Of a stretch of 64,000 nucleotides of DNA, positions 1 through 64,000 are shown piece by piece. A program made the position numbers and the translations under genes. Position 1 is the stretch's first letter. Each line of letters starts with the position of its first letter. The stretch is taken from contig CAXXVS010000003.1 of assembly GCA_963674755.2 (NCBI GenBank), positions 2,272,001-2,336,000 on the forward strand. Reading direction: 5' to 3'. The notes beneath the pieces are model-generated. The model had not been told where the DNA came from. It searched no databases and saw only the letters and a program-made list of their open reading frames with translations. The DNA comes from Desulfobacterales bacterium (GTDB lineage: Bacteria; Desulfobacterota; Desulfobacteria; Desulfobacterales; UBA5852).

Positions 1-95
1 CAAAGGGAAATTCAAAACCAAAACCTCAAAAACTGTTTTCCAGCCCCCTTCGAGGGGGCTTCCTGAGGCCTCCCGCTAAGCGGGAGGAGGCTCAT
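1..95. repeat. 3' part of an intergenic palindromic repeat family (runs off the window edge)
   Basis: 1-33 CAAAGGGAAATTCAAAACCAAAACCTCAAAAAC is identical to 5676-5708; the following hairpins are also similar. Confidence 0.85.
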
Positions 96-131
96 TCTTG
101 ACCCAAGCCCTGCCGCTATGCGGGAAGACGA

Positions 132-1637
132 TCATTGGCCCCCGGTCGACCCATGCCGGGGACCGGTCTCATCATCGGCCGGCAGCCGCTTTTCAGCCAT
201 TCGCTGCTCTTCCACGAACTGCAGCACATCTTCCGTCACGTCGCCGGTGGCGTAATCGCCGTCGAAAAAGGCCATGTGCGGTTTGGTGAAGCTCAGCTTG
301 CCCTTGCGGGTGATGGCTTCCAGCAGTCCCTCCACGTCCTGGTAGACCAGAGCGTCGGCCCCGATCTGCTTCCGGATGTCGTCTTCCGTGCGGTTGCAGG
401 CGATATATTCGTCCCGGGCCGGCAGATCGATGCCATAGAGGTCGGGCCAGCGCAGGGGCGGGGCGGCCGAGGCGAAGACCACCTGGCGGGCGCCGTTGCG
501 GCGCATCAGCCGGACGATGTGCCGGGAGACGTTGCCGCGCACGATGCTGTCATCCACCACCAGCACATTGCGGCCCCGCACCTCGAAATCGATCAGGGAG
601 AGTTTGTAGCGGTTGGCCTTCTGCCGCTCCGCCTGGCCGGGCATGATGAAGGTGCGCCCGATGAAGCGGTTTTTGACGATGGCCTCGGTATAGCGCACCC
701 CCAGTTCGTGGGCGCAGGCCAGGGCCGCCGTCACCGCACTCTGGGGGGCCGGCACCACCACATCGAAACGCATGTCCGGCAGAACCTTTTTGATTTTGGC
801 GGCCAGGTTCTGCCCCATCCGCAGCCGGGCGCGGTAGACGCTGACCCCGTTCAGAAAGGCGTCCGGCCGGGCGAAATAGATATATTCGAAAGCGCAGGGT
901 CGAAAGGTCTTCTGCTGCACGATCCGCTGCCGGACCCGTCCCTCCAGATCGACAAAGACGACTTCGCCGGGGGCCACATCCCGGTGGTAGTCGAATCCCA
1001 GAAAGTCGAACATCCCGTTTTCGGAAGCAAAGATATGGGCCTCCCCGCCGGCGGTGGTGCGGCGGCCCCAGACCAGGGGGCGGATGCCGTGGGGGTCGCG
1101 AAAGGCGATCAGCCCCTTGCCGGCAATCAGGGCCACCACCGAGTAGGCCCCCTGCACGCGCCGGTAGACACTGGCCACCGCGCGGACAATCGCATCCAGG
1201 AAATCACCTTCGCCCGGCCGGGCCAGGGACGAGGCGAATACATTCAGCAGCACCTCGGCGTCGTTGTGCGAATTGACCTGCCGAAGATCCCGGGTATACA
1301 GCTCTTCCCGGAGCTGCCAGACGTTGAACAGATTACCGTTGTGGACCAGGGCGATGCCGTAGGGGGAGTTGACCTGGAAGGGCTGCACATCCTCCGCACT
1401 GCCCCCGCCGACCGTGGCATAGCGCACGTGGCCGATGCCGAGCCGGCCTTCGAGCTTGGCCAGGTCCTGGGGCCCGAAGACTTCGCGCACATAACCCAGG
1501 CCCTTCTTCTGGTGAAAGCGATCGCTGCAGGTCACGATGCCGGCGCTGTCCTGACCGCGATGCTGCAAGGCGGTCAGGCTTTCCACCATGGCCAGGGCCA
1601 CCGGTTGATCTGAAATGAGGCCGACGATGCCGCACAT
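132..1637 (-). CDS. purF: amidophosphoribosyltransferase
   Basis: N-terminal MCGIVG (Ntn Cys), LQHRGQDSAG, GHVRY, HNGNL, PRPP motif VVDDSIVRG; RBS upstream of ATG 1637. Confidence 0.95.
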   Translation of the reverse strand: MCGIVGLISDQPVALAMVESLTALQHRGQDSAGIVTCSDRFHQKKGLGYVREVFGPQDLAKLEGRLGIGHVRYATVGGGSAEDVQPFQVNSPYGIALVHNGNLFNVWQLREELYTRDLRQVNSHNDAEVLLNVFASSLARPGEGDFLDAIVRAVASVYRRVQGAYSVVALIAGKGLIAFRDPHGIRPLVWGRRTTAGGEAHIFASENGMFDFLGFDYHRDVAPGEVVFVDLEGRVRQRIVQQKTFRPCAFEYIYFARPDAFLNGVSVYRARLRMGQNLAAKIKKVLPDMRFDVVVPAPQSAVTAALACAHELGVRYTEAIVKNRFIGRTFIMPGQAERQKANRYKLSLIDFEVRGRNVLVVDDSIVRGNVSRHIVRLMRRNGARQVVFASAAPPLRWPDLYGIDLPARDEYIACNRTEDDIRKQIGADALVYQDVEGLLEAITRKGKLSFTKPHMAFFDGDYATGDVTEDVLQFVEEQRMAEKRLPADDETGPRHGSTGGQ

Positions 1638-1762
1638 GGGGGCTCCCTTATTTTCGGTTTGCGTTTGGACGGATCCCTGATTACAAATAAAAAATTCACC
1701 CTTATGGTGGGTCGAAGCCCACCGAGTGTCAACACCATGCACCGGAACCCATTGGAGAGCAC

Positions 1763-2974
1763 GTGACCCCTCATGAACGCAACACGCTGATCACCACCTC
1801 ACTGGGCCACTTCCTGAGCCACTTCAACATGCTGGTGTTTCCGGCGATTTTAATCCCGCTGAGCACCCGGCTCCACATGCCCCTCGCAGAAGTGCTGGGC
1901 CTTTCTTTCTGGATGTATCTGCTTTTCGGGGTCACGGCCCTGCCCTGGGGGCTGGCGGCCGACCGTTTGGGGGCCAAACCGCTGATGGCGATTTACTACG
2001 CCGGGGCCGGGTGCTGCGGCCTGGCGGCAGCGGGCTGGATCGATGCCCCTCGCCTGCTGGCGCCGGCCCTGGCCGGCATCGGGTTGTTCTCCGGCATCTA
2101 TCATCCTGCCGGGCTGGGCCTGATCTCCAAGCAGGTGACCCGTATCAGCTATGCCATGGGCATCAATGGGATGTTCGGTAATCTGGGGCTGGCCACGGCG
2201 CCCCTGGTGGCCGGTGCGGTGACCTGGCTCTGGGGGCCGCAGGCGGCCTATTTTGTCCTGGGGGCGGCCAATCTGGCGGGCCTGATGGTCATGATCCTGC
2301 TGCCGCTGCCGGTGGAGGGCGGTGCGGTCGCCCGGGCGGACGATCCCAACGGCGGCCGCGGATTCGTCATTCTGCTGGTGGCCATGATGCTGGGCGGAAT
2401 CGTCTATCGGGGCGGCACGGTGATTCTGCCGGCCTATTTCGAGCTCCGCAATCCGGATGTCCTGAAATGGCTGGGAGAGCAGCTCCCGAACGGTTTTTCC
2501 GGCAACCTGGTGGCCACGCTTCTGACGTCGGCTATCTTCGTCGTGGGCATGCTCGGGCAGTATATCGGGGGGCGGGTTGCCGAGCGCTACCCGCTGGCAC
2601 CAAGCTACTTGCTCTTTCATTTGATCACCATTCCGCCGGCCTTTGCCATGGCCTGGGCCTTCGATATGCCGCTGATCCTGCTGGCTCTGGTTTACTTCTT
2701 TTTTTTGCTCGGCATGCAGCCCATCGAAAATACCCTGGTCTCGCAACTCACCCCGCCGCACTGGCGTCACGCCGCGTTCGGCATGAAGTTCGTGCTGACC
2801 TTCGGCATGGGTGCCCTGGCCGTGAAAGGCGTGCAGGCCATTGAAAGCAACTATGGAATTTCCTGGGTCTATCCGTCCCTCGGGTGTGTCTCCCTGCTTC
2901 TGGTGGCGACCATCGGTGTTCTCATCATCCGGATGAGATCCGAAGGAAGTGCGCACCATCGGTTTGCGCATTGA
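1763..2974 (+). CDS. MFS transporter
   Basis: About 12 hydrophobic segments; motif-A-like GLAADRLGAK and GRVAERYP. Confidence 0.9.
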   Translation: MTPHERNTLITTSLGHFLSHFNMLVFPAILIPLSTRLHMPLAEVLGLSFWMYLLFGVTALPWGLAADRLGAKPLMAIYYAGAGCCGLAAAGWIDAPRLLAPALAGIGLFSGIYHPAGLGLISKQVTRISYAMGINGMFGNLGLATAPLVAGAVTWLWGPQAAYFVLGAANLAGLMVMILLPLPVEGGAVARADDPNGGRGFVILLVAMMLGGIVYRGGTVILPAYFELRNPDVLKWLGEQLPNGFSGNLVATLLTSAIFVVGMLGQYIGGRVAERYPLAPSYLLFHLITIPPAFAMAWAFDMPLILLALVYFFFLLGMQPIENTLVSQLTPPHWRHAAFGMKFVLTFGMGALAVKGVQAIESNYGISWVYPSLGCVSLLLVATIGVLIIRMRSEGSAHHRFAH

Positions 2975-3262
2975 CGGTCTTCGGGCACCCGCTTTCACGA
3001 TTTCCCGAAGACGGCTGACGGCTGCGATGACGCTTTCATTTGCGGGCCAAACGGCTGTCGGGATGCCGGCAGCTGTGGTATGATGCATGTATTTGCCCGG
3101 GCGCGCGGCGGATCAAGGGGTTGGCATTCCGGGCCCCAATGGGCCGCACGGTTGCCTGGCGGAACGCATCCGGAATGATGCGGACATGACGGGAAGGCGG
3201 GACCGGCGACCTTCGAACGGCGCCCCGATCTTGCCTTCAAACGGAACCTCAGGAGACCGACG

Positions 3263-5329
3263 ATGGCAGACAGGCAGCGACCCTTTGACTCGATCTATTC
3301 CCACGGCTTCGTCCGGGCCGCCGTGGCGGTGCCCTCCCTGCGGGTGGCGGACTGCCGCTACAATGTCGAACGCCTGCTGGCCCTGGCGAAAAAAGCGTCC
3401 CGGGACCATGCGGTCCTGGTCGTGTTCCCCGAACTGGGGCTTTCGGCCTATTCCAACGAAGACCTCTTCCAGCAGGAGGCCCTGCTGGATGCCACCCTTG
3501 CGGGCTTGGCCCAAGTCAAGGCGGCCTCCCGTGAGCTTGCGCCCCTTCTTCTGGTGGGCGCGCCCCTGCGTCTGGAGGGCAAACTGTTCAACTGCGCCGT
3601 GGTGCTCTACCAGGGCCGGATTCTGGGGGTCGTCCCCAAGAGCTATCTGCCCAATTACCGCGAGTTTTACGAGATGCGGCAGTTCGTCGCTGCCCGGCAG
3701 GCGCTTCACAGGGAGGTGAACTTGCTGGGGGAGACGGTGCCTTTCGGCAACGATCTGATTTTCGAGGCGCTCAACTTGCCGGGCTTCGCCCTCCATGCGG
3801 AGATCTGCGAAGACATCTGGGTGCCCATTCCACCCAGCACCTATGCCGCGCTGGCCGGCGCCACGGTGCTGGCCAACCTGTCGGCCAGCAACATCACCGT
3901 GGGCAAGACCGACTACCGCCGCCTGCTGTGCGCCTCCCAGTCCGCCAAATGCCTGGCGGCCTATCTCTATTCCGCGGCCGGCTTCGGCGAGTCCACCACC
4001 GATATGGCCTGGGACGGCTATGCGGTCATCTATGAGAACAGCGAACGTCTGGCCGAATCCGAGCGCTTCCGACAGGCGGAGCAGCTCATCATGGCGGACA
4101 TCGATCTGGACCGCCTGGTGCAGGACCGCATGCGCACCACCAGCTTCAACGACGCAGCCGCCGACCACCGTCAGCAGGTTGCGGCCGTGCGCCGCATCCC
4201 GTTTGCTTTCGATATCCCCCGGGAGGTAATCCCGCTCCGGCGCGAAGTGCCACGCTTCCCCTATGTCCCCCGGGACCCCTCCGTGCTGGATGAGCGCTGC
4301 TTCGAGATTTACAACATCCAGGTCCAGAGTCTGATCCAACGGCTGAAGGCCTCCGGCATCGAAAACATGGTCATCGGTGTCTCGGGCGGTCTCGACTCGA
4401 CCCAGGCCCTGCTTGTGGCGGCCAAGGCGGCCGATGAATTGGGATGGCCCCGGGAGCGTATCTACGCCACCACCATGCCGGGATTTGCCACCAGTTCCTC
4501 CACCTTGCGCAATGCCCACCGTCTGATGGCCGCCCTGGGGGTCCGGGCCAGTGAAATCGACATCAGGCCCTCCTGCCGGCAGATGTTCCAGGATATCGGA
4601 CACCCCTATGCCCAGGGGGAGCAGGTCTACGACATCGCCTTCGAGAATGTCCAGGCCGGGGAGCGCACTTCCCATCTCTTCCGGCTGGCCAACCACCATC
4701 GGGCCCTTGTTTTGGGGACCGGCGACCTCAGCGAACTGGCCCTGGGCTGGATGACCTACGGGGTGGGCGATCACATGTCCCACTACAACGTCAACGCCTC
4801 GGTTCCCAAGACCCTGATCCAGCACCTCATCCGCTGGGTTTCCACGACCGGCCAGTTTTCCGAAGCGACCAACGACGTCCTGCAAGCCATCCTGGCCACG
4901 GCCATCTCCCCCGAACTCGTGCCGGACGCGGCCGGTCCCGGCGAAGAACCCGCCCAGCGCACGGAAGACGTCATCGGCCCCTATGAGCTGCATGACTTCT
5001 ACCTGTACTATGTGCTGCGCTTCGGCTACCGGCCGCGCAAGGTGGCCTTTCTGGCCCGGGCTGCCTGGGAAGACAAGACCCGCGGCTCCTGGCCGGGCAC
5101 CCTGCCGGCGGCGCAGCGCCACGCCTATTCCCTGGCCGTCATCAAGAAATGGCTGGCCGTCTTTCTGGACCGCTTCTTCCGCACCAGCCAGTTCAAACGT
5201 TCGGCCCTGCCCAACGGCCCCAAGGTGGGATCGGGGGGCTCCCTTTCCCCCCGCAGCGACTGGCGCGCCCCGAGCGATGCCGAAGCCGCGGTCTGGTTGG
5301 ACGATCTTGCCGAAAACGTTCCTGATTGA
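3263..5329 (+). CDS. nadE: glutamine-dependent NAD+ synthetase
   Basis: Nitrilase domain ([24 protein letters not shown]) plus synthetase SGGLDST, GTGDLSE, SQFKRS, SPRSDW. Confidence 0.96.
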
Positions 5330-5430
5330 CACCTTCTTCCGCCAGCCGTGCCAGGCGTTGAAGGACATCTTCCCGAAGATCTTCCTGGTAGCTCGCGGCA
5401 TCCTCTGTGCGTAATGGTTCACGTATGGAC

Positions 5431-5770
5431 TTAGTTTCGATCTGAGCCCTCCATCTTAGGTGGAGGATCCGGAGAGGTTTTACCGATCCGGGGTGCCTTT
5501 ACATCAATTGGATCCTTCCTTTTCTTTCCCGTGAAAGAAAAGGAAGCTAAAAGAAAGCGCCCGTGTCCCGCTTAACCCTGCGCGTCGTCGAGACGGCCGG
5601 AGCGCGCGGAAACTCGCTTCGCTCAGACAGTCCGCGCGCTTTTATCCGGCCGCATCGCCGATGCTCGGCGCGGGACAAAGGGAAATTCAAAACCAAAACC
5701 TCAAAAACCGTCTTCAGGCCTTCTTCGAGGGGGCCTCCTAAGGCCTCCCGGTTTGCGGAAGGAGCCTCGC
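5431..5770. repeat. most complete copy of a multi-hairpin intergenic repeat (MITE/REP-like)
   Basis: Internal inverted repeats (TCCTTTTCTTT...AAAGAAAAGGA; GCGCGCGGA...TCCGCGCGC); 5' part matches 20736-20845 and 3' part matches 1-95. Confidence 0.8.
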
Positions 5771-5790
5771 GGGATAGGACCGTGATGACG

Positions 5791-6648
5791 CTAGGGCGTG
5801 GGGGCCTTGGGCTTGCGGCCGCTTTTGGTCTTGCGGCCGATGAGGTAGCTCATTGAGACGAACAGCAGGGAGATGGCCAGCATGACGGTGGAGAGCGCAT
5901 TGACCTCCGGGGTGACCCCCATGCGCACCATGCCGTAGATGTAGAGGGGCAGCGTGGTGGAGCCGGCCGGTGCCACCATCAGGGTGATGATGAAGTCGTC
6001 GATGGAGATAATGAAGGACAGCATGGCGCCGGAGATGATGCCCGGCATGAGCAGGGGCAGGGTGATGTGGCGGAAGGTGCGCCACTCGTCGGCGTAGAGA
6101 TCATGGGCGGCCTGCTCGAGGGTGGTGCCCATCCCTTGGAGGCGGGCCCGGATGGGCAGGAAGGCGAAGGGGATGCAGAACACCGTGTGGGCCAGGACCA
6201 CCCGGCCCAGACCGATCTCCAGATGCAGGGCGGTGAAAAAGGACAGGGTCGCTACGGCGGTGACGATTTCCGGCATGGTCATGGGCAGCATCAGGATGCC
6301 GTAGGATACTCCCCGCCCCCGGAAGCGCCCGCCGCGGGCCAGCACCAGGGCGGCAAACACCGCTACCACGGTGCCTACGGCCGTGGCGCTGAAGGCCACG
6401 ATCAGGCTGTTGATCGCGGCCCGCTGCACATCGTCATTGGCAAAGGCCTTGAGGTACCACTCCAGGCTGAAACCATGCCAGATCGTGGCCGAGCGGCTGG
6501 AATTGAAAGAGAAGATGATCAGGAGCACGATAGGGACATACAGGTAGAGGAGAAACAGCCAGGAAGTGGTGGCGAAGCCGGGAAACCGCCCGATGGCGAA
6601 GCGTTTTTCGCCGTTGCCCTTGTCGGTCCTGGTCATGACGGCCCCCAT
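5791..6648 (-). CDS. potC: polyamine ABC transporter permease (PotC/PotI type)
   Basis: FLYLYVPI..FSFN, EAA loop LEQAAHDLYA, SIDDF, TTLPLYIY, PEVNA. Confidence 0.88.
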   Translation of the reverse strand: MGAVMTRTDKGNGEKRFAIGRFPGFATTSWLFLLYLYVPIVLLIIFSFNSSRSATIWHGFSLEWYLKAFANDDVQRAAINSLIVAFSATAVGTVVAVFAALVLARGGRFRGRGVSYGILMLPMTMPEIVTAVATLSFFTALHLEIGLGRVVLAHTVFCIPFAFLPIRARLQGMGTTLEQAAHDLYADEWRTFRHITLPLLMPGIISGAMLSFIISIDDFIITLMVAPAGSTTLPLYIYGMVRMGVTPEVNALSTVMLAISLLFVSMSYLIGRKTKSGRKPKAPTP

Positions 6649-7546
6649 CAGCTTTCCCCCTCCAGTCTCATTTTGCGCCCCGGCCCCCAGACATAGACCA
6701 TCATGGCCAGCAGAACGATGGCCATCAGAATCAGGGCCACGGCCGAGCCGAAAGGCCAGTTGCGGGAACCGCCGAATTGCAGCTGGATCAGGCTGCCGAT
6801 CATGAGGTGCTTGCCGCCCCCCAGCAGATTGGGAATGATGAAGTCGCCCAGGCAGGGCACGAACACCAGCAGGCTGCCGGCAATGACGCCCGGCATGGCC
6901 AGGGGCAGGATCACGTGGCGCATGAGCTGCCGGCGGCTGGCGTAGAGATCGTGAGCCGCCTCGAAGAGGCTGAAGTCCAGCTTTTCCACCCGGGCGTAGA
7001 TGGGCAGGACCATGAAGGGGATGTGGGTGTAGACCAGCCCCAGGAAGATGGCGAAATTGGTGTAGAGCATCGTCAGGGGTTCGTGGATGAGCCCGATCTT
7101 GATCAGGAAGTTGTTGATCAGGCCGGTGTCCCGCAGGAGTAGAATCCAGCAGTAGGCCCGGATCAGGAGATTGGTCCAGAAGGGGATCGTCACCAGGAAG
7201 ACCATCAGGTTCTTGCGGCGGGGCGGCTGGCGGGACATGTAGTAAGCCGTGGGAAAGCCGATCAGCAGGCAGAGCACCGTGGTCACCAGGGCCAGGACAA
7301 AGGAGCGCCCGAAGATACGCAGATAGGCTGAGTTGAAGACCAGCTTGTCCATCAGGTTCCGTTCGAACAGGAACTGGATATAGGCTTCCAATGAGAACTG
7401 GGGCGTGACGCCGCCGTAGGGGTTGGCCTTCATGAAGGAGAAGACGATGATGATGGCGATGGGCACCACCATGAAAATGCCGATGATGCCCAGGGCCGGA
7501 GCCAGGCCCAGGGCCCGTCGCGTGGAGGCGTTTTGCAGGATGCGCA

Positions 7547-7547
<1 letters not shown>
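6648..7547 (-). CDS. potB: polyamine ABC transporter permease (PotB/PotH type)
   Basis: IPFWTNLLIRAY, PFMVLPIY, EAAHDLYA, RNWPFGSA. Confidence 0.88.
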
Positions 7548-8644
<1,097 letters not shown>

Positions 8645-8777
8645 GGCGAGGATGCTCCCTGTGAACAAAAAAACCGGGCGCAGGCAAACGTCGCGCCTCT
8701 ATAGCAAATAATCGAGCGTTTCGGCAATCGGATTTCGGTAACTTCCGTCTGCCGGCCCGATCGGGCGTGGACCGCGC

Positions 8778-10052
8778 TCAGCACAACCGGTCCTTGAGGC
8801 TGAACCAGCGGTAGACCAGCGGCAGAAACCACGGGCGCCCCTCGTAAAACGGGATGGCCCGGAATTTCAGGCCGGCAAAGGCGCTATGGCCCGCAACGGT
8901 TCCCTGGATCAGGCCGGCCAGCTTTTCCCCCAGGTGGGTGGCCAGGGCCACCCCGTGGCCGCAGTAGCCGCCCGCGAAATAGACGCCGTCTTTTTGCCCC
9001 AGGTGCGGCAGGTGGTCCACCGTAAACCCCAGCTTGCCCCACCAGGCGTAGTCCACCGCTGTGGACCGCAGCTGGGGGAAGATGGCCATCATGTTGTCCC
9101 GCATGTGGCGGGCGTTTTCCGCTATGGACCGGTCCGTGAAGGGGGGGCGCCCGCCGAACAGGATCCGGCGGCCGTCCGGCGAGGGCCGGAAATAGTAGAG
9201 AAAGGTCTTGGTGTCCGCGATCATCCGTCCTTTGGGGATCAGGGCCCTGACACGCTCGGGGGGCAGCGGCGCCGTGGCGATCATCAGGCTGCGGGCCGGC
9301 ACGATCCGGCGGCGTATCCAGGGCGTCAGGGCGCCGGTGTAACCGTTGGTGGCCGCGATCACCTTCTCCGCCCGGATCAGGCCGCCGTCGGTTGTCACCG
9401 CCAGGCGGCCGGGCCTGCCCGTGATGCCGAGAGCCGTGACCTTTTCATGCAGGCCCACGCCCGCCTCCCGGGCCATCCGGATCAGCCCGGCGATGTAGCG
9501 GGCCGGCTGAATCCCGGCGTCATTCTTTTCGAGCAAGGCCCCGTGGTAGACCGGCGAGTCGACTTCTTCCCGGATTCGTTCGGCCGGTACCCATTCGGCG
9601 GTATGCCCGATCCGCTCGGCCATGAATGCCCGGGACCGCTTAAGGGCCTCGGCATGGCGGGGTTTGAAGGCCGCATAGAGAAACCCGCTGCGCCGGAAAG
9701 CGCAGTCGATGCCGCCCTCCTGGACCAGGTGTTCCACGGCATCCACGGCGGCCACGGATTCCCGGTAGAGCCGGCGGGCCGCATCAAGGCCGTAGCGTTT
9801 GGCCACCACCGTCAGTTCGGCGCTGAGGCCGCTTAAAACCATGCCCCCGTTGCGGGCGCTGGCGCCGGTGCCCAGCGGTTTGGCATCGATTACCGCGACC
9901 TCATGGCCTGCCTGGCGCAGCCGTATGGCGGCGGTGGTGCCGGTGCAGCCGCTGCCCACCACGAGAATTTCGGTTCGCTCGGGCGGCGGGTCCGGGAAGG
10001 CCGGCAGCAGGCCGTCATCCCACCAATAGTTGGTTTCCCTGATCGCGTTCAT
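8778..10052 (-). CDS. FAD-dependent oxidoreductase, DAO/PuuB (gamma-glutamylputrescine oxidase)-like
   Basis: VVGSGCTG dinucleotide motif, GASARNGG, ATNGY, GYCGHGV; start taken at MNAIRE. Confidence 0.85.
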   Translation of the reverse strand: MNAIRETNYWWDDGLLPAFPDPPPERTEILVVGSGCTGTTAAIRLRQAGHEVAVIDAKPLGTGASARNGGMVLSGLSAELTVVAKRYGLDAARRLYRESVAAVDAVEHLVQEGGIDCAFRRSGFLYAAFKPRHAEALKRSRAFMAERIGHTAEWVPAERIREEVDSPVYHGALLEKNDAGIQPARYIAGLIRMAREAGVGLHEKVTALGITGRPGRLAVTTDGGLIRAEKVIAATNGYTGALTPWIRRRIVPARSLMIATAPLPPERVRALIPKGRMIADTKTFLYYFRPSPDGRRILFGGRPPFTDRSIAENARHMRDNMMAIFPQLRSTAVDYAWWGKLGFTVDHLPHLGQKDGVYFAGGYCGHGVALATHLGEKLAGLIQGTVAGHSAFAGLKFRAIPFYEGRPWFLPLVYRWFSLKDRLC

Positions 10053-10059
10053 GGCCGCG

Positions 10060-11850
10060 CTATTCCGGCAGGGGCGGACGGACGCCCTTGGGCAGCGTGC
10101 CGTCGTCCTCGAAGACGATACGCCCCTCGAAGATGGTTGTCGCCACCCGGGCTTGGGGGATGTCCTCGATGGGAATTTCGTAGAGGTTGCGGTCGATGAC
10201 AACGAGATCGGCCAGTTTGCCCACCGTTATGGAGCCCAGCTCCGTTTCGAGAAAGTTGGTATAGGCGCCGCCCAGGGTGTAGGCCTTGAGCGCCTCTTCC
10301 AGATCGAGGCGTTCCTCTTCCGGCGGCAGGACGCCCATGTCCCCGTAGGACAGCTCGGTGCCCGGTTCGGGAACATAGCGGTAGGCGGGGTTGCGCCCGT
10401 AGTGGCGATCGAAAATGCGGCGGGGGATCCGGCGGGTCACGGCACTGTACAGGGCCCGCATGGAATCCGGCGGCACCACCGAGAAGTCGGAATGAAAGGC
10501 CAGGTTTACGCCATGGGCGAGAAAGCTTTGCTGGGGGTACTGCTGCTGGAAAGCCCGCTCCCGGCCCAGGTAGTCCACATAGAATTCCCAGAAGTAGTCG
10601 TCGATGACGGGCCAGTAGGGGGCGATGAGGGCCGTGACGCCCATGGCGGCCATGCGGGGCTTATCCTCCGGGGCCACCAGCTGCAGGTGGGCCAGGACCG
10701 GCCGCCGGTCACGGAGGGGGGCGCCGGTGTCGCGCTGCAGGGCTTCCAGCACGTCGAGCACGTAATGCACGGCGCCGTCGCCGATGGCGTGGACGTGTAC
10801 CTGGCCCCCGGCCCGGTGCACGCGGTCGAAGGCGTCTTGTAAGGCCGCCTCGTCCCAGTCCTTCAGGCCGCGCCAGTTATCGTCACGATGGGCGTAGGGC
10901 GCCAGCAGGTAGCCGGTTTCCTCCTCGATCACCTCGTCGGCGAAGAACTTGAAGACATCGGTTTTGAAATGGGGGGTGTCGAACTGGCGGGACAATTCCA
11001 GGGCGCGGGCGATGTCCGCCCGAAAATCCCTTTCGGGCATGATGCGCCAGGCGCCCCGGTAGCGGACGGTCAGCCGGCCTTCCTGGGCCAGTTCGTGATA
11101 GGCCCGGGCCACTTCCGGTTCGTCCAATTCCAGGATGGCATCCAGGGCGGTGGTGATCCCTTCGCGGTTGAGCCATTGCTGCAGCCAGAGCAGCGCGGCC
11201 TTGACCTGTTCCTTGGTGGGGCGGGGAATATGGGGCCGCACCAGGTTCATGGCCGCTTCCTGGAGCAGGCCGGCGGGCTCCCCGGTGGCCGGATCCCGCT
11301 TGATGACCCCGTTGGGCGGATCGGGGGTCTGGGCCGTGATGCCGGCCACGGCCAGCGCCCGGCTGTTGACCCATAGGGAGTGGCCGTCTTTAGAGAGAAT
11401 CGAGATGGGCCGTTTGGCGTCAATAGTGTCGAGCCATTCCTTGCGGGGGCCGATGCCGTCGAACGCCGCCCGGCGGAAGCCGGCGCCCTGAATCCAGGGC
11501 GTATCCGGATGGGCCTGGACGTAGCGGGCAGCCGCGTCCAGGTAGGCCTTTTTCTGGTCGTCTTCGTTGACGTCGAACAGGCTCAGACAGAAGACGTGCC
11601 GCCAGGCGCCGTGCACCGGATGCATGTGGGCGTCCACGAAGGCCGGCAGCACCATTTGGCCGTCCAGATCGATGGTTCGGGTGCGAGGCCCGATGAAGGC
11701 GGCCGCCCCCTGATCGTCACCCACGTAGACGATGCGCCGGCCGCGCACGGCCACGGCCGCGGCGCGGGAATGCGGGATTTCCTGGGTGAAGACGTTTCCG
11801 TTCGTCAGCACCAGGTCGGCGAACGCGGCGGTGGAAGTTTGGGTCGACAT
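10060..11850 (-). CDS. amidohydrolase family 3 (YtcJ-like) metal-dependent hydrolase
   Basis: PAFVDAHMH, DGHSLWVNS, HAIGDGA, GSITVGKLADLVV. Confidence 0.9.
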   Translation of the reverse strand: MSTQTSTAAFADLVLTNGNVFTQEIPHSRAAAVAVRGRRIVYVGDDQGAAAFIGPRTRTIDLDGQMVLPAFVDAHMHPVHGAWRHVFCLSLFDVNEDDQKKAYLDAAARYVQAHPDTPWIQGAGFRRAAFDGIGPRKEWLDTIDAKRPISILSKDGHSLWVNSRALAVAGITAQTPDPPNGVIKRDPATGEPAGLLQEAAMNLVRPHIPRPTKEQVKAALLWLQQWLNREGITTALDAILELDEPEVARAYHELAQEGRLTVRYRGAWRIMPERDFRADIARALELSRQFDTPHFKTDVFKFFADEVIEEETGYLLAPYAHRDDNWRGLKDWDEAALQDAFDRVHRAGGQVHVHAIGDGAVHYVLDVLEALQRDTGAPLRDRRPVLAHLQLVAPEDKPRMAAMGVTALIAPYWPVIDDYFWEFYVDYLGRERAFQQQYPQQSFLAHGVNLAFHSDFSVVPPDSMRALYSAVTRRIPRRIFDRHYGRNPAYRYVPEPGTELSYGDMGVLPPEEERLDLEEALKAYTLGGAYTNFLETELGSITVGKLADLVVIDRNLYEIPIEDIPQARVATTIFEGRIVFEDDGTLPKGVRPPLPE

Positions 11851-12087
11851 AGCGCTTATCCTTGAATCCGTAGCCCCGGGGACGAAAACCCGTCGGCCAG
11901 GGCAAAACGTGGGGGATACCCGGCATCGGGCATCCCCCAATGGTGAAGATTTCCCGCTTTGCGGGACTTTCCGTTCTATCGAGCCCCCGGGGTGGGCGTG
12001 CGCCGCAGAGATACATCGGTATCTTGAAAACGCAAACCGTGCGCCCAACGCCGATGCAGGGCCCAAAAGACTATTTTGAGAAGTGTT

Positions 12088-13119
12088 CTACTGCTTGACT
12101 TTGGTCCAGACCTTGTCCAGCAGCCGGATGGCTTTTTCCGAGCACTGGGGATGGAAATGGACCGGAACGCCCTCCGGCACGGTGAGTTCGGGCGCGCCCC
12201 GCAATTCTTCTTTCAGGAATGCTTCACTGCCCTTGATGGCGTTGGCGTAGCCGGAGAAATTGGTCTGGAGGGCGGCGTTTTCCGGCTGCAGCATGAAGAC
12301 CATGAATTTGATGGCGTTTTCCCGGTTCGGGGCGCCCTTGGGAACGGCCAGGTTGTCGGCCCAGCCCAGGATGCCTTCCTTGGGGTACATGTATTTGATG
12401 TCGGGGTTGGCCTTGCGGGCCCGCATGGCAGAGCCGTTCCAGCAGCCGGACATCATTACGTCGCCGGACACCAGACGCTCGTGAATGCCCTCGGAGCTGT
12501 ACACCTTGACATAGGGTTTCTGGGCCATCAGAAGATCGAGGACTTCCTGCATCTGGGCGGGGTCTTCGTTGCACTGGGGATAGCCCTTGAAAACCAGGGC
12601 CAGGTTGGTGTTCTCCTCGGAGGAGTCGAACATGCCGATTTTGCCTTGCAGTTCGGTCGGTGGCATGAAGAGGGTGGCCAGGGTGTCTTCGGAGGGGTTG
12701 TAGGCGGAGGTGTTCAGGCAGAAGGAGGTGCTGCCGTAGTTCCAGGGGACGGTGTATTCGTTTTTAGGGTCCCAGGGAGGGCCTTTCATGGCATCCACGA
12801 TATTGTCGTAGCCTTTGAAGCTGGCGGCGTCGACCTTCTGGATCAACCCTTCGTCGATCAGGATGGTGACGAAGTTGTGGGTCGGTACGATGATGTCGTA
12901 GGCCCCGCCGCCGGATTTCAGCTTGGCCAGCAGGGTTTCGTTGGAATCGTAGATGTCGAGGGTCACCTTGATGCCGGTTTCCGCCTCGAATTTCTTGATC
13001 AGATCGGGGGCCGTGTAGTCCGACCAATTGTAGAGGAAGAGCTCCCCTGCGGCCAGGACCGGGCCGGCGGAAACCACGAGGACCAGCAGACACGCCATGC
13101 ATACAGCTATCCGTCTCAT
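12088..13119 (-). CDS. potD: polyamine ABC transporter substrate-binding protein
   Basis: Signal peptide; YNWSDY, FEAETGIKV..YDSNE, PKEG..W.DN; RBS AAGGAG upstream of 13119. Confidence 0.88.
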   Translation of the reverse strand: MRRIAVCMACLLVLVVSAGPVLAAGELFLYNWSDYTAPDLIKKFEAETGIKVTLDIYDSNETLLAKLKSGGGAYDIIVPTHNFVTILIDEGLIQKVDAASFKGYDNIVDAMKGPPWDPKNEYTVPWNYGSTSFCLNTSAYNPSEDTLATLFMPPTELQGKIGMFDSSEENTNLALVFKGYPQCNEDPAQMQEVLDLLMAQKPYVKVYSSEGIHERLVSGDVMMSGCWNGSAMRARKANPDIKYMYPKEGILGWADNLAVPKGAPNRENAIKFMVFMLQPENAALQTNFSGYANAIKGSEAFLKEELRGAPELTVPEGVPVHFHPQCSEKAIRLLDKVWTKVKQ

Positions 13120-13240
13120 TGCAGCATCTCCTTTCATGAATGGGGGAACAGCCAGGTAGGAACGGCATTTCTCCTACCATGTCGGCCCCGGAGGATTCAA
13201 GCGCTATATGAAGACGGGGGACATTTTTTATTGGACTGAT

Positions 13241-13270
13241 GCGGCAGCCCCTGTCGAGGGGTTCTGCCGC
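13241..13270 (-). terminator. GC-rich hairpin downstream of the 13294-13590 gene
   Basis: GCGGCAG-CCCCT...AGGGG-CTGCCGC inverted repeat; no clear U-tract. Confidence 0.4.
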
Positions 13271-13293
13271 GGCGACGGGGGCAACCGTCAGCT

Positions 13294-13590
13294 TCAGCCG
13301 GCCAAATGACGGATCAATTTTGCGGCTTCATCGATGCTGGCGGCGGGATGAATTTCGAAATGGACAAAGGGTGTGTACTGCTCGGTCATCTTCATGACCT
13401 CCAGTGTGGAGCCTTCGACAATGCTGTAGCCCCTGCCTTCCGAGGGGAAAGTGCCCCAGTCTCTGAGAATCCCTTTCTCCCGGTCGTTTTTAACCATGTC
13501 CATCAGAATTTCCCAGCCCTTGCCCCGCTCGCGGGGGTCGATGGGGATACGGGCCGGGTCCAATGTCCAAAGTAGAAGATATTTGCTCAT
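13294..13590 (-). CDS. small conserved hypothetical protein (DUF3303-like)
   Basis: RBS GGAG; DWGTFPSEGRGYSIVEG...PFVHFEIHP resembles this family from memory. Confidence 0.7.
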   Translation of the reverse strand: MSKYLLLWTLDPARIPIDPRERGKGWEILMDMVKNDREKGILRDWGTFPSEGRGYSIVEGSTLEVMKMTEQYTPFVHFEIHPAASIDEAAKLIRHLAG

Positions 13591-14158
13591 GGTAAGACTC
13601 CTGTGGTTCATCGGGCGTTAAAATCAAGGATCGTGGCCATCAAAACGGTGGGCAGCCTCCGGGGAACACCTGCTTTTCCACCGGAGGCCTCGACCGGGCA
13701 GTTTAAGATATCTCATTGGTTTCCCTCCCTTGTTCAAAGGGCCGATGTGCGGACGAGGGGAACGCTTGACAAATGAGCGGGTTTTTCTGAAAGCGTAGAC
13801 TAATTCGACGGTGGTGCCACGGTTGGGCGGCGTCGGGGTGTCATATCTGTAGAAAGATCGCTTCGGGTGAAAGCAGGGGGGGGGGGGCGAAGAACGTCAA
13901 ATCGGCCCTGAATGGATATTATGGTTACATCATAAGACTGAACGCAACCGATGCCACATGACAACGTGAAAATTTCAACCGTCCCAACGGTGGAGCATGT
14001 GGTGGGATATTCCCAGGCGCTGGTGGAAGCGCATTTCTGAGAGGCGATCCGTTGCGTCTGGCTGAAATCGTCTTACTCTAATCCAAAGCCGACCAGGGAT
14101 CCTGGGGCCCTGCGAAAGCAGCGCCGCCTTTCCCTCCCAATATGTGACGGAGAAACGA

Positions 14159-14716
14159 ATGAAAACGCGACAGATCAAGGAGTTGATGGTCCCTATCTCG
14201 GACTATGCCACCATCCACGAAGACGCCACCATCGCGGCGGCCATTGAAGCACTCGAAAATGCCAACAAGCGTCATGGCGACAAACCCTATCGCCATCAGT
14301 CCCTGGTCGTCGTCGATGCCGACCGCCATGCCGTGGGCCGCCTGAGCCAGGTGGATATCATGCATGCCATGGAGCCCCGTTACAAGGATCTGGGGGACGC
14401 GCGTTGGATCGGCCGGTCGGTGCTTACCCGGCATGCCCTGGTTGTCCTGCGAGAGAAATTCCATCTCTGGGAGCAGCCCCTCGAAGAAATCTGCCGGATC
14501 ATCGATACCCAACGGGTTAAGAATTTCATGCAGATTCCCACCGAAGGTGAATTCGTGGAGGAGACCGACACCATGAACATCGCGATGCACCGCATTGTCA
14601 TGGGGCGCCATCACAGCCTGTTGGTCACCCGCAACAAGGAAATCGTCGGTATCCTGCGCTCCACCGACCTGTTCAACACCCTTTACGATATGATGGAAGA
14701 GTGCCCCATACGCTAG
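14159..14716 (+). CDS. CBS domain pair protein
   Basis: IKELMVP..., LVVVDAD..VGRLSQVDI, LLVTRNKEIVGILRSTDL. Confidence 0.88.
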   Translation: MKTRQIKELMVPISDYATIHEDATIAAAIEALENANKRHGDKPYRHQSLVVVDADRHAVGRLSQVDIMHAMEPRYKDLGDARWIGRSVLTRHALVVLREKFHLWEQPLEEICRIIDTQRVKNFMQIPTEGEFVEETDTMNIAMHRIVMGRHHSLLVTRNKEIVGILRSTDLFNTLYDMMEECPIR

Positions 14717-15250
14717 GTGTCGGTACCCCGCTAATTGCCCTGCACAGGGTCCGCTTCCGCAGGGGATTCCCGTCGGCCCAGGTCATGTTTTCCGAACGGC
14801 CATTCGACCACAAACACCAAGCGGTCCCTGAGGCGGACGAAACCAAGAGGCCAACCCCATGGCCATCGATATCGCCACCACCATGATCGATCGAATTATC
14901 GGCCGGCGCCGGCGGTGAGGATGAGCCCTCTTTTAAATCGTCCGACCACTGAGGATGACGGCCTATCCTTGCGGGAATTTGAGATTCAGTGCGGCATTGC
15001 GCTTTCAGGGCAGGCATGCTATCCGGATTCAGGGACTGCCCCGGGCGGCCCTGTCCGACATCTGATGCTCCTGCCCTCCAGCCCTGGCTGATTTCGACGA
15101 AGTCCTGCCGCCCTATGTCCCACGACCGATGGGACGACGACCGCACCCGTGCAAGTGGCTGCATCTGCACACGACAGCTTGGTAATCGCACGGTGACGCG
15201 CAAGCGATTGAGCGTTTGTTTCATTCTCACACCAACAAGGGAGGGAAACG

Positions 15251-16255
15251 ATGAAAAAGGTCATGCTTTTTGTGGTGCTGTTGGTGCTGGTGGGCGCTCC
15301 CCTGGCCCAGGCGGCAGGCGGCGCTTCGGCCGAAAAGGCGAAAGCCGAGGGCAAGGCCGTCTTCTACGCCAACATAACGGCCATCGAACCGATCATGGAC
15401 GCGTTCAGCAAGACGTACGGCGTGCAGGGGGAATACACGCGCATTTCCACTTCCAAGTTCTTCGCCACCGTGTCCACCGAGCACCAGGCCGGCAAGCTGC
15501 TGGCTGATGTGCTGCAATCCCCCCTGCCCATCATGGATCTTCTGGAAAACCAGGGCGTGCTCACGGCCTACGCCTCACCTTCGGCCGCGGCCTATCCGGA
15601 GTGGACCCGCAAGGACCCCAAGATTCAGATTTTCGGCATCGAATATGTGGCCCTGATCTATAACAAGGAACTGGTCAAACCGGCCGACGTTCCCAAACGT
15701 TACGAGGACCTCACCGACCCCAAATGGCGCGACAAGATCGTCATGGCCAACCCGTCCTCCCATGCCACCACCATCTCCTGGCTGGTGGGCTTGAAGGAGA
15801 AGGTCTTCCCCTCGGAAGCGGCCTGGATGGATTTCCTGAAAGGCCTGGCGGCCAACAAGCCCATGTTCGTGCGCTCTTTCGGACCCACCCCGGCCCCCGT
15901 GGAAAGCGGCGAGAAGCTGATCGCCATCTCCATGCCCAAGTATATCATCACCAAAGCCCCGGCCCCCCTGGACTGGGCCCATGTGTCGCAACCCCTGCTG
16001 GGCACCCCTCGGGGGATCGGCCTTTCCGCCACTGCGCCAGACCCCGAGGCCGGCAAGTTGTTCATGGATTTCTGGCTGTCCAAGGCGGCCATGCAGATGC
16101 TGGCCGACCAGGTGGGCGAATACGTCCTGCACCCGGGCGTCTATCCCCCCATCGCGGGCATCGACAAGGCCGAGGTCCTGCCGGTGCGCACGCTTTCCGA
16201 CGCTGAAATCCGAAAGTGGGGCGCCGAATTCAAGAAGATTTTCGACGTGCCCTGA
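15251..16255 (+). CDS. ABC transporter substrate-binding protein (Fe3+/AfuA-like cluster)
   Basis: Signal peptide, AKAEGK, YNKELV..P..YEDLTDPKWRDKI. Confidence 0.85.
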   Translation: MKKVMLFVVLLVLVGAPLAQAAGGASAEKAKAEGKAVFYANITAIEPIMDAFSKTYGVQGEYTRISTSKFFATVSTEHQAGKLLADVLQSPLPIMDLLENQGVLTAYASPSAAAYPEWTRKDPKIQIFGIEYVALIYNKELVKPADVPKRYEDLTDPKWRDKIVMANPSSHATTISWLVGLKEKVFPSEAAWMDFLKGLAANKPMFVRSFGPTPAPVESGEKLIAISMPKYIITKAPAPLDWAHVSQPLLGTPRGIGLSATAPDPEAGKLFMDFWLSKAAMQMLADQVGEYVLHPGVYPPIAGIDKAEVLPVRTLSDAEIRKWGAEFKKIFDVP

Positions 16256-16342
16256 TCCAACGGGCGCGGTTTGCCCCGTCCTCTGAATGACTTCCCTGAA
16301 GACTGCTGGCGCGGTCTTCAGGGCTTTCCTGGAAAAGCGACG

Positions 16343-17428
16343 ATGGAAATACGCATCAGCGGTGTGAGCAAGATCTATCATTCCGAAGGCAAGCAGATCA
16401 ACGCCCTGGACCATGTCGATCTGACCATTCCGGCCAATCGGATCTTCACCCTCCTGGGCCCGAGCGGCTGCGGCAAGACCACGCTGCTGCGCTGCATCGT
16501 GGGGCTGGAGATGCCCGACGAGGGGGAAATCGCCATCGGCGAGGAGATCGTCTGGTCCCGGCCGAAGAACATCTTCGTACCGCCGGAAAAACGCGGGCTC
16601 AGCATGGTGTTTCAAACCTACGCCATCTGGCCCCACATGACGGTCTTCGACAATGTGGCCTATCCCCTGCAGGCCCGCCACGAGCCCCGGGATGCCATTC
16701 GGGAAAAGGTGGCCAAGACCCTGCAATTCGTCCAGCTGGAAGGCTTCGGGAACCGTCCGGCCACCAAGCTGAGCGGCGGGCAGCAGCAGCGGGTGGCCCT
16801 GGCCCGGGCCCTGGTGCCGGAACCCAAGGTGATCCTGTTCGACGAACCCCTCAGCAACCTGGACGCCAAGCTGCGGGAGGAGACCCGCAAGGAGTTGCGC
16901 AGCTTTCTGACCCGCCTGCAGATCACCGCCGTTTACGTGACCCACGACCGCATCGAGGCCCTGTCCCTCTCCGATTCCCTGGCGGTGATGCGGGCCGGCC
17001 GCATCGTGGAGATCGGGACACCCAAGCAGATCTATTTCGATTCCGATCAGCGCTTCGTGGCGGATTTCATCGGCCGGGCCAACCTGATCGCCGGGCAGGT
17101 AACAAGCAATGAGGGGGATGCTGCGCTTGTCGATTCCGCCATCGGCCCCATCCGCTGCCGCCGGAAGGACCGGGCCGCGCCGGGGGACAAGGTCACCGTC
17201 TGCGTACGGCCCGAGTTTATCCGGGTGACCAGCGCCCCCGGGGAAGGCCCCAACGTTTTCGAAGGCCAGGTGGCCTCTCTGGTGTTTGTGGGGGAGGCCT
17301 ATGAGGGCGAGATCAGCATCGGGGAGACGGTTCTCATCACCGAAATCGACCCCACCTCCGGCATCGGGGAGGGCGATGCGGTCTTTGTGGCCTTCGATGC
17401 GGACCACTGCGCCCTGTTGATGGGCTGA
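16343..17428 (+). CDS. ABC transporter ATP-binding protein (FbpC/AfuC-like)
   Basis: [39 protein letters not shown]. Confidence 0.9.
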
Positions 17429-17442
17429 ATCGAGGCACGCCC

Positions 17443-19131
17443 ATGGCCGTAAGCAAAAGCAAACTGACCCCGTTCCTGATCGTCGTGGTGGGCTTTTTGA
17501 CGGTCTGCCCGGTGGTGATGCTCGTCCTGGGAAGCTTCTCTGAAGGGCTGGGCGCCTTCGGCCGTTTTACCCTGCAGAAGTATATCCAGTCCTACGGCGA
17601 TCCCGAGCTGATCGGCATCCTGGTCAACACGGTGGTTTTTACCGTCGGTTCGGGCGTGGTGGCCACCTTCCTGGCCCTTTTTCTGGCCTATCTCAATACG
17701 CGCACCAACATCCCCTTCAAGTTTCTGTTCCGCATCATTTCGATCATCCCCATGATGATCCCGCACATTCTCTTCTCCGTGAGCTGGGTGCTGCTGCTCA
17801 ATCCCTCCAATGGGCTGATCAATCTGGTCCTGAAGGAGCTGCTGCATATGGACGGCAGCCTCTTCAACATCTACACCCTGCCGGGCATGATCCTGGTGGA
17901 GGGGCTGCTGGATCTGCCCATCGCCTACCTGATCCTGGCCCCGGCCCTGGCGGCCTTCGACATTTCCCTGGAGGAGTCCTCCAAGGTCTGCGGTGCCTCC
18001 AACCTGAAAACCCTTTTCCGGGTGACGCTGCCGGTGCTGCGTCCCGCCATCCTGGCCTCGTTTATCCTGGTGATCGTGCGCAGCCTGGCTTCGTTTGCGG
18101 TGCCTTCCGTGATCGGCATGCCGGGGCGCATCTACGTGCTGGCCACCCACATCTACCGCATCATCGCCACGGGGTTTGCCGCGGACTACGGCATGGCGGC
18201 GGCCATCGGGATGAGCGCCATGGCCACTTCCATCGCGCTCATCTACATCTACCGCCACCTGACATCGGAGAGCGAGAAGTACGTCACCATCTCCAGCCGG
18301 GGCTACCGGCCGACCCTGATCGACCTGAAGGGCGCCAAAACGCCCCTTTTCGTGGTGGTGGGAATCATCTCCTTCGTCCTGATCCTGCTGCCGGTGATCG
18401 TCCTTTTCTATACCTCCCTGGTGCCCTACTCGATGATCCCCAGCGCCAAAGCCTTCAGCCTCATGAGCTGGAAGAACTGGCTGGCGGTGATCCACGATCC
18501 CATCTCGCTGCTGTCGGTCAAAAACAGCGTTTTTCTGGGTATCGTGGGCGCTACCCTGGGGATCGTGCTTTCCATCTTCGTCTCGTATGTCATCGTGAAG
18601 GTGCGCAGCACGAGTTCGGGCATCCTGGAATCCCTCAGCTTCCTCTCGTTCTCCTTTCCGGGCATCGTGGTGGGCATCGGGTTCATGTGGTTTTTCGTGC
18701 AGACGCCCTTGTACGCCACCATCTGGTCCCTGTTGATCGGCTATATCGCCACCTACCTGCCCTACGGCATCCGGCCGCTCACCAGCGCCTTTGTCCAGAT
18801 CCACAGCCACCTGGAGGAATCCTCCAAGGTCTGCGGGGCCGGGACGCTCTATACCTTGCGGCGGGTGGTGATTCCGCTGCTGATTCCCGGCATCGTTTCG
18901 GGCTGGATCCTGATGGCCACCATGTTCGTGCGGGAGCTGACCCTCTCGGTGGTGCTCTCCCGGCCGGGGACCGAGGTGCTGGCCGTGCAGATTTTCAGGT
19001 TTGCGGAGGACGGTCTGTGGGGCAAGCTTTCGGCCCTGGGGATCATGATGATTTTTATTTCAACGGGGCTGGTGGTGGCGGCCTCGCTGATCGGCGCCAG
19101 GCTGACCCGGGTGCAGACCGAGGGGGGATAG
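17443..19131 (+). CDS. ABC transporter permease with two fused membrane domains (FbpB/AfuB-like)
   Basis: Two EAA-type loops (LEESSKVCGA twice); 562 aa and hydrophobic. Confidence 0.9.
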   Translation: MAVSKSKLTPFLIVVVGFLTVCPVVMLVLGSFSEGLGAFGRFTLQKYIQSYGDPELIGILVNTVVFTVGSGVVATFLALFLAYLNTRTNIPFKFLFRIISIIPMMIPHILFSVSWVLLLNPSNGLINLVLKELLHMDGSLFNIYTLPGMILVEGLLDLPIAYLILAPALAAFDISLEESSKVCGASNLKTLFRVTLPVLRPAILASFILVIVRSLASFAVPSVIGMPGRIYVLATHIYRIIATGFAADYGMAAAIGMSAMATSIALIYIYRHLTSESEKYVTISSRGYRPTLIDLKGAKTPLFVVVGIISFVLILLPVIVLFYTSLVPYSMIPSAKAFSLMSWKNWLAVIHDPISLLSVKNSVFLGIVGATLGIVLSIFVSYVIVKVRSTSSGILESLSFLSFSFPGIVVGIGFMWFFVQTPLYATIWSLLIGYIATYLPYGIRPLTSAFVQIHSHLEESSKVCGAGTLYTLRRVVIPLLIPGIVSGWILMATMFVRELTLSVVLSRPGTEVLAVQIFRFAEDGLWGKLSALGIMMIFISTGLVVAASLIGARLTRVQTEGG

Positions 19132-19154
19132 CCTGCTCTGTACGCCGGGCGTAA

Positions 19155-19370
19155 TCAGCCTGTTTCGGGGGGCTTGTCGCCTGCCGGGTCGTTCGCAATC
19201 CCACGGAAGCGATCATGGCGGCCGTTAGGGGCTCCGAGCCGATTCCCACCCTTGCTGCGGCGGACCCTGGCTTTGAGGCGGGAGCTCTCCAGCCGAAACA
19301 TTGCCTGCCGTGTTTGGCGTAGCACCTGCCGGCGCTTCACATCGCCGTATTTTCCAAATCTTCCGCCCAT
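19155..19370 (-). CDS. small basic hypothetical protein (71 aa)
   Basis: Strong RBS GGGAGG before ATG 19370; MGGRFGKYGDVKRR... Confidence 0.5.
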   Translation of the reverse strand: MGGRFGKYGDVKRRQVLRQTRQAMFRLESSRLKARVRRSKGGNRLGAPNGRHDRFRGIANDPAGDKPPETG

Positions 19371-19527
19371 GACGTTATCCTCCCTTTTTCGAAGGTCGTC
19401 AGCCTCCGACCGTAAACGTAAAGACAGCATTTACACTTCTAAATATAATCATAGCGGATGCGGAAAACCAACCGGTTGCGCTTGCTGGAAAAGTGTCGTG
19501 AAAGGATTCGGGAGGGGAGGCGGTTCT

Positions 19528-19557
19528 TTGACAAGCACGCTTGCGGTTGATTACATT
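19528..19557 (+). promoter_or_regulatory. putative sigma-70 promoter
   Basis: TTGACA-N18-TACATT upstream of the 19714 gene. Confidence 0.4.
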
Positions 19558-19713
19558 AGTTTTGCTCGATAACTGTCACGTCTGGTGAAGGCTCTGGAGC
19601 GTTTCACCCGATCAGGAACGCTTTTTTGCAAGTGGATTCTTCCTGCGATGCGGGAGCAGACTCATTTCTGAAGACCGAGAATAAGTTGCAAATGCGAATT
19701 TGAGGGGAGGGCA

Positions 19714-20739
19714 ATGGACAGAACGGTCGTCATCAAAGCTATCCTCGGCAATGTACTGATGCGGGAGATCATCGCCATCCGTCTGGATACCCTGTGGAAA
19801 ATGCTGGGGTGGGTCCAGGCCGATGCGCTGCCGGACATCGATGAAGAAGGGGCCACCGGCAAGTTCGACAACAAGGGCGCCATCTTCGTCCCGGGCGGTT
19901 TGATCTACTGCGATGTGGACGAGAGGCCGATCGCGTATTCTTCCGAGCCGGACTGGGATGCCGCCGTTTTCCGCCGGCGCATACGGGCGGCCATGAAATA
20001 CGACAACGCCACCCTGCTTTTCCCGGACGGCGTGGCGCCGGGCGTCAACCTCGACAGCGGATTCTTTTCCCGCGCCGCCCGCCGGATCAATATGTTCAAG
20101 AAGGCCGCCTTCCGGCGCAAGAAGAAGATCGGCCCCAAGATGTCCCTGGAGATCAGCTCCGAGGACATCGTTCAGAGCCACACCCCCATCTACATGACCG
20201 GGCCCTTCGGGGCGCGCACCCGCATCAGCACCTGTATTGCCGCCGCCCTCGTGGATCCGCCCCTGTATTACGCCCACCTGAAAACGGAATTCAACCTGGA
20301 CGACGACAAGGCCCGCCGCGTTATGGACGGCATCGACCAGGCCCTGGATCCGGGCCGCGGCCGGAAGGGCAACCTCCTCTACCCGCCCTACATCGTGGTG
20401 TGTCACGACACGCGCTACAAAAAGGCCTCCCTGACCGGCTTGACCCGCATTCTGGGCATCGGCAAGTTCGGTGAATTCGCCACCTTCACCCTGGAAAGGC
20501 TCGGCCGGCGGAACATCAACGAACTCAAGCGCAAGGGGTACGATCCGGACCAGGTGGAAACCATGGCCGAAACGGACGGCATCCGCGTGGCGGGTCTCCT
20601 GCGTCTCTACGCCCAGACCAACCCCGGCAAGCGTTCGGCCCAGTATGACCTGCACGTGGTATCGCCCCGCCGGGACCTCGACCTGGACATCGCCGCCATC
20701 GAGACCGAAGCCCGCCGCCGCTACGCTATCAGCGATTAG
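19714..20739 (+). CDS. hypothetical protein, possible divergent DisA_N/diadenylate-cyclase fold
   Basis: Host-like codon usage and RBS; ordered motifs KGAIFV, KYDNATLLFPDG, FGARTR, IVVCHDT. Confidence is for the CDS; the fold call is weaker. Confidence 0.7.
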   Translation: MDRTVVIKAILGNVLMREIIAIRLDTLWKMLGWVQADALPDIDEEGATGKFDNKGAIFVPGGLIYCDVDERPIAYSSEPDWDAAVFRRRIRAAMKYDNATLLFPDGVAPGVNLDSGFFSRAARRINMFKKAAFRRKKKIGPKMSLEISSEDIVQSHTPIYMTGPFGARTRISTCIAAALVDPPLYYAHLKTEFNLDDDKARRVMDGIDQALDPGRGRKGNLLYPPYIVVCHDTRYKKASLTGLTRILGIGKFGEFATFTLERLGRRNINELKRKGYDPDQVETMAETDGIRVAGLLRLYAQTNPGKRSAQYDLHVVSPRRDLDLDIAAIETEARRRYAISD

Positions 20740-20845
20740 CTTTGATCTGAACCCTCCAGCTTTGGTGAAGGATCTGGAGCTGTCCTACCGATCCGGGGGG
20801 CTATTTCCTAAAAGAATTTTTTATTTTCTTTCACCAGAAAGAAAA
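20736..20845. repeat. truncated 5' copy of the 5431-5770 repeat
   Basis: TTAG.TT.GATCTGA.CCCTCCA...TACCGATCCGGGG...TTTTCTTTC...GAAAGAAAA aligns with 5431-5541. Confidence 0.8.
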
Positions 20846-20856
20846 TATGGATATGA

Positions 20857-20944
20857 TTGAAATCCAATCGTTTTCCTGCTAAAAACAATCATCCTCGCAA
20901 ACAAGCCGGTTAATCCCACCATACCGCGTCAGCGGTTGGCTTTC
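20857..20944. repeat. ~88-bp direct repeat, copy A
   Basis: Aligns with 33389-33475 with few substitutions and one indel. Confidence 0.9.
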
Positions 20945-21114
20945 GAGCCGCTATAAAATCGGGGCGCCGATGTTCCAAAGCCCCCGTCATCAATACGTCG
21001 GATTCCTGATGGAAAAAGGAATCTATTTCAGCCACCCGCAGTACGGTCGCCCGTTCCTATGTCGGCCGGCAGATTTTCTGTTATGAAGTTATATGATTCA
21101 GCGTATTACTAACG

Positions 21115-21294
21115 GGATGGTTAGGCGTCTTTTAGTGACATATAACCAACTTCGCCAAAATGCGATGAATAGCAGCATAAGCATCTAAATATATATGTAA
21201 TTATCGCATGGAACTGAGGAAAAATAGTGGATGGTTAGGCGTCAAAAGGTGACGCATTTGCTAAAATCATTAGGACATCTAATCTAGGTTAACT
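21115..21294 (+). other. putative attI-like region / 5' boundary of the first gene cassette
   Basis: GGATGGTTAGGCGTC (contains the GTTRRRY core) occurs at 21115 and 21229; GTTAACTGA at 21288 is a 1-mismatch complement of the attC left end TCAGCTAAC. Confidence 0.5.
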
Positions 21295-21308
21295 GAGCAA
21301 AATTCGAA

Positions 21309-22433
21309 ATGAAATCTCTGCCAAATCAAAATGACCAACCAACTACCGTGTTTATATTTGGAGCGGGCGCCTCTTATGGTGATGGTGTACCCCTCCAGGC
21401 AAATATCTTACCTCTAATAATTAAGGATGAAGATCCACAGCTTAAATACTCTGAAACGGCCAAAAGGCTTCGTGGCTTCCTTACCGAACACTTCGCTCAT
21501 GGCGAACAAACACCTTCATTGGAGGAAGTCTTTGGTTTCATAGAATTTTTTATAAATAACAATCTTTCTCTTTCAAAACAATGGGGAGTGAAAGAGCTAA
21601 TTGAAATAAAAGGTGATTTTACAAAGACTGTTCATTACCTAATCAGTAAAAACACTAAAAGAAGCGAAACATTCAGAGAGTTTTGGAAAAAGGTTCGCTC
21701 AAATGAGCCTGAAATCGGCGTAATTACGACAAATTATGATACTTTGATTGATGAAGCTTTTGATGCAATTTATCCGGAATGCCTCATTGATTATTGTCTT
21801 GATTTTGTCAATTTTAGGCACCCCAACGCCGGAGTACCTTTTGACTGGTGGATCGATCCAAAAAAACCGACTGAACACTTCGAGTACAGCAGATTAACCA
21901 GAATTAAACTAATCAAGATTCACGGTAGTTTAAATTGGAAGTATTGCTCCTGTTGTGGACAGATAGCACTTACACCATGGCAACATCAATACGATTTAAA
22001 GCTGGACTCGTTCCAATCATTTTTCGACTCTCAAATCACTGAATGCCCTTTTGATGGTGCCAGGTTGATATCTTTGCTACAGATGCCTACCCATCTAAAA
22101 TCAAACAATAATTTCATTTTTAGCAAACTCTACGATGAAGCGTCATATCTTGTAGGAAACGCAAAACAACTTGTATTTGTGGGTTATTCATTTCCAGAGG
22201 CTGATGTTCACATCCGCGCACTTGTGCGGAGGTGCTTTTCAGAGGAAGGAAAAATTATCGTTATAAATAAAAGTAGAGCCAAGGATCTAAGATACCGATA
22301 TGAAGGACTGGCAAGAAATGTAGATTATTATGAATACACCTTTGAACGGTTCGTGAAATCACGGATATTTGATGAACTACTGTCAGCTAACAAAACACTT
22401 CAGGGGACGGCTCGCTTCGCGCGCCGCTCCTGA
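21309..22433 (+). CDS. SIR2-like (SIR2_2) protein with CxxC Zn-ribbon-like insert, cassette-borne
   Basis: FIFGAGAS, ITTNYD, KIHGSLNW, CSCC...CPFD, VGYSFPEAD; AT-rich; C-terminus reads into attC. Confidence 0.9.
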   Translation: MKSLPNQNDQPTTVFIFGAGASYGDGVPLQANILPLIIKDEDPQLKYSETAKRLRGFLTEHFAHGEQTPSLEEVFGFIEFFINNNLSLSKQWGVKELIEIKGDFTKTVHYLISKNTKRSETFREFWKKVRSNEPEIGVITTNYDTLIDEAFDAIYPECLIDYCLDFVNFRHPNAGVPFDWWIDPKKPTEHFEYSRLTRIKLIKIHGSLNWKYCSCCGQIALTPWQHQYDLKLDSFQSFFDSQITECPFDGARLISLLQMPTHLKSNNNFIFSKLYDEASYLVGNAKQLVFVGYSFPEADVHIRALVRRCFSEEGKIIVINKSRAKDLRYRYEGLARNVDYYEYTFERFVKSRIFDELLSANKTLQGTARFARRS

Positions 22434-22448
22434 GCGTAGGCGTTGGGC
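22385..22448 (+). other. integron attC site (64 bp)
   Basis: AGCTAAC ... TCAGGGG-loop-CTCCTGA ... GTTGGGC (GTTRRRY). Confidence 0.85.
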
Positions 22449-22716
22449 ATTGAAAGATTGCATCTATGAATGAACTCTCTAATATAAGTACCTCTTTACT
22501 CTTTAAAAAAAACCTGAGTGAAATTGATCAGATATTGATGTTTTTTCTGGATGATATCATTCTCTAAACGGTCATTAACGGGAAAAGCTTTCCAACTCCA
22601 GTCGGCACTTGATGCTTTTGTAATCTTTTTCAATGCTCCATTTGCAGTGGTAAGATTTAAAGATATTAAGCGTTCAAAAAAAACAGGAAAATCATTAGCC
22701 AAAACGAGGATTGCAT

Positions 22717-23274
22717 ATGAGTGATTATCTTAGTGAAGACGCATATCATAATACACGCCAAGCTTATAATGATGCTGAACTTGAAGTCAGCGGAAGATAT
22801 GATACATGGATTTTAACTTTATCCGGTGGTGCGCTCGCCATATCAATTACATTTATAGAAAAGATTGCTAAAACCCCAACAGCAGATTCTCTAATCTGGC
22901 TTAAGATTTCATGGGCGAGTTTGGTTGTGTCGCTTTTATTTGCATTGGTTTCGCTAGTCACAAGCCAATCTGCGATAAGAGAAAATAGAAAAGAATTGGA
23001 TAATGCATATTTAGAAAACCGTTCTCCTCGTCTATCTTTTCCAAAATGGTTTACATGGATAACAGAAAGCTTGAATTGGTTTTCGTTATTGTCTTTTATA
23101 TTAGGTGTAGTTTTTTTATGTGTGTTTTCCTTCTCAAATATAGATCATAGTGTATCAAATAGAGGAACGAAAAATGAGCAAAAATCAACAAGATCCAAAA
23201 TCCAAGAGACTTCAACGGGTAAAAATAGAGGGAAAAAACATTCCACAGAAGTCATCGTCAACCCCAAAAAATAA
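22717..23274 (+). CDS. hypothetical membrane protein with 3 predicted TM segments
   Basis: RBS GAGGA; hydrophobic runs WILTLSGGALAISITFI, ISWASLVVSLLFALVSLV, WFSLLSFILGVVFLCVFSF. Confidence 0.8.
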   Translation: MSDYLSEDAYHNTRQAYNDAELEVSGRYDTWILTLSGGALAISITFIEKIAKTPTADSLIWLKISWASLVVSLLFALVSLVTSQSAIRENRKELDNAYLENRSPRLSFPKWFTWITESLNWFSLLSFILGVVFLCVFSFSNIDHSVSNRGTKNEQKSTRSKIQETSTGKNRGKKHSTEVIVNPKK

Positions 23275-23323
23275 GCGTGGATTTGTTCCACCACCACCAC
23301 CGCCAAAGAAAAAACAGAAATAG
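23174..23323 (+). CDS. 49-aa basic proline-rich peptide (not in the ORF track)
   Basis: RBS AGAGGA before ATG 23174; MSKNQQDPKSKRLQRVKIEGKNIPQKSSSTPKNKRGFVPPPPPPKKKQK. Confidence 0.55.
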   Translation: MSKNQQDPKSKRLQRVKIEGKNIPQKSSSTPKNKRGFVPPPPPPKKKQK

Positions 23324-23392
23324 ATTTGGTGTGGGTACATAAACAAAGTGTTTGAATGCAGGTGAATTAATAGAAGAATAGGATTCGCTATA

Positions 23393-24481
23393 ATGCAAAT
23401 GAAACAAATACTTGTAGTGTTTGCAAATCCGGAAGGAACAGACCCATTGAGACTGGGTAATGAGAATAAGGCTATACTTGATAGCGTAAAATTATCAAAA
23501 AATCGAGACAACCTTTCGATTGACTTCAGGCACGCAGCTACGACACATGATGTCAGGAGGTCTTTACTTGAGGAGAATTATAATATTATTCATTTTTCTG
23601 GGCATGGTACAGGTAAGGGCCTTGCATTTGAAAATGAATTAGGAGAAATACAGATTGTACCTCAGGCAGCTCTTGCTGAGCTCCTTGCAGCTTATAGCCC
23701 GCCCCTAGAATGTGCGCTCCTTAATGCTTGCTACACACAGGAACAGGGAAACCTTTTTTCTTTGCGTATCCCATACACTATTGCCATGAGTGGCCCAATA
23801 TCGGATCCATCGGCTATTGAATTTACGCGAGGCTTCTATGATGCAATTGGCGCAGGGAAAGATATTGAATTTGCTTATAACGAAGGATGTAGAGCAGTTG
23901 ATTTGGCCGGACTAAAGGATGACCTGGATCCGGTCTTTATAACCTCAATTCAAGAAGAAATGAAAGTATTTTTTCATAGTTGCCTGCCACAAGCAGAGCG
24001 GCAATCCGATACGAGCCTGCCGTCTTGGCTTCAAGGAGATTGTTTGAGGGTATTTGAGAGCAGCATTCATAGAGCTAGATTCAGTGAACTTGGACTGCTA
24101 ACCACACGTCATATATTGTTGGCGTTGTTGGAACTTGAGAATGGCATTTCGAAAACAGCCATAAAATACATTGGCGGAGATGTTGGGATTATAGCCAAGG
24201 AGATTTCAAATAATATTGATAATGATACAGAGTCGAACCAAAGGGTTAGAGCCACAAAATCAGTTAGGGAATTAATAGAGACATTGAATATTAATTCTAC
24301 CGCTAAAGGGTCTAATTATTTAGATGATGGCATAATTTTTCAAGTCGCATTGGAGCAGGACGCAGACTCCGTTACTATTGTGGAATTATTAAATGACCTC
24401 AAATGCGAGAAGGAAAAGCTATTACAATCTATTGCACAAGTCAGAAAAGCCCAAGATTCTACTCCAAGTAGAAAAATTTAG
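23393..24481 (+). CDS. CHAT (caspase-like) protease domain fused to a Clp N-terminal repeat-like domain
   Basis: FANP..T.PLRL, catalytic HFSGHG and LLNAC, FTRGFYDA; C-terminal LLTTRHILLALLE and TKSVRELIE...GSNYLDD resemble the two Clp_N repeats. Confidence 0.85.
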   Translation: MQMKQILVVFANPEGTDPLRLGNENKAILDSVKLSKNRDNLSIDFRHAATTHDVRRSLLEENYNIIHFSGHGTGKGLAFENELGEIQIVPQAALAELLAAYSPPLECALLNACYTQEQGNLFSLRIPYTIAMSGPISDPSAIEFTRGFYDAIGAGKDIEFAYNEGCRAVDLAGLKDDLDPVFITSIQEEMKVFFHSCLPQAERQSDTSLPSWLQGDCLRVFESSIHRARFSELGLLTTRHILLALLELENGISKTAIKYIGGDVGIIAKEISNNIDNDTESNQRVRATKSVRELIETLNINSTAKGSNYLDDGIIFQVALEQDADSVTIVELLNDLKCEKEKLLQSIAQVRKAQDSTPSRKI

Positions 24482-26329
24482 GTGAAAAAGATGAATAATT
24501 TTGAAACACCACCAAGGAGTACCACCAAAATCAAACCAAGGACGAAGATGTTTAGGTGGTGGAAGGAAGCCGAACTGATTTCGAACAGGTGGTTTATTCA
24601 CAGAGCAATTCCGCCCAGTCAAATGGGGATTATTTATTTCTGCTTTGACATTAAACTTGGCCAACCTATGGTAGTCAAGTCATTACCTTTCGAATCTTTG
24701 TCGGATATGAAAGCGCAAGAACGATTTGTTAATGAATGTAAAACCTGGGTGGATTTAGGAAACGATCCGAATATTGTAAAAGCGTATTTTGTTGAATTAG
24801 TGAATGGGTATCCATATGTTTTCGTAGAATGGATAGATGGCAAAGACATTTATAATGCCGGACTGGATGCATGGATAGGGACGCATAGCCTGTCTATCGA
24901 TCGCTCATTAGATATTGCCGCCCAGATATGTGATGGTATGAGTTATGCCGCAAAAATATTTAAGAAAAAGGAACAAGTATTCATACATCGGGATATCAAA
25001 CCCTCTAATATATTGATTACGGCTGATTGGAGGGCTAAAGTTACTGATTTTGGCATCGCAAAGATGAGGTTGAATGAGTATCTTGTAAAGTCTAAAGGGG
25101 TGAAAGAATCTTCCCTGGAGTATAGTGATTTCCTTGGAACTCCTCAATATATGTCGCCAGAACATTTCGATGATCCTACTTCCGTAGATTGTCGCAGTGA
25201 TATTTATTCTTTTGGTTGCACTCTCTTTGAAATGATAACCGGACAACATGTGTTTAAATCTGATTCTTGGGAGGCATGGCGAGAAGCTCATGTGAACCAA
25301 TCAGCACCCAGACTCAAAGAAATTTGCCCAGAAATACCACAACATATTGATGAATTGATCAAAAGCTGCCTATGCAAAAATCCAGGAGATCGGCCACAAA
25401 GTTTTGAAGAATTAAAAGAGCGGCTGTTTACTAACGTTTTGAATTCAATGAAGAAGCTGGATAAAACCAGCTCGTTTTTGGATTTAATGAATAAAGGCAC
25501 GTCGCTTGACTCTTTGGGAAAATTTAACGATGCAATTCCATACTTTGATAAAGCTGAGGGAGCTCTAAGTGCGATTGATGAAGGACTCGACAAAACTATC
25601 TCTGAGTTTATGCTTGCCTGTAACCGGGCGATTACCCTTGAACATATAGGAGATTTTATTGAATCAATCGCTCAGTGGGACAAAGCATCGGAGTTGGCTG
25701 AAAAAATACCATCTGGTTATAGGAGTATGGTCTCCAGCCTTCCACTTAATAAAGCTTCAGCACTGTTGGGTAAAGTTTTGACCATTGCAACTAAAGGTGA
25801 CATTAACCAAGCGATCGAACTTTGCAGAAGTGTTTTGGATGAACAGCCTAATAATGCGATTGCAGTTTCACGAATGGGATACTTATTAGTGCGTAATGAA
25901 CAATATCATGAAGCTATACCTTGGTGTGAGCGTGCTATTAAGGTTAATGCTCACGATCCTGACTCCTTTGCAAATCTTGGGGCAGCTCTTCACGAAGTTG
26001 GCGAAATTGAACGAGCCCATAAAGTTCTTCAAAAAGCTCTTGACTTGGCTCCAACACATTCAAAAGCCTTATATAGCATGGGAACTTTACTGCTCCAGAA
26101 TGGCTCAACTGAGCAATCTATTCAGTATTTGCGGAAAAGCGTCAAGATAAATCCTCAGTTTAGTGAAGCGTGGAACCATCTCGGGATAGCCTTGCATAAC
26201 TCCAATGACCCAGATTGTAGAACTTGCTTTGAACAGGCTTTACGCGTAGATCAAAATAACCAAATGGCATTGCGCAATTTGACAGGTATAATTCAACAAG
26301 AGGAAAATTCCAGTCCAAGGGGTATTTAG
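24482..26329 (+). CDS. Hanks-type Ser/Thr protein kinase with C-terminal TPR array
   Basis: VVK, RFVNE, HRDIKPSN, DFG, GTPQYMSPE, DIYSFG; TPRs such as SFANLGAAL and AWNHLGIAL; true start may be ATG 24491. Confidence 0.93.
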   Translation: MKKMNNFETPPRSTTKIKPRTKMFRWWKEAELISNRWFIHRAIPPSQMGIIYFCFDIKLGQPMVVKSLPFESLSDMKAQERFVNECKTWVDLGNDPNIVKAYFVELVNGYPYVFVEWIDGKDIYNAGLDAWIGTHSLSIDRSLDIAAQICDGMSYAAKIFKKKEQVFIHRDIKPSNILITADWRAKVTDFGIAKMRLNEYLVKSKGVKESSLEYSDFLGTPQYMSPEHFDDPTSVDCRSDIYSFGCTLFEMITGQHVFKSDSWEAWREAHVNQSAPRLKEICPEIPQHIDELIKSCLCKNPGDRPQSFEELKERLFTNVLNSMKKLDKTSSFLDLMNKGTSLDSLGKFNDAIPYFDKAEGALSAIDEGLDKTISEFMLACNRAITLEHIGDFIESIAQWDKASELAEKIPSGYRSMVSSLPLNKASALLGKVLTIATKGDINQAIELCRSVLDEQPNNAIAVSRMGYLLVRNEQYHEAIPWCERAIKVNAHDPDSFANLGAALHEVGEIERAHKVLQKALDLAPTHSKALYSMGTLLLQNGSTEQSIQYLRKSVKINPQFSEAWNHLGIALHNSNDPDCRTCFEQALRVDQNNQMALRNLTGIIQQEENSSPRGI

Positions 26330-26647
26330 GGGACATTCTATATTCCCCTTGTCAACAAAATAATTAAAATAGAATAATCAAATAGTTACAATTGTTGTCA
26401 GAGACAAGAAACACTTCTCCTGTCGGTTTTGTAGATCGGCGAGTATCTCTCCAGTCGGCGAACTCATGGCCTGATCGTTACAGTTATCCGGTGTCCAGCC
26501 GGAAACGGCGGCACCCATCATTCCTTATCCAGGCTTGGAGTTCAGAGAGAGGCCCGGGTATTGTCCCTCCAGAGGTTATGACCTCAACGTTGTTGAAAGG
26601 GCTCTCTCGCCGAACAAACAGCTTTGTTTGTAATTTGCTACAGCGCC

Positions 26648-27302
26648 TTAACTGGTCAGCAAAGCGGGATCATAATCTGTATCGTCGCGCATCATACACC
26701 AAGCAATGACCAGCATTTTGACGGCCAATTTAACCCGCATCTTGGTCCGGATGCCGCGCTCACGTTCCCGGCCTTGAAGATAACGGGTGAACAAAGCGCG
26801 GAAGCCATCGTTGTGATACGAGGCGATCTGCGCTGCTTGATAAAGAGCGTAACGCAGGTCGCTGTTACCACGTTTGGAGATCACCGGTACGGCTGTATCA
26901 CTGGTCTTGCCGCTGCGTTTAGCATTCAAATCATAACCGGCCAAACGGATGAGCTGCTTTCGTCCGGCAAAGCGGTGCGGATCCCCGATGCGGGCGATCA
27001 CCTGGGAGGCGATGTAGGGGCCAAAACCCGGGATCGTTAGCAGTCGCCGATAGGATGAGAAGCGCTGACAGATTCGTTCAATGCGCTTTTCCGTGCGCTC
27101 AATTCGTTCGCGCAAATCATACAGGCGATCCACCAGCAGCCGGGCTTCAAAGCGGACCGCGGCATCCGTGGGGCAGCCGATGGAGACCGCCGCGGCATCG
27201 TAGATGCGCTGCAAACGCTTGACTTGACGCAGTCCCCGGTCGCGATCGGTCACCCGGCGGAGGAACTCGTTAAAGGGCATGGCGCTGATCGTGCGCGGAT
27301 CC
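26648..27302 (-). pseudogene. IS110 recombinase, C-terminal part
   Basis: LLTIPGFGPYIAS, RSGK, ISKRGNSDLRYALYQAA; in frame with 30001-30634 once IS21 and one TSD are removed. Confidence 0.92.
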
Positions 27303-27393
27303 TGTCAATGATCACCCTAATGAGGCCACCTATGATCGCCTTAATGGGGCCATTTCAAACCGACCAAAAAGCGGTTTTCGGACCGGCTTCAAA

Positions 27394-28197
27394 CTATTGT
27401 TTTTCACCCCCTTTCGAACCGCCGTTTTTGGGCGTTTTTTGACATGTGTTTTTAGCTGATTTGGAGACCGGTCGCGGGGAGCGATAGCTCTTGCCCTCCA
27501 GCACGACGGTGTAGGCACCGTGGCGCAGCCGGTCGACGGTGGCTTCCCCCAAAATCCGGTTTGGAAAGGCGTCGGTCCATTCCGGGATGTCCAGGTTCGA
27601 GGTCACGATGGTGCTTTTGCGCTCGTAGCGCTCTGAGATGACATCGTGGAAGTCCTCGTCCTGAGCGGGTTTGAGGGGTTTAAGGCCGAAGTCGTCAATG
27701 ATCAGGAGATCGACGCCGGCGATCTTTGCAAAATGCCGATCGTAGCCGTTGGTTGCCCGGGCGGCGTTTAGCTGGGAGAGCATCTTGGATGCGGAAGTAA
27801 AGAGCACGCTGTGCCCGTTTCGAATGGCGCTGTGGCCGAGGGCCTGCGCCAGATGGCTTTTTCCCGTTCCGCACGGGCCGATGATGAACACACAGACCCG
27901 CTCGGCCATGAACCGGCACGAGGCCAGCTCCATGACCAGGGCGCGATTGATGTTGGGATTGTAGGCGAAGTCAAACTCTTCCAGGGTTTTCTGGTTACGG
28001 AAGTTGGCCCGCCGCAGGGCGGAGGCTAATTTCTTCTGGTTGCGACGGGCGATTTCGTCGGTGATGATGGTGGCCAGAAAGTCCATGTAGGACATCTTGT
28101 TTTCGATGGCCTGCCGGTTGCGCGACTCGATGGAGTCCAGGATTCCCGACAGGCGAAGCTGCTTTAGCATGGGCGTCAGATCGGGTATCGGATTCAT
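27394..28197 (-). CDS. istB: IS21 helper AAA+ ATPase
   Basis: GPCGTGKSH, LLIIDDFG, RYERKSTIVTSN, DRLRH. Confidence 0.96.
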   Translation of the reverse strand: MNPIPDLTPMLKQLRLSGILDSIESRNRQAIENKMSYMDFLATIITDEIARRNQKKLASALRRANFRNQKTLEEFDFAYNPNINRALVMELASCRFMAERVCVFIIGPCGTGKSHLAQALGHSAIRNGHSVLFTSASKMLSQLNAARATNGYDRHFAKIAGVDLLIIDDFGLKPLKPAQDEDFHDVISERYERKSTIVTSNLDIPEWTDAFPNRILGEATVDRLRHGAYTVVLEGKSYRSPRPVSKSAKNTCQKTPKNGGSKGGEKQ

Positions 28198-29744
28198 GAC
28201 GGCCTCCTTTCCCGGTACACCTGGTGGCGAAGAAAACGGCCGTTGCCGGTGTACGCCGCAGCTAGCGGGATCACGTTGGGCTGCTCGTAGAGCGGCGCCT
28301 GGTCAAGGCCCTGATGCAGGATGCTTTTTACCGTACGGTATTTGACGTTGTCGAAGTGAAGCGCCCGGCGGCAGGCGGCTTCCAGGCGGGCCGTGCCGTA
28401 CTTTTTGCTCAAGCCGATTACGCCCTGGGCCGCGCGCAGATTGTCGAGCACTTTGTGGGCAAACAGCCGGCGGACGAGCCGATGACAATCCGGGCCGACG
28501 GCTTCGGCCTGCTTCAGACACCACTGTGGGTCCTGCATCTTGTAGGCCAGGGCTTCCGGCGGCATGTGGCCGTCGACCGTCGAGCGCTGGCCGGCGCGCT
28601 TGAGCCGCGGGTGGGTGGCCACGAGCTTCACGTCCTGGTAGAGTTTTACGGTCGTGTCGGTGGCTTTTAGCATCAGCTCCTGGTGCACCAAGCGGAAGGG
28701 CGCCGAGTAGTAGGCCTTTTCAAACTGCACATGGCAATTGCCGTGCACCTTGACCCGGGTCCAGACGGCGAGTTCCACGGGAACATCTGGCAGCGGCTTT
28801 AAAAAGTGTTTTTCGGTCTCCGCAAACATCTCCAGCGGCCTTCGGTGGGTTGTGCCGTGGATGCGGTTGCCGGCCCTTTCCAGCAGCCAGCGGACAAGCT
28901 GCTCGTTGGCGTCGGCCAGGGTTCGGAAGGTACGAAGCGGCACGAAGTTGTTTTTGACATATTTGACACCGGACTCGACCCGGCCCTTTTTCTGCGGGTC
29001 CCGGACGGGACACGGCGAAATGAGAAAGCCGTATCCTTCGGCCAGCTCGCCGTAGGAGCGCTGAACGTCCGGATCGGTGTAGCAGGCCCGGGTGATGGCG
29101 CACTTGGGATTGTCGATGATCATTTTGGCCGCCACGCCATTGAAAAACGCGAATGCGCGCCGATGGCAGGCCAGCCAGGTTGCAACTTTCTGGTCGGTGA
29201 CGATCTCGGCATACATGTGGCGGCTGAAGCACAGCGTCATCACAAAGATCCAGGTCTTGATCACCGCGCCGGTAAACACGTCCTTGATCGTGGGCCCTTT
29301 GCCGAAGTCAACCTGGGCTGCTTCGCCTGGGGCAAAGTCCAGAACGCAAGAGGCTTTGGGGCTCGCGTGGCGCAGCTTTCTTACCTGGCGCCGGACAGAG
29401 GAATAACTGCCGGAAAATCCGAACTGCCCGACCAAGGCCTCATAGATCGTCGTGGCTTGAATGCCCTCTGCGACCCATTGCTTGATCTGATCCGCATGCG
29501 GCTGGGTCAACGGGGCTTGGTTTTGGCCGGGGGATCTTTTAACCTCGAAGATCTTGGCGAGTTGTTCGTCGTCGGGCAGCGGGCCGCTATTGAGCCAGCC
29601 CTTTTGCCCAGCGACCTCCCGCACGGCGGCGCATTTGGTCCGTCCGATCAGTTGGCTTTTCGCGATGGCGCGGTCGCTTTGTCCAAGGCGCATACGGTGG
29701 ATGACTTGTCGGTACTGATGCATCTCGATTCTCCTGTTGGCCAT
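28194..29744 (-). CDS. istA: IS21 DDE transposase
   Basis: PGEAAQVDFG, IIDNPK, KGRVESGVKY; 4-bp overlap with istB. Confidence 0.95.
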   Translation of the reverse strand: MANRRIEMHQYRQVIHRMRLGQSDRAIAKSQLIGRTKCAAVREVAGQKGWLNSGPLPDDEQLAKIFEVKRSPGQNQAPLTQPHADQIKQWVAEGIQATTIYEALVGQFGFSGSYSSVRRQVRKLRHASPKASCVLDFAPGEAAQVDFGKGPTIKDVFTGAVIKTWIFVMTLCFSRHMYAEIVTDQKVATWLACHRRAFAFFNGVAAKMIIDNPKCAITRACYTDPDVQRSYGELAEGYGFLISPCPVRDPQKKGRVESGVKYVKNNFVPLRTFRTLADANEQLVRWLLERAGNRIHGTTHRRPLEMFAETEKHFLKPLPDVPVELAVWTRVKVHGNCHVQFEKAYYSAPFRLVHQELMLKATDTTVKLYQDVKLVATHPRLKRAGQRSTVDGHMPPEALAYKMQDPQWCLKQAEAVGPDCHRLVRRLFAHKVLDNLRAAQGVIGLSKKYGTARLEAACRRALHFDNVKYRTVKSILHQGLDQAPLYEQPNVIPLAAAYTGNGRFLRHQVYRERRPS

Positions 29745-29850
29745 GGCATTCCTCCCGGCGGCTGGTGGTTTGCCGGAAAGACTTACCAGATTGTGGATGT
29801 AAGGTCCGAGATGCTTTTTGGTTTTATACGCGTTTTTCCCTGCGGCAGGT

Positions 29851-30000
29851 GGCCTCATTACGGTGATCACCAACTGGCCTCATTAGGGTGATCATCAAGT
29901 GGCTCCATTAGGGTGCTCACAAAGTGGCCTCATTAGGGTGATCACAGGGTGGCCCCATTAGGGTGCTCATGGAATGGCTCTATAGCAGTGACCATTAACA
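29851..30000. repeat. six tandem 25-bp repeats at the istA-proximal IS21 end (transposase binding sites)
   Basis: GGCCTCATTAGGGTGATCAC-like unit at exact 25-bp period; two inverted copies at 27303-27352. Confidence 0.9.
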
Positions 30001-30634
30001 GATCCAGGCAACTGCGGACGATGGCCAGATTCTCTTTAAGACAACTGCCCCACAGGCGATCCATCTCGGGGAAGTGGCGAACCAGAAGCCCATTGCGGAT
30101 CTGCATGCGTACGCTGTGTTCATCGCGTTTGAGCCGCTTGCGAAGTGAAAGCAAGCTGCGCAACGCAGTAAGCTCCGCCGAAGGCTTTTCAAAGAACTGG
30201 CATTTGCCCTGCGCCATCAGGTCGGCCACATTGGCGCTGTCTTTGGTGTCGTTCTTATCCCAGCGCCCGTCAAGACTCTCGCGGTTGTCGGCAATGGCTT
30301 TGTTGGAGACCAGTACCAGAAGTTGATCCTGTTCCAAAAGCCAGTTGGCCAAAGGCTTGTGGTAATTGCCGGTGGGCTCCAGTCCGAAAGCGACCCTTCG
30401 GCAGGAATGGGCCACCATCAGTTGTTCAGCTCTTTCGATGAGCTGCTCGAAACCGGTGCGGTCGTTGTCAAAGATCAGGCGCTTTAGGAGCGTCTTGCCG
30501 GTGGCGGTGCCGAAGAAGGCATGATGGCGTTCCTTAGCCACATCGATGCCGACGAGCATATAATCCTGGCTGCCTCGCACGGAGGTGCGAAATTGACAGT
30601 ATTCCTCGTACCTGCTAATTTCTCTGTTACCCAT
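30001..30634 (-). pseudogene. IS110 recombinase, N-terminal RuvC-like DEDD part
   Basis: VGIDVAK, GLEPTGNY, KNDTKDS; RBS GAGGAGG. Confidence 0.92.
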
Positions 30635-30768
30635 AATAGCCTCCTCGTAGCTCGTGTTGAAGGTTTGTCCACCTTTGTGCTACCTGGAGGCTATTTTCTT
30701 TTCAAGGCGATAATTACTTTTGTTTTTACTACTCTTGGAGGTATATTCTCTAACTATTTCAATATATA

Positions 30769-30821
30769 ACGTTGTTGACTAAATGTACAAGAGTTGGATT
30801 TGTACACTTAGTCAACAACGT
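30769..30821. repeat. 22-bp-stem inverted repeat at the IS110 5' end
   Basis: ACGTTGTTGACTAAATGTACAA-N9-TTGTACACTTAGTCAACAACGT (1 mismatch). Confidence 0.85.
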
Positions 30822-31357
30822 CCCTTTTCCTCTAGGCGGCACCGAAACGCTCAAAATGAAATTGACGCTGTCCTTTTAAAACAGAGCTTGGATGGATCAT
30901 CGCAATTGTCTCGCAATGTGGTGGTCAATAATGTGCAAGCAGGAAGTCTGAGCGATAGGACCCCTCAGGAGAAACCGAAGATCCGGGATAGGGCCGCTTT
31001 AATGGATGATGTCAGTATGACCTATCGCTAGCCGACAGCCATACGTCAGCAATGCTTAAAAAATCAAATCGTTTTTGGCGGGCCATCCCATCGCGCCTGC
31101 AATTCAGGGGCGGCGACCCCTGCTGCAATAGCCATCCCGTTGCGGATGTTCCGATCCGCTGGGGAAAGGGGCTTATATGCCAGCGGCATCGAGGGTGTTA
31201 AATGCGGACATCAATCCCAAAAAGCGTAGGAAAGGGAATGTGGTTGTCGCTGTATGGGGATAGTCGAAGGATATGAAAACCGGCCATCGGTAACTCATCG
31301 GGCGTTGCAAGCGTGCTCAAAGTGCCGCTCCGCTTCCCTCCAATGATAACGTGTGAC

Positions 31358-32278
31358 TTATTGCCCAGGCGTCAAAATTGTTGTCATATAGGCGGTTGCA
31401 AAATCGATGAAGGTGCGTACGCCCAATGGCAAGCGTCTCTGCACAGGATAGACGATGTGAGCCGGCAGATCTTCGGCTTGCCATTTCGGTAAAACCCTTA
31501 TCAGCCGCTCCGAAACAATATCTTCGGCGATCAACCACTCCGGTAAAACCGCAACCCCAAGTCCCATCCGCGCTGCTTCGCGCAAGCTGGTTACACCTTC
31601 GGACGTTAAGACGGGCGTTATCGCCACCCTCTGCTTTTTCTGCCCTGTTGCATAAATGAGGACTTCCTTCTTCCCGCCGAATTGAACGCCGGAAAGCGCC
31701 AGCCACGGCCAGGACTGAAGTTGAATGGGTTGGGAGACGGTCTTTTGCTTCTTTAGAAACTTGGGGGAAGCGACGAGATAGCGTTTAATGACCGGAAGCG
31801 GGTGCGCGATGATCGTATCGTCGGTAATGGTGCCGGCGATGATGCCAAGATCGCATCCTTCTTCAAGCATACGCATGGGACGGTTGGAATAGGCAAGGTC
31901 AACCGTCACGGCCGGGTTGGTCTGAATAAAGCTTGTGACCAAGCGGCTGACAACATTCTGACCGAAATCGATTGTCGCGAACAGACGGATATGACCCTGA
32001 ATGATGTCATGGTCATTCAGCCTGCGCCGTTCGGCCTCTTCCGCCATTGCCAGAAGGGATTTTGCCTCTTCCAGAAATTGATGCCCCGCGGAAGAAAGGC
32101 GAATCCGATGGGTGTCCCTGTACAATAAGACGGTACCGCAGCGCTTTTCCAGGGTTTGCAGATAGCGGCTCAGGGTCGGCTGCATCACCCGAAGTTTGCG
32201 GGCCGCTGAGGAAATAGTGCCGCTTTCCACAATGCAAACGAAAGCGCGCAGCAGGGATAGGTCGTCGAATGCTGTCAT
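31358..32278 (-). CDS. LysR family transcriptional regulator
   Basis: HTH AFVCIVESGTISSAARKL..QPTLSR...LE; divergent from the SDR gene. Confidence 0.93.
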   Translation of the reverse strand: MTAFDDLSLLRAFVCIVESGTISSAARKLRVMQPTLSRYLQTLEKRCGTVLLYRDTHRIRLSSAGHQFLEEAKSLLAMAEEAERRRLNDHDIIQGHIRLFATIDFGQNVVSRLVTSFIQTNPAVTVDLAYSNRPMRMLEEGCDLGIIAGTITDDTIIAHPLPVIKRYLVASPKFLKKQKTVSQPIQLQSWPWLALSGVQFGGKKEVLIYATGQKKQRVAITPVLTSEGVTSLREAARMGLGVAVLPEWLIAEDIVSERLIRVLPKWQAEDLPAHIVYPVQRRLPLGVRTFIDFATAYMTTILTPGQ

Positions 32279-32387
32279 ACAAAATCAGTATAGCCGATAT
32301 TCTGGTTATGTATCTACCAAAAATTTCGGGCGGCAACATATTGTCGGTTAAGCAAGCAACAAACGCCCAAACCCAAAGGAGGTTGCA

Positions 32388-33137
32388 ATGGATACATCTA
32401 AAGAGACCAAAGTCGCTATCGTTACAGGATCATCGCGCGGAATCGGTGCCGCCGTTGCTAAACGGCTGGCCGCTGATGGCATTGCCGTGCTGGTGAACTA
32501 TGCGGGCAATGCCGATGCCGCCAACGCCGTCGTAGAAGCGATCAAGGCCAAGGCGGGCCGGGCCACAGCAATCCAGGCCGATGTTTCCGTACCGGCACAG
32601 GTGTCCTCCCTGTTTGACCAGGCCATCACGCTATACGGTGGGGTCGATATTCTCGTCAATAATGCGGGCATCATGCAGCCGGGCCTCACTCCTCTGGCCG
32701 ATACGGATGATGCACTTTTCGATAAAATCGTGGCCGTCAATCTCAAAGGGACATTCAATACGCTTCGGATCGCCGCCGGAAAACTGCGCGACGGCGGGCG
32801 GATCGTCAATTTCTCCTCCAGTGTCCGTAAGCTCGCCATGCCGGGCTACACGGTTTATGCCGCCACCAAATCCGCGGTGGAGACGTTGACGAATATTTTC
32901 GCCAGGGAATTGCGCGGCCGAAACATAACGGTAAACGCAGTGGCACCCGGACCAACGGCAACCGATCTTTTTCTGAAAAACAAAACCAAGGAGCAGATCG
33001 AACACCTGGCTAAAATGCCGCCGCTGGAGCGGCTGGGGCAGCCCGGGGATATTGCCGATGCCGTGGCGTTTCTTGTGGGAGGGGATGCCCAATGGGTCAA
33101 CGGCCAGACACTCTATGTGAATGGCGGCATCGTTTAG
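32388..33137 (+). CDS. short-chain dehydrogenase/reductase
   Basis: TGSSRGIG, NNAG, YAATK, NAVAPG. Confidence 0.95.
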   Translation: MDTSKETKVAIVTGSSRGIGAAVAKRLAADGIAVLVNYAGNADAANAVVEAIKAKAGRATAIQADVSVPAQVSSLFDQAITLYGGVDILVNNAGIMQPGLTPLADTDDALFDKIVAVNLKGTFNTLRIAAGKLRDGGRIVNFSSSVRKLAMPGYTVYAATKSAVETLTNIFARELRGRNITVNAVAPGPTATDLFLKNKTKEQIEHLAKMPPLERLGQPGDIADAVAFLVGGDAQWVNGQTLYVNGGIV

Positions 33138-33388
33138 ATAAATCTAATGCCAATGAAAAATCAGACTGTAATGCATCCAAAGCGGGCAATATATTAAAAT
33201 TTCCTCTATTCGTTATGGGTTTATTGCGTTGAAATTTTGCGGACAAGCACGCCTATCGATCAAAGGGGATAGTGAATGTTCCAACAAGCGTTCCACGCCC
33301 TCGAACCGACGGAGAACCATTTCAAATCTAACAGCCAGGGAAAACAGGGGCGGCAGAAATTGCAAAGGCTGACGAACGATGAGTACCG

Positions 33389-33475
33389 TTGATATTCAAC
33401 CGTTTTCCTGCTAAGAACAACCATCCTCGCAAACAAGCCGGTTATCCCTCCATACCGCGCCAGCGGTTGGCGTTC
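33389..33475. repeat. ~88-bp direct repeat, copy B
   Basis: Matches 20857-20944. Confidence 0.9.
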
Positions 33476-33815
33476 TGCCGCATCGACCCCAATCGCTCCA
33501 AACGCGCTTTTCAGGAACTCATCCAGGACTGGCGCGGTATCCTGGTTAGTGACCGTTACGGTCTCTATCGCAACGGGGTTGACGGCCGGCAGGCCTGTCT
33601 GGCACACCTGATCCGCAAGGCGGTTGGATTGTCGGAAAGGCGAACGCTCAGCATCAAACTATTCGGGCAGACCATGACAGGCTTTTTGCGAAAATTGGTC
33701 AGCTTTGCCCATGCGCTACCATCGCCTGAAACTTGGAACGATTTCTATGTCCACCTGCACTTCACCTTAAAACTTTTTGAAGATGAAAAGGATGATGCCG
33801 GTAAATTGGCCCCGG
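33476..33815 (+). pseudogene. IS66-family transposase internal fragment
   Basis: GILVSDRYGLY and RQACLAHLIRK; no proper start or end. Confidence 0.8.
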
Positions 33816-33818
33816 GTA

Positions 33819-33913
33819 ACAAATCGGGTCAGACCAAGTCAACTGTTAGATATTCCATATGATTGTTCCCAGAATCACCTTTAAAAGACCCCTATAACGG
33901 CATTTTTAACCTC
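33819..33913 (-). repeat. 95-bp direct repeat, copy 1 (probable end of a RAYT/Y1-transposase element)
   Basis: Aligns without gaps to 34641-34735. Confidence 0.85.
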
Positions 33914-33914
33914 T

Positions 33915-34028
33915 GATTATGGAGCAAAAACTATTCAATTTGGTACAGGCATTGATGAAGCTGAAGCCAAATATGTTATAAAGGATATCGAAAAGAAACA
34001 CCCAAAGATTGTAGAGAAGTTTAATTGA
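33915..34028 (+). pseudogene. 3' remnant of a cassette gene
   Basis: Open frame DYGAKTIQFGTGIDEAEAKYVIKDIEKKHPKIVEKFN* ending just before an attC; 5' part replaced by the repeat. Confidence 0.6.
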
Positions 34029-34030
34029 GG

Positions 34031-34088
34031 ACCCAATCAGGGGCTGTTGCCGACTCGGTTCCCTCGCGGCAAAGTCCTGTCGTTACCC
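34031..34088 (+). other. integron attC site (58 bp, degenerate left box)
   Basis: ACCCAAT-CAGGGGCTGTTGCCG...CGGCAAAGTCCTG-TC-GTTACCC. Confidence 0.7.
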
Positions 34089-34110
34089 CACAAAGGAATG
34101 TGTATAATTT

Positions 34111-34524
34111 ATGGCAATAACATTTGATGAAATAGAAAATGCATTTATGTTTGCAAACACGGATGGGCCATACATGCATAGCGTCTACCTTTGCAAAGAA
34201 ACCGGGCGAACGTTTTATACTTCTGAAATGGGTGATTCAGACGAACTGCCGGATGATATTGACGAGTCAAAGTATATTTCCATCCCTTATAGAAATGATC
34301 TTGACCTTGGAAAAAATCTTGTGATTGAATTTGTTTCGGAATTTTTACCAGAAGAGCTTGACAGGGTTTACTCAATTTTCCGACATCAAGGGGCATATTC
34401 AAGATATAAAGAGCTTTTATCTGAGAGAGGGTTGCTTGATAAATGGTACAAATTTGAAGACGAACGGCAAAAGGCAGCACTTAAAAATTGGTGCGCTGAA
34501 AATGGCATTGAAATTGAAGGGTAA
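34111..34524 (+). CDS. UPF0158-like protein, gene cassette
   Basis: YLCKETG, ELPDDI, GAYSRYK.LL...GLLDKWY, WCAENGIE; bracketed by GTTACCC and GGGTAAC. Confidence 0.8.
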   Translation: MAITFDEIENAFMFANTDGPYMHSVYLCKETGRTFYTSEMGDSDELPDDIDESKYISIPYRNDLDLGKNLVIEFVSEFLPEELDRVYSIFRHQGAYSRYKELLSERGLLDKWYKFEDERQKAALKNWCAENGIEIEG

Positions 34525-34635
34525 CCATCGTCTGCACAGGACCGCAAAAGGCGGACGGCCTTGGCTAAAGCGTCTTCATCATTAAACGCACTTTGCCCAT
34601 AGTCCGCATTCCTTTTGCGGCATGTGAGGCCAAAC
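34519..34635 (+). other. long attC site truncated at its right (GTT) box
   Basis: GGGTAAC overlapping the stop, then CACAGGACCGCAAAAGG...CCTTTTGCGGCATGTG inverted repeat; ends CCAAAC with no GTT. Confidence 0.75.
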
Positions 34636-34640
34636 AAATC

Positions 34641-34735
34641 ACAAATCGGGTCGGACCAAGTCAACTATTAGATATTCCATCTGATTGTTCCCAAAACCAC
34701 CTTTAAAAGCCCCCTATAACGGCATTTTTAACCTC
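34641..34735 (-). repeat. 95-bp direct repeat, copy 2
   Basis: Matches 33819-33913. Confidence 0.85.
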
Positions 34736-34819
34736 AAAATCAGGGTTATGGGACCCCCCATCAATGGCACGCGCTCATCGGCATTTTATCCCAGGGCAGG
34801 CATGGCATTTAACGCATCG

Positions 34820-34960
34820 ATGCCATATGACGATTTCCCCCAATTCCAGGCAGCTCACCGAGAATGGGTGGAAACCGCGCTGACAGACAAAGGAAGGCAG
34901 AGAGAAACGCGTTGGTCGGAAAGCATTGCCGTCGGCAGCCGGGATTATATCACGAGGGTT
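34820..34960 (+). pseudogene. C-terminal fragment of a REP-associated tyrosine transposase-like protein
   Basis: AHREWVETAL...RETRWSESIAVGSRDY resembles RAYT C-termini (recognised from memory). Confidence 0.55.
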
Positions 34961-35185
34961 GACCGCTCCCCGGCGATAGCGAACTGCGTGAAATGAACGT
35001 CGCGGATACTCCGGCCATGGCCGCGTTTTATAACCATTCTTAAACCGGGCGCCCTTTAATGGGCGGCCTGTCTGAAGTCATGCCAAAAGGGGCATGGACG
35101 GCATCATACCGGCTTCGCCTTCTTGTTTGGAAACCGTCTGGGCAAGACCTTCTGTGCTTCTGAACCTTCAAAGACATACCCATTG

Positions 35186-35520
35186 CATGTCGTCCTCCAA
35201 TTTCAAATGGCCCATGCCGGTGTTCGTTTCATGCCGGTAGGCGCCGAGAAAAGGTGCTCTTGTGCCTGCCCTCGACGCATAAACCGTCCGATCAGGGCGG
35301 AGATTTCGGGACTGCGAACAATCTGGCGATGGCCCAGCGATTCGGATCGATAGGCTTGGAGCCCGGGGCAGGCCTTGATGATGGCTTCGGGGTTAAAACA
35401 ACCGGACCGCTTTCCGTGCCGAACTCTGTGGGAAAATGGCACCCAAGAGTTGATTTTTTATCTGAAACAGCATGCGTTTTGTGCTCATGGATCCCACCTC
35501 TTTTTTTTCGGGGTATTCGA
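35186..35520 (-). repeat. ~335-bp direct repeat, left copy (decayed 5' end of a gene)
   Basis: Aligns with 63423-63758; minus strand reads MSTKRMLFQIKNQLLGAIFPQSSARKAVRLF* after an RBS. Confidence 0.92.
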
Positions 35521-36266
35521 GGGTAATTAAACGGGCCTATAACTAAAAAAATGGCTGAATGTTCTGATTACCTGTCAATCAAGCGTTTGCAATAGCGTAC
35601 ATTCCCAGGAAATTATATTCAACATGCAGTATTTACACACAATATAGATTTAAGGCTTTCAATTGGTATAGGGCCGAAATTTAATAAAGAAGTAAAATGG
35701 AAATTGGGGCAATATGCAAAAATTATTGTTTATTATGATCATTGGCACGATATCTGTATTAAGCTAAAATTAGTTATCAAAGTTTGAGATCAAAATATGT
35801 TCATAGCAGTATATTTAAAATCCAAAAATATTTTGCGGATAAACTACGATATAGACAAAATTTATAAAGGCTACTATTTTATATTAATGTTGTTTTCGAA
35901 ATAAAATTAACAGGATTGTAATGATAAATAATAGCTTGGCATGTCAAATGATATTAGATTATTGCATGAATGGATTAATTGTTACGGATAGTAATGGGAT
36001 TATTAAGTTGATAAATTTAAAAGCGAAAGTCTCTATGGTATAGAATAATTAAGTTATATTGGAAACTATATAGTAGATTATTTTCCGTAAATTGGCTTAT
36101 TGATAATAGATAGTTTGTCTAAAAGTAAATCGAAAATAGGAATAGTTATTTCAGAAAATAATATTTATATGATAGTAAATATAGATGTTCCTTTCTATAA
36201 AGGAACAATGATAAGGACGCTATGTAGTTTGCAAAAAAGAGATGAATACGAAAAAGTAGCAAAAGA

Positions 36267-37667
36267 ATGGAGCTCTGCCGAAATATGAACAACCAATTCG
36301 ATGACATATTTAGCGCTTCTTCTGATGGAATATGGGTATGTGATGCATCAGGAAAAGTAATAAACGTAAACAGCGCATCTATACGTTTGAATGGCATAGA
36401 AGATTTTGATGTAATAGGTAAAAACATTCATGAACTTTTAAAAGTCGGATTGTTTAATAAATCTGTAACACTTAAAGTTTTTGAGACTAAACAAAAGGTC
36501 AGCGTTATGCAATATATAACTAAAACAGATAAACATTTATTGTGCACAGGAACACCAGTATTTGATGAAGATAGACGTATATCTTTAGTTGTTGTCAACG
36601 AAAGAGATATGACCGAACTTAATAGTGTTCGTGAACAACTTGAAAAAAGTAAAATGATAACAAAAAAAATGAAGGATGAACTTACTGAATTAAACCTTTT
36701 AGAAATAAACAAACAAAAAATAGTTGCTGAAAGCCAAGAGATGCAACAGGTTTTAAGATGTGCATTAAAAATAGCACGACTGGATGTATCCAATATTTTA
36801 ATTTTAGGAGAATCTGGTGTCGGGAAGGGATTGATATCTAAATTTATTCATAAAAACAGCAAGCGTCATAAAAAGCCATTCGTTCAAATAAATTGTGCTG
36901 CATTGCCTGAATCGCTTCTTGAGGCTGAACTGTTCGGCTATGAAGGTGGTGCTTTTACAGGTGCTTGTGAGTACGGTAAGGCAGGGCTCATCGAATTGGC
37001 TAATAAAGGGACTATATTCTTAGACGAAATAGGCGATATGCCTTTATCCCTGCAAGCAAAGTTGCTAAAATATTTGGATGATAATGAGATAATGAGGTTG
37101 GGCGGAACATCATTAAAAAAAATTAACTGTACCATAATAACAGCTACAAATAAAGATCTAAAAGAGGAAGTAAAAAAACAACGTTTTCGTTACGATCTTT
37201 ATTACAGACTTAACACTTTCACGCTTGCTATACCTTCGTTAAGGAAACGACCTGAAGATATTTTGGAATTAGTAAATAGTTATATGAAAAATTATAACAA
37301 AATGTATAAAGTTAACAAAAAAATTTTTGCAAGAGGACTAGAAGTGATACAAAATTATTCGTTTCCGGGTAATGTGAGAGAGTTGAAAGGATTGATTAAA
37401 AAGGCAGTTGTTATGTGTGATGAAGAGTATATAGATAATTTTATTAGAGAAAGTATTATGATGGCTCATGAACCTTCATTTAATTCTATTGAGAAGTATC
37501 ATCCAAAACCTTCTTTAAAAGATCAACTTGAAAATTTAGAAAAGGATATATTAAGTGGTTTTGTAAAACATGGTCGAACAACACGAGATATTGCTTCTGA
37601 GCTAAAAATTAGCCAAACTTCTGTTGTCCGTAAATTAAAAAAATATGGATTTTCAGGTTCTCGTTGA
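36267..37667 (+). CDS. sigma-54-dependent activator (PAS-AAA+-HTH)
   Basis: PAS (SSDGIWVCD), GESGVGK, ELFGY, GAFTGA, FLDEIGD, FPGNVREL, HTH SQTSVVRKLKKY; true start may be 36285. Confidence 0.93.
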   Translation: MELCRNMNNQFDDIFSASSDGIWVCDASGKVINVNSASIRLNGIEDFDVIGKNIHELLKVGLFNKSVTLKVFETKQKVSVMQYITKTDKHLLCTGTPVFDEDRRISLVVVNERDMTELNSVREQLEKSKMITKKMKDELTELNLLEINKQKIVAESQEMQQVLRCALKIARLDVSNILILGESGVGKGLISKFIHKNSKRHKKPFVQINCAALPESLLEAELFGYEGGAFTGACEYGKAGLIELANKGTIFLDEIGDMPLSLQAKLLKYLDDNEIMRLGGTSLKKINCTIITATNKDLKEEVKKQRFRYDLYYRLNTFTLAIPSLRKRPEDILELVNSYMKNYNKMYKVNKKIFARGLEVIQNYSFPGNVRELKGLIKKAVVMCDEEYIDNFIRESIMMAHEPSFNSIEKYHPKPSLKDQLENLEKDILSGFVKHGRTTRDIASELKISQTSVVRKLKKYGFSGSR

Positions 37668-37803
37668 TTCGAAAAAGGTTCAAAAGTCAGTAAACTTAAT
37701 AATAATGGTAGGTTAAATACGAACCGAAAAAGAATCAGTAAAAATTTCTGTAATATAAAGCAATTATTTGAAAATTAGCAATAAGCTGATTCAAAAATGG
37801 TTC
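37665..37803. promoter_or_regulatory. three putative enhancer (UAS) sites TGATTC-N6-GGTTC
   Basis: 37665-37681 (+), 37721-37737 (-), 37787-37803 (+). Confidence 0.7.
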
Positions 37804-37865
37804 GAATATTATACAGCTATATGGCTATGATATTAAGAACACTGTGTTTATTGATAAAATTTATT

Positions 37866-37882
37866 TAGGCATACAATTTGCT
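37866..37882 (+). promoter_or_regulatory. sigma-54 -24/-12 promoter of the gabT operon
   Basis: TAGGCATACAATTTGCT, GG-N10-GC. Confidence 0.75.
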
Positions 37883-37943
37883 TTAGTAACTTTAACATGC
37901 GTTAGTGCCTTTATTCTGTAACTTTTTGAAAAAGGAATTATAT

Positions 37944-39254
37944 ATGAACATTTCAGAAAAAACTATGAAATTAAAAAAACAGCGTGAAAAGGTAATGGCA
38001 AAAGGTATCATAAGTTCTTATCCAACATATATCCAAGAGGCCAAAGGTTCGAAAGTTTGGGACGTAGAAGGGAAAGAATATTTGGATTTTGCGGGTGGTA
38101 TTGCTGTAATGAATGTTGGCCATTCTCACCCTAAAGTTATATCTGCAATAAAAAAACAGGCCGAAAAATTTACCCACACTTGTTTTATGGTAGTTCCCTA
38201 TGAGTCGGCTGTAATCCTGTCCGAAAAGCTTTGCTCTGTAATTCCAGGAAATTCAGAAAAGGCAGCAATGTTTGTGAACAGCGGTGCTGAGGCCGTTGAA
38301 AATGCTATCAAAATAGCGCGATATTATACCAAAAGACAAGCTGTTATTGCATTTGACGGCGCATTTCATGGACGTACTCTTTTAGCAATGTCACTTACTA
38401 GTAAAGTAAAACCCTATAAATTGGGCTTTGGTCCGTTTGCACCTGAAGTCTATCGCATGCCTTATGCCTATTGTTATCGCTGTCCTTTCAACCTTGAATA
38501 TCCAAAATGTGGTGTATATTGTGCCGATTATCTTGAAAAATTTTTGAAAAGTAATGTTGATGGGGAATCCGTTGCGGCATTGATAGTTGAGCCTGTTCAA
38601 GGAGAAGGTGGATTTATTGTTCCACCTCCTGAGTATTTCCCCAAATTAAAAAAAATATGCGAAAATAATGGGATACTGTTTATAGCTGACGAAATCCAAT
38701 CCGGTATGGGAAGAACGGGCGAATTATTTGGCATTTCCCATTGGAATATAGAAGCCGACCTTACTACTGTTGCTAAAAGCCTAGCTGCTGGTTTGCCTTT
38801 ATCTGCAGTTGTCGGAAAGAAAGAGATTATGGACTCTGTTCACCCAGGCGGTATTGGTGGAACATATGGAGGAAATCCTATCGCGTGTGCTTCCGCATTA
38901 GCGGTTTTCGATATCATTGAAACAGAAAATCTAATTGATAGAGCAAAGGAGCTTGGTAAAACACTGCAAGAACGATTCGATGAACTAAAAGAAGAGTTTG
39001 AGATTATAGGAGATGCTCGCGGTATCGGTGCCATGACGGCATTAGAGCTGGTTAAAGACAGGTCGACAAAAACCCCTGCAGTGGAAGAAGCCAAGTCGCT
39101 CGTAAAATATTGCTATGATATGGGTTTAATTATTCTTTCATGTGGAATTTACGGAAATGTTATACGTTTTCTTATGCCTTTAAATATACCTAAAGGTGAG
39201 CTCGAAAAAGGATTAGGGATTTTGCATGACGGACTACAATATATATCCAATTAG
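37944..39254 (+). CDS. gabT: 4-aminobutyrate/5-aminovalerate--2-oxoglutarate transaminase (class III)
   Basis: DFAGGIAV, HTCF, NSGAEAVENA, FHGRT, EPVQGEGG, DEIQSG, AKSLA, GGTYGGNP. Confidence 0.92.
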   Translation: MNISEKTMKLKKQREKVMAKGIISSYPTYIQEAKGSKVWDVEGKEYLDFAGGIAVMNVGHSHPKVISAIKKQAEKFTHTCFMVVPYESAVILSEKLCSVIPGNSEKAAMFVNSGAEAVENAIKIARYYTKRQAVIAFDGAFHGRTLLAMSLTSKVKPYKLGFGPFAPEVYRMPYAYCYRCPFNLEYPKCGVYCADYLEKFLKSNVDGESVAALIVEPVQGEGGFIVPPPEYFPKLKKICENNGILFIADEIQSGMGRTGELFGISHWNIEADLTTVAKSLAAGLPLSAVVGKKEIMDSVHPGGIGGTYGGNPIACASALAVFDIIETENLIDRAKELGKTLQERFDELKEEFEIIGDARGIGAMTALELVKDRSTKTPAVEEAKSLVKYCYDMGLIILSCGIYGNVIRFLMPLNIPKGELEKGLGILHDGLQYISN

Positions 39255-39309
39255 GATGTTAATGCCTATATAAGATAGGAAAAGGCCTGATACAAATTTT
39301 ACCACTTAG

Positions 39310-40668
<1,359 letters not shown>

Positions 40669-40767
40669 TCTATTATAAGAAATTACACCGTGGACACCAA
40701 AGTGATGCTTAATTCTAAGGTATGCACAACAAAAGATTGAACACTAAGCGTTTTAGGTGCTGAATAA

Positions 40768-41115
<348 letters not shown>

Positions 41116-41393
41116 TAATGATAGGCGTGAAAGGATTGTGGCTACTTTCTCACTATCCATGATTTTTTTGGCTAAACATAGTCATCCGTATGGAGTTGGC
41201 GATCACAACTATATAGCGTGGCTTTATGACGCATTCCCGCTTGCTGATGACTCATATGCTATTTTAGCGCAAGAGATCCGAAAACATGGTGTTGGCTGTA
41301 TTTATAGAAGCAATTTCGAAATTGACCATATTTTTTGGTCGTATTTAACTTTTAAGCGCATCCGCGCGCACCAAATAACCATAAAAGACCGAA

Positions 41394-41486
41394 AATAGGG
41401 CAAAAAAGCCGAAAATAGATAACATACTGTAATAAAAGCAGATATAAAAATTTAACGATGGAAATAGGGCAAAAAAGCCCTATTTC
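41394..41486. promoter_or_regulatory. putative activator-binding palindromes
   Basis: Perfect GAAATAGGGC-N6-GCCCTATTTC at 41461-41486 and a degenerate copy from 41394. Confidence 0.6.
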
Positions 41487-41589
41487 TATTTGGCGGCATG
41501 CGAAAATGACCCAATACAGGTCTTAAATGGAAAACTAAAAAAATAAATATTTTTTATCTCTGAGGTTAACTTATTAAAATAATATTAAT

Positions 41590-42151
41590 GTCCCCCTCGG
41601 GGAATGGGAGAAAATCCCTCGCCTTTAGGCGAAGACTTTAGTAGGCTTGCGATATTATGAAGAATTACCGCAAGACCTCGCATTCGGTTTATGACATCAA
41701 GTATCATTTGGTATGGATCACGAAATATCGCAAGCCGATGCTCAGTGAAGGAGTGGGGACGCGGTTGCGGGAGCTGATCCGTGAGATCTGCAAGGCGATG
41801 GATATAGAGATCATCAAGGGGCATGTTTCCAAGGACCACGTCCATCTGTTTGTTTCCGTACCGCCGTATCATTCGGTAAGCCAGGTGATGAAACGCATCA
41901 AAGGAAAAACGTCAAGGCGGTTGTTAAGCGAAAGCCGTATTTTAGCCAGACAATGTTGGGGTCGTCATCTGTGGGCTCGCGGCTATTTTGCAGCATCATC
42001 GGGTAATGTCACCGATGAGGTCATAGCTGACTATATCGAAAAGCAAACCCACACTGAGCGAGCCCGCGATGACGACTTCACCGTGGACTCGTGAGTCGAC
42101 TTCAGTCGACCACGTTTGAAGCCACCGCCTTTAGGCGGTCGGAGCCTTCAC
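41590..42151 (+). mobile_element. IS200/IS605-family element (tnpA only)
   Basis: Subterminal hairpins TCGCCTTTAGGCGA (41619) and ACCGCCTTTAGGCGGT (42124); right end TCAC; preceded by TTAAT. Confidence 0.85.
41657..42094 (+). CDS. tnpA: IS200-type Y1 HUH transposase
   Basis: YHLVWITKYR, DHVHL, KGKTSR, LWARGYF, YIEKQ. Confidence 0.95.
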   Translation: MKNYRKTSHSVYDIKYHLVWITKYRKPMLSEGVGTRLRELIREICKAMDIEIIKGHVSKDHVHLFVSVPPYHSVSQVMKRIKGKTSRRLLSESRILARQCWGRHLWARGYFAASSGNVTDEVIADYIEKQTHTERARDDDFTVDS

Positions 42152-42203
42152 TTTAAATTTGAAAATCCCTTAAATTTAAACCTCCTTCCAAGAGAAAATC
42201 CTT

Positions 42204-42220
42204 TCGGCACCATTCATGCA
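42204..42220 (+). promoter_or_regulatory. sigma-54 -24/-12 promoter of the 42370 operon
   Basis: TCGGCACCATTCATGCA, GG-N10-GC. Confidence 0.65.
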
Positions 42221-42369
42221 GTACTGCTACCTGTCCAACCTCGAGCCATCAGAAGATTAAAATAAGTATTCAGCAGAACCAATAAGATCAAAATGTACAG
42301 ATTAAATGAATTGATGCCTTTGAAATCCAGGTTAAGGTTTTCGTAACGGACAACATTAAGGAGGTAAAA

Positions 42370-43875
42370 ATGGGAGGTTTATCTGAAAAAGCTATTTCTA
42401 GATTGGAATCTGCATTGGGAAAGGAAAATGTTTTCTTAGATATGTCACATAGAGCTGTAAGGGCAGCAGTCCCCGCTCCTTTTCCTATTTGCCATTGGGA
42501 AGATCATATTCCGGATATTGTGGCGTTGCCGAAAACAACTGATGAAGTAGTTGAAATCATGAAGGTGGCAAATGAGTTCAAGATTCCAGTGGTACCTCGG
42601 GCGGGGGCTACAGGCCTGGCCGATGGAGCCGTGCCTCTTAGAAAAGGCATTCTTCTCGATATAAAACGTATGAATGAAATCATAGAGATCGATGATGTTA
42701 ATATGACGGCAACAGTTCAACCTGGCCTTGGAATGTTGGAACTCAATAAAACACTCACGCGTCTGGGGCTATTTTACCCAGACGATCCTGCCTCTTATCC
42801 GGTCGCTATTATTGGTGGAAGAATAGGCTCGGGGGGCTTTAGTCTTATGGGTTCAGGGTTCGGCCACGTACCCGACTTGGTAATGAGCATGGAAGTGGTT
42901 TTGCCTACTGGGAAAGTAATACGGGTAGGCGGAGGCGGCGGTAAAAAAATTCGAAAGTCGTCTGTGGGTTATCGGTTGAAAGATCTTTTCATCGGCCATC
43001 AAGGAACCTTGGGAATTACAACTGAAGCCACTTTGGATATCTGTAAAAAGCCCGAGGCAGAGTGCCCAGCATTTTTCGGAACAGGAAGTTTCGAAGAATC
43101 TCATGAACTTGCCCTGGCAATCGAAATGCTTGGCCTAAAAACTCTTACGGCCGTGGTTATTTTTGACCCAGAAAAAATTAATTTTCTAAGAAGAGATGAC
43201 GAGGCGTATATCCCTCAGCCTAAAGAGGTGGTATCAGTCGTATTAGCGCTTTTGTATGGTTCAGAGGGAGAAGTTAAGGCTGCACGAGAGAAAATATTTG
43301 AAACAGCTGTAGATCGATACAAGGCTAAATATTTGGGGGATGAAATTGCCAAGGGCGATTGGGCATCGCGGCACGATAGATACCATATTACCTACCATGG
43401 ACGTAATGCCGCTGGAAAAGTTTCAATGATGACGTGGCATTGCGAGGATGCGGCCATCATTCACAGTGAGCTTCCGTTTGTTCGTAGGAAATGGCATGAA
43501 ATTGTCAGTCGGTATAAAACCCAATATGACGGTTTTTTTGATGACTGGGGCATGTTTATGTACACAAATAACCCTTTTAAACCTTGGGGTGATTATCTGA
43601 CTGAAATCGATGTCGGTGTGGCAGAGTTGGACATGACGCCGGAGATTTGGAAGGCCTTTATTAAAATGAAATCAGAAATCGCTGAGGTTGCTCTGCAGGC
43701 TGGTGGAAGCATTTCAGCTTGCCATGGTGGGACCCGACAAGGCGATGTTGAACTTTGCTGTCACAAAGAATTGGCAGAGGGCTCATTCGATTTAATGAAA
43801 GATCTTAAAAAGCTGCTTGATCCAAACAATATTATGAATCCGGGCAAATACTTACTTGACGAAGCATACAAGTAG
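42370..43875 (+). CDS. FAD-binding oxidoreductase, GlcD/D-lactate dehydrogenase (VAO/PCMH) family
   Basis: PVVPRAGATG, FYPDDPAS, GTLGITTEATL, DPNNIMNPGK. Confidence 0.88.
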   Translation: MGGLSEKAISRLESALGKENVFLDMSHRAVRAAVPAPFPICHWEDHIPDIVALPKTTDEVVEIMKVANEFKIPVVPRAGATGLADGAVPLRKGILLDIKRMNEIIEIDDVNMTATVQPGLGMLELNKTLTRLGLFYPDDPASYPVAIIGGRIGSGGFSLMGSGFGHVPDLVMSMEVVLPTGKVIRVGGGGGKKIRKSSVGYRLKDLFIGHQGTLGITTEATLDICKKPEAECPAFFGTGSFEESHELALAIEMLGLKTLTAVVIFDPEKINFLRRDDEAYIPQPKEVVSVVLALLYGSEGEVKAAREKIFETAVDRYKAKYLGDEIAKGDWASRHDRYHITYHGRNAAGKVSMMTWHCEDAAIIHSELPFVRRKWHEIVSRYKTQYDGFFDDWGMFMYTNNPFKPWGDYLTEIDVGVAELDMTPEIWKAFIKMKSEIAEVALQAGGSISACHGGTRQGDVELCCHKELAEGSFDLMKDLKKLLDPNNIMNPGKYLLDEAYK

Positions 43876-43888
43876 AAAGGAGATTGGT

Positions 43889-45103
43889 ATGTCAAAACAA
43901 TACCTTAGCAAAAAAGAATTTTATGATATCAAACTTGCTGACGGCGAGCCGGTTTCAAAAGAAATGAGAAGAGACTGTTATGCCGTCTTTGCCTGCAGGC
44001 ATAAATTTTGTCGTGATGTTTGCCCGGTCTTTCTTGAAGTGCGTGATGAAAGCAGTGCATCGTATGGAATTCATACAGCTATTTTAGCCCATGCAGAAGG
44101 GCACGGAAAATTATCCGATTTGCAAGATGTCTGCACACTTTGTCTTGAGTGTGGCGCATGTGAGCTTCGTTGTCCAAATACTCTCTATACAGGAGATTTT
44201 TATGGGCAAACCACAACATTGGTAGACTTAGTTCGAAAACTTCGAAGAGATCTTATTGCTCAGGGAACACCCCCGACCAATTGGGAGGAGGTACAGAAAT
44301 ATATATTTGAGGATCTTGATCGAGAGAAAAGTAAAAATGGGGAAATTACGAAATGGGCTGAAGGGATTAATTTGCCAACAAAAAGTGATACAATCTTGTT
44401 TGTGGATTATTTCAATGCAAGCCAAACAACGGATGTTCCTAGAAATGCAGCAAAAATATTGAAAGCGGCAGGAGTTAAGTTCGGAATTTTGGATAAACTT
44501 TTTCCGACGATGGGGGAGCTATACGAAAGTGATATTGAAAAGTGGATTGATTTTGCCAAAAAAAATGTTGAAGCATTGAAAACTGCTGGTGCTAAAACGG
44601 TCGTTATGGTCAATCCTCATGACTATATGTTTTTCGTAAGAGAATACATTAAGTACATGGAACTCCCATTTGATGTCTATTTTATCACAGATTTTATCTT
44701 CAAGCTTCTTGAAGAGCATAAAATTGAATTGAAAAATGAGGTTAATATTAAAGCCACCTATCACGACCCGTGTTCATTGAACAAACACACTCTAGATTGG
44801 GAGGCTCCTAGAAAGTTGATTGAAGCGCTACCAGGAATTGATTTTTCCGCAGACGATCACATTACACAATGGGATTATTGTTGTGGAAATGGAATAAATA
44901 GTTTTAAGCGACTAAAGCCTGATATCGCTTATAAAATTGGCCTTAAGCGATTTAGTATGGCCGAAGAAGTTGGGGCTGAAAAGCTTATCGTAGCCTGCCC
45001 ACATTGTTTGGATCAATTTACAGAAGTAAAAGCAAAATCGGGCAATATAATTGAACCCGTGCATATTTTAGAGTTGATAAAGCAGTCAATGGGAATTGAA
45101 TAA
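43889..45103 (+). CDS. Fe-S oxidoreductase (GlcF/HdrD-like, ferredoxin plus CCG domain)
   Basis: CRHKFC..VCP, CLECGACELRCP, YHDPC, CCG, ACPHC. Confidence 0.88.
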   Translation: MSKQYLSKKEFYDIKLADGEPVSKEMRRDCYAVFACRHKFCRDVCPVFLEVRDESSASYGIHTAILAHAEGHGKLSDLQDVCTLCLECGACELRCPNTLYTGDFYGQTTTLVDLVRKLRRDLIAQGTPPTNWEEVQKYIFEDLDREKSKNGEITKWAEGINLPTKSDTILFVDYFNASQTTDVPRNAAKILKAAGVKFGILDKLFPTMGELYESDIEKWIDFAKKNVEALKTAGAKTVVMVNPHDYMFFVREYIKYMELPFDVYFITDFIFKLLEEHKIELKNEVNIKATYHDPCSLNKHTLDWEAPRKLIEALPGIDFSADDHITQWDYCCGNGINSFKRLKPDIAYKIGLKRFSMAEEVGAEKLIVACPHCLDQFTEVKAKSGNIIEPVHILELIKQSMGIE

Positions 45104-45126
45104 AGTATAATAAAGGAGAGATATAA

Positions 45127-45315
45127 ATGGCTGAAAACGTCATCATTAAAAATGGGCATTATTTAGTGGAAGATTGGCGAATGAAAGAGATCCTTACGCA
45201 AGAGATCAATGATTATGAAAGAGAACGAATTTCTAAAAATAGAGAAGAATGGTTAGATTGGATGAACAAGCACTTTGCGTACAAGACTATTCTCGCACCT
45301 AAAAAATATCTCTGA
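45127..45315 (+). CDS. 62-aa hypothetical protein
   Basis: Strong RBS AAGGAG, within the operon. Confidence 0.65.
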   Translation: MAENVIIKNGHYLVEDWRMKEILTQEINDYERERISKNREEWLDWMNKHFAYKTILAPKKYL

Positions 45316-45443
45316 TATTATATTGCGATTGAACTATAAAAGAAATTTTCAATAGGCAAATGGGGTGGATTCTTATTCGAATTCGATAACGTGAAAAATT
45401 TCGATGATATTCCATCCCATTTTGTTTCTATTCTGGAGGTAAA

Positions 45444-46226
45444 ATGAATATCACGGTTTTATTAAAACACGTGGTTGATTCAACAGAGGTTAGATTTGAT
45501 AAAAATACTGGTGAGTTAAGACTTAGAGGCCTGCCAGAAAAGATTAGTGATTATGACAAGCATGCCATTGAAGAAGCCATCAGGTTAAAATCAAAATTTG
45601 GTGGAACTGTAACAGCTATCAGCTTTGGCAAAAAGGATGCTCTTAAATCGTTAAAAGAAGCCGTCGCAATGGGCGCTGACAATGGTATTCTTATCAATCA
45701 CCCTCAAGTCGATCAAATCTACGATCCCTATTATATCGCTACGGTTTTGGGTAAGGTAATCGAAAAAAACGATAATTGTGATTTAGTATTATGTGGTGTT
45801 ATGTCTGAGGATATTACTAATAAAATTGTTGGACCAATGATAGCTGCCAGTATTAATTTTAATTATATTCCTAATGTATCAAAAATGTCGATTGAAGACA
45901 ACTCCAAATTTAAAGCACTTTGTGAAATAGACGAATACGAAATTGAAGTAGAAGCATCGTTTCCTATTGTTATATCTGTTAGTAGAAAAATAAATGAGCC
46001 TCGTTTAGCTACAAAAATACAAATAATGAAGGTGCAAGGCAAAAAAATATCTACAATTTCATTAGAGGACATAGGAATGACTGAGAGCGTTGAAGCCGGA
46101 AGCGCTTGTCATTTTGAGTCATTCACGCCAATCACAAAAGAAAGAAAACATGTAATATTTGAGGGAGATGCAACAAGCGCAGTTAAAGAGTTAATTAATA
46201 AACTGGAACAGGAGAAAGTTCTGTGA
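45444..46226 (+). CDS. etfB: electron transfer flavoprotein beta subunit
   Basis: LKHVVD, YDKHAIEEAIRLK, AMGAD, INEPRL. Confidence 0.92.
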   Translation: MNITVLLKHVVDSTEVRFDKNTGELRLRGLPEKISDYDKHAIEEAIRLKSKFGGTVTAISFGKKDALKSLKEAVAMGADNGILINHPQVDQIYDPYYIATVLGKVIEKNDNCDLVLCGVMSEDITNKIVGPMIAASINFNYIPNVSKMSIEDNSKFKALCEIDEYEIEVEASFPIVISVSRKINEPRLATKIQIMKVQGKKISTISLEDIGMTESVEAGSACHFESFTPITKERKHVIFEGDATSAVKELINKLEQEKVL

Positions 46227-47080
46227 AAACAATCATTATTTCATCTGATGAAAATAATTTAAAGAAAATATATAAATATGCAGAGCAAATTGAAAGTATC
46301 GAGCATTGTGATTTCATAGTATTTAATACAAATGATGGTTTTATTAAAAATTTAAAAAATTCTTTAGTGAATGAAATAGATATCGCTAATGTAGATCTTT
46401 TTCTGTTGTCAGACTCGGATAAAGATCAAGAAATTGCTTCTGTATTAACTGCGCTTACAAATGGAAGTTGTTCGACAAATTGTTCGAAAGTTTACACTGA
46501 AAACAATAAGCTATGCGTGGAGAGGGAAGTATTCGGAGGCATTGCTTACCTTAAATTAGCTATGGTAAAAATGCCAGCTATAATTAGTTTGTCAAGCGGT
46601 TTGCTGAATGACCAAGCCATACATGAATTTAATGTTCAATTTAAACGAATTGATACAAAAATCGATTGTGATGAAATCAAAATTCTTTCAAAAAACAAAA
46701 TTAAAAAAAGCGTTGATATTACATCGGCTAAAAAAATCGTATCTGTTGGACGAGGAATTGGTCAAAAGGAAAGAATAGAAATTATTGAAAAGCTTGCTCA
46801 AAAACTCGATGCAGAGGTTGGATGCTCTCGTCCCATTTCAGAAGATTACAGATGGTTGCCAATTGAAAGGCAGGTCGGGCTCACGGGTGAGACTGTTAAG
46901 CCCACTTTATATGTTGCAGTAGGTATTTCAGGCCAAGTGCAGCACATCGTTGGCATGAGGGACTCGAAAGTTGTGGTCGCTATTAACAACAATAAGTCTG
47001 CGCCTATATTCGAGTATTGCGATTATGGAATTGTTGGAGACCTCTTCGAAATAGTGCCTATTTTAGAAAATACGATATAG
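46223..47080 (+). CDS. etfA: electron transfer flavoprotein alpha subunit (short, divergent N-domain)
   Basis: VSVGRG, GCSRP, QVGLTG, GISGQVQH, APIF...DYGIVGD. Confidence 0.92.
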   Translation: MKTIIISSDENNLKKIYKYAEQIESIEHCDFIVFNTNDGFIKNLKNSLVNEIDIANVDLFLLSDSDKDQEIASVLTALTNGSCSTNCSKVYTENNKLCVEREVFGGIAYLKLAMVKMPAIISLSSGLLNDQAIHEFNVQFKRIDTKIDCDEIKILSKNKIKKSVDITSAKKIVSVGRGIGQKERIEIIEKLAQKLDAEVGCSRPISEDYRWLPIERQVGLTGETVKPTLYVAVGISGQVQHIVGMRDSKVVVAINNNKSAPIFEYCDYGIVGDLFEIVPILENTI

Positions 47081-47149
47081 AAAATGCAACACATCAAATT
47101 CTACTATAATTTTATGCCGCATTGAGAATAAAGGGAGTTTATAAGGAAA

Positions 47150-49180
47150 ATGGTCGAACGTAAATTTCTACCGTTTATGCCTGATTCAACAATTATATTT
47201 GTATACATTTATGCGTTCATAACTGTGTTCATATTCCTTCTGGGTATCAAAAGAAATGTAACAAGATATGACATAACTATCAGAGAATTTGTCAAAAATA
47301 TTTGCCAGAATTTAAAGATAAACAAAAAAGGAATATCCGATTTTATAAGTTACATTATTCTGCAGAAAAAAACCCAAGAACAAAGTTTTGGGAAAATAGG
47401 TCACTCCACTATTTATTTTGGATGTTTAATTTTGTTGATAGGGACAACAATTGTAGCTATCGATGAAGACATTTTAAGCAAAATTAGTGATTTAAAAATT
47501 TTAAGAGGTAACTTTTATATTCTTTTTGAATTTGTACTTGATACAGCAGGAATATTTGTGTTCTTTGGGGCAATTTACGCAATTTATCGAAGATTTATAG
47601 TTAAGCCTAAATATTTATACACGGATATAAATGATTATATAATACCAATACTTTTGATTATTATTATTTCGACTGGCTTTGTTTTAGAAGCATACCGGTT
47701 GCATTTAGATAACAATCCTGTTGCAAAATATTCCTATGTTGGGAATTTTATTAGTTCCAAACTGTTTTTAATTGATGAATCTTTATCCGGTATAAACAAC
47801 TATAGATTACTATGGTATTTTCATTTTATAATGGCGCTCCTTTTAATATGTCTTATCCCATTTAGCAAATTAAAGCATATATTTCTAATCCCTCTAAACT
47901 TTATAGTATCTCCACCTAAGAAGCGCCACCGAAATGCTAAACTAGATGTACCATTTAACATTCTGGAAATCGATGAGAATGATGAAGAATGTGAAGCTTT
48001 AGAAAATATTGGTGTAGGTTCAATAGCGCAAATTAGATGGAATGATCGTCTGCAAATATCAAGTTGCATAAATTGTGGCAGGTGTGAGGAAGTATGTCCG
48101 GCAAATAGCTCAGGAAGGTTGCTTTCACCAAGAAATGTAATACAGAAAATAGCAAGAAAAATTGAGAATGCTGAAAATAAAATAGAACTGTTTGAACATA
48201 TAATCAAAACTGAAGAAATCTGGGGGTGCACAAATTGCTATGCATGTATTGAAGTTTGCCCTGCATTTATTCGTCATGTAGATAAATTTTTAGATTTTAG
48301 ACGTTTTATTGTTAATACGAATTTTGAAGATGAGGCTAAAATTAACATTTTTGGCAATATCGATCGGAATGGCAACCCATACGGTTTGGCGTCCTACCAA
48401 AGAACTGAGTGGCTTTCAGATCATGAAGTCTCTACTATAGATGAAGAAGATGAATTTGATTACCTTTACTTTATCGGTTGTTCATCATCATACGATCAGC
48501 GGTGCCAAGAAATCACGAAATCCGTAATAAATATTTTAAATCATGCCAATATTAATTTCGTAATTTTAGGAGAGCACGAAATATGTTGTGGAGAGCCTGC
48601 CAAAAGAATGGGAGAAGAAGGCCTTTTTCAGATGACAGCTATTCAGAACATAGAAAAATTTGAAGAATATGGTGTTAAAAATATAATCGTTCATTGCCCG
48701 CATTGCTACAACATGCTTAAACACGAATATCCAGAATTTAACGGAAATTATAATGTAATCTACCATGCAGATATGATTGACAATCTTTTAAAGAGTCAAT
48801 CAATAAAATTAAAAACAAATATTCAAAAAACTTCTCTGACTTATCATGATCCTTGCAATATCGGTAGGCTTAATGGAATTTTTAATAGCCCAAGAGAGGT
48901 TATTAATAGGGTTGGCCAACTACGAGAAATGGATCGCAATAAAGAATCGTCATTTTGTTGTGGTGGCGGTGGTGGTAACGCTTTTTTTAAAATTCCAGAA
49001 AAAAGACGCATTAGTCAAATTAGGATTCAGGAAGCATTGAATACAGGCGCTTCATCAATCGTAGCGGCATGCCCTTTCTGTATGATAATGCTTGAAGATG
49101 CAAAAGGAAATATTGAAAACAGCAGGTCTATTACAAATGTTTACGATATCGCTGAGTTGGTTAGTATGCATCTAAATTAG
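47150..49180 (+). CDS. membrane-bound Fe-S oxidoreductase (NarI-like TM + ferredoxin + CCG; FadF/ETF:menaquinone oxidoreductase-like)
   Basis: N-terminal TM helices with His (WYFH, PFSKLKH), CINCGRC..VCP, CTNCYAC..VCP, two CCG motifs. Confidence 0.88.
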   Translation: MVERKFLPFMPDSTIIFVYIYAFITVFIFLLGIKRNVTRYDITIREFVKNICQNLKINKKGISDFISYIILQKKTQEQSFGKIGHSTIYFGCLILLIGTTIVAIDEDILSKISDLKILRGNFYILFEFVLDTAGIFVFFGAIYAIYRRFIVKPKYLYTDINDYIIPILLIIIISTGFVLEAYRLHLDNNPVAKYSYVGNFISSKLFLIDESLSGINNYRLLWYFHFIMALLLICLIPFSKLKHIFLIPLNFIVSPPKKRHRNAKLDVPFNILEIDENDEECEALENIGVGSIAQIRWNDRLQISSCINCGRCEEVCPANSSGRLLSPRNVIQKIARKIENAENKIELFEHIIKTEEIWGCTNCYACIEVCPAFIRHVDKFLDFRRFIVNTNFEDEAKINIFGNIDRNGNPYGLASYQRTEWLSDHEVSTIDEEDEFDYLYFIGCSSSYDQRCQEITKSVINILNHANINFVILGEHEICCGEPAKRMGEEGLFQMTAIQNIEKFEEYGVKNIIVHCPHCYNMLKHEYPEFNGNYNVIYHADMIDNLLKSQSIKLKTNIQKTSLTYHDPCNIGRLNGIFNSPREVINRVGQLREMDRNKESSFCCGGGGGNAFFKIPEKRRISQIRIQEALNTGASSIVAACPFCMIMLEDAKGNIENSRSITNVYDIAELVSMHLN

Positions 49181-49236
49181 AAAAGCGACTTTGTTTAACC
49201 ATAAACGAAGTACTTAAATTGAAAGGAGGATTTTAA

Positions 49237-49455
49237 ATGAGCAGGCAAGTTAATCTTGTTATCGATCTTCCCGGCGCCGATCAAAACTTGAAAAATGACA
49301 TTTATGAACGGATCACAGATTTCGAAAAAAAATACGAAAAAAAATTGGTTGTCAACGAGGGGGGATGGGTTCCAAAAGTTCAGAAAATTGACTATATTGT
49401 TGCATGGATAGGAGGTCTTTTGATTACGATTTGGATGGCTCTTGTTTTTATATAG
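49237..49455 (+). CDS. 72-aa protein with C-terminal TM helix
   Basis: RBS AAGGAGG; YIVAWIGGLLITIWMALVFI; directly upstream of the permease. Confidence 0.7.
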   Translation: MSRQVNLVIDLPGADQNLKNDIYERITDFEKKYEKKLVVNEGGWVPKVQKIDYIVAWIGGLLITIWMALVFI

Positions 49456-49500
49456 AATTTGCACTCATGTATAAAATGAGCAAATAAGGGGGGAGATATT

Positions 49501-50940
49501 ATGGGGCGCGGAATATCGAATGAAATTAACAATGAAATTTACTTCAATGCTGTTCCGGCTAGTAACAAGGATAGAATTTATGGGATGGGAGACTTTGTAG
49601 CGATACAGATTTGTTTTGGAATCGCCGCATGGTTTTTTTTGGTCGGTAGTCTGACCGGTCTTACAGTTAATGCATCCGAATCAATTCCAATTGTGCTCTT
49701 TGGAAATTGCGTGCCACTCATCCTAGTTGCTCCATTGGCGGTAATATTCGCCCGATACGGCACTGAGCAATGGGCAGGTTCGGCAGCCGTATTGGGCCAC
49801 CGATTTAAAGATGTTTGGGTTTTTATTTACATTACATCAAGCTTTGGATGGATTGCCTACTCAGCTTTTCTATTCGGAGAAAGTGCTATCAAATTTGTAA
49901 AATTCTTTAACGGCCCTGAATTTTTAAGCGCTGAAGTTCCAGGCGCTATTATTTTTGCGTTCATTGCTACCGGTATAGGGGCATGGATTGCTTATCTTGG
50001 CCCAAATACCTTAAAATGGTTTACAAGAATGTCTGCGGCCTTTTTGCTGGCTGTTCTTGGTTGGTTTATATACATCATGCTCAATAAATATGGCGCCGAT
50101 TATATATTTTCGCAAACCCCGGCAGAACCCATGGAAACGCTTGCTTGGAGCAGAGCATCAGCTATTGAATGGAATGTTGGATTGGGTTTTTCATGGGCAT
50201 TCTGGTATGGTGCTTGGACTCGATTGGCAAAAAACGAAAGTGCTGCCTTTCACGGTTGTTTATGGGGTTGGGGTCTTCTAGCGTGTACAGCCGGTATTTT
50301 TTCAGCATTTTCTGCATTGGTGCTTAAAGTCTATGACCCAAGTGAGTGGATTATAGCAATGGGTAGTCCGATTATGGCTGTTATCGGGCTGGTTATGTTT
50401 GCCCTTGCCAATATCGGTTCGATTACTTGCCTTGTTTATCCAATGTCAATAGCCTACCGTAGCCGATTCCCTAAATCTAAATGGGGGACCTCTGTCATAA
50501 TTTGTTCGGTTTTTGCGCTAATATTAGAAAATCCCGTTGTTTTCGAATCTTATGGTGTTTATTTGGCCTATATTGCTCTCCTCGCAGGGGCTTACGGTGG
50601 CATCATGATGTCAGACTACTTTCTGATCAGTAGAGGAAAATGGGCATGGTCCCTAAGAGGAATATATAACGTTAACTCTGAATATAAATACTGGCATGGG
50701 TTTAACCCTGCCGCTGTCATAGCTACCATATCAGCTTCATTGTTCTATTTGTGGACTCTTGAGCCCTTAACTTGGACAAGCTCTAATGGTCTATTCCCAT
50801 ACATTACTGCAGGGATACCTTCCTTTTTCGTTGCTTTTATAGTTTATGCAGTAGCAATGAAAGTGTGGGTTATGAGAACCATGACGCCTCCATTAGAGGA
50901 AGTATCAGAGGATTATCGCGTTATACCCAAGACTACTTAG
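49501..50940 (+). CDS. NCS1 (cytosine/purine permease family) transporter
   Basis: About 12 TM; VLFGN, ARYG, WTRLAK, GIMMSDYF, YWHGFNPAA. Confidence 0.82.
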   Translation: MGRGISNEINNEIYFNAVPASNKDRIYGMGDFVAIQICFGIAAWFFLVGSLTGLTVNASESIPIVLFGNCVPLILVAPLAVIFARYGTEQWAGSAAVLGHRFKDVWVFIYITSSFGWIAYSAFLFGESAIKFVKFFNGPEFLSAEVPGAIIFAFIATGIGAWIAYLGPNTLKWFTRMSAAFLLAVLGWFIYIMLNKYGADYIFSQTPAEPMETLAWSRASAIEWNVGLGFSWAFWYGAWTRLAKNESAAFHGCLWGWGLLACTAGIFSAFSALVLKVYDPSEWIIAMGSPIMAVIGLVMFALANIGSITCLVYPMSIAYRSRFPKSKWGTSVIICSVFALILENPVVFESYGVYLAYIALLAGAYGGIMMSDYFLISRGKWAWSLRGIYNVNSEYKYWHGFNPAAVIATISASLFYLWTLEPLTWTSSNGLFPYITAGIPSFFVAFIVYAVAMKVWVMRTMTPPLEEVSEDYRVIPKTT

Positions 50941-51007
50941 GTGATGATGTTTTTATAATAAGTATTCATATTTAATTATTTAAAATAAATTATACAGGAA
51001 AAATATC

Positions 51008-51460
51008 ATGGAAGAGATATTATTTAAGAAAATATTGGTTACGGTAAGCTTAACCGAAATAACCTATAAAGCCATTCCCTATGAAAAATATATTTTACAA
51101 AAATTTGATTGTGAAACGCATTTATTGTTTGTTGCCCGCATAGGTCGTGATGATCTTTTAAACACTCCTGGAGAGGCAATGAAAATAAAAAAGGAGGTAC
51201 AAGAAAATGCTGAGAAAAAGCTTAACGATCATGTTGAAAAGTATTTTAAAAATGAAGGCGTAATTGCATGTGTTAAGGTAGGAGATCCCGCAGATGCGAT
51301 TATTGATTATATTAATAATGAAGAAATCGACTTCGTTCTTATGGGAACACATGGAAGAAGGGGCATCAAAAAGACATTTTTAGGAAGTGTGGCAGAGGAT
51401 GTAATCAAACGATCACCTGCTCCTGTCGTAGTTATAAATCCATTCAGAGTAAAAAGTTAG
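51008..51460 (+). CDS. universal stress protein
   Basis: KKILV, GDPADAI, MGTHGRRG...LGSVAEDV. Confidence 0.92.
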   Translation: MEEILFKKILVTVSLTEITYKAIPYEKYILQKFDCETHLLFVARIGRDDLLNTPGEAMKIKKEVQENAEKKLNDHVEKYFKNEGVIACVKVGDPADAIIDYINNEEIDFVLMGTHGRRGIKKTFLGSVAEDVIKRSPAPVVVINPFRVKS

Positions 51461-51549
51461 ATCTAACCAATTTGTAAAATTATTATTTATTTATATGAGG
51501 GTTGTTAATTCTATAATTTATATAAAATTTCTAAGGGAGTTTAGCAATA

Positions 51550-54276
51550 ATGGTAAAGAAACAGCTGGTGATCAATCAGGTTCCCCGAACCCTCATTGTG
51601 GACGCGGACAGCTCTCTGGCCCAGGTGCTCCGGGAACAATTGCGCCTCACCGGCACCAAGGTGGGCTGCGGCCAGGGGCAATGCGGCTGCTGCAATGTCA
51701 TTTTGAACGACAAGCTGGTGCGCTCCTGCGTGACCCCCATGAACAAAGTCCCGGACGGCGCCCATATCCTGACCATCGAGGGCCTGGGGGACGCGACCCA
51801 CCTGCATCCGGTCCAGCTCTCCTGGATGGTGCACGGCGGCGCCCAGTGCGGCTTTTGCAGCCCGGGCTTCATCGTTTCCACCAAGGCCCTCCTGGACAGC
51901 AACCCCGATCCCAGCCGGGAAGACATCCGCCGCTGGTTCCAGGTGCACCGCAACGCCTGCCGCTGCACCGGCTACAAACAACTGGTGGATGCGGTCCAGG
52001 ATGCGGGCCGCGTGCTGCGGGGCGAACTCACCATGGAAGAGCTCATGTTCAAGATCCCGGCCGACGGCCGCATCTGGGGCAGCACCATTCCCCGCCCCAG
52101 CGCCCTGGCCAAGGTCACCGGCACCTGCGACTACGGGGCCGACACCGGCGTCAAAATGCCGCCCGAGACCCTGCAGCTGGCCCTGGTGCAGGCCGAGATC
52201 TCCCATGCCAATATCCGCGCCATCGATACCGCCGACGCCGAAAAGATGCCCGGGGTGGTCAAGATCCTCACCCACCGGGATGTCCAGGGCAAAAACCGCA
52301 TCAACGGGCTGGTGCTGTTTCCGGTGGGCCATCTGGGGGACGGCTGGGACAGGCCCATCCTGTGCGATGAGAAAGTCTACCAGTATGGGGATGCCATCGC
52401 CATCGTCTGCGCCGACAGCGAGGCCCATGCCCGGGCCGCGGCCGCCAAGGTCAAGGTCGACCTGGAGCCCCTGCCGGCTTATATGAGCGCCCCGGCCGCC
52501 ATGGCCGAGGATGCCATCGAGATCCACCCGGGCACCCCCAATATCTATTTCACCCAGAAGATCATCAAGGGCGAGGATACGGTCCCCGTTTTCCGCGATG
52601 CCGCCCATGTGATCGAGGACGACTTCTATGTGGGCCGCCAGCCCCACATGCCCATGGAACCGGATGTGGGCTACGCCTATCTGGACGATGAGGAGGGGCT
52701 GCATATCGGCAGCAAGTCCATCGCGCTTTACACCCATCACCTGATGATCGCCGAGGGGTTGGGCGTGGCGCCGGAAAAACTCTTCCTGGCCCAGAACCCC
52801 ACCGGCGGCACCTTCGGCTATAAATTCAGCCCCACCATGGAAGCCCTCGTGGGAGTGGCCTGTCTGGCTACGGGCCGGCCCGTGGTCCTGCGCTACGACT
52901 ACCATCAGCAGATGACCTATACGGGCAAACGCTCGCCCTTTTTCATTCACCTGCGCCTGGCCGCCGATGCCGACGGCAAGCTTTTGGGCATGGAATCGGA
53001 CTGGACCGTGGACCACGGGCCCTATTCCGAATTCGGCGACTTGCTCACCCAGCGGGGCGCCCAATTTATCGGTGCGGGCTACGATATCCCCCACATCCGG
53101 GGCATCGGCCGTACGGTGTGCACCAACCACGCCTGGGGATCGGCCTTCCGGGCCTATGGCGGCCCCCAGAGCGAATTCGCCTCCGAGGTGCTCATGGACC
53201 TCCTGGCCGAGAAGCTCGGCCAGGATCCCCTGGAGCTGCGCTACGCCAACGTGCTGCGGCCCGGGGCCACCATGCCCCACGGACAGGCCCCCGAAGTCTA
53301 CAGCTATCCTGAAATGCTCGACATCCTGCGGCCCAAGTACCAGGAGGCCCTGAAGCGAACCCGGGCCGCCTCCAGCGACACGCTCAAACGCGGGGTGGGC
53401 ATTTCCCTGGGCATGTACGGCTGCGGCGGCGACGGACCGGATCCTTCGGCCGTGGCGGCCGAGTTGGGGCCGGACAACAGCGTCACCATCTACAACACCT
53501 GGTCCGACCACGGCCAGGGCGCCGACGCCGGCACCCTGGGCACGGCCCACGAGGCCCTGCGCCCCCTCGGGGTGCCGCCGGAAAAGATCCGCCTCGTGAT
53601 GAACGACATGGCCACTTGCCCGGACAGCGGCCCCTCGGGCGGCAGCCGCCAGCAGGTGGTCACCGGCCGGGCCATCATCGCCGCCTGCCAGGCCCTGCTG
53701 GATGCCATGCGCAAATCCGACGGCAGCTACCGCACCTTTGATGAGATGCAGGCCGAAGGCCTGCCCCTCAAATACGAGGGCCAGTGGACCACACCCTGCA
53801 CGGTCTGCGATGAAAACGGCAAAGGCGACCCCTTCCCGGTCTATATGTACGGGGTTTTCATGGCCGAGGTGGCCGTGGAAACCGCTACAGGCAAAACCAC
53901 GGTGGAAAAGATGACCCTGGTGGCCGACATCGGCAAGATCAACAACCGTCTGGTCACCGACGGGCAGATTTTCGGGGGGCTGGCCCAGGGCATCGGCCTG
54001 GCCCTGTGGGAGGATTTCGAAGACATTCAAAAGCACAGTACCCTCAAGGGCGCAGGGTTTCCCTATTGCGAACAGATCCCGGACACCATGGAAATCATCT
54101 ATGTGGAAAACAGCCGCCCCGAGGGTCCCTTCGGGGCAGCCGGGGTCGGGGAACTGCCGCTGACCAGCCCCCATGCGGCCATCATCAACGCCATCAACAA
54201 GGCCTGCGGCGTCTGCATCAAACAGCTGCCGGCCCTGCCGGAGAAAGTGCTGGCCGGGTTGAAAAGCGATAGGTAA
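51550..54276 (+). CDS. mop: molybdopterin aldehyde oxidoreductase (Desulfovibrio Mop-like)
   Basis: 2Fe-2S motifs GCGQGQCGCC, QCGFC, CRCTGY; GGTFGYKFSP, AFRAYG, GVGELP; 908 aa. Confidence 0.92.
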   Translation: MVKKQLVINQVPRTLIVDADSSLAQVLREQLRLTGTKVGCGQGQCGCCNVILNDKLVRSCVTPMNKVPDGAHILTIEGLGDATHLHPVQLSWMVHGGAQCGFCSPGFIVSTKALLDSNPDPSREDIRRWFQVHRNACRCTGYKQLVDAVQDAGRVLRGELTMEELMFKIPADGRIWGSTIPRPSALAKVTGTCDYGADTGVKMPPETLQLALVQAEISHANIRAIDTADAEKMPGVVKILTHRDVQGKNRINGLVLFPVGHLGDGWDRPILCDEKVYQYGDAIAIVCADSEAHARAAAAKVKVDLEPLPAYMSAPAAMAEDAIEIHPGTPNIYFTQKIIKGEDTVPVFRDAAHVIEDDFYVGRQPHMPMEPDVGYAYLDDEEGLHIGSKSIALYTHHLMIAEGLGVAPEKLFLAQNPTGGTFGYKFSPTMEALVGVACLATGRPVVLRYDYHQQMTYTGKRSPFFIHLRLAADADGKLLGMESDWTVDHGPYSEFGDLLTQRGAQFIGAGYDIPHIRGIGRTVCTNHAWGSAFRAYGGPQSEFASEVLMDLLAEKLGQDPLELRYANVLRPGATMPHGQAPEVYSYPEMLDILRPKYQEALKRTRAASSDTLKRGVGISLGMYGCGGDGPDPSAVAAELGPDNSVTIYNTWSDHGQGADAGTLGTAHEALRPLGVPPEKIRLVMNDMATCPDSGPSGGSRQQVVTGRAIIAACQALLDAMRKSDGSYRTFDEMQAEGLPLKYEGQWTTPCTVCDENGKGDPFPVYMYGVFMAEVAVETATGKTTVEKMTLVADIGKINNRLVTDGQIFGGLAQGIGLALWEDFEDIQKHSTLKGAGFPYCEQIPDTMEIIYVENSRPEGPFGAAGVGELPLTSPHAAIINAINKACGVCIKQLPALPEKVLAGLKSDR

Positions 54277-54411
54277 TCAGCTGGAGTTTCGCTTCGCTCC
54301 CGACGTATTGACTGTTAGCGCCTCTGGCAATCACCCGGAGCGCGTTAGCTAAGTGGCCCTATTCACAAATACGATGACATTCGGTCGCCAATCAATCCTG
54401 TCTGGACGGCG

Positions 54412-55083
54412 TTGCGAAGACACGATATATGCGGCAAGGTGCCTGAGGCCATTTCCGCCACCGGGTACGATGCGGTGCTGGCCGAGGGCCTTATCCACGC
54501 CGCAGCTCAATGGGACCTCGAAGACATCGCGGTGCACGTCAAGGGACTGGAGCCGGCCGGCTACGATCCCAGTCCCCTGAAGGGCATGGGGCTGGCCTAC
54601 GCTACTTCCGACCGGGGGGCCTGCCACCTGCGGACCAAGTTTTACAAGCCCGAACTCAGCGGGATGATCGATCCGGGCCAGGTGGAGGGCAAGGCCGAGC
54701 TGTTCATCGACTTCGAGGACCGCCTGACCCTTTTCGACACCCTTATTTTGTGCCGGTTTTACCGGGATCTTTATCCCTGGGAGGCTCTCCGGGAGATGCT
54801 GAAGGCTCTCACCGGGATCGACGAGGATATCGCCGGCCTGCGTCGAAAGGCGGCGGCCAGCGCCACCCTCACGCGGCGCTTCAACATCCGGGAGGGTCTG
54901 ACCTCCCAGGACGACCGTCTGCCCCGCCAGCTGCATCGCCGCCTGGAAGATTCGGAGCAGGTGGTCACCGAAGAAGAGATCCATACCATGGTGCAGGACT
55001 ACTACCGGTTGCGCGGTTGGGATACATCAGGCCGACCTTTACACGAAGAAAACGCAAATAAAAAAATAGTAACTTTTTCCTGA
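54412..55083 (+). pseudogene. aldehyde:ferredoxin oxidoreductase remnant (mostly C-terminal)
   Basis: HVKGLEPAGYDP, LAYATSDRGACH, FNIREG, DRLP, YYRLRGWD; lacks most of the N-terminal and central regions. Confidence 0.8.
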
Positions 55084-55242
55084 AAGACTTTGCTCGCCAT
55101 ATACTAAGGGGATATGATACACCCGACACGCAAATCATCTTGTAAGCGTCAATAGTGGAGTTAGAACTTCTCCATGTCGGATGTTTTTTACCTCATAATA
55201 AAACTTTTCTATGCTACTTCATCGCTATAAATGGAGGCCCTG

Positions 55243-56970
55243 ATGAAACTGATCAAAGTCGATCTGACGGCGAAAACCATTCAAACCGAGGATCTCCCTT
55301 CCGCATACGAAGGACTTGGCGGTCGGGCCCTGACCTCGAACTACATCAACGACCATGTGCCCGCCGGGTGTGATCCCCTGGGCCCGGAGAATATCCTGAT
55401 CTTCGCCCCAGGCTATTTCAGCGGGACGCCCCTGGTTAACACCAGCCGGCTTTCCGTGGGCGCCAAGAGCCCCCTGACGGGCGGCATCAAGGAGAGCAAC
55501 GTGGGGGGCACGGCGGCGGCCGCTTTGGCCAACCTGGGCATTTCGGCTCTCGTGGTGGAGGGCCAGGCCCCCGAAGGGGAGTCCTGGCTGCTCAAGATCG
55601 ATGCGCAAGGGCAGGCGGCCTTGATCGATGGTGCGGACTGCCGCGGCCTGCGCACCTATGCTTTGGCGGAGAAGCTTCTCGCGGCCCACGGCCCCAAGAA
55701 CAATATCACCTGCATCGGGCCGGCGGGAGAGGATCTGCTGAGTGCGGCCTCCATCCAGACCACCGACCTGGACGACCATCCCTGCCGGGCGGCCGGACGC
55801 GGCGGCCTGGGGGCGGTCATGGGCTCCAAGGGACTCAAAGCGCTGATCGTTAGCCGTTCGGGCAAGGCCGCCGATCCTCTGGCCGATCCGGCGGCCTTCA
55901 AGGCGGCGGCCAAGGCTTACGCCCAGGCGGTCAAGGCCGACGAGTTCAGCGGCGAGATCCTGCCCGAGCTGGGCTCGGCCTGCCTGGTGGAGGCCATCAA
56001 CGAGGTGGGGGCCTTTCCGACCCGCAATGCCCGGGAGGGCCAGTTCGAGGACGCCGACAAGATCAGCGGGGAGGCCATGGCCCGCATCATTCGCGCGCGC
56101 GGCGGCAAGACCACCCACAAGGGCTGCGCCCAATGCATCATCGACTGCTCCAACGAGTATGTCGACCCCCAGGGCAACTATGTGACCTCTTCCCTGGAGT
56201 ACGAGACCATCTGGTCCATGGGCGGCATGATCGGCAACGGCGATTTGGACGCCATCGCCCGGCTCGATTTTCTCTGCGACGACATCGGGCTGGACACCAT
56301 CAGCACCGGGGTGGCCATCGCCGTGGCCATGGATGCCGGCTACAAATCCTTCGGCGACGCCCAGGCCGCCATCGCCATGGTGGAGGAAGTGGCGCAAGGC
56401 ACCGCCTTCGGCAAAATCATCGGCAGCGGGCCGGCGGCTGTGGGCAAGCACTTCAACCATGAGCGGGTGCCGGTCATGAAGGGCCAGAGCATGGCGGCCT
56501 ACGACCCCCGCGCCATCCAGGGCATGGCGGTCACCTATGCCACCTCGCCCATGGGGGGCGACCACACGGCCGGCTGGGTGGTGGATCAGAACCTGGAAGC
56601 CTTCGGCGGCACCCTCGACCGGTTTTCGGCCGAAGGGCAGGTGGAGGCCTCCCGCAACACCCAGATTCACATGGCAGCGGTGGATACGGTGGGCATCTGT
56701 GATTTTGCCCAGTCCGGCCTGGCCGCCGAGGGGGGGATGGACAACGTCTATCGGATGGTGGCCGCCAAATCCGGCCTGCCCTTCGGCGAAGACGACTGGC
56801 ATGCACTGGGGCTGCGGGTGCTGAAGGCCGAGCGGGCCTTCAACCGGCGGGCCGGCTTCACGGCGGCCGACGACCACCTGCCGCGCATGTTCTATGAAGA
56901 ACCCCTGCCGCCCCACAACAAGGTGGTGGTCATCAGTCCGGAGGAGCTTGAAAATACCTTTGATTTCTAA
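55243..56970 (+). CDS. aor: tungsten-type aldehyde:ferredoxin oxidoreductase
   Basis: GLGGR, KSPLTGGIKES, GRGGLGAVMGSK, CAQC..DC, EYET, CDDIGLDT, YDPR. Confidence 0.92.
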   Translation: MKLIKVDLTAKTIQTEDLPSAYEGLGGRALTSNYINDHVPAGCDPLGPENILIFAPGYFSGTPLVNTSRLSVGAKSPLTGGIKESNVGGTAAAALANLGISALVVEGQAPEGESWLLKIDAQGQAALIDGADCRGLRTYALAEKLLAAHGPKNNITCIGPAGEDLLSAASIQTTDLDDHPCRAAGRGGLGAVMGSKGLKALIVSRSGKAADPLADPAAFKAAAKAYAQAVKADEFSGEILPELGSACLVEAINEVGAFPTRNAREGQFEDADKISGEAMARIIRARGGKTTHKGCAQCIIDCSNEYVDPQGNYVTSSLEYETIWSMGGMIGNGDLDAIARLDFLCDDIGLDTISTGVAIAVAMDAGYKSFGDAQAAIAMVEEVAQGTAFGKIIGSGPAAVGKHFNHERVPVMKGQSMAAYDPRAIQGMAVTYATSPMGGDHTAGWVVDQNLEAFGGTLDRFSAEGQVEASRNTQIHMAAVDTVGICDFAQSGLAAEGGMDNVYRMVAAKSGLPFGEDDWHALGLRVLKAERAFNRRAGFTAADDHLPRMFYEEPLPPHNKVVVISPEELENTFDF

Positions 56971-56981
56971 AAGGAGGCATA

Positions 56982-59645
56982 GTGCAAAAAGTCACATTGA
57001 AGATTAACGGCTGCTCACGGCAGGTGGTGGCCGATCAGGACATGGTGCTCCTGGATCTGCTGCGTGAGCATTTTCATCTGACAGGCACCAAGCAGTCCTG
57101 CGACCGTAAAGGGCAGTGCGGGGCCTGTACAGTGATTGTGAACGGCAAGGCGGTGCTGTCCTGCCTGACCAAGGTGGCCAAGCTCGACGGCGCGGAGGTC
57201 ATCAGCGTGGAGGGGCTGGGCACGCCGGACAATCCCCACCTGATCCAGGAGGCCTTTGTGCTGGCGGGCGCCATCCAGTGCGGCTACTGCACGCCCGGCA
57301 TGATCATGGCGGCCAAGGCGCTGTTGGACGGGAATCCGGATCCCACGGATGATGAGATCAAACACGGCCTGCGGCGCAATCTGTGCCGGTGTACGGGGTA
57401 TGCCAAGCTCATCGATGCGGTGCGGCTGGCCGGCCGTTTCCTGCGAGGGGAGATCACTCCCGCCGCGATTCGTCCCAAGGTCACCGATGCCAAGATGGGG
57501 GTCTCCCACCCGCGGCCCTCGGCCCTGGCCAAGGCCTGCGGTACGGCCCCGTTCGCGGCCGACATCCAAATGCCCGGGGCCGCCGAGATCGCCGTGGTGC
57601 GAAGCCCCCATTTCCATGCGGCCATCAAATCCATCGACTGCACGGCGGCCGAGGCCATGCCCGGCGTGATCGGTACCCTGACGGCCAAGGATATCAAGGG
57701 CACCAACCGCCTGAAATACATTGTGGAGGACCGGCCGATTCTGTGCGAGGACCGCGTGCGCACCCTGGGCGACGCCGTGGCCGTGGTGGTGGCCGAGACC
57801 CGCGAGCAGGCCCAAGCCGCCGCCCAGGCGGTGAAGGTGGACTACGCGCCGCTGCCCGAACTGCGCAGCCCGGCCCAGTCCCTGGCGCCGGATGCGCCCC
57901 AGATCCATCCGGACCGGCCGAACCTGTGCTTCCGCCAGCCGGTGATCAAGGGGGACGCGGATGCCGCTTTCGCATCGGCCGCGGCCGTGGTGGAACACCG
58001 TTTCACCACCCAGATCAACCACCAGGCGCCCATGGAACCGGAAAACAGCGTCGCCTTCATGGAAGGCGAGGGCGAGGATGCCGAGCTGGTGGTCATGGGG
58101 CGCAGCATCAACATCCACCTGCACATGGCCACCCTCCAGGCAGCCCTGGGATTCGAGAACATCCGTTATGAGGAAACCTTTTCCGGCGGTCAGTTCGGCA
58201 TCAAGCTGGAGATCTTCACCGAGGGGATCGCCGCGGCCGCGGCCCTGAAGTTCAAGCAGCCGGTGCGCTACATCCCCAGCCTGGCCGAATCCATGCTGAT
58301 CACCTCCAAGCGCCACCCCTTCGACATGCAGATCAAACTGGGGGCCGACACCGACGGGAAGATTACGGCGCTATCCATGGATATCACCGTGGACAACGGG
58401 GCCTATCACTCCATTGGCAACGTGATCATCAACCGCGCCTTGCACATGCTCTCCAGCTCTTACTACATTCCCAACATCAAGGTGGCCTCCCAGCTGGTGT
58501 ACACCAACAACCCGTGGGGCAGCGCGGCCCGCGGGGCCGGTCCGCCCCAGGCGCACTACGCCCTGGAATGCGCGGTGGACATGCTGGCGGAAAAACTGGC
58601 CATGGACCCGTTGGCCCTGCGCAAACGCAATTCACTCCAACCGGGACAGACCAAGGCCACCGGTCATGTGATCGATGAGTGGGCCTTCGAAGGATTATGT
58701 GAGGCGATCCAACCCGCTTACGCGCGTGCCGTGGCCGATGCGGCCCAGGCTGCTGACGGGCCGCTCAAACGCGGTATCGGCCTGGGGGCGGCGGCCTTCG
58801 GCATCGCCTTTCCGGGGGACAAATCCATCAGCGCGGTGGAACTGGAGCCCGACGATGGCGTGACGGTCTATGCCGCCGCGGCCGACCCCGGGGAGGGCAA
58901 CGATGCCATGCTCACCCAGTTGGCCGCCCAGGTGCTGGACCTGCCCCTGGACCGGGTGCGGGCCGACACCCGCCGCACCGACCGTACGGCCGCCAGCGGG
59001 CCGGCCTCGGGCAGCCGGGTGACCTTCATGATCGGCGGGGCCACGGTGGATGCTTTAAAGCAGCTCCGGCAGGCCATGGACGAAGTGGGGGCCAAGACCC
59101 ATGCAGCCTTTGTGGCCGCCGGCCGGCCGACGCGCTATGTGGGGCATAAAGCGGTGACGAATACCGCGCCCCTGGATCCGGAGACCGGGCAAGGCCCCTC
59201 CTCGGACTCGGACGTGCACGCCATTCAGCTGGCCGAGGTGGAGGTGAACACCGAAAGCGGCGAGGTGCGGGTGTTGAAGATGACCGCGGCGGTGGACGCC
59301 GGTCCGGTCATCAACCCCAACAACCTTGAGGGGCAGATGCAGGGCGGCATGGACATGGGGGTGGGCTATGCCTTGCGGGAGAAGTATATCGCCGGAGAGA
59401 CCACGGATTGGCGTACCTTCCGGTTTCCGACCATGAAAACCGCTTTTGATACAGCCGTGATCACCCGGGAGACGCCGCGCAAACGGGGTACCCTGGGGTC
59501 CACCGGCGTCGGCGAGATGGCCATGGTCTCCACGGCGCCGGCCGTGATCAACGCCATCTATAACGCCTGCGGGGTCTGGGTCAGCGATCTGCCCGCCACG
59601 CCGGACAAGATCAAAGCCGCTCTACAGGCCCGCGGGAAGGGATGA
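56982..59645 (+). CDS. second Mop/xanthine-oxidase-family molybdoenzyme
   Basis: SCDRKGQCGAC, QCGYC, CRCTGY, GGQFG, ARGAG, GVGEM. Confidence 0.9.
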   Translation: MQKVTLKINGCSRQVVADQDMVLLDLLREHFHLTGTKQSCDRKGQCGACTVIVNGKAVLSCLTKVAKLDGAEVISVEGLGTPDNPHLIQEAFVLAGAIQCGYCTPGMIMAAKALLDGNPDPTDDEIKHGLRRNLCRCTGYAKLIDAVRLAGRFLRGEITPAAIRPKVTDAKMGVSHPRPSALAKACGTAPFAADIQMPGAAEIAVVRSPHFHAAIKSIDCTAAEAMPGVIGTLTAKDIKGTNRLKYIVEDRPILCEDRVRTLGDAVAVVVAETREQAQAAAQAVKVDYAPLPELRSPAQSLAPDAPQIHPDRPNLCFRQPVIKGDADAAFASAAAVVEHRFTTQINHQAPMEPENSVAFMEGEGEDAELVVMGRSINIHLHMATLQAALGFENIRYEETFSGGQFGIKLEIFTEGIAAAAALKFKQPVRYIPSLAESMLITSKRHPFDMQIKLGADTDGKITALSMDITVDNGAYHSIGNVIINRALHMLSSSYYIPNIKVASQLVYTNNPWGSAARGAGPPQAHYALECAVDMLAEKLAMDPLALRKRNSLQPGQTKATGHVIDEWAFEGLCEAIQPAYARAVADAAQAADGPLKRGIGLGAAAFGIAFPGDKSISAVELEPDDGVTVYAAAADPGEGNDAMLTQLAAQVLDLPLDRVRADTRRTDRTAASGPASGSRVTFMIGGATVDALKQLRQAMDEVGAKTHAAFVAAGRPTRYVGHKAVTNTAPLDPETGQGPSSDSDVHAIQLAEVEVNTESGEVRVLKMTAAVDAGPVINPNNLEGQMQGGMDMGVGYALREKYIAGETTDWRTFRFPTMKTAFDTAVITRETPRKRGTLGSTGVGEMAMVSTAPAVINAIYNACGVWVSDLPATPDKIKAALQARGKG

Positions 59646-60008
59646 ATGCACGCCGACGACCAGGGCCTTCCGGCCGATCAGGGACGGGACCGGCGGCTGC
59701 GCCGCATTGCCGGGCAGGACGTCTACGTCGACTGGGAGGATTTCCTGTGGGACCCCCAGGATTGGAGTGAGGCGATGGCCCTGGCCCTGGCCCGCGAGAG
59801 CGGGATGGACGGCCTCGACGACGCCCACTGGCGGGTGATCCGGTTCATGCGCGGGTTTTACTTTTATCATGGCCGGGCGCCCATGAACAAAGACCTGCGT
59901 AAAGGCACCGGGATGAGCCTGATGGCCCTGAAGGCCTTGTTTCCCCAGGGGATCCGCCAAGGTGCCCGGCGTCTGGCGGGGCTGCCCAATCCCAAGGCCT
60001 GTCTCTGA
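59646..60008 (+). CDS. TusE/DsrC-family sulfur carrier with a single C-terminal Cys
   Basis: DWSEAMA..LA, HWRVIRFMR.FY, LFP.G...GARRLAGLPNPKACL; second DsrC Cys absent. Confidence 0.88.
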   Translation: MHADDQGLPADQGRDRRLRRIAGQDVYVDWEDFLWDPQDWSEAMALALARESGMDGLDDAHWRVIRFMRGFYFYHGRAPMNKDLRKGTGMSLMALKALFPQGIRQGARRLAGLPNPKACL

Positions 60009-60106
60009 GCCTGGCCACCCAAGGCCGGTGGATGCCAGGAAAGAGGGTGCTTCGCCCGGGACGCTCCGGTCCGGGGGACATCAAGGCACGCAAGAGGGGA
60101 ACACGT

Positions 60107-61255
60107 GTGATTTATCTGGACAATGCGGCCACCACCTTTCCCAAGCCCCGTGGTCTGCTGGACCGGATGGTGGCGGACTATGCCGCGATCGGTGTTTCGC
60201 CGGGCCGGGGCAGCTATGATATGGCCATGGCCGCCGAGGATGTGATCCACGCCGCGCGTACCAAGTTGGCCGCCTTTTTTGGCGCGCCTGATCCCCGACA
60301 CGTGATTTTTACGTCCAATGCCACAGACGCTTTGAACCTGGCCCTGATGGGCTCCCTCAAGGCCGGCGACCACGTCGTCACCACCCGCCTGGAGCACAAC
60401 GCCGTGCTGCGGCCCCTATATCACCTGCAGCGGAAGGGCGACATCACCCTGAGCCTCGTGCCCTTCGGCGGTAAGGGCTTCATCGATCCGGACGACATTG
60501 CCCGGGCCATCCGGCCGGAAACCCGGCTGGTGGTGGTCAATCATGCCTCCAATGTGCTGGGAACGGTCCAGCCGGTGGCAGCCGTGGGCGCGATCTGCGC
60601 GGAACGCGGGGTGGCCCTGTTGGTGGATGCCTCCCAGAGCGCCGGTCAGGTGCCTGTTGACATGGCGGCCTTGCAGGCTTCGGCCGTGGCCTTCACCGGC
60701 CACAAATCCCTCTACGGACCGACCGGCACCGGTGGATTGATCCTGCACCCGGATTTCGAGGTGCGCTCCACGCGTTTCGGGGGGACCGGCATCGAATCCC
60801 GCAGCCCGGTCCATACCCAGGATTTCCCCTACCGTCTGGAAGCCGGCACCTCCAACCTGATGGGCATCATCGGCCTTGCCCTGGCTGTCGATGATCTGCT
60901 CGATACAGGTTTGGAGGCCATACGCCGGCAGGAGATGGCGCTGACCCGCCGTTTGGTAGACGGACTGCGCTGCCTAAAGGGGGTCCGGCTATATGGGGCC
61001 GAAGACCTGGATCGCCATCTGGCCGTCATCGCGGCCAATGTCGAGGGGATCGCGCCGGAGGACGTGGGGGCCATTCTCGATGCGGACTTCGACATCGCCG
61101 TGCGGGTGGGGCTGCACTGCGCTCCGTTGGTGCATGCGGACCTGGGTACTGACGAACGGGGCGCCGTGCGCTTCAGTCTGGGACGCTATAATACGGCCGA
61201 CGAGATCGATCAGGCCATTAACGGCATGGCCGCCATTGCCGGACACGCCCGTTAG
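60107..61255 (+). CDS. cysteine desulfurase-like class V PLP enzyme
   Basis: YLDNAATTFPKP, EHN, HASNV, DASQ, GHKSLYGP, RVGLHCAP. Confidence 0.92.
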   Translation: MIYLDNAATTFPKPRGLLDRMVADYAAIGVSPGRGSYDMAMAAEDVIHAARTKLAAFFGAPDPRHVIFTSNATDALNLALMGSLKAGDHVVTTRLEHNAVLRPLYHLQRKGDITLSLVPFGGKGFIDPDDIARAIRPETRLVVVNHASNVLGTVQPVAAVGAICAERGVALLVDASQSAGQVPVDMAALQASAVAFTGHKSLYGPTGTGGLILHPDFEVRSTRFGGTGIESRSPVHTQDFPYRLEAGTSNLMGIIGLALAVDDLLDTGLEAIRRQEMALTRRLVDGLRCLKGVRLYGAEDLDRHLAVIAANVEGIAPEDVGAILDADFDIAVRVGLHCAPLVHADLGTDERGAVRFSLGRYNTADEIDQAINGMAAIAGHAR

Positions 61256-61489
61256 CGGTCGTCGTTCTCCATCAGCAATAGGGAGGCAAAGCAAACTGCG
61301 CAGTTCACGGCAGGCTTCTTATTGCTTTGACTACCTGCTTCCCAATTTGTTATCACTGATTGCATAATTTACTGGATGTAAGAGAAGGTCGCTTTCTGCG
61401 GTTCCAGCTCGAGGTAGTTAAAATCTGCCCGTATGAAATCGACGATCGTGGTTTTGGTGCAAACCTATGACATCATAGGCCTGCATATA

Positions 61490-63271
61490 ATGAAAAAGGA
61501 ATCAAATATATTTATGAAAGAATTTGATAAAAATGCATATTTTGCTGCTTTTGATGTGATGCAAAGCTGTGTGGTATTTTTTGATAAGAATCTAAGGGTA
61601 TTATATGCGAACCCTTTTTTTGCCGAATTCTCAGGATTGTCTGTATCAGCGATAAAAGGTTGTAAGTTTAATGATATATTTCAAATTGATTACAATAAAA
61701 TAAATCAAATATGTAATAAATTAAAAAGTAATTATCATGAAGAAATTGATAATTATTTACATACTAAAAATAATACAAAAATATTTATAAAATTATTTTT
61801 TAAGATGATTATGTTGAAAACCGATAAGATTTATTTATGTTCTTTTCGTGATATAAATAGGGAAAAAAAGTTAGAATATGAACTTATCGAAAGTAAACGA
61901 ATGCTCAATACTTTAATGAGCAATGTATCGGGAATGGTTTATCGTTGTCATAATGATAGAGACTGGACAATGGAGTTCGTAAGTGAAGGCTGTGAAAAAT
62001 TAACTGGCTATTCTTCTAAACAGTTGACTAATGGTAGTATTACATTCAGAAAAATTATCCATCCGGAAGATATTGATGATAATTGGTATGAGATTCAGAA
62101 AGCTTTAGCAAGCAATAAACCTTATAGGACAGTTTTTCGTGTTATAACTGCATCTGGTGATGAGAAATGGGTACTAGAACAAGGGGTTGGTATATATAAT
62201 AAAAGTAATAAATTAAAATTTTTAGAAGGATTTTTAACTGATGTTACTGAGCAGAAAAAATTGGAAAATCGTTTGCTTTGGGAAAATAAGGTGCTGAGAT
62301 CCAAGGTTAATCAAACGTCGATTAATTTAGGAAATATTATAGGCCAAAGCGATGCGATGCAACAAGTTTATAATCTGATTATACAAGCTGCTGCATCAAA
62401 AGCACCTGTCATAGTTTATGGAGAATCGGGTACGGGAAAAGAATTAGTCGCCAAGGCAATTCATGAATTGAGCGAAAGAAGAGACAGCGCATTCGTGGCT
62501 GTAAATTGCGCTGCTATTCCTGAAAATTTGATAGAAAGCGAATTCTTTGGTTATAAGAAGGGCGCTTTTTCTGGCGCTTCCAGTAACAAGCCAGGTTACA
62601 TGGAACTTGCTAACAATGGAACACTTTTTTTAGATGAGATTGGTGAGATTAGTACATATATGCAGGCTAAACTTTTGCGTGCATTAGAGGGGAGTGGGTA
62701 TATCCCAATCGGAGGATCAAAACCAAAAATACCAGATATAAGGATTATTTCAGCGACAAATAGGGATTTGTTGCAATTGGTAAAAGATGGGCTTTTCCGT
62801 AAAGATTTTTTTTATAGGATAAATGTTTTACCCATTGAATTGCCGCCGCTACGAGAAAGAAGGGCAGATATCCTTTTATTAATAAGCCATTTCATTAAAA
62901 AGTTTAGTAAAAATGAAAATAGAGATTTGTTACCATTGAATTTAATAAATATGTTACAAAATTACAACTGGCCAGGCAACGTTCGAGAATTGCAAAATGT
63001 GATTCAGAGATATATTACGACCGGAAAGGTTGCGTTTATTGAAAAATATTCTGATGAAAAAAATTTGCGGAATATAAACAAAATCGAAAATGATGAAAAA
63101 GTTGCTACAATAGAAAACAGTTTAAAACAATCGATTGATGAATATGAAAAAAGAGCTATTCAAAACACATTAACAAGATACAATTGGCACAGAGGAAAAA
63201 CATCTATAGCACTTGGTATCGACTATAGGACCTTAACAAGAAAGATCAAGAAATATGAGTTAGATGCGTAA
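61490..63271 (+). CDS. sigma-54-dependent activator (PAS-PAS-AAA+-HTH)
   Basis: Two PAS domains, GESGTGKE, GAFSGA variant, WPGNVREL, Fis HTH; start uncertain (61433/61490/61514). Confidence 0.92.
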   Translation: MKKESNIFMKEFDKNAYFAAFDVMQSCVVFFDKNLRVLYANPFFAEFSGLSVSAIKGCKFNDIFQIDYNKINQICNKLKSNYHEEIDNYLHTKNNTKIFIKLFFKMIMLKTDKIYLCSFRDINREKKLEYELIESKRMLNTLMSNVSGMVYRCHNDRDWTMEFVSEGCEKLTGYSSKQLTNGSITFRKIIHPEDIDDNWYEIQKALASNKPYRTVFRVITASGDEKWVLEQGVGIYNKSNKLKFLEGFLTDVTEQKKLENRLLWENKVLRSKVNQTSINLGNIIGQSDAMQQVYNLIIQAAASKAPVIVYGESGTGKELVAKAIHELSERRDSAFVAVNCAAIPENLIESEFFGYKKGAFSGASSNKPGYMELANNGTLFLDEIGEISTYMQAKLLRALEGSGYIPIGGSKPKIPDIRIISATNRDLLQLVKDGLFRKDFFYRINVLPIELPPLRERRADILLLISHFIKKFSKNENRDLLPLNLINMLQNYNWPGNVRELQNVIQRYITTGKVAFIEKYSDEKNLRNINKIENDEKVATIENSLKQSIDEYEKRAIQNTLTRYNWHRGKTSIALGIDYRTLTRKIKKYELDA

Positions 63272-63422
63272 TTAACGGAATATGGAGAATAGCACGTAAT
63301 CCGTAATGTTAAAGTGGAAAAGTTAAGATCTTCCCGGACAATTTGAATTAAGCATCACCGCCAGCTGATAGTGGCTGGGAGTGACGCACGATCGTCCTCT
63401 CAGGTATCGTCCAGTCCTTCTA

Positions 63423-63758
63423 CATGTCGTCCTCCAATTCCAAATGGCCCATGCCGGTGTTCGTTCCATGCCGGTAGGCGACGATACGGGTTGCCCCTGT
63501 GTCTGCCCTCGATGCATAAACCGTCCGATCGATGCGGAGACTTCGGAATTGCGAACAATCCGGCGATGGCCCAGCGATTCGGATCGATAGGCTTGGAGCC
63601 CGGGGCAGGCCTTGATGATGGCTTCGGGGTAGAAAACAACCGGGCCGCTTTCCGTGCCGAACGCTGTGGGAAAATGGCATCCAGGAGTTGATTTTTTATC
63701 TGAAACATCATGTGTGTTGTGTTCATGGATCCCCCCTCTTTTTTTTCGGGTTGTTCGA
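63423..63758 (-). repeat. ~335-bp direct repeat, right copy (gene 5' remnant, possibly alpha/beta hydrolase)
   Basis: Matches 35186-35520; minus strand reads MNTTHMMFQIKNQLLDAIFPQRSARKAARLFSTP... Confidence 0.92.
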
Positions 63759-63841
63759 TGGCGTTAGTTTATTTTGTCATATGTCAACTGACATATTAAG
63801 GTAAGTAGGTTAGGTTATGATGATCCCATTTCAAGAAAAGA

Positions 63842-64000
63842 ATGGCGAGGCAGACCAAGCGATACGCAAAAGATCACAGGGAAAACACTTATAAACGCAT
63901 CGTGGAGGTTGCATCACAGCGCTTCTGAAAAGACGGCATTCAAGGGGATGAGGTGTTGAAAGATGGGATTGAAGCGGCCCTTGCACTGGCTGGTATTTCA
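63842..64000 (+). pseudogene. TetR-family regulator remnant
   Basis: RYAKDHRENTYKRIVEVASQRF*KDGI (in-frame TGA at 63926) runs directly into C-terminal-like DEVLKDGIEAALALAG. Confidence 0.65.

Follow-up and report, generated by a model that had tools for sequence, protein, structure and literature searches.

Locus organization and integron context

Within the 64,000-nucleotide stretch of Desulfobacterales DNA analyzed here (the window), four open reading frames, all confirmed and all on the plus strand, make up the cassette under study. These specify a protein of an unnamed family with three hydrophobic stretches (3-TM protein; positions 22717 to 23274, 185 amino acids [aa]), a 49-aa Pro-rich peptide with a GFVPPPPPP motif, encoded in another frame and overlapping the end of the TM gene (23174 to 23323), a CHAT-ClpN fusion protein (23393 to 24481, 362 aa), and a predicted Hanks-type Ser/Thr kinase with TPR repeats (24491 to 26329).

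The cassette lies in an integron-type array, the head of which (21107 to 21250, plus strand) is outside the cassette and carries two GGATGGTTAGGCGT sites, at 21115 and 21229, which we take to be attI-like on the basis of attI anatomy. The GGATGGTTAGGCGT element recurs at C3:1409969/1410083 and C1:756947, in each case behind the 3′ remnant of an integron integrase. A separate upstream cassette carries a SIR2_2 gene (21309 to 22433, plus strand; Pfam SIR2_2, E = 3e-9; PADLOC SIR2), and is closed by an attC site (22385 to 22448, plus strand) with R boxes and a bottom-strand hairpin of approximately −13 kcal/mol, which also marks the upstream boundary of the studied cassette. The match of one metagenome contig (X5 record 16) begins at 22431, and the SIR2_2 gene is without coverage in the three metagenome runs in which the downstream genes are represented. 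A scan of positions 22370 to 26400 revealed no second convincing attC-like hairpin, and hence no 3′ attC for the studied cassette up to 26400, its 3′ end being replaced by an IS110-family element (26329 to 30825, minus strand) that is itself interrupted by an IS21-family element (27394 to 29873). The first-pass annotation described an AT-rich, codirectional operon immediately following an attC; the shared strand and the GC content of the cassette genes (0.35 to 0.41, against approximately 0.58 for the genome) bear this out, but the TM gene starts 268 bp past the attC. Scans for promoters (16 versus 14.9) and terminators (4 versus 4.8) returned hits at chance level.

The CHAT-ClpN fusion protein

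The N-terminal part of the fusion (residues 1 to 185; 23393 to 23947, plus strand) matches Pfam CHAT above the cutoff (E = 1.8e-7) and harbors the motifs HFSGHG (H71) and LLNAC (C113), of which C113 is conserved in 15/15 and H71 in 14/15 proteins. In an AlphaFold2 model of the protein (pLDDT 85.5), this part most closely resembles, among solved folds, that of SAVED-CHAT (8tl0; E = 4e-10). The intact dyad reported previously is thus present, and the domain is predicted to adopt the caspase-like fold of CHAT (clan CD) and to act as a putative His-Cys protease. Other CHAT relatives among the 120 matches listed are fused to receiver domains (8), a kinase (1), or an FHA domain (1).

The C-terminal part (23996 to 24460, plus strand) falls under the cutoff for Pfam Clp_N (E = 0.0034), while its profile matches the ClpC N-terminal domain (NTD) (E = 5e-10) and the model matches the ClpC N-domains 8b3s, 6ucr, 2y1q, and 5hbn with TM scores of 0.71 to 0.78 on the target. 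Both lines of evidence agree with the Clp_N-like repeats proposed earlier, for which a fold check had been suggested, and indicate a two-repeat helical ClpC-NTD fold. The ClpN subfamily, as delimited here by leaving out ClpC-like multirepeat matches, is joined to a range of N-terminal partners: a TIR domain in P0196, a domain of unassigned type in P0197, a hydrophobic N terminus in P0199, a ProA-like domain in P0203 (NCBIfam E = 4e-39, far under the cutoff), and an unassigned domain, possibly nuclease-like, in P0206. Because the same subfamily carries TIR, ProA-like, and other N termini, ClpN behaves like an effector-associated adaptor. A further candidate relative, P0207, was judged to be a chance match.

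The residues Arg239 and Thr288 are located at the positions of ClpC Glu32 and Thr81. According to a study of ClpC, E32 and E106 are its phospho-arginine determinants (PMC12583610). The Arg at the E32 position is invariant in 11/11 aligned rows, and the second TEH motif, belonging to the E106 pocket, is of DDG type in CHAT-ClpN. The paired pockets that define ClpC as a phospho-arginine reader therefore appear, from the alignment, not to be preserved, and the change of E32 to Arg is taken to argue for an altered ligand.

The kinase and its probable truncation

The kinase-TPR protein retains the VxK, αC-Glu, HRD, DFG, and GTPxY..PE motifs, by which it is classified as a putative Hanks-type Ser/Thr kinase. 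Its G-loop reads RA[ILM]PP[ST]xM[GS] rather than GxGxxG in 4/4 kinases of the clade, and owing to this atypical, Pro-containing loop kinase activity is not certain. PADLOC returned generic kinase matches only (E down to 4e-56), and NCBIfam scores for MAD6 and PglW were far under the cutoff. No Clp_N domain is listed for the window kinase or for two relatives. The frame said to begin at the base after the CHAT stop codon is present (24482 to 26329), but the start is probably ATG 24491 rather than GTG 24482, as the relatives begin at the matching position and an SD-like AGGTG lies upstream.

At 612 aa, the window kinase is 270 to 330 aa shorter than two relatives, and the border of the IS110 element coincides with the last base of its stop codon; the gene was probably cut short at its 3′ end by the insertion element. 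Since about a third of the kinase is lacking, the window copy may be impaired. A search of the rest of the genome did not turn up the missing C terminus, and the 1.5 kb to the right of the IS gave scores within those of shuffled sequences. The AlphaFold2 model of the kinase (four-row alignment) has a pLDDT under 50 in its N-terminal half, and no structural claims are drawn from it.

Pairing and distribution

A conserved core of two genes, specifying an effector-ClpN fusion and one clade of Ser/Thr kinase-TPR, is supported by neighborhood analysis. In loci L003 and L002, which derive from one organism (100% identical overlap), CHAT-ClpN is directly followed by a kinase of the same clade, and the CHAT-ClpN/kinase junction is spanned by a metagenome contig (X4 record 10), which together substantiate the earlier linkage of these two genes; at the DNA level, L003/L002 represents the one other organism outside the window lineage. 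Beyond it, the only close kinase relatives among the 120 matches listed are P0218 and P0219, which share their source and longest-contig size (ENA 7650 and JGI 4972) with the ClpN proteins P0197 and P0009, respectively. All four are single-contig singletons, and we infer two further pairs, P0197/P0218 (without CHAT) and P0009/P0219. In a word search, 11 of the 13 other CHAT-ClpN proteins, and likewise TIR-ClpN, remained without a kinase partner; the search is incomplete, since the L002 kinase also escaped it.

Pattern scans for the ClpN part and the kinase N terminus yielded no match in GTDB genomes or IMG/VR, nor did tblastn of plasmids, and two loci from one organism in metagenomes. The full-length fusion is absent from 400 genomes of the phylum and 400 of the class, six of the same genus included; 7/400 class genomes were matched by CHAT only, and 6/390 genomes searched with the kinase contained distant kinases only. 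In 17/400 phylum genomes only weak matches were obtained, in frames of 750 to 900 aa, and these were read as ClpB/ClpA. The two-gene unit is rare and apparently undescribed: PADLOC produced no match to CHAT-ClpN or the TM protein, in line with the initial failure to recognize a named system, and the literature covered (mostly open main text) describes neither a CHAT-ClpN/kinase-TPR unit nor a TM/Pro-rich peptide module; the supplementary source data of Kaur et al. could list such architectures.

A shared T-P-x-R motif

The CHAT-ClpN protein ends in a T-P-x-R tail (T357-P358-S-R360; 24461 to 24481 with the stop codon, plus strand). A TP-x-R/K motif is present within the last 16 residues of 14/14 full-length CHAT-ClpN fusions and in the tail of 0/105 CHAT proteins without this ClpN, and TPPR occupies residues 6 to 9 of 4/4 clade kinases and occurs in the first 40 residues of 0/117 other kinases, these counts being drawn from related sequences rather than independent events. 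A separate CHAT-ClpN fusion, P0105, was excluded from the counts; a quick tree built from 50 of the 120 CHAT domains places it apart from the group of 14. The exact tail is missing in the more distant ClpN relatives P0199, P0203, P0205, and P0206. In the predicted models, both motifs are situated in low-confidence, probably flexible protein ends. P0197 and P0218 retain both motifs where the fusion carries no CHAT, which favors phosphorylation or docking over cleavage.

Proposed mechanism and alternatives

We propose, with a probability of roughly 0.45, that the unit is a two-gene, phosphorylation-switched conflict module, probably antiphage, carried on an integron-type cassette. Its constant parts would be the kinase-TPR and the divergent Clp N-domain with its T-P-x-R tail, the N-terminal effector being swappable. 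A trigger would be sensed by the TPR repeats, activating the kinase, which would phosphorylate the TPxR Thr both of its N-terminal arm and of its partner's tail. The ClpN pocket, corresponding to the phospho-arginine site in ClpC, would then bind the phospho-Thr peptide and so tether the effector to the kinase and to the tails of neighboring effectors. The resulting clustering would switch on the protease, for which the TM protein is probably not the substrate. Such a kinase-to-protease switch is plausible. It is from context only, namely, the integron array, the SIR2 cassette just upstream, and the absence of a full-length fusion from the phylum and class genomes searched, that we infer a defense function.

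A bolder version, which we consider doubtful, holds that ClpN was rewired from a phospho-arginine to a phospho-threonine-proline reader serving as a plug-in adaptor, with the TPPR arm seeding and the TPxR tail extending a head-to-tail effector-ClpN chain that switches on clustering-dependent effectors (CHAT, TIR, nuclease). If true, this would represent a bacterial immune switch based on a proline-directed kinase motif, with a reader domain that is not known to act in this capacity.

Alternatively, the motif may be a CHAT cleavage site. Cleavage after Arg is common among clan CD proteases and would fit, as would the probably flexible ends in which the motif sits. A cut after Arg in the kinase arm would free a toxic kinase, the real effector; the protease tail would either mimic a substrate or be a site of self-cleavage, and ClpN would serve for sensing or docking. 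Defense by kinase domains alone (PD-T4-6 models) and the proposed activation of the toxic Haliangium Ser/Thr kinase PCk by PCaspase (10.1101/2023.06.23.546230) are in keeping with this reading. We nevertheless regard it as unlikely, given that the motif is kept in TIR-ClpN (P0196) and in P0197/P0218, with no fused CHAT, that a cut in the ClpN tail would remove just 1 to 7 residues, and that Thr-Pro represents its best-conserved residues.

Sigma-factor signaling also features CHAT/kinase gene sets. A nondefense role as a reduced stress-signaling module, in which a kinase-gated CHAT-Clp protease would lack the AAA+ motor and sigma genes of fuller versions controlling a sigma/anti-sigma pair, appears rather improbable. 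Two ClpN proteins labeled Ktedonobacterales/Ktedonobacteraceae and a 78-member, 664-aa CHAT + Clp_N cluster in the ESM Atlas, mostly from Actinomycetota (score 0.84, a lead only), lend themselves to this view, but a sigma gene is absent from the island and from L003. The conflict role is favored because CHAT is swapped for TIR or ProA-like domains, because distribution is sporadic, and because of the cassette location.

The first-pass annotation envisaged a four-gene system: once switched on by the kinase, the protease would act on the 3-TM protein or the Pro-rich peptide, and this cleavage would bring about arrest or death. Its account did not include the exchange of effectors, the shared TPxR motif, or the probable kinase truncation at the IS110 border. 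The predicted three hydrophobic stretches of the TM protein were confirmed (approximately residues 29 to 47, 57 to 80, and 115 to 140); it has no Pfam family over the cutoff and no PADLOC or PHROG match. The four genes share one strand, with a peptide-CHAT gap of 69 bp and no intervening attC, and pieces of the TM, CHAT-ClpN, and kinase genes, though not of SIR2, co-occur at 93 to 99% identity in runs that belong to three other studies (X4, X5, and X9), for which reason the four genes probably form one traveling cassette in the window lineage. These runs were, however, found using the window sequence, and none of the listed metagenome contigs spans the TM and CHAT genes. Moreover, the TM gene is absent from the 2.3 kb upstream of CHAT-ClpN in L003, and among 75 family matches (window protein included), relatives 28 to 43% identical over the BLAST-aligned parts occur in 8 genomes (7/400 of the phylum and 1/395 of the class) without the pair in the flanks covered (9 to 14.5 kb at seven loci and 3.5 kb at L056) and without a close ClpN match. 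At L039 (three copies), L045, and L056, the relative of the TM protein likewise has a Pro-rich peptide behind it, and a similar tail is fused in frame in 7/75 matches. The TM gene and peptide hence look like a separate passenger module; the recurrence of the CHAT-ClpN/kinase pair supports that part of the four-gene proposal, while these findings speak against the TM protein or peptide as protease substrate and make the full system quite unlikely. The TM/Pro-rich peptide module constitutes a second unnamed unit deserving its own study.

Least credible is an explanation of the TPxR match by chance or as a relic, the genes being loosely linked cargo and ClpN just binding unfolded proteins: independent loci are few, the motif is short, and P0201, in which ClpN is followed by a fragment of kinase start, implies that fusion or fission could leave similar linkers, but two unrelated proteins retain the motif, one at the C-terminal and the other at the N-terminal end, across 40 to 60% divergence and although these ends vary in other respects, and the controls stand at 0/105 and 0/117.

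Relationship to known systems

The proposed two-gene module invites comparison with the effector-associated domain (EAD) systems of Kaur et al. (2020, 2021; PMC7159879, PMC8195603), in which a small noncatalytic helical domain is combined with varied effectors (caspase-like, TIR, nuclease) and a constant component. The ClpN subfamily likewise represents a small domain fused to diverse effectors. EAD coupling is, however, homotypic, the core protein of an NTPase/GTPase ternary core carrying the domain as well, whereas here the kinase bears a short motif and no ClpN, and the MoxR-vWA, GTPase, and NucA cores are absent from the window island and L003. The main text of Kaur 2020 (PMC7159879) mentions ClpN once, vWA-fused, in a ternary-system variant.

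The type III-B SAVED-CHAT/PCaspase/PCk cluster (10.1101/2023.06.23.546230; 8tl0) shares the CHAT fold and the clustering of a caspase-like protease with a Ser/Thr kinase, and its activation by oligomerization resembles the clustering proposed here. The present unit differs in having ClpN, and TPRs on the kinase, and in its absence of SAVED sensor, CRISPR, CBASS, or cyclase link, PCaspase, sigma factor, and inhibitor. McsB-ClpC (PMC12583610; 5hbn) parallels the proposal in its kinase-written mark, Clp N-domain reader, and switched-on proteolysis, but the kinase here is Hanks-type rather than an arginine kinase, E32 is replaced by Arg and the E106 motif is remodeled, and the protease is fused directly, without an AAA+ motor or ClpP. 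The defense kinases PD-T4-6, MADS6, and BREX PglW have a similar Hanks-type domain, to which Stk2 may be added as a further stand-alone example, yet matches span the kinase fold only, and their partner genes are absent here.

Bacterial caspase-like proteases are known to be triggered by nucleotide signals, RNA-bound CRISPR complexes, or NTPase sensors; the unit described here points to direct kinase control of such a protease, with the arm Thr and HRD of the kinase and, in the fusion, Cys113, Arg239, and the tail Thr357 as candidate key residues. Were ClpN indeed a swappable phospho-reader, a new class of adaptor would be added to conflict systems that exchange effectors, and the well-studied chaperone domain would have a new use.

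Integron context of the cassette

The four open reading frames reported in the first-pass annotation were located at their positions on the forward strand and encode a 3-TM protein (22717-23274), a Pro-rich peptide (23174-23323), a fusion of a CHAT protease with a divergent Clp N-domain (CHAT-ClpN; 23393-24481), and a kinase-TPR protein which ends at 26329 and whose start was placed by its relatives at ATG 24491. These genes occupy an AT-rich island (GC content of 0.35 to 0.41 versus approximately 0.58 for the 6.7-Mb host genome), downstream of an attC (22385-22448) for which the expected fold was obtained and which closes a SIR2_2 gene. Two attI-like sites upstream of this gene (21107-21250) belong to an array-head element of approximately 220 bp, carrying one or two GGA[TA]GGTTA[GT]GCGT sites, which tops several AT-rich gene runs in the genome (with sites at C3:1409969-1410083 and C1:756947 of the host contigs), each behind 3′ integron-integrase remnants. 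Arrays bearing attC sites are present near C1:720-733 kb and C2:2326-2336 kb. Because the head element recurs behind integrase remnants, and the one complete integron integrase is encoded on C2 (C2:2339256-2340191), a detached integron array is the most suitable reading of the island. Near-identical DNA is present in marine-sediment metagenomes.

The SIR2_2 cassette (21309-22433), which stands alone and carries a Cys-rich insertion (CSCC...CPFD), is likely a defense gene. Directly ahead of the island lies a gene for a 341-aa protein (19714-20739) with no Pfam match, and an ~88-bp segment beside the array head (20857-20944) is repeated with 90% identity 12 kb downstream (~33390-33480), near other fragmentary mobile DNA.

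CHAT-ClpN and exchange of its effector domain

In Pfam searches, CHAT scored above and Clp_N below the cut-off. The C-terminal Clp_N-like domain proposed earlier was nevertheless borne out by an AlphaFold2 model (15 sequences; pLDDT, 85.5), whose structural matches were SAVED-CHAT first and ClpC N-domains second, and by a profile built from the last 160 residues, which matched ClpC N-domain chains at an E value of ~1e-9. The CHAT dyad is likewise intact, its residues being kept in 14/15 and 15/15 alignment rows. Among 120 listed of 256 matches, 14 full-length CHAT-ClpN proteins (query included; 44 to 100% identity) were recovered. These cluster together, with a support of 94, in a tree built quickly from 50 CHAT domains. 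P0105 represents a separate CHAT-ClpN fusion outside this group; its nearest CHAT relative in that tree, P0114, carries an FHA and a winged-helix domain. The combination is not unique, as an ESM Atlas cluster (78 members, 664 aa) provides a further lead. No PADLOC model matched CHAT-ClpN or the TM protein, and no NCBIfam model exceeded its cut-off among the matches listed.

Searched in full with HMMER, the ClpN part gave 19 matches; the signature of the subfamily is LTT[RQ]H. ClpN is preceded by a TIR domain in P0196 (ThsB model, E value of 7e-53), a domain resembling the N-terminus of anti-phage ProA in P0203, a hydrophobic N-terminus in P0199, and different domains without family assignment in P0197 and P0206. 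Because ClpN sits behind CHAT, TIR, and other N-termini, its distribution follows that of an effector-associated adaptor. In Kaur et al. (PMC7159879, PMC8195603), systems of effector-associated domains display this adaptor pattern, from which the present unit differs in that the partner kinase of ClpN carries no homotypic copy.

Pairing with a kinase-TPR protein

At the sole other locus fetched, metagenomic L002/L003 (one organism), CHAT-ClpN is followed after 170 bp by a kinase of the same clade. The kinase search yielded two close relatives (58 to 59% identity), the next match among the 120 listed being at 45%. Of these, P0219 shares its source and contig size with CHAT-ClpN P0009 (JGI, 4972), as does P0218 with P0197 (ENA, 7650), the fusion that lacks CHAT, and we infer from these descriptors, rather than from DNA, that both are gene pairs. 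On the basis of this locus and the two matched pairs, this ClpN subfamily accompanies the close relatives of the kinase in 3/3 cases, while the reverse direction covers only 2 of the 13 other CHAT-ClpN proteins. The predicted co-occurrence thus holds for CHAT-ClpN and kinase in DNA at L002/L003 and probably for P0009 with P0219, the fusion probably paired with P0218 having no CHAT. A TM gene is absent from the 2.3 kb upstream of the L003 CHAT-ClpN. The unit is rare: it was found neither in 400 phylum and 400 class genomes, six congeners included, nor in pattern scans of GTDB.

The window kinase retains VxK, alphaC-Glu, HRD, and DFG, whereas a Pro-Pro loop stands in place of the Gly-rich one in 4/4 clade kinases; PADLOC returned generic kinase matches only. 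P0218 and P0219 (885 and 943 aa) align up to its final residues and continue with further TPRs. The IS110 element at 26329-30825, which has short terminal inverted repeats (GGGAC...GTCCC) and harbors a nested IS21, begins at a run of Gs to which the final base of the kinase stop codon belongs; other copies lie at C1:78.4-80.2 kb and at C2:1887.7-1889.4 kb. The missing C-terminal part was found neither elsewhere in the genome nor in the 1.5 kb to the right of the element, and a 204-base metagenome contig matches the window up to 26318, followed by 121 unlike bases. Given the longer relatives, the border at the stop codon, the missing part, and the diverging contig, this copy is probably truncated, and it may or may not be functional. 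The L002 kinase domain and its TPR part are encoded by separate ORFs with an overlapping stop-start (L002:1693-1729), reflecting either a natural split or a frameshift.

A shared motif and the proposed mechanism

A T-P-x-R/K tail is present in 14/14 CHAT-ClpN fusions, P0196, and P0197, but in 0/105 CHAT proteins without this ClpN among the matches listed; the exact tail is absent from more distant ClpN relatives. The kinases share the motif, with TPPR at residues 6 to 9 in 4/4 clade members versus 0/117 other listed kinases bearing the pattern within their first 40 residues. In ClpC, T81 contributes to phosphate binding in the pocket that also contains E32. In the alignment, T81 is kept as T288, E32 corresponds to an Arg invariant in 11/11 rows, and the E106 motif is remodelled, E32 and E106 being the phospho-arginine determinants of ClpC (PMC12583610). 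The exchange of an acidic for a basic residue would be suited to a phospho-Thr ligand. Among the matches listed, related CHAT domains occur in fusions with receiver, kinase, and FHA domains, which therefore provide architectural precedent for phospho-control of this CHAT group.

We tentatively propose (probability of roughly 0.45 for the model as a whole) that the TPR repeats sense a trigger and thereby activate the kinase, which would phosphorylate TPxR, and that ClpN would read this phospho-mark, the effector being activated by clustering. What is observed is the pairing, the domains, the motif, and the altered residues; the functional steps are all inferred. Alternatively, TPxR may be a protease cut site whose cleavage frees a toxic kinase, which is unlikely, or the unit may be a reduced sigma-type signalling module, which we regard as no better placed.

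The 3-TM/polyproline module

The first-pass annotation had envisaged a four-gene system with the TM protein or the peptide as a substrate. The TM family comprises at least 75 proteins, and Pro-rich peptides often follow its members or are fused to them (three tandem copies at L039:6964-8058; one each at L045:6906-7561 and L056:1489-2086). Neither CHAT-ClpN nor a clade kinase was found near the TM relatives of 7/400 phylum and 1/395 class genomes, and these eight genomes yielded no close ClpN match (G540 judged indirectly). Conversely, in runs of three other studies, selected by their match to this very stretch, contigs 93 to 99% identical to the TM, CHAT-ClpN, and kinase genes co-occur without any matching the SIR2 gene among the pieces listed, which argues against the TM gene being a chance neighbor. 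One near-identical contig starts at attC and another bridges the CHAT-kinase junction, while none among the pieces listed (262 further pieces exist) bridges the TM-CHAT junction. Taken together, these results are read as one cassette that carries two modules, TM/Pro-peptide and CHAT-ClpN/kinase; a four-gene system with the TM protein as substrate is regarded as improbable. The TM/Pro-peptide module (22717-23323), for which no family model or publication was found, recurs as low-GC insertions.

Least probable is that the TPxR match, despite its distribution, is a relic motif. Of these readings, the phospho-dependent adaptor model is the preferred one. Literature searches, supplements excluded, returned no description of a CHAT-ClpN/kinase-TPR combination. 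The unit is placed among adaptor-coupled conflict systems, as a variant without earlier description in the literature searched.
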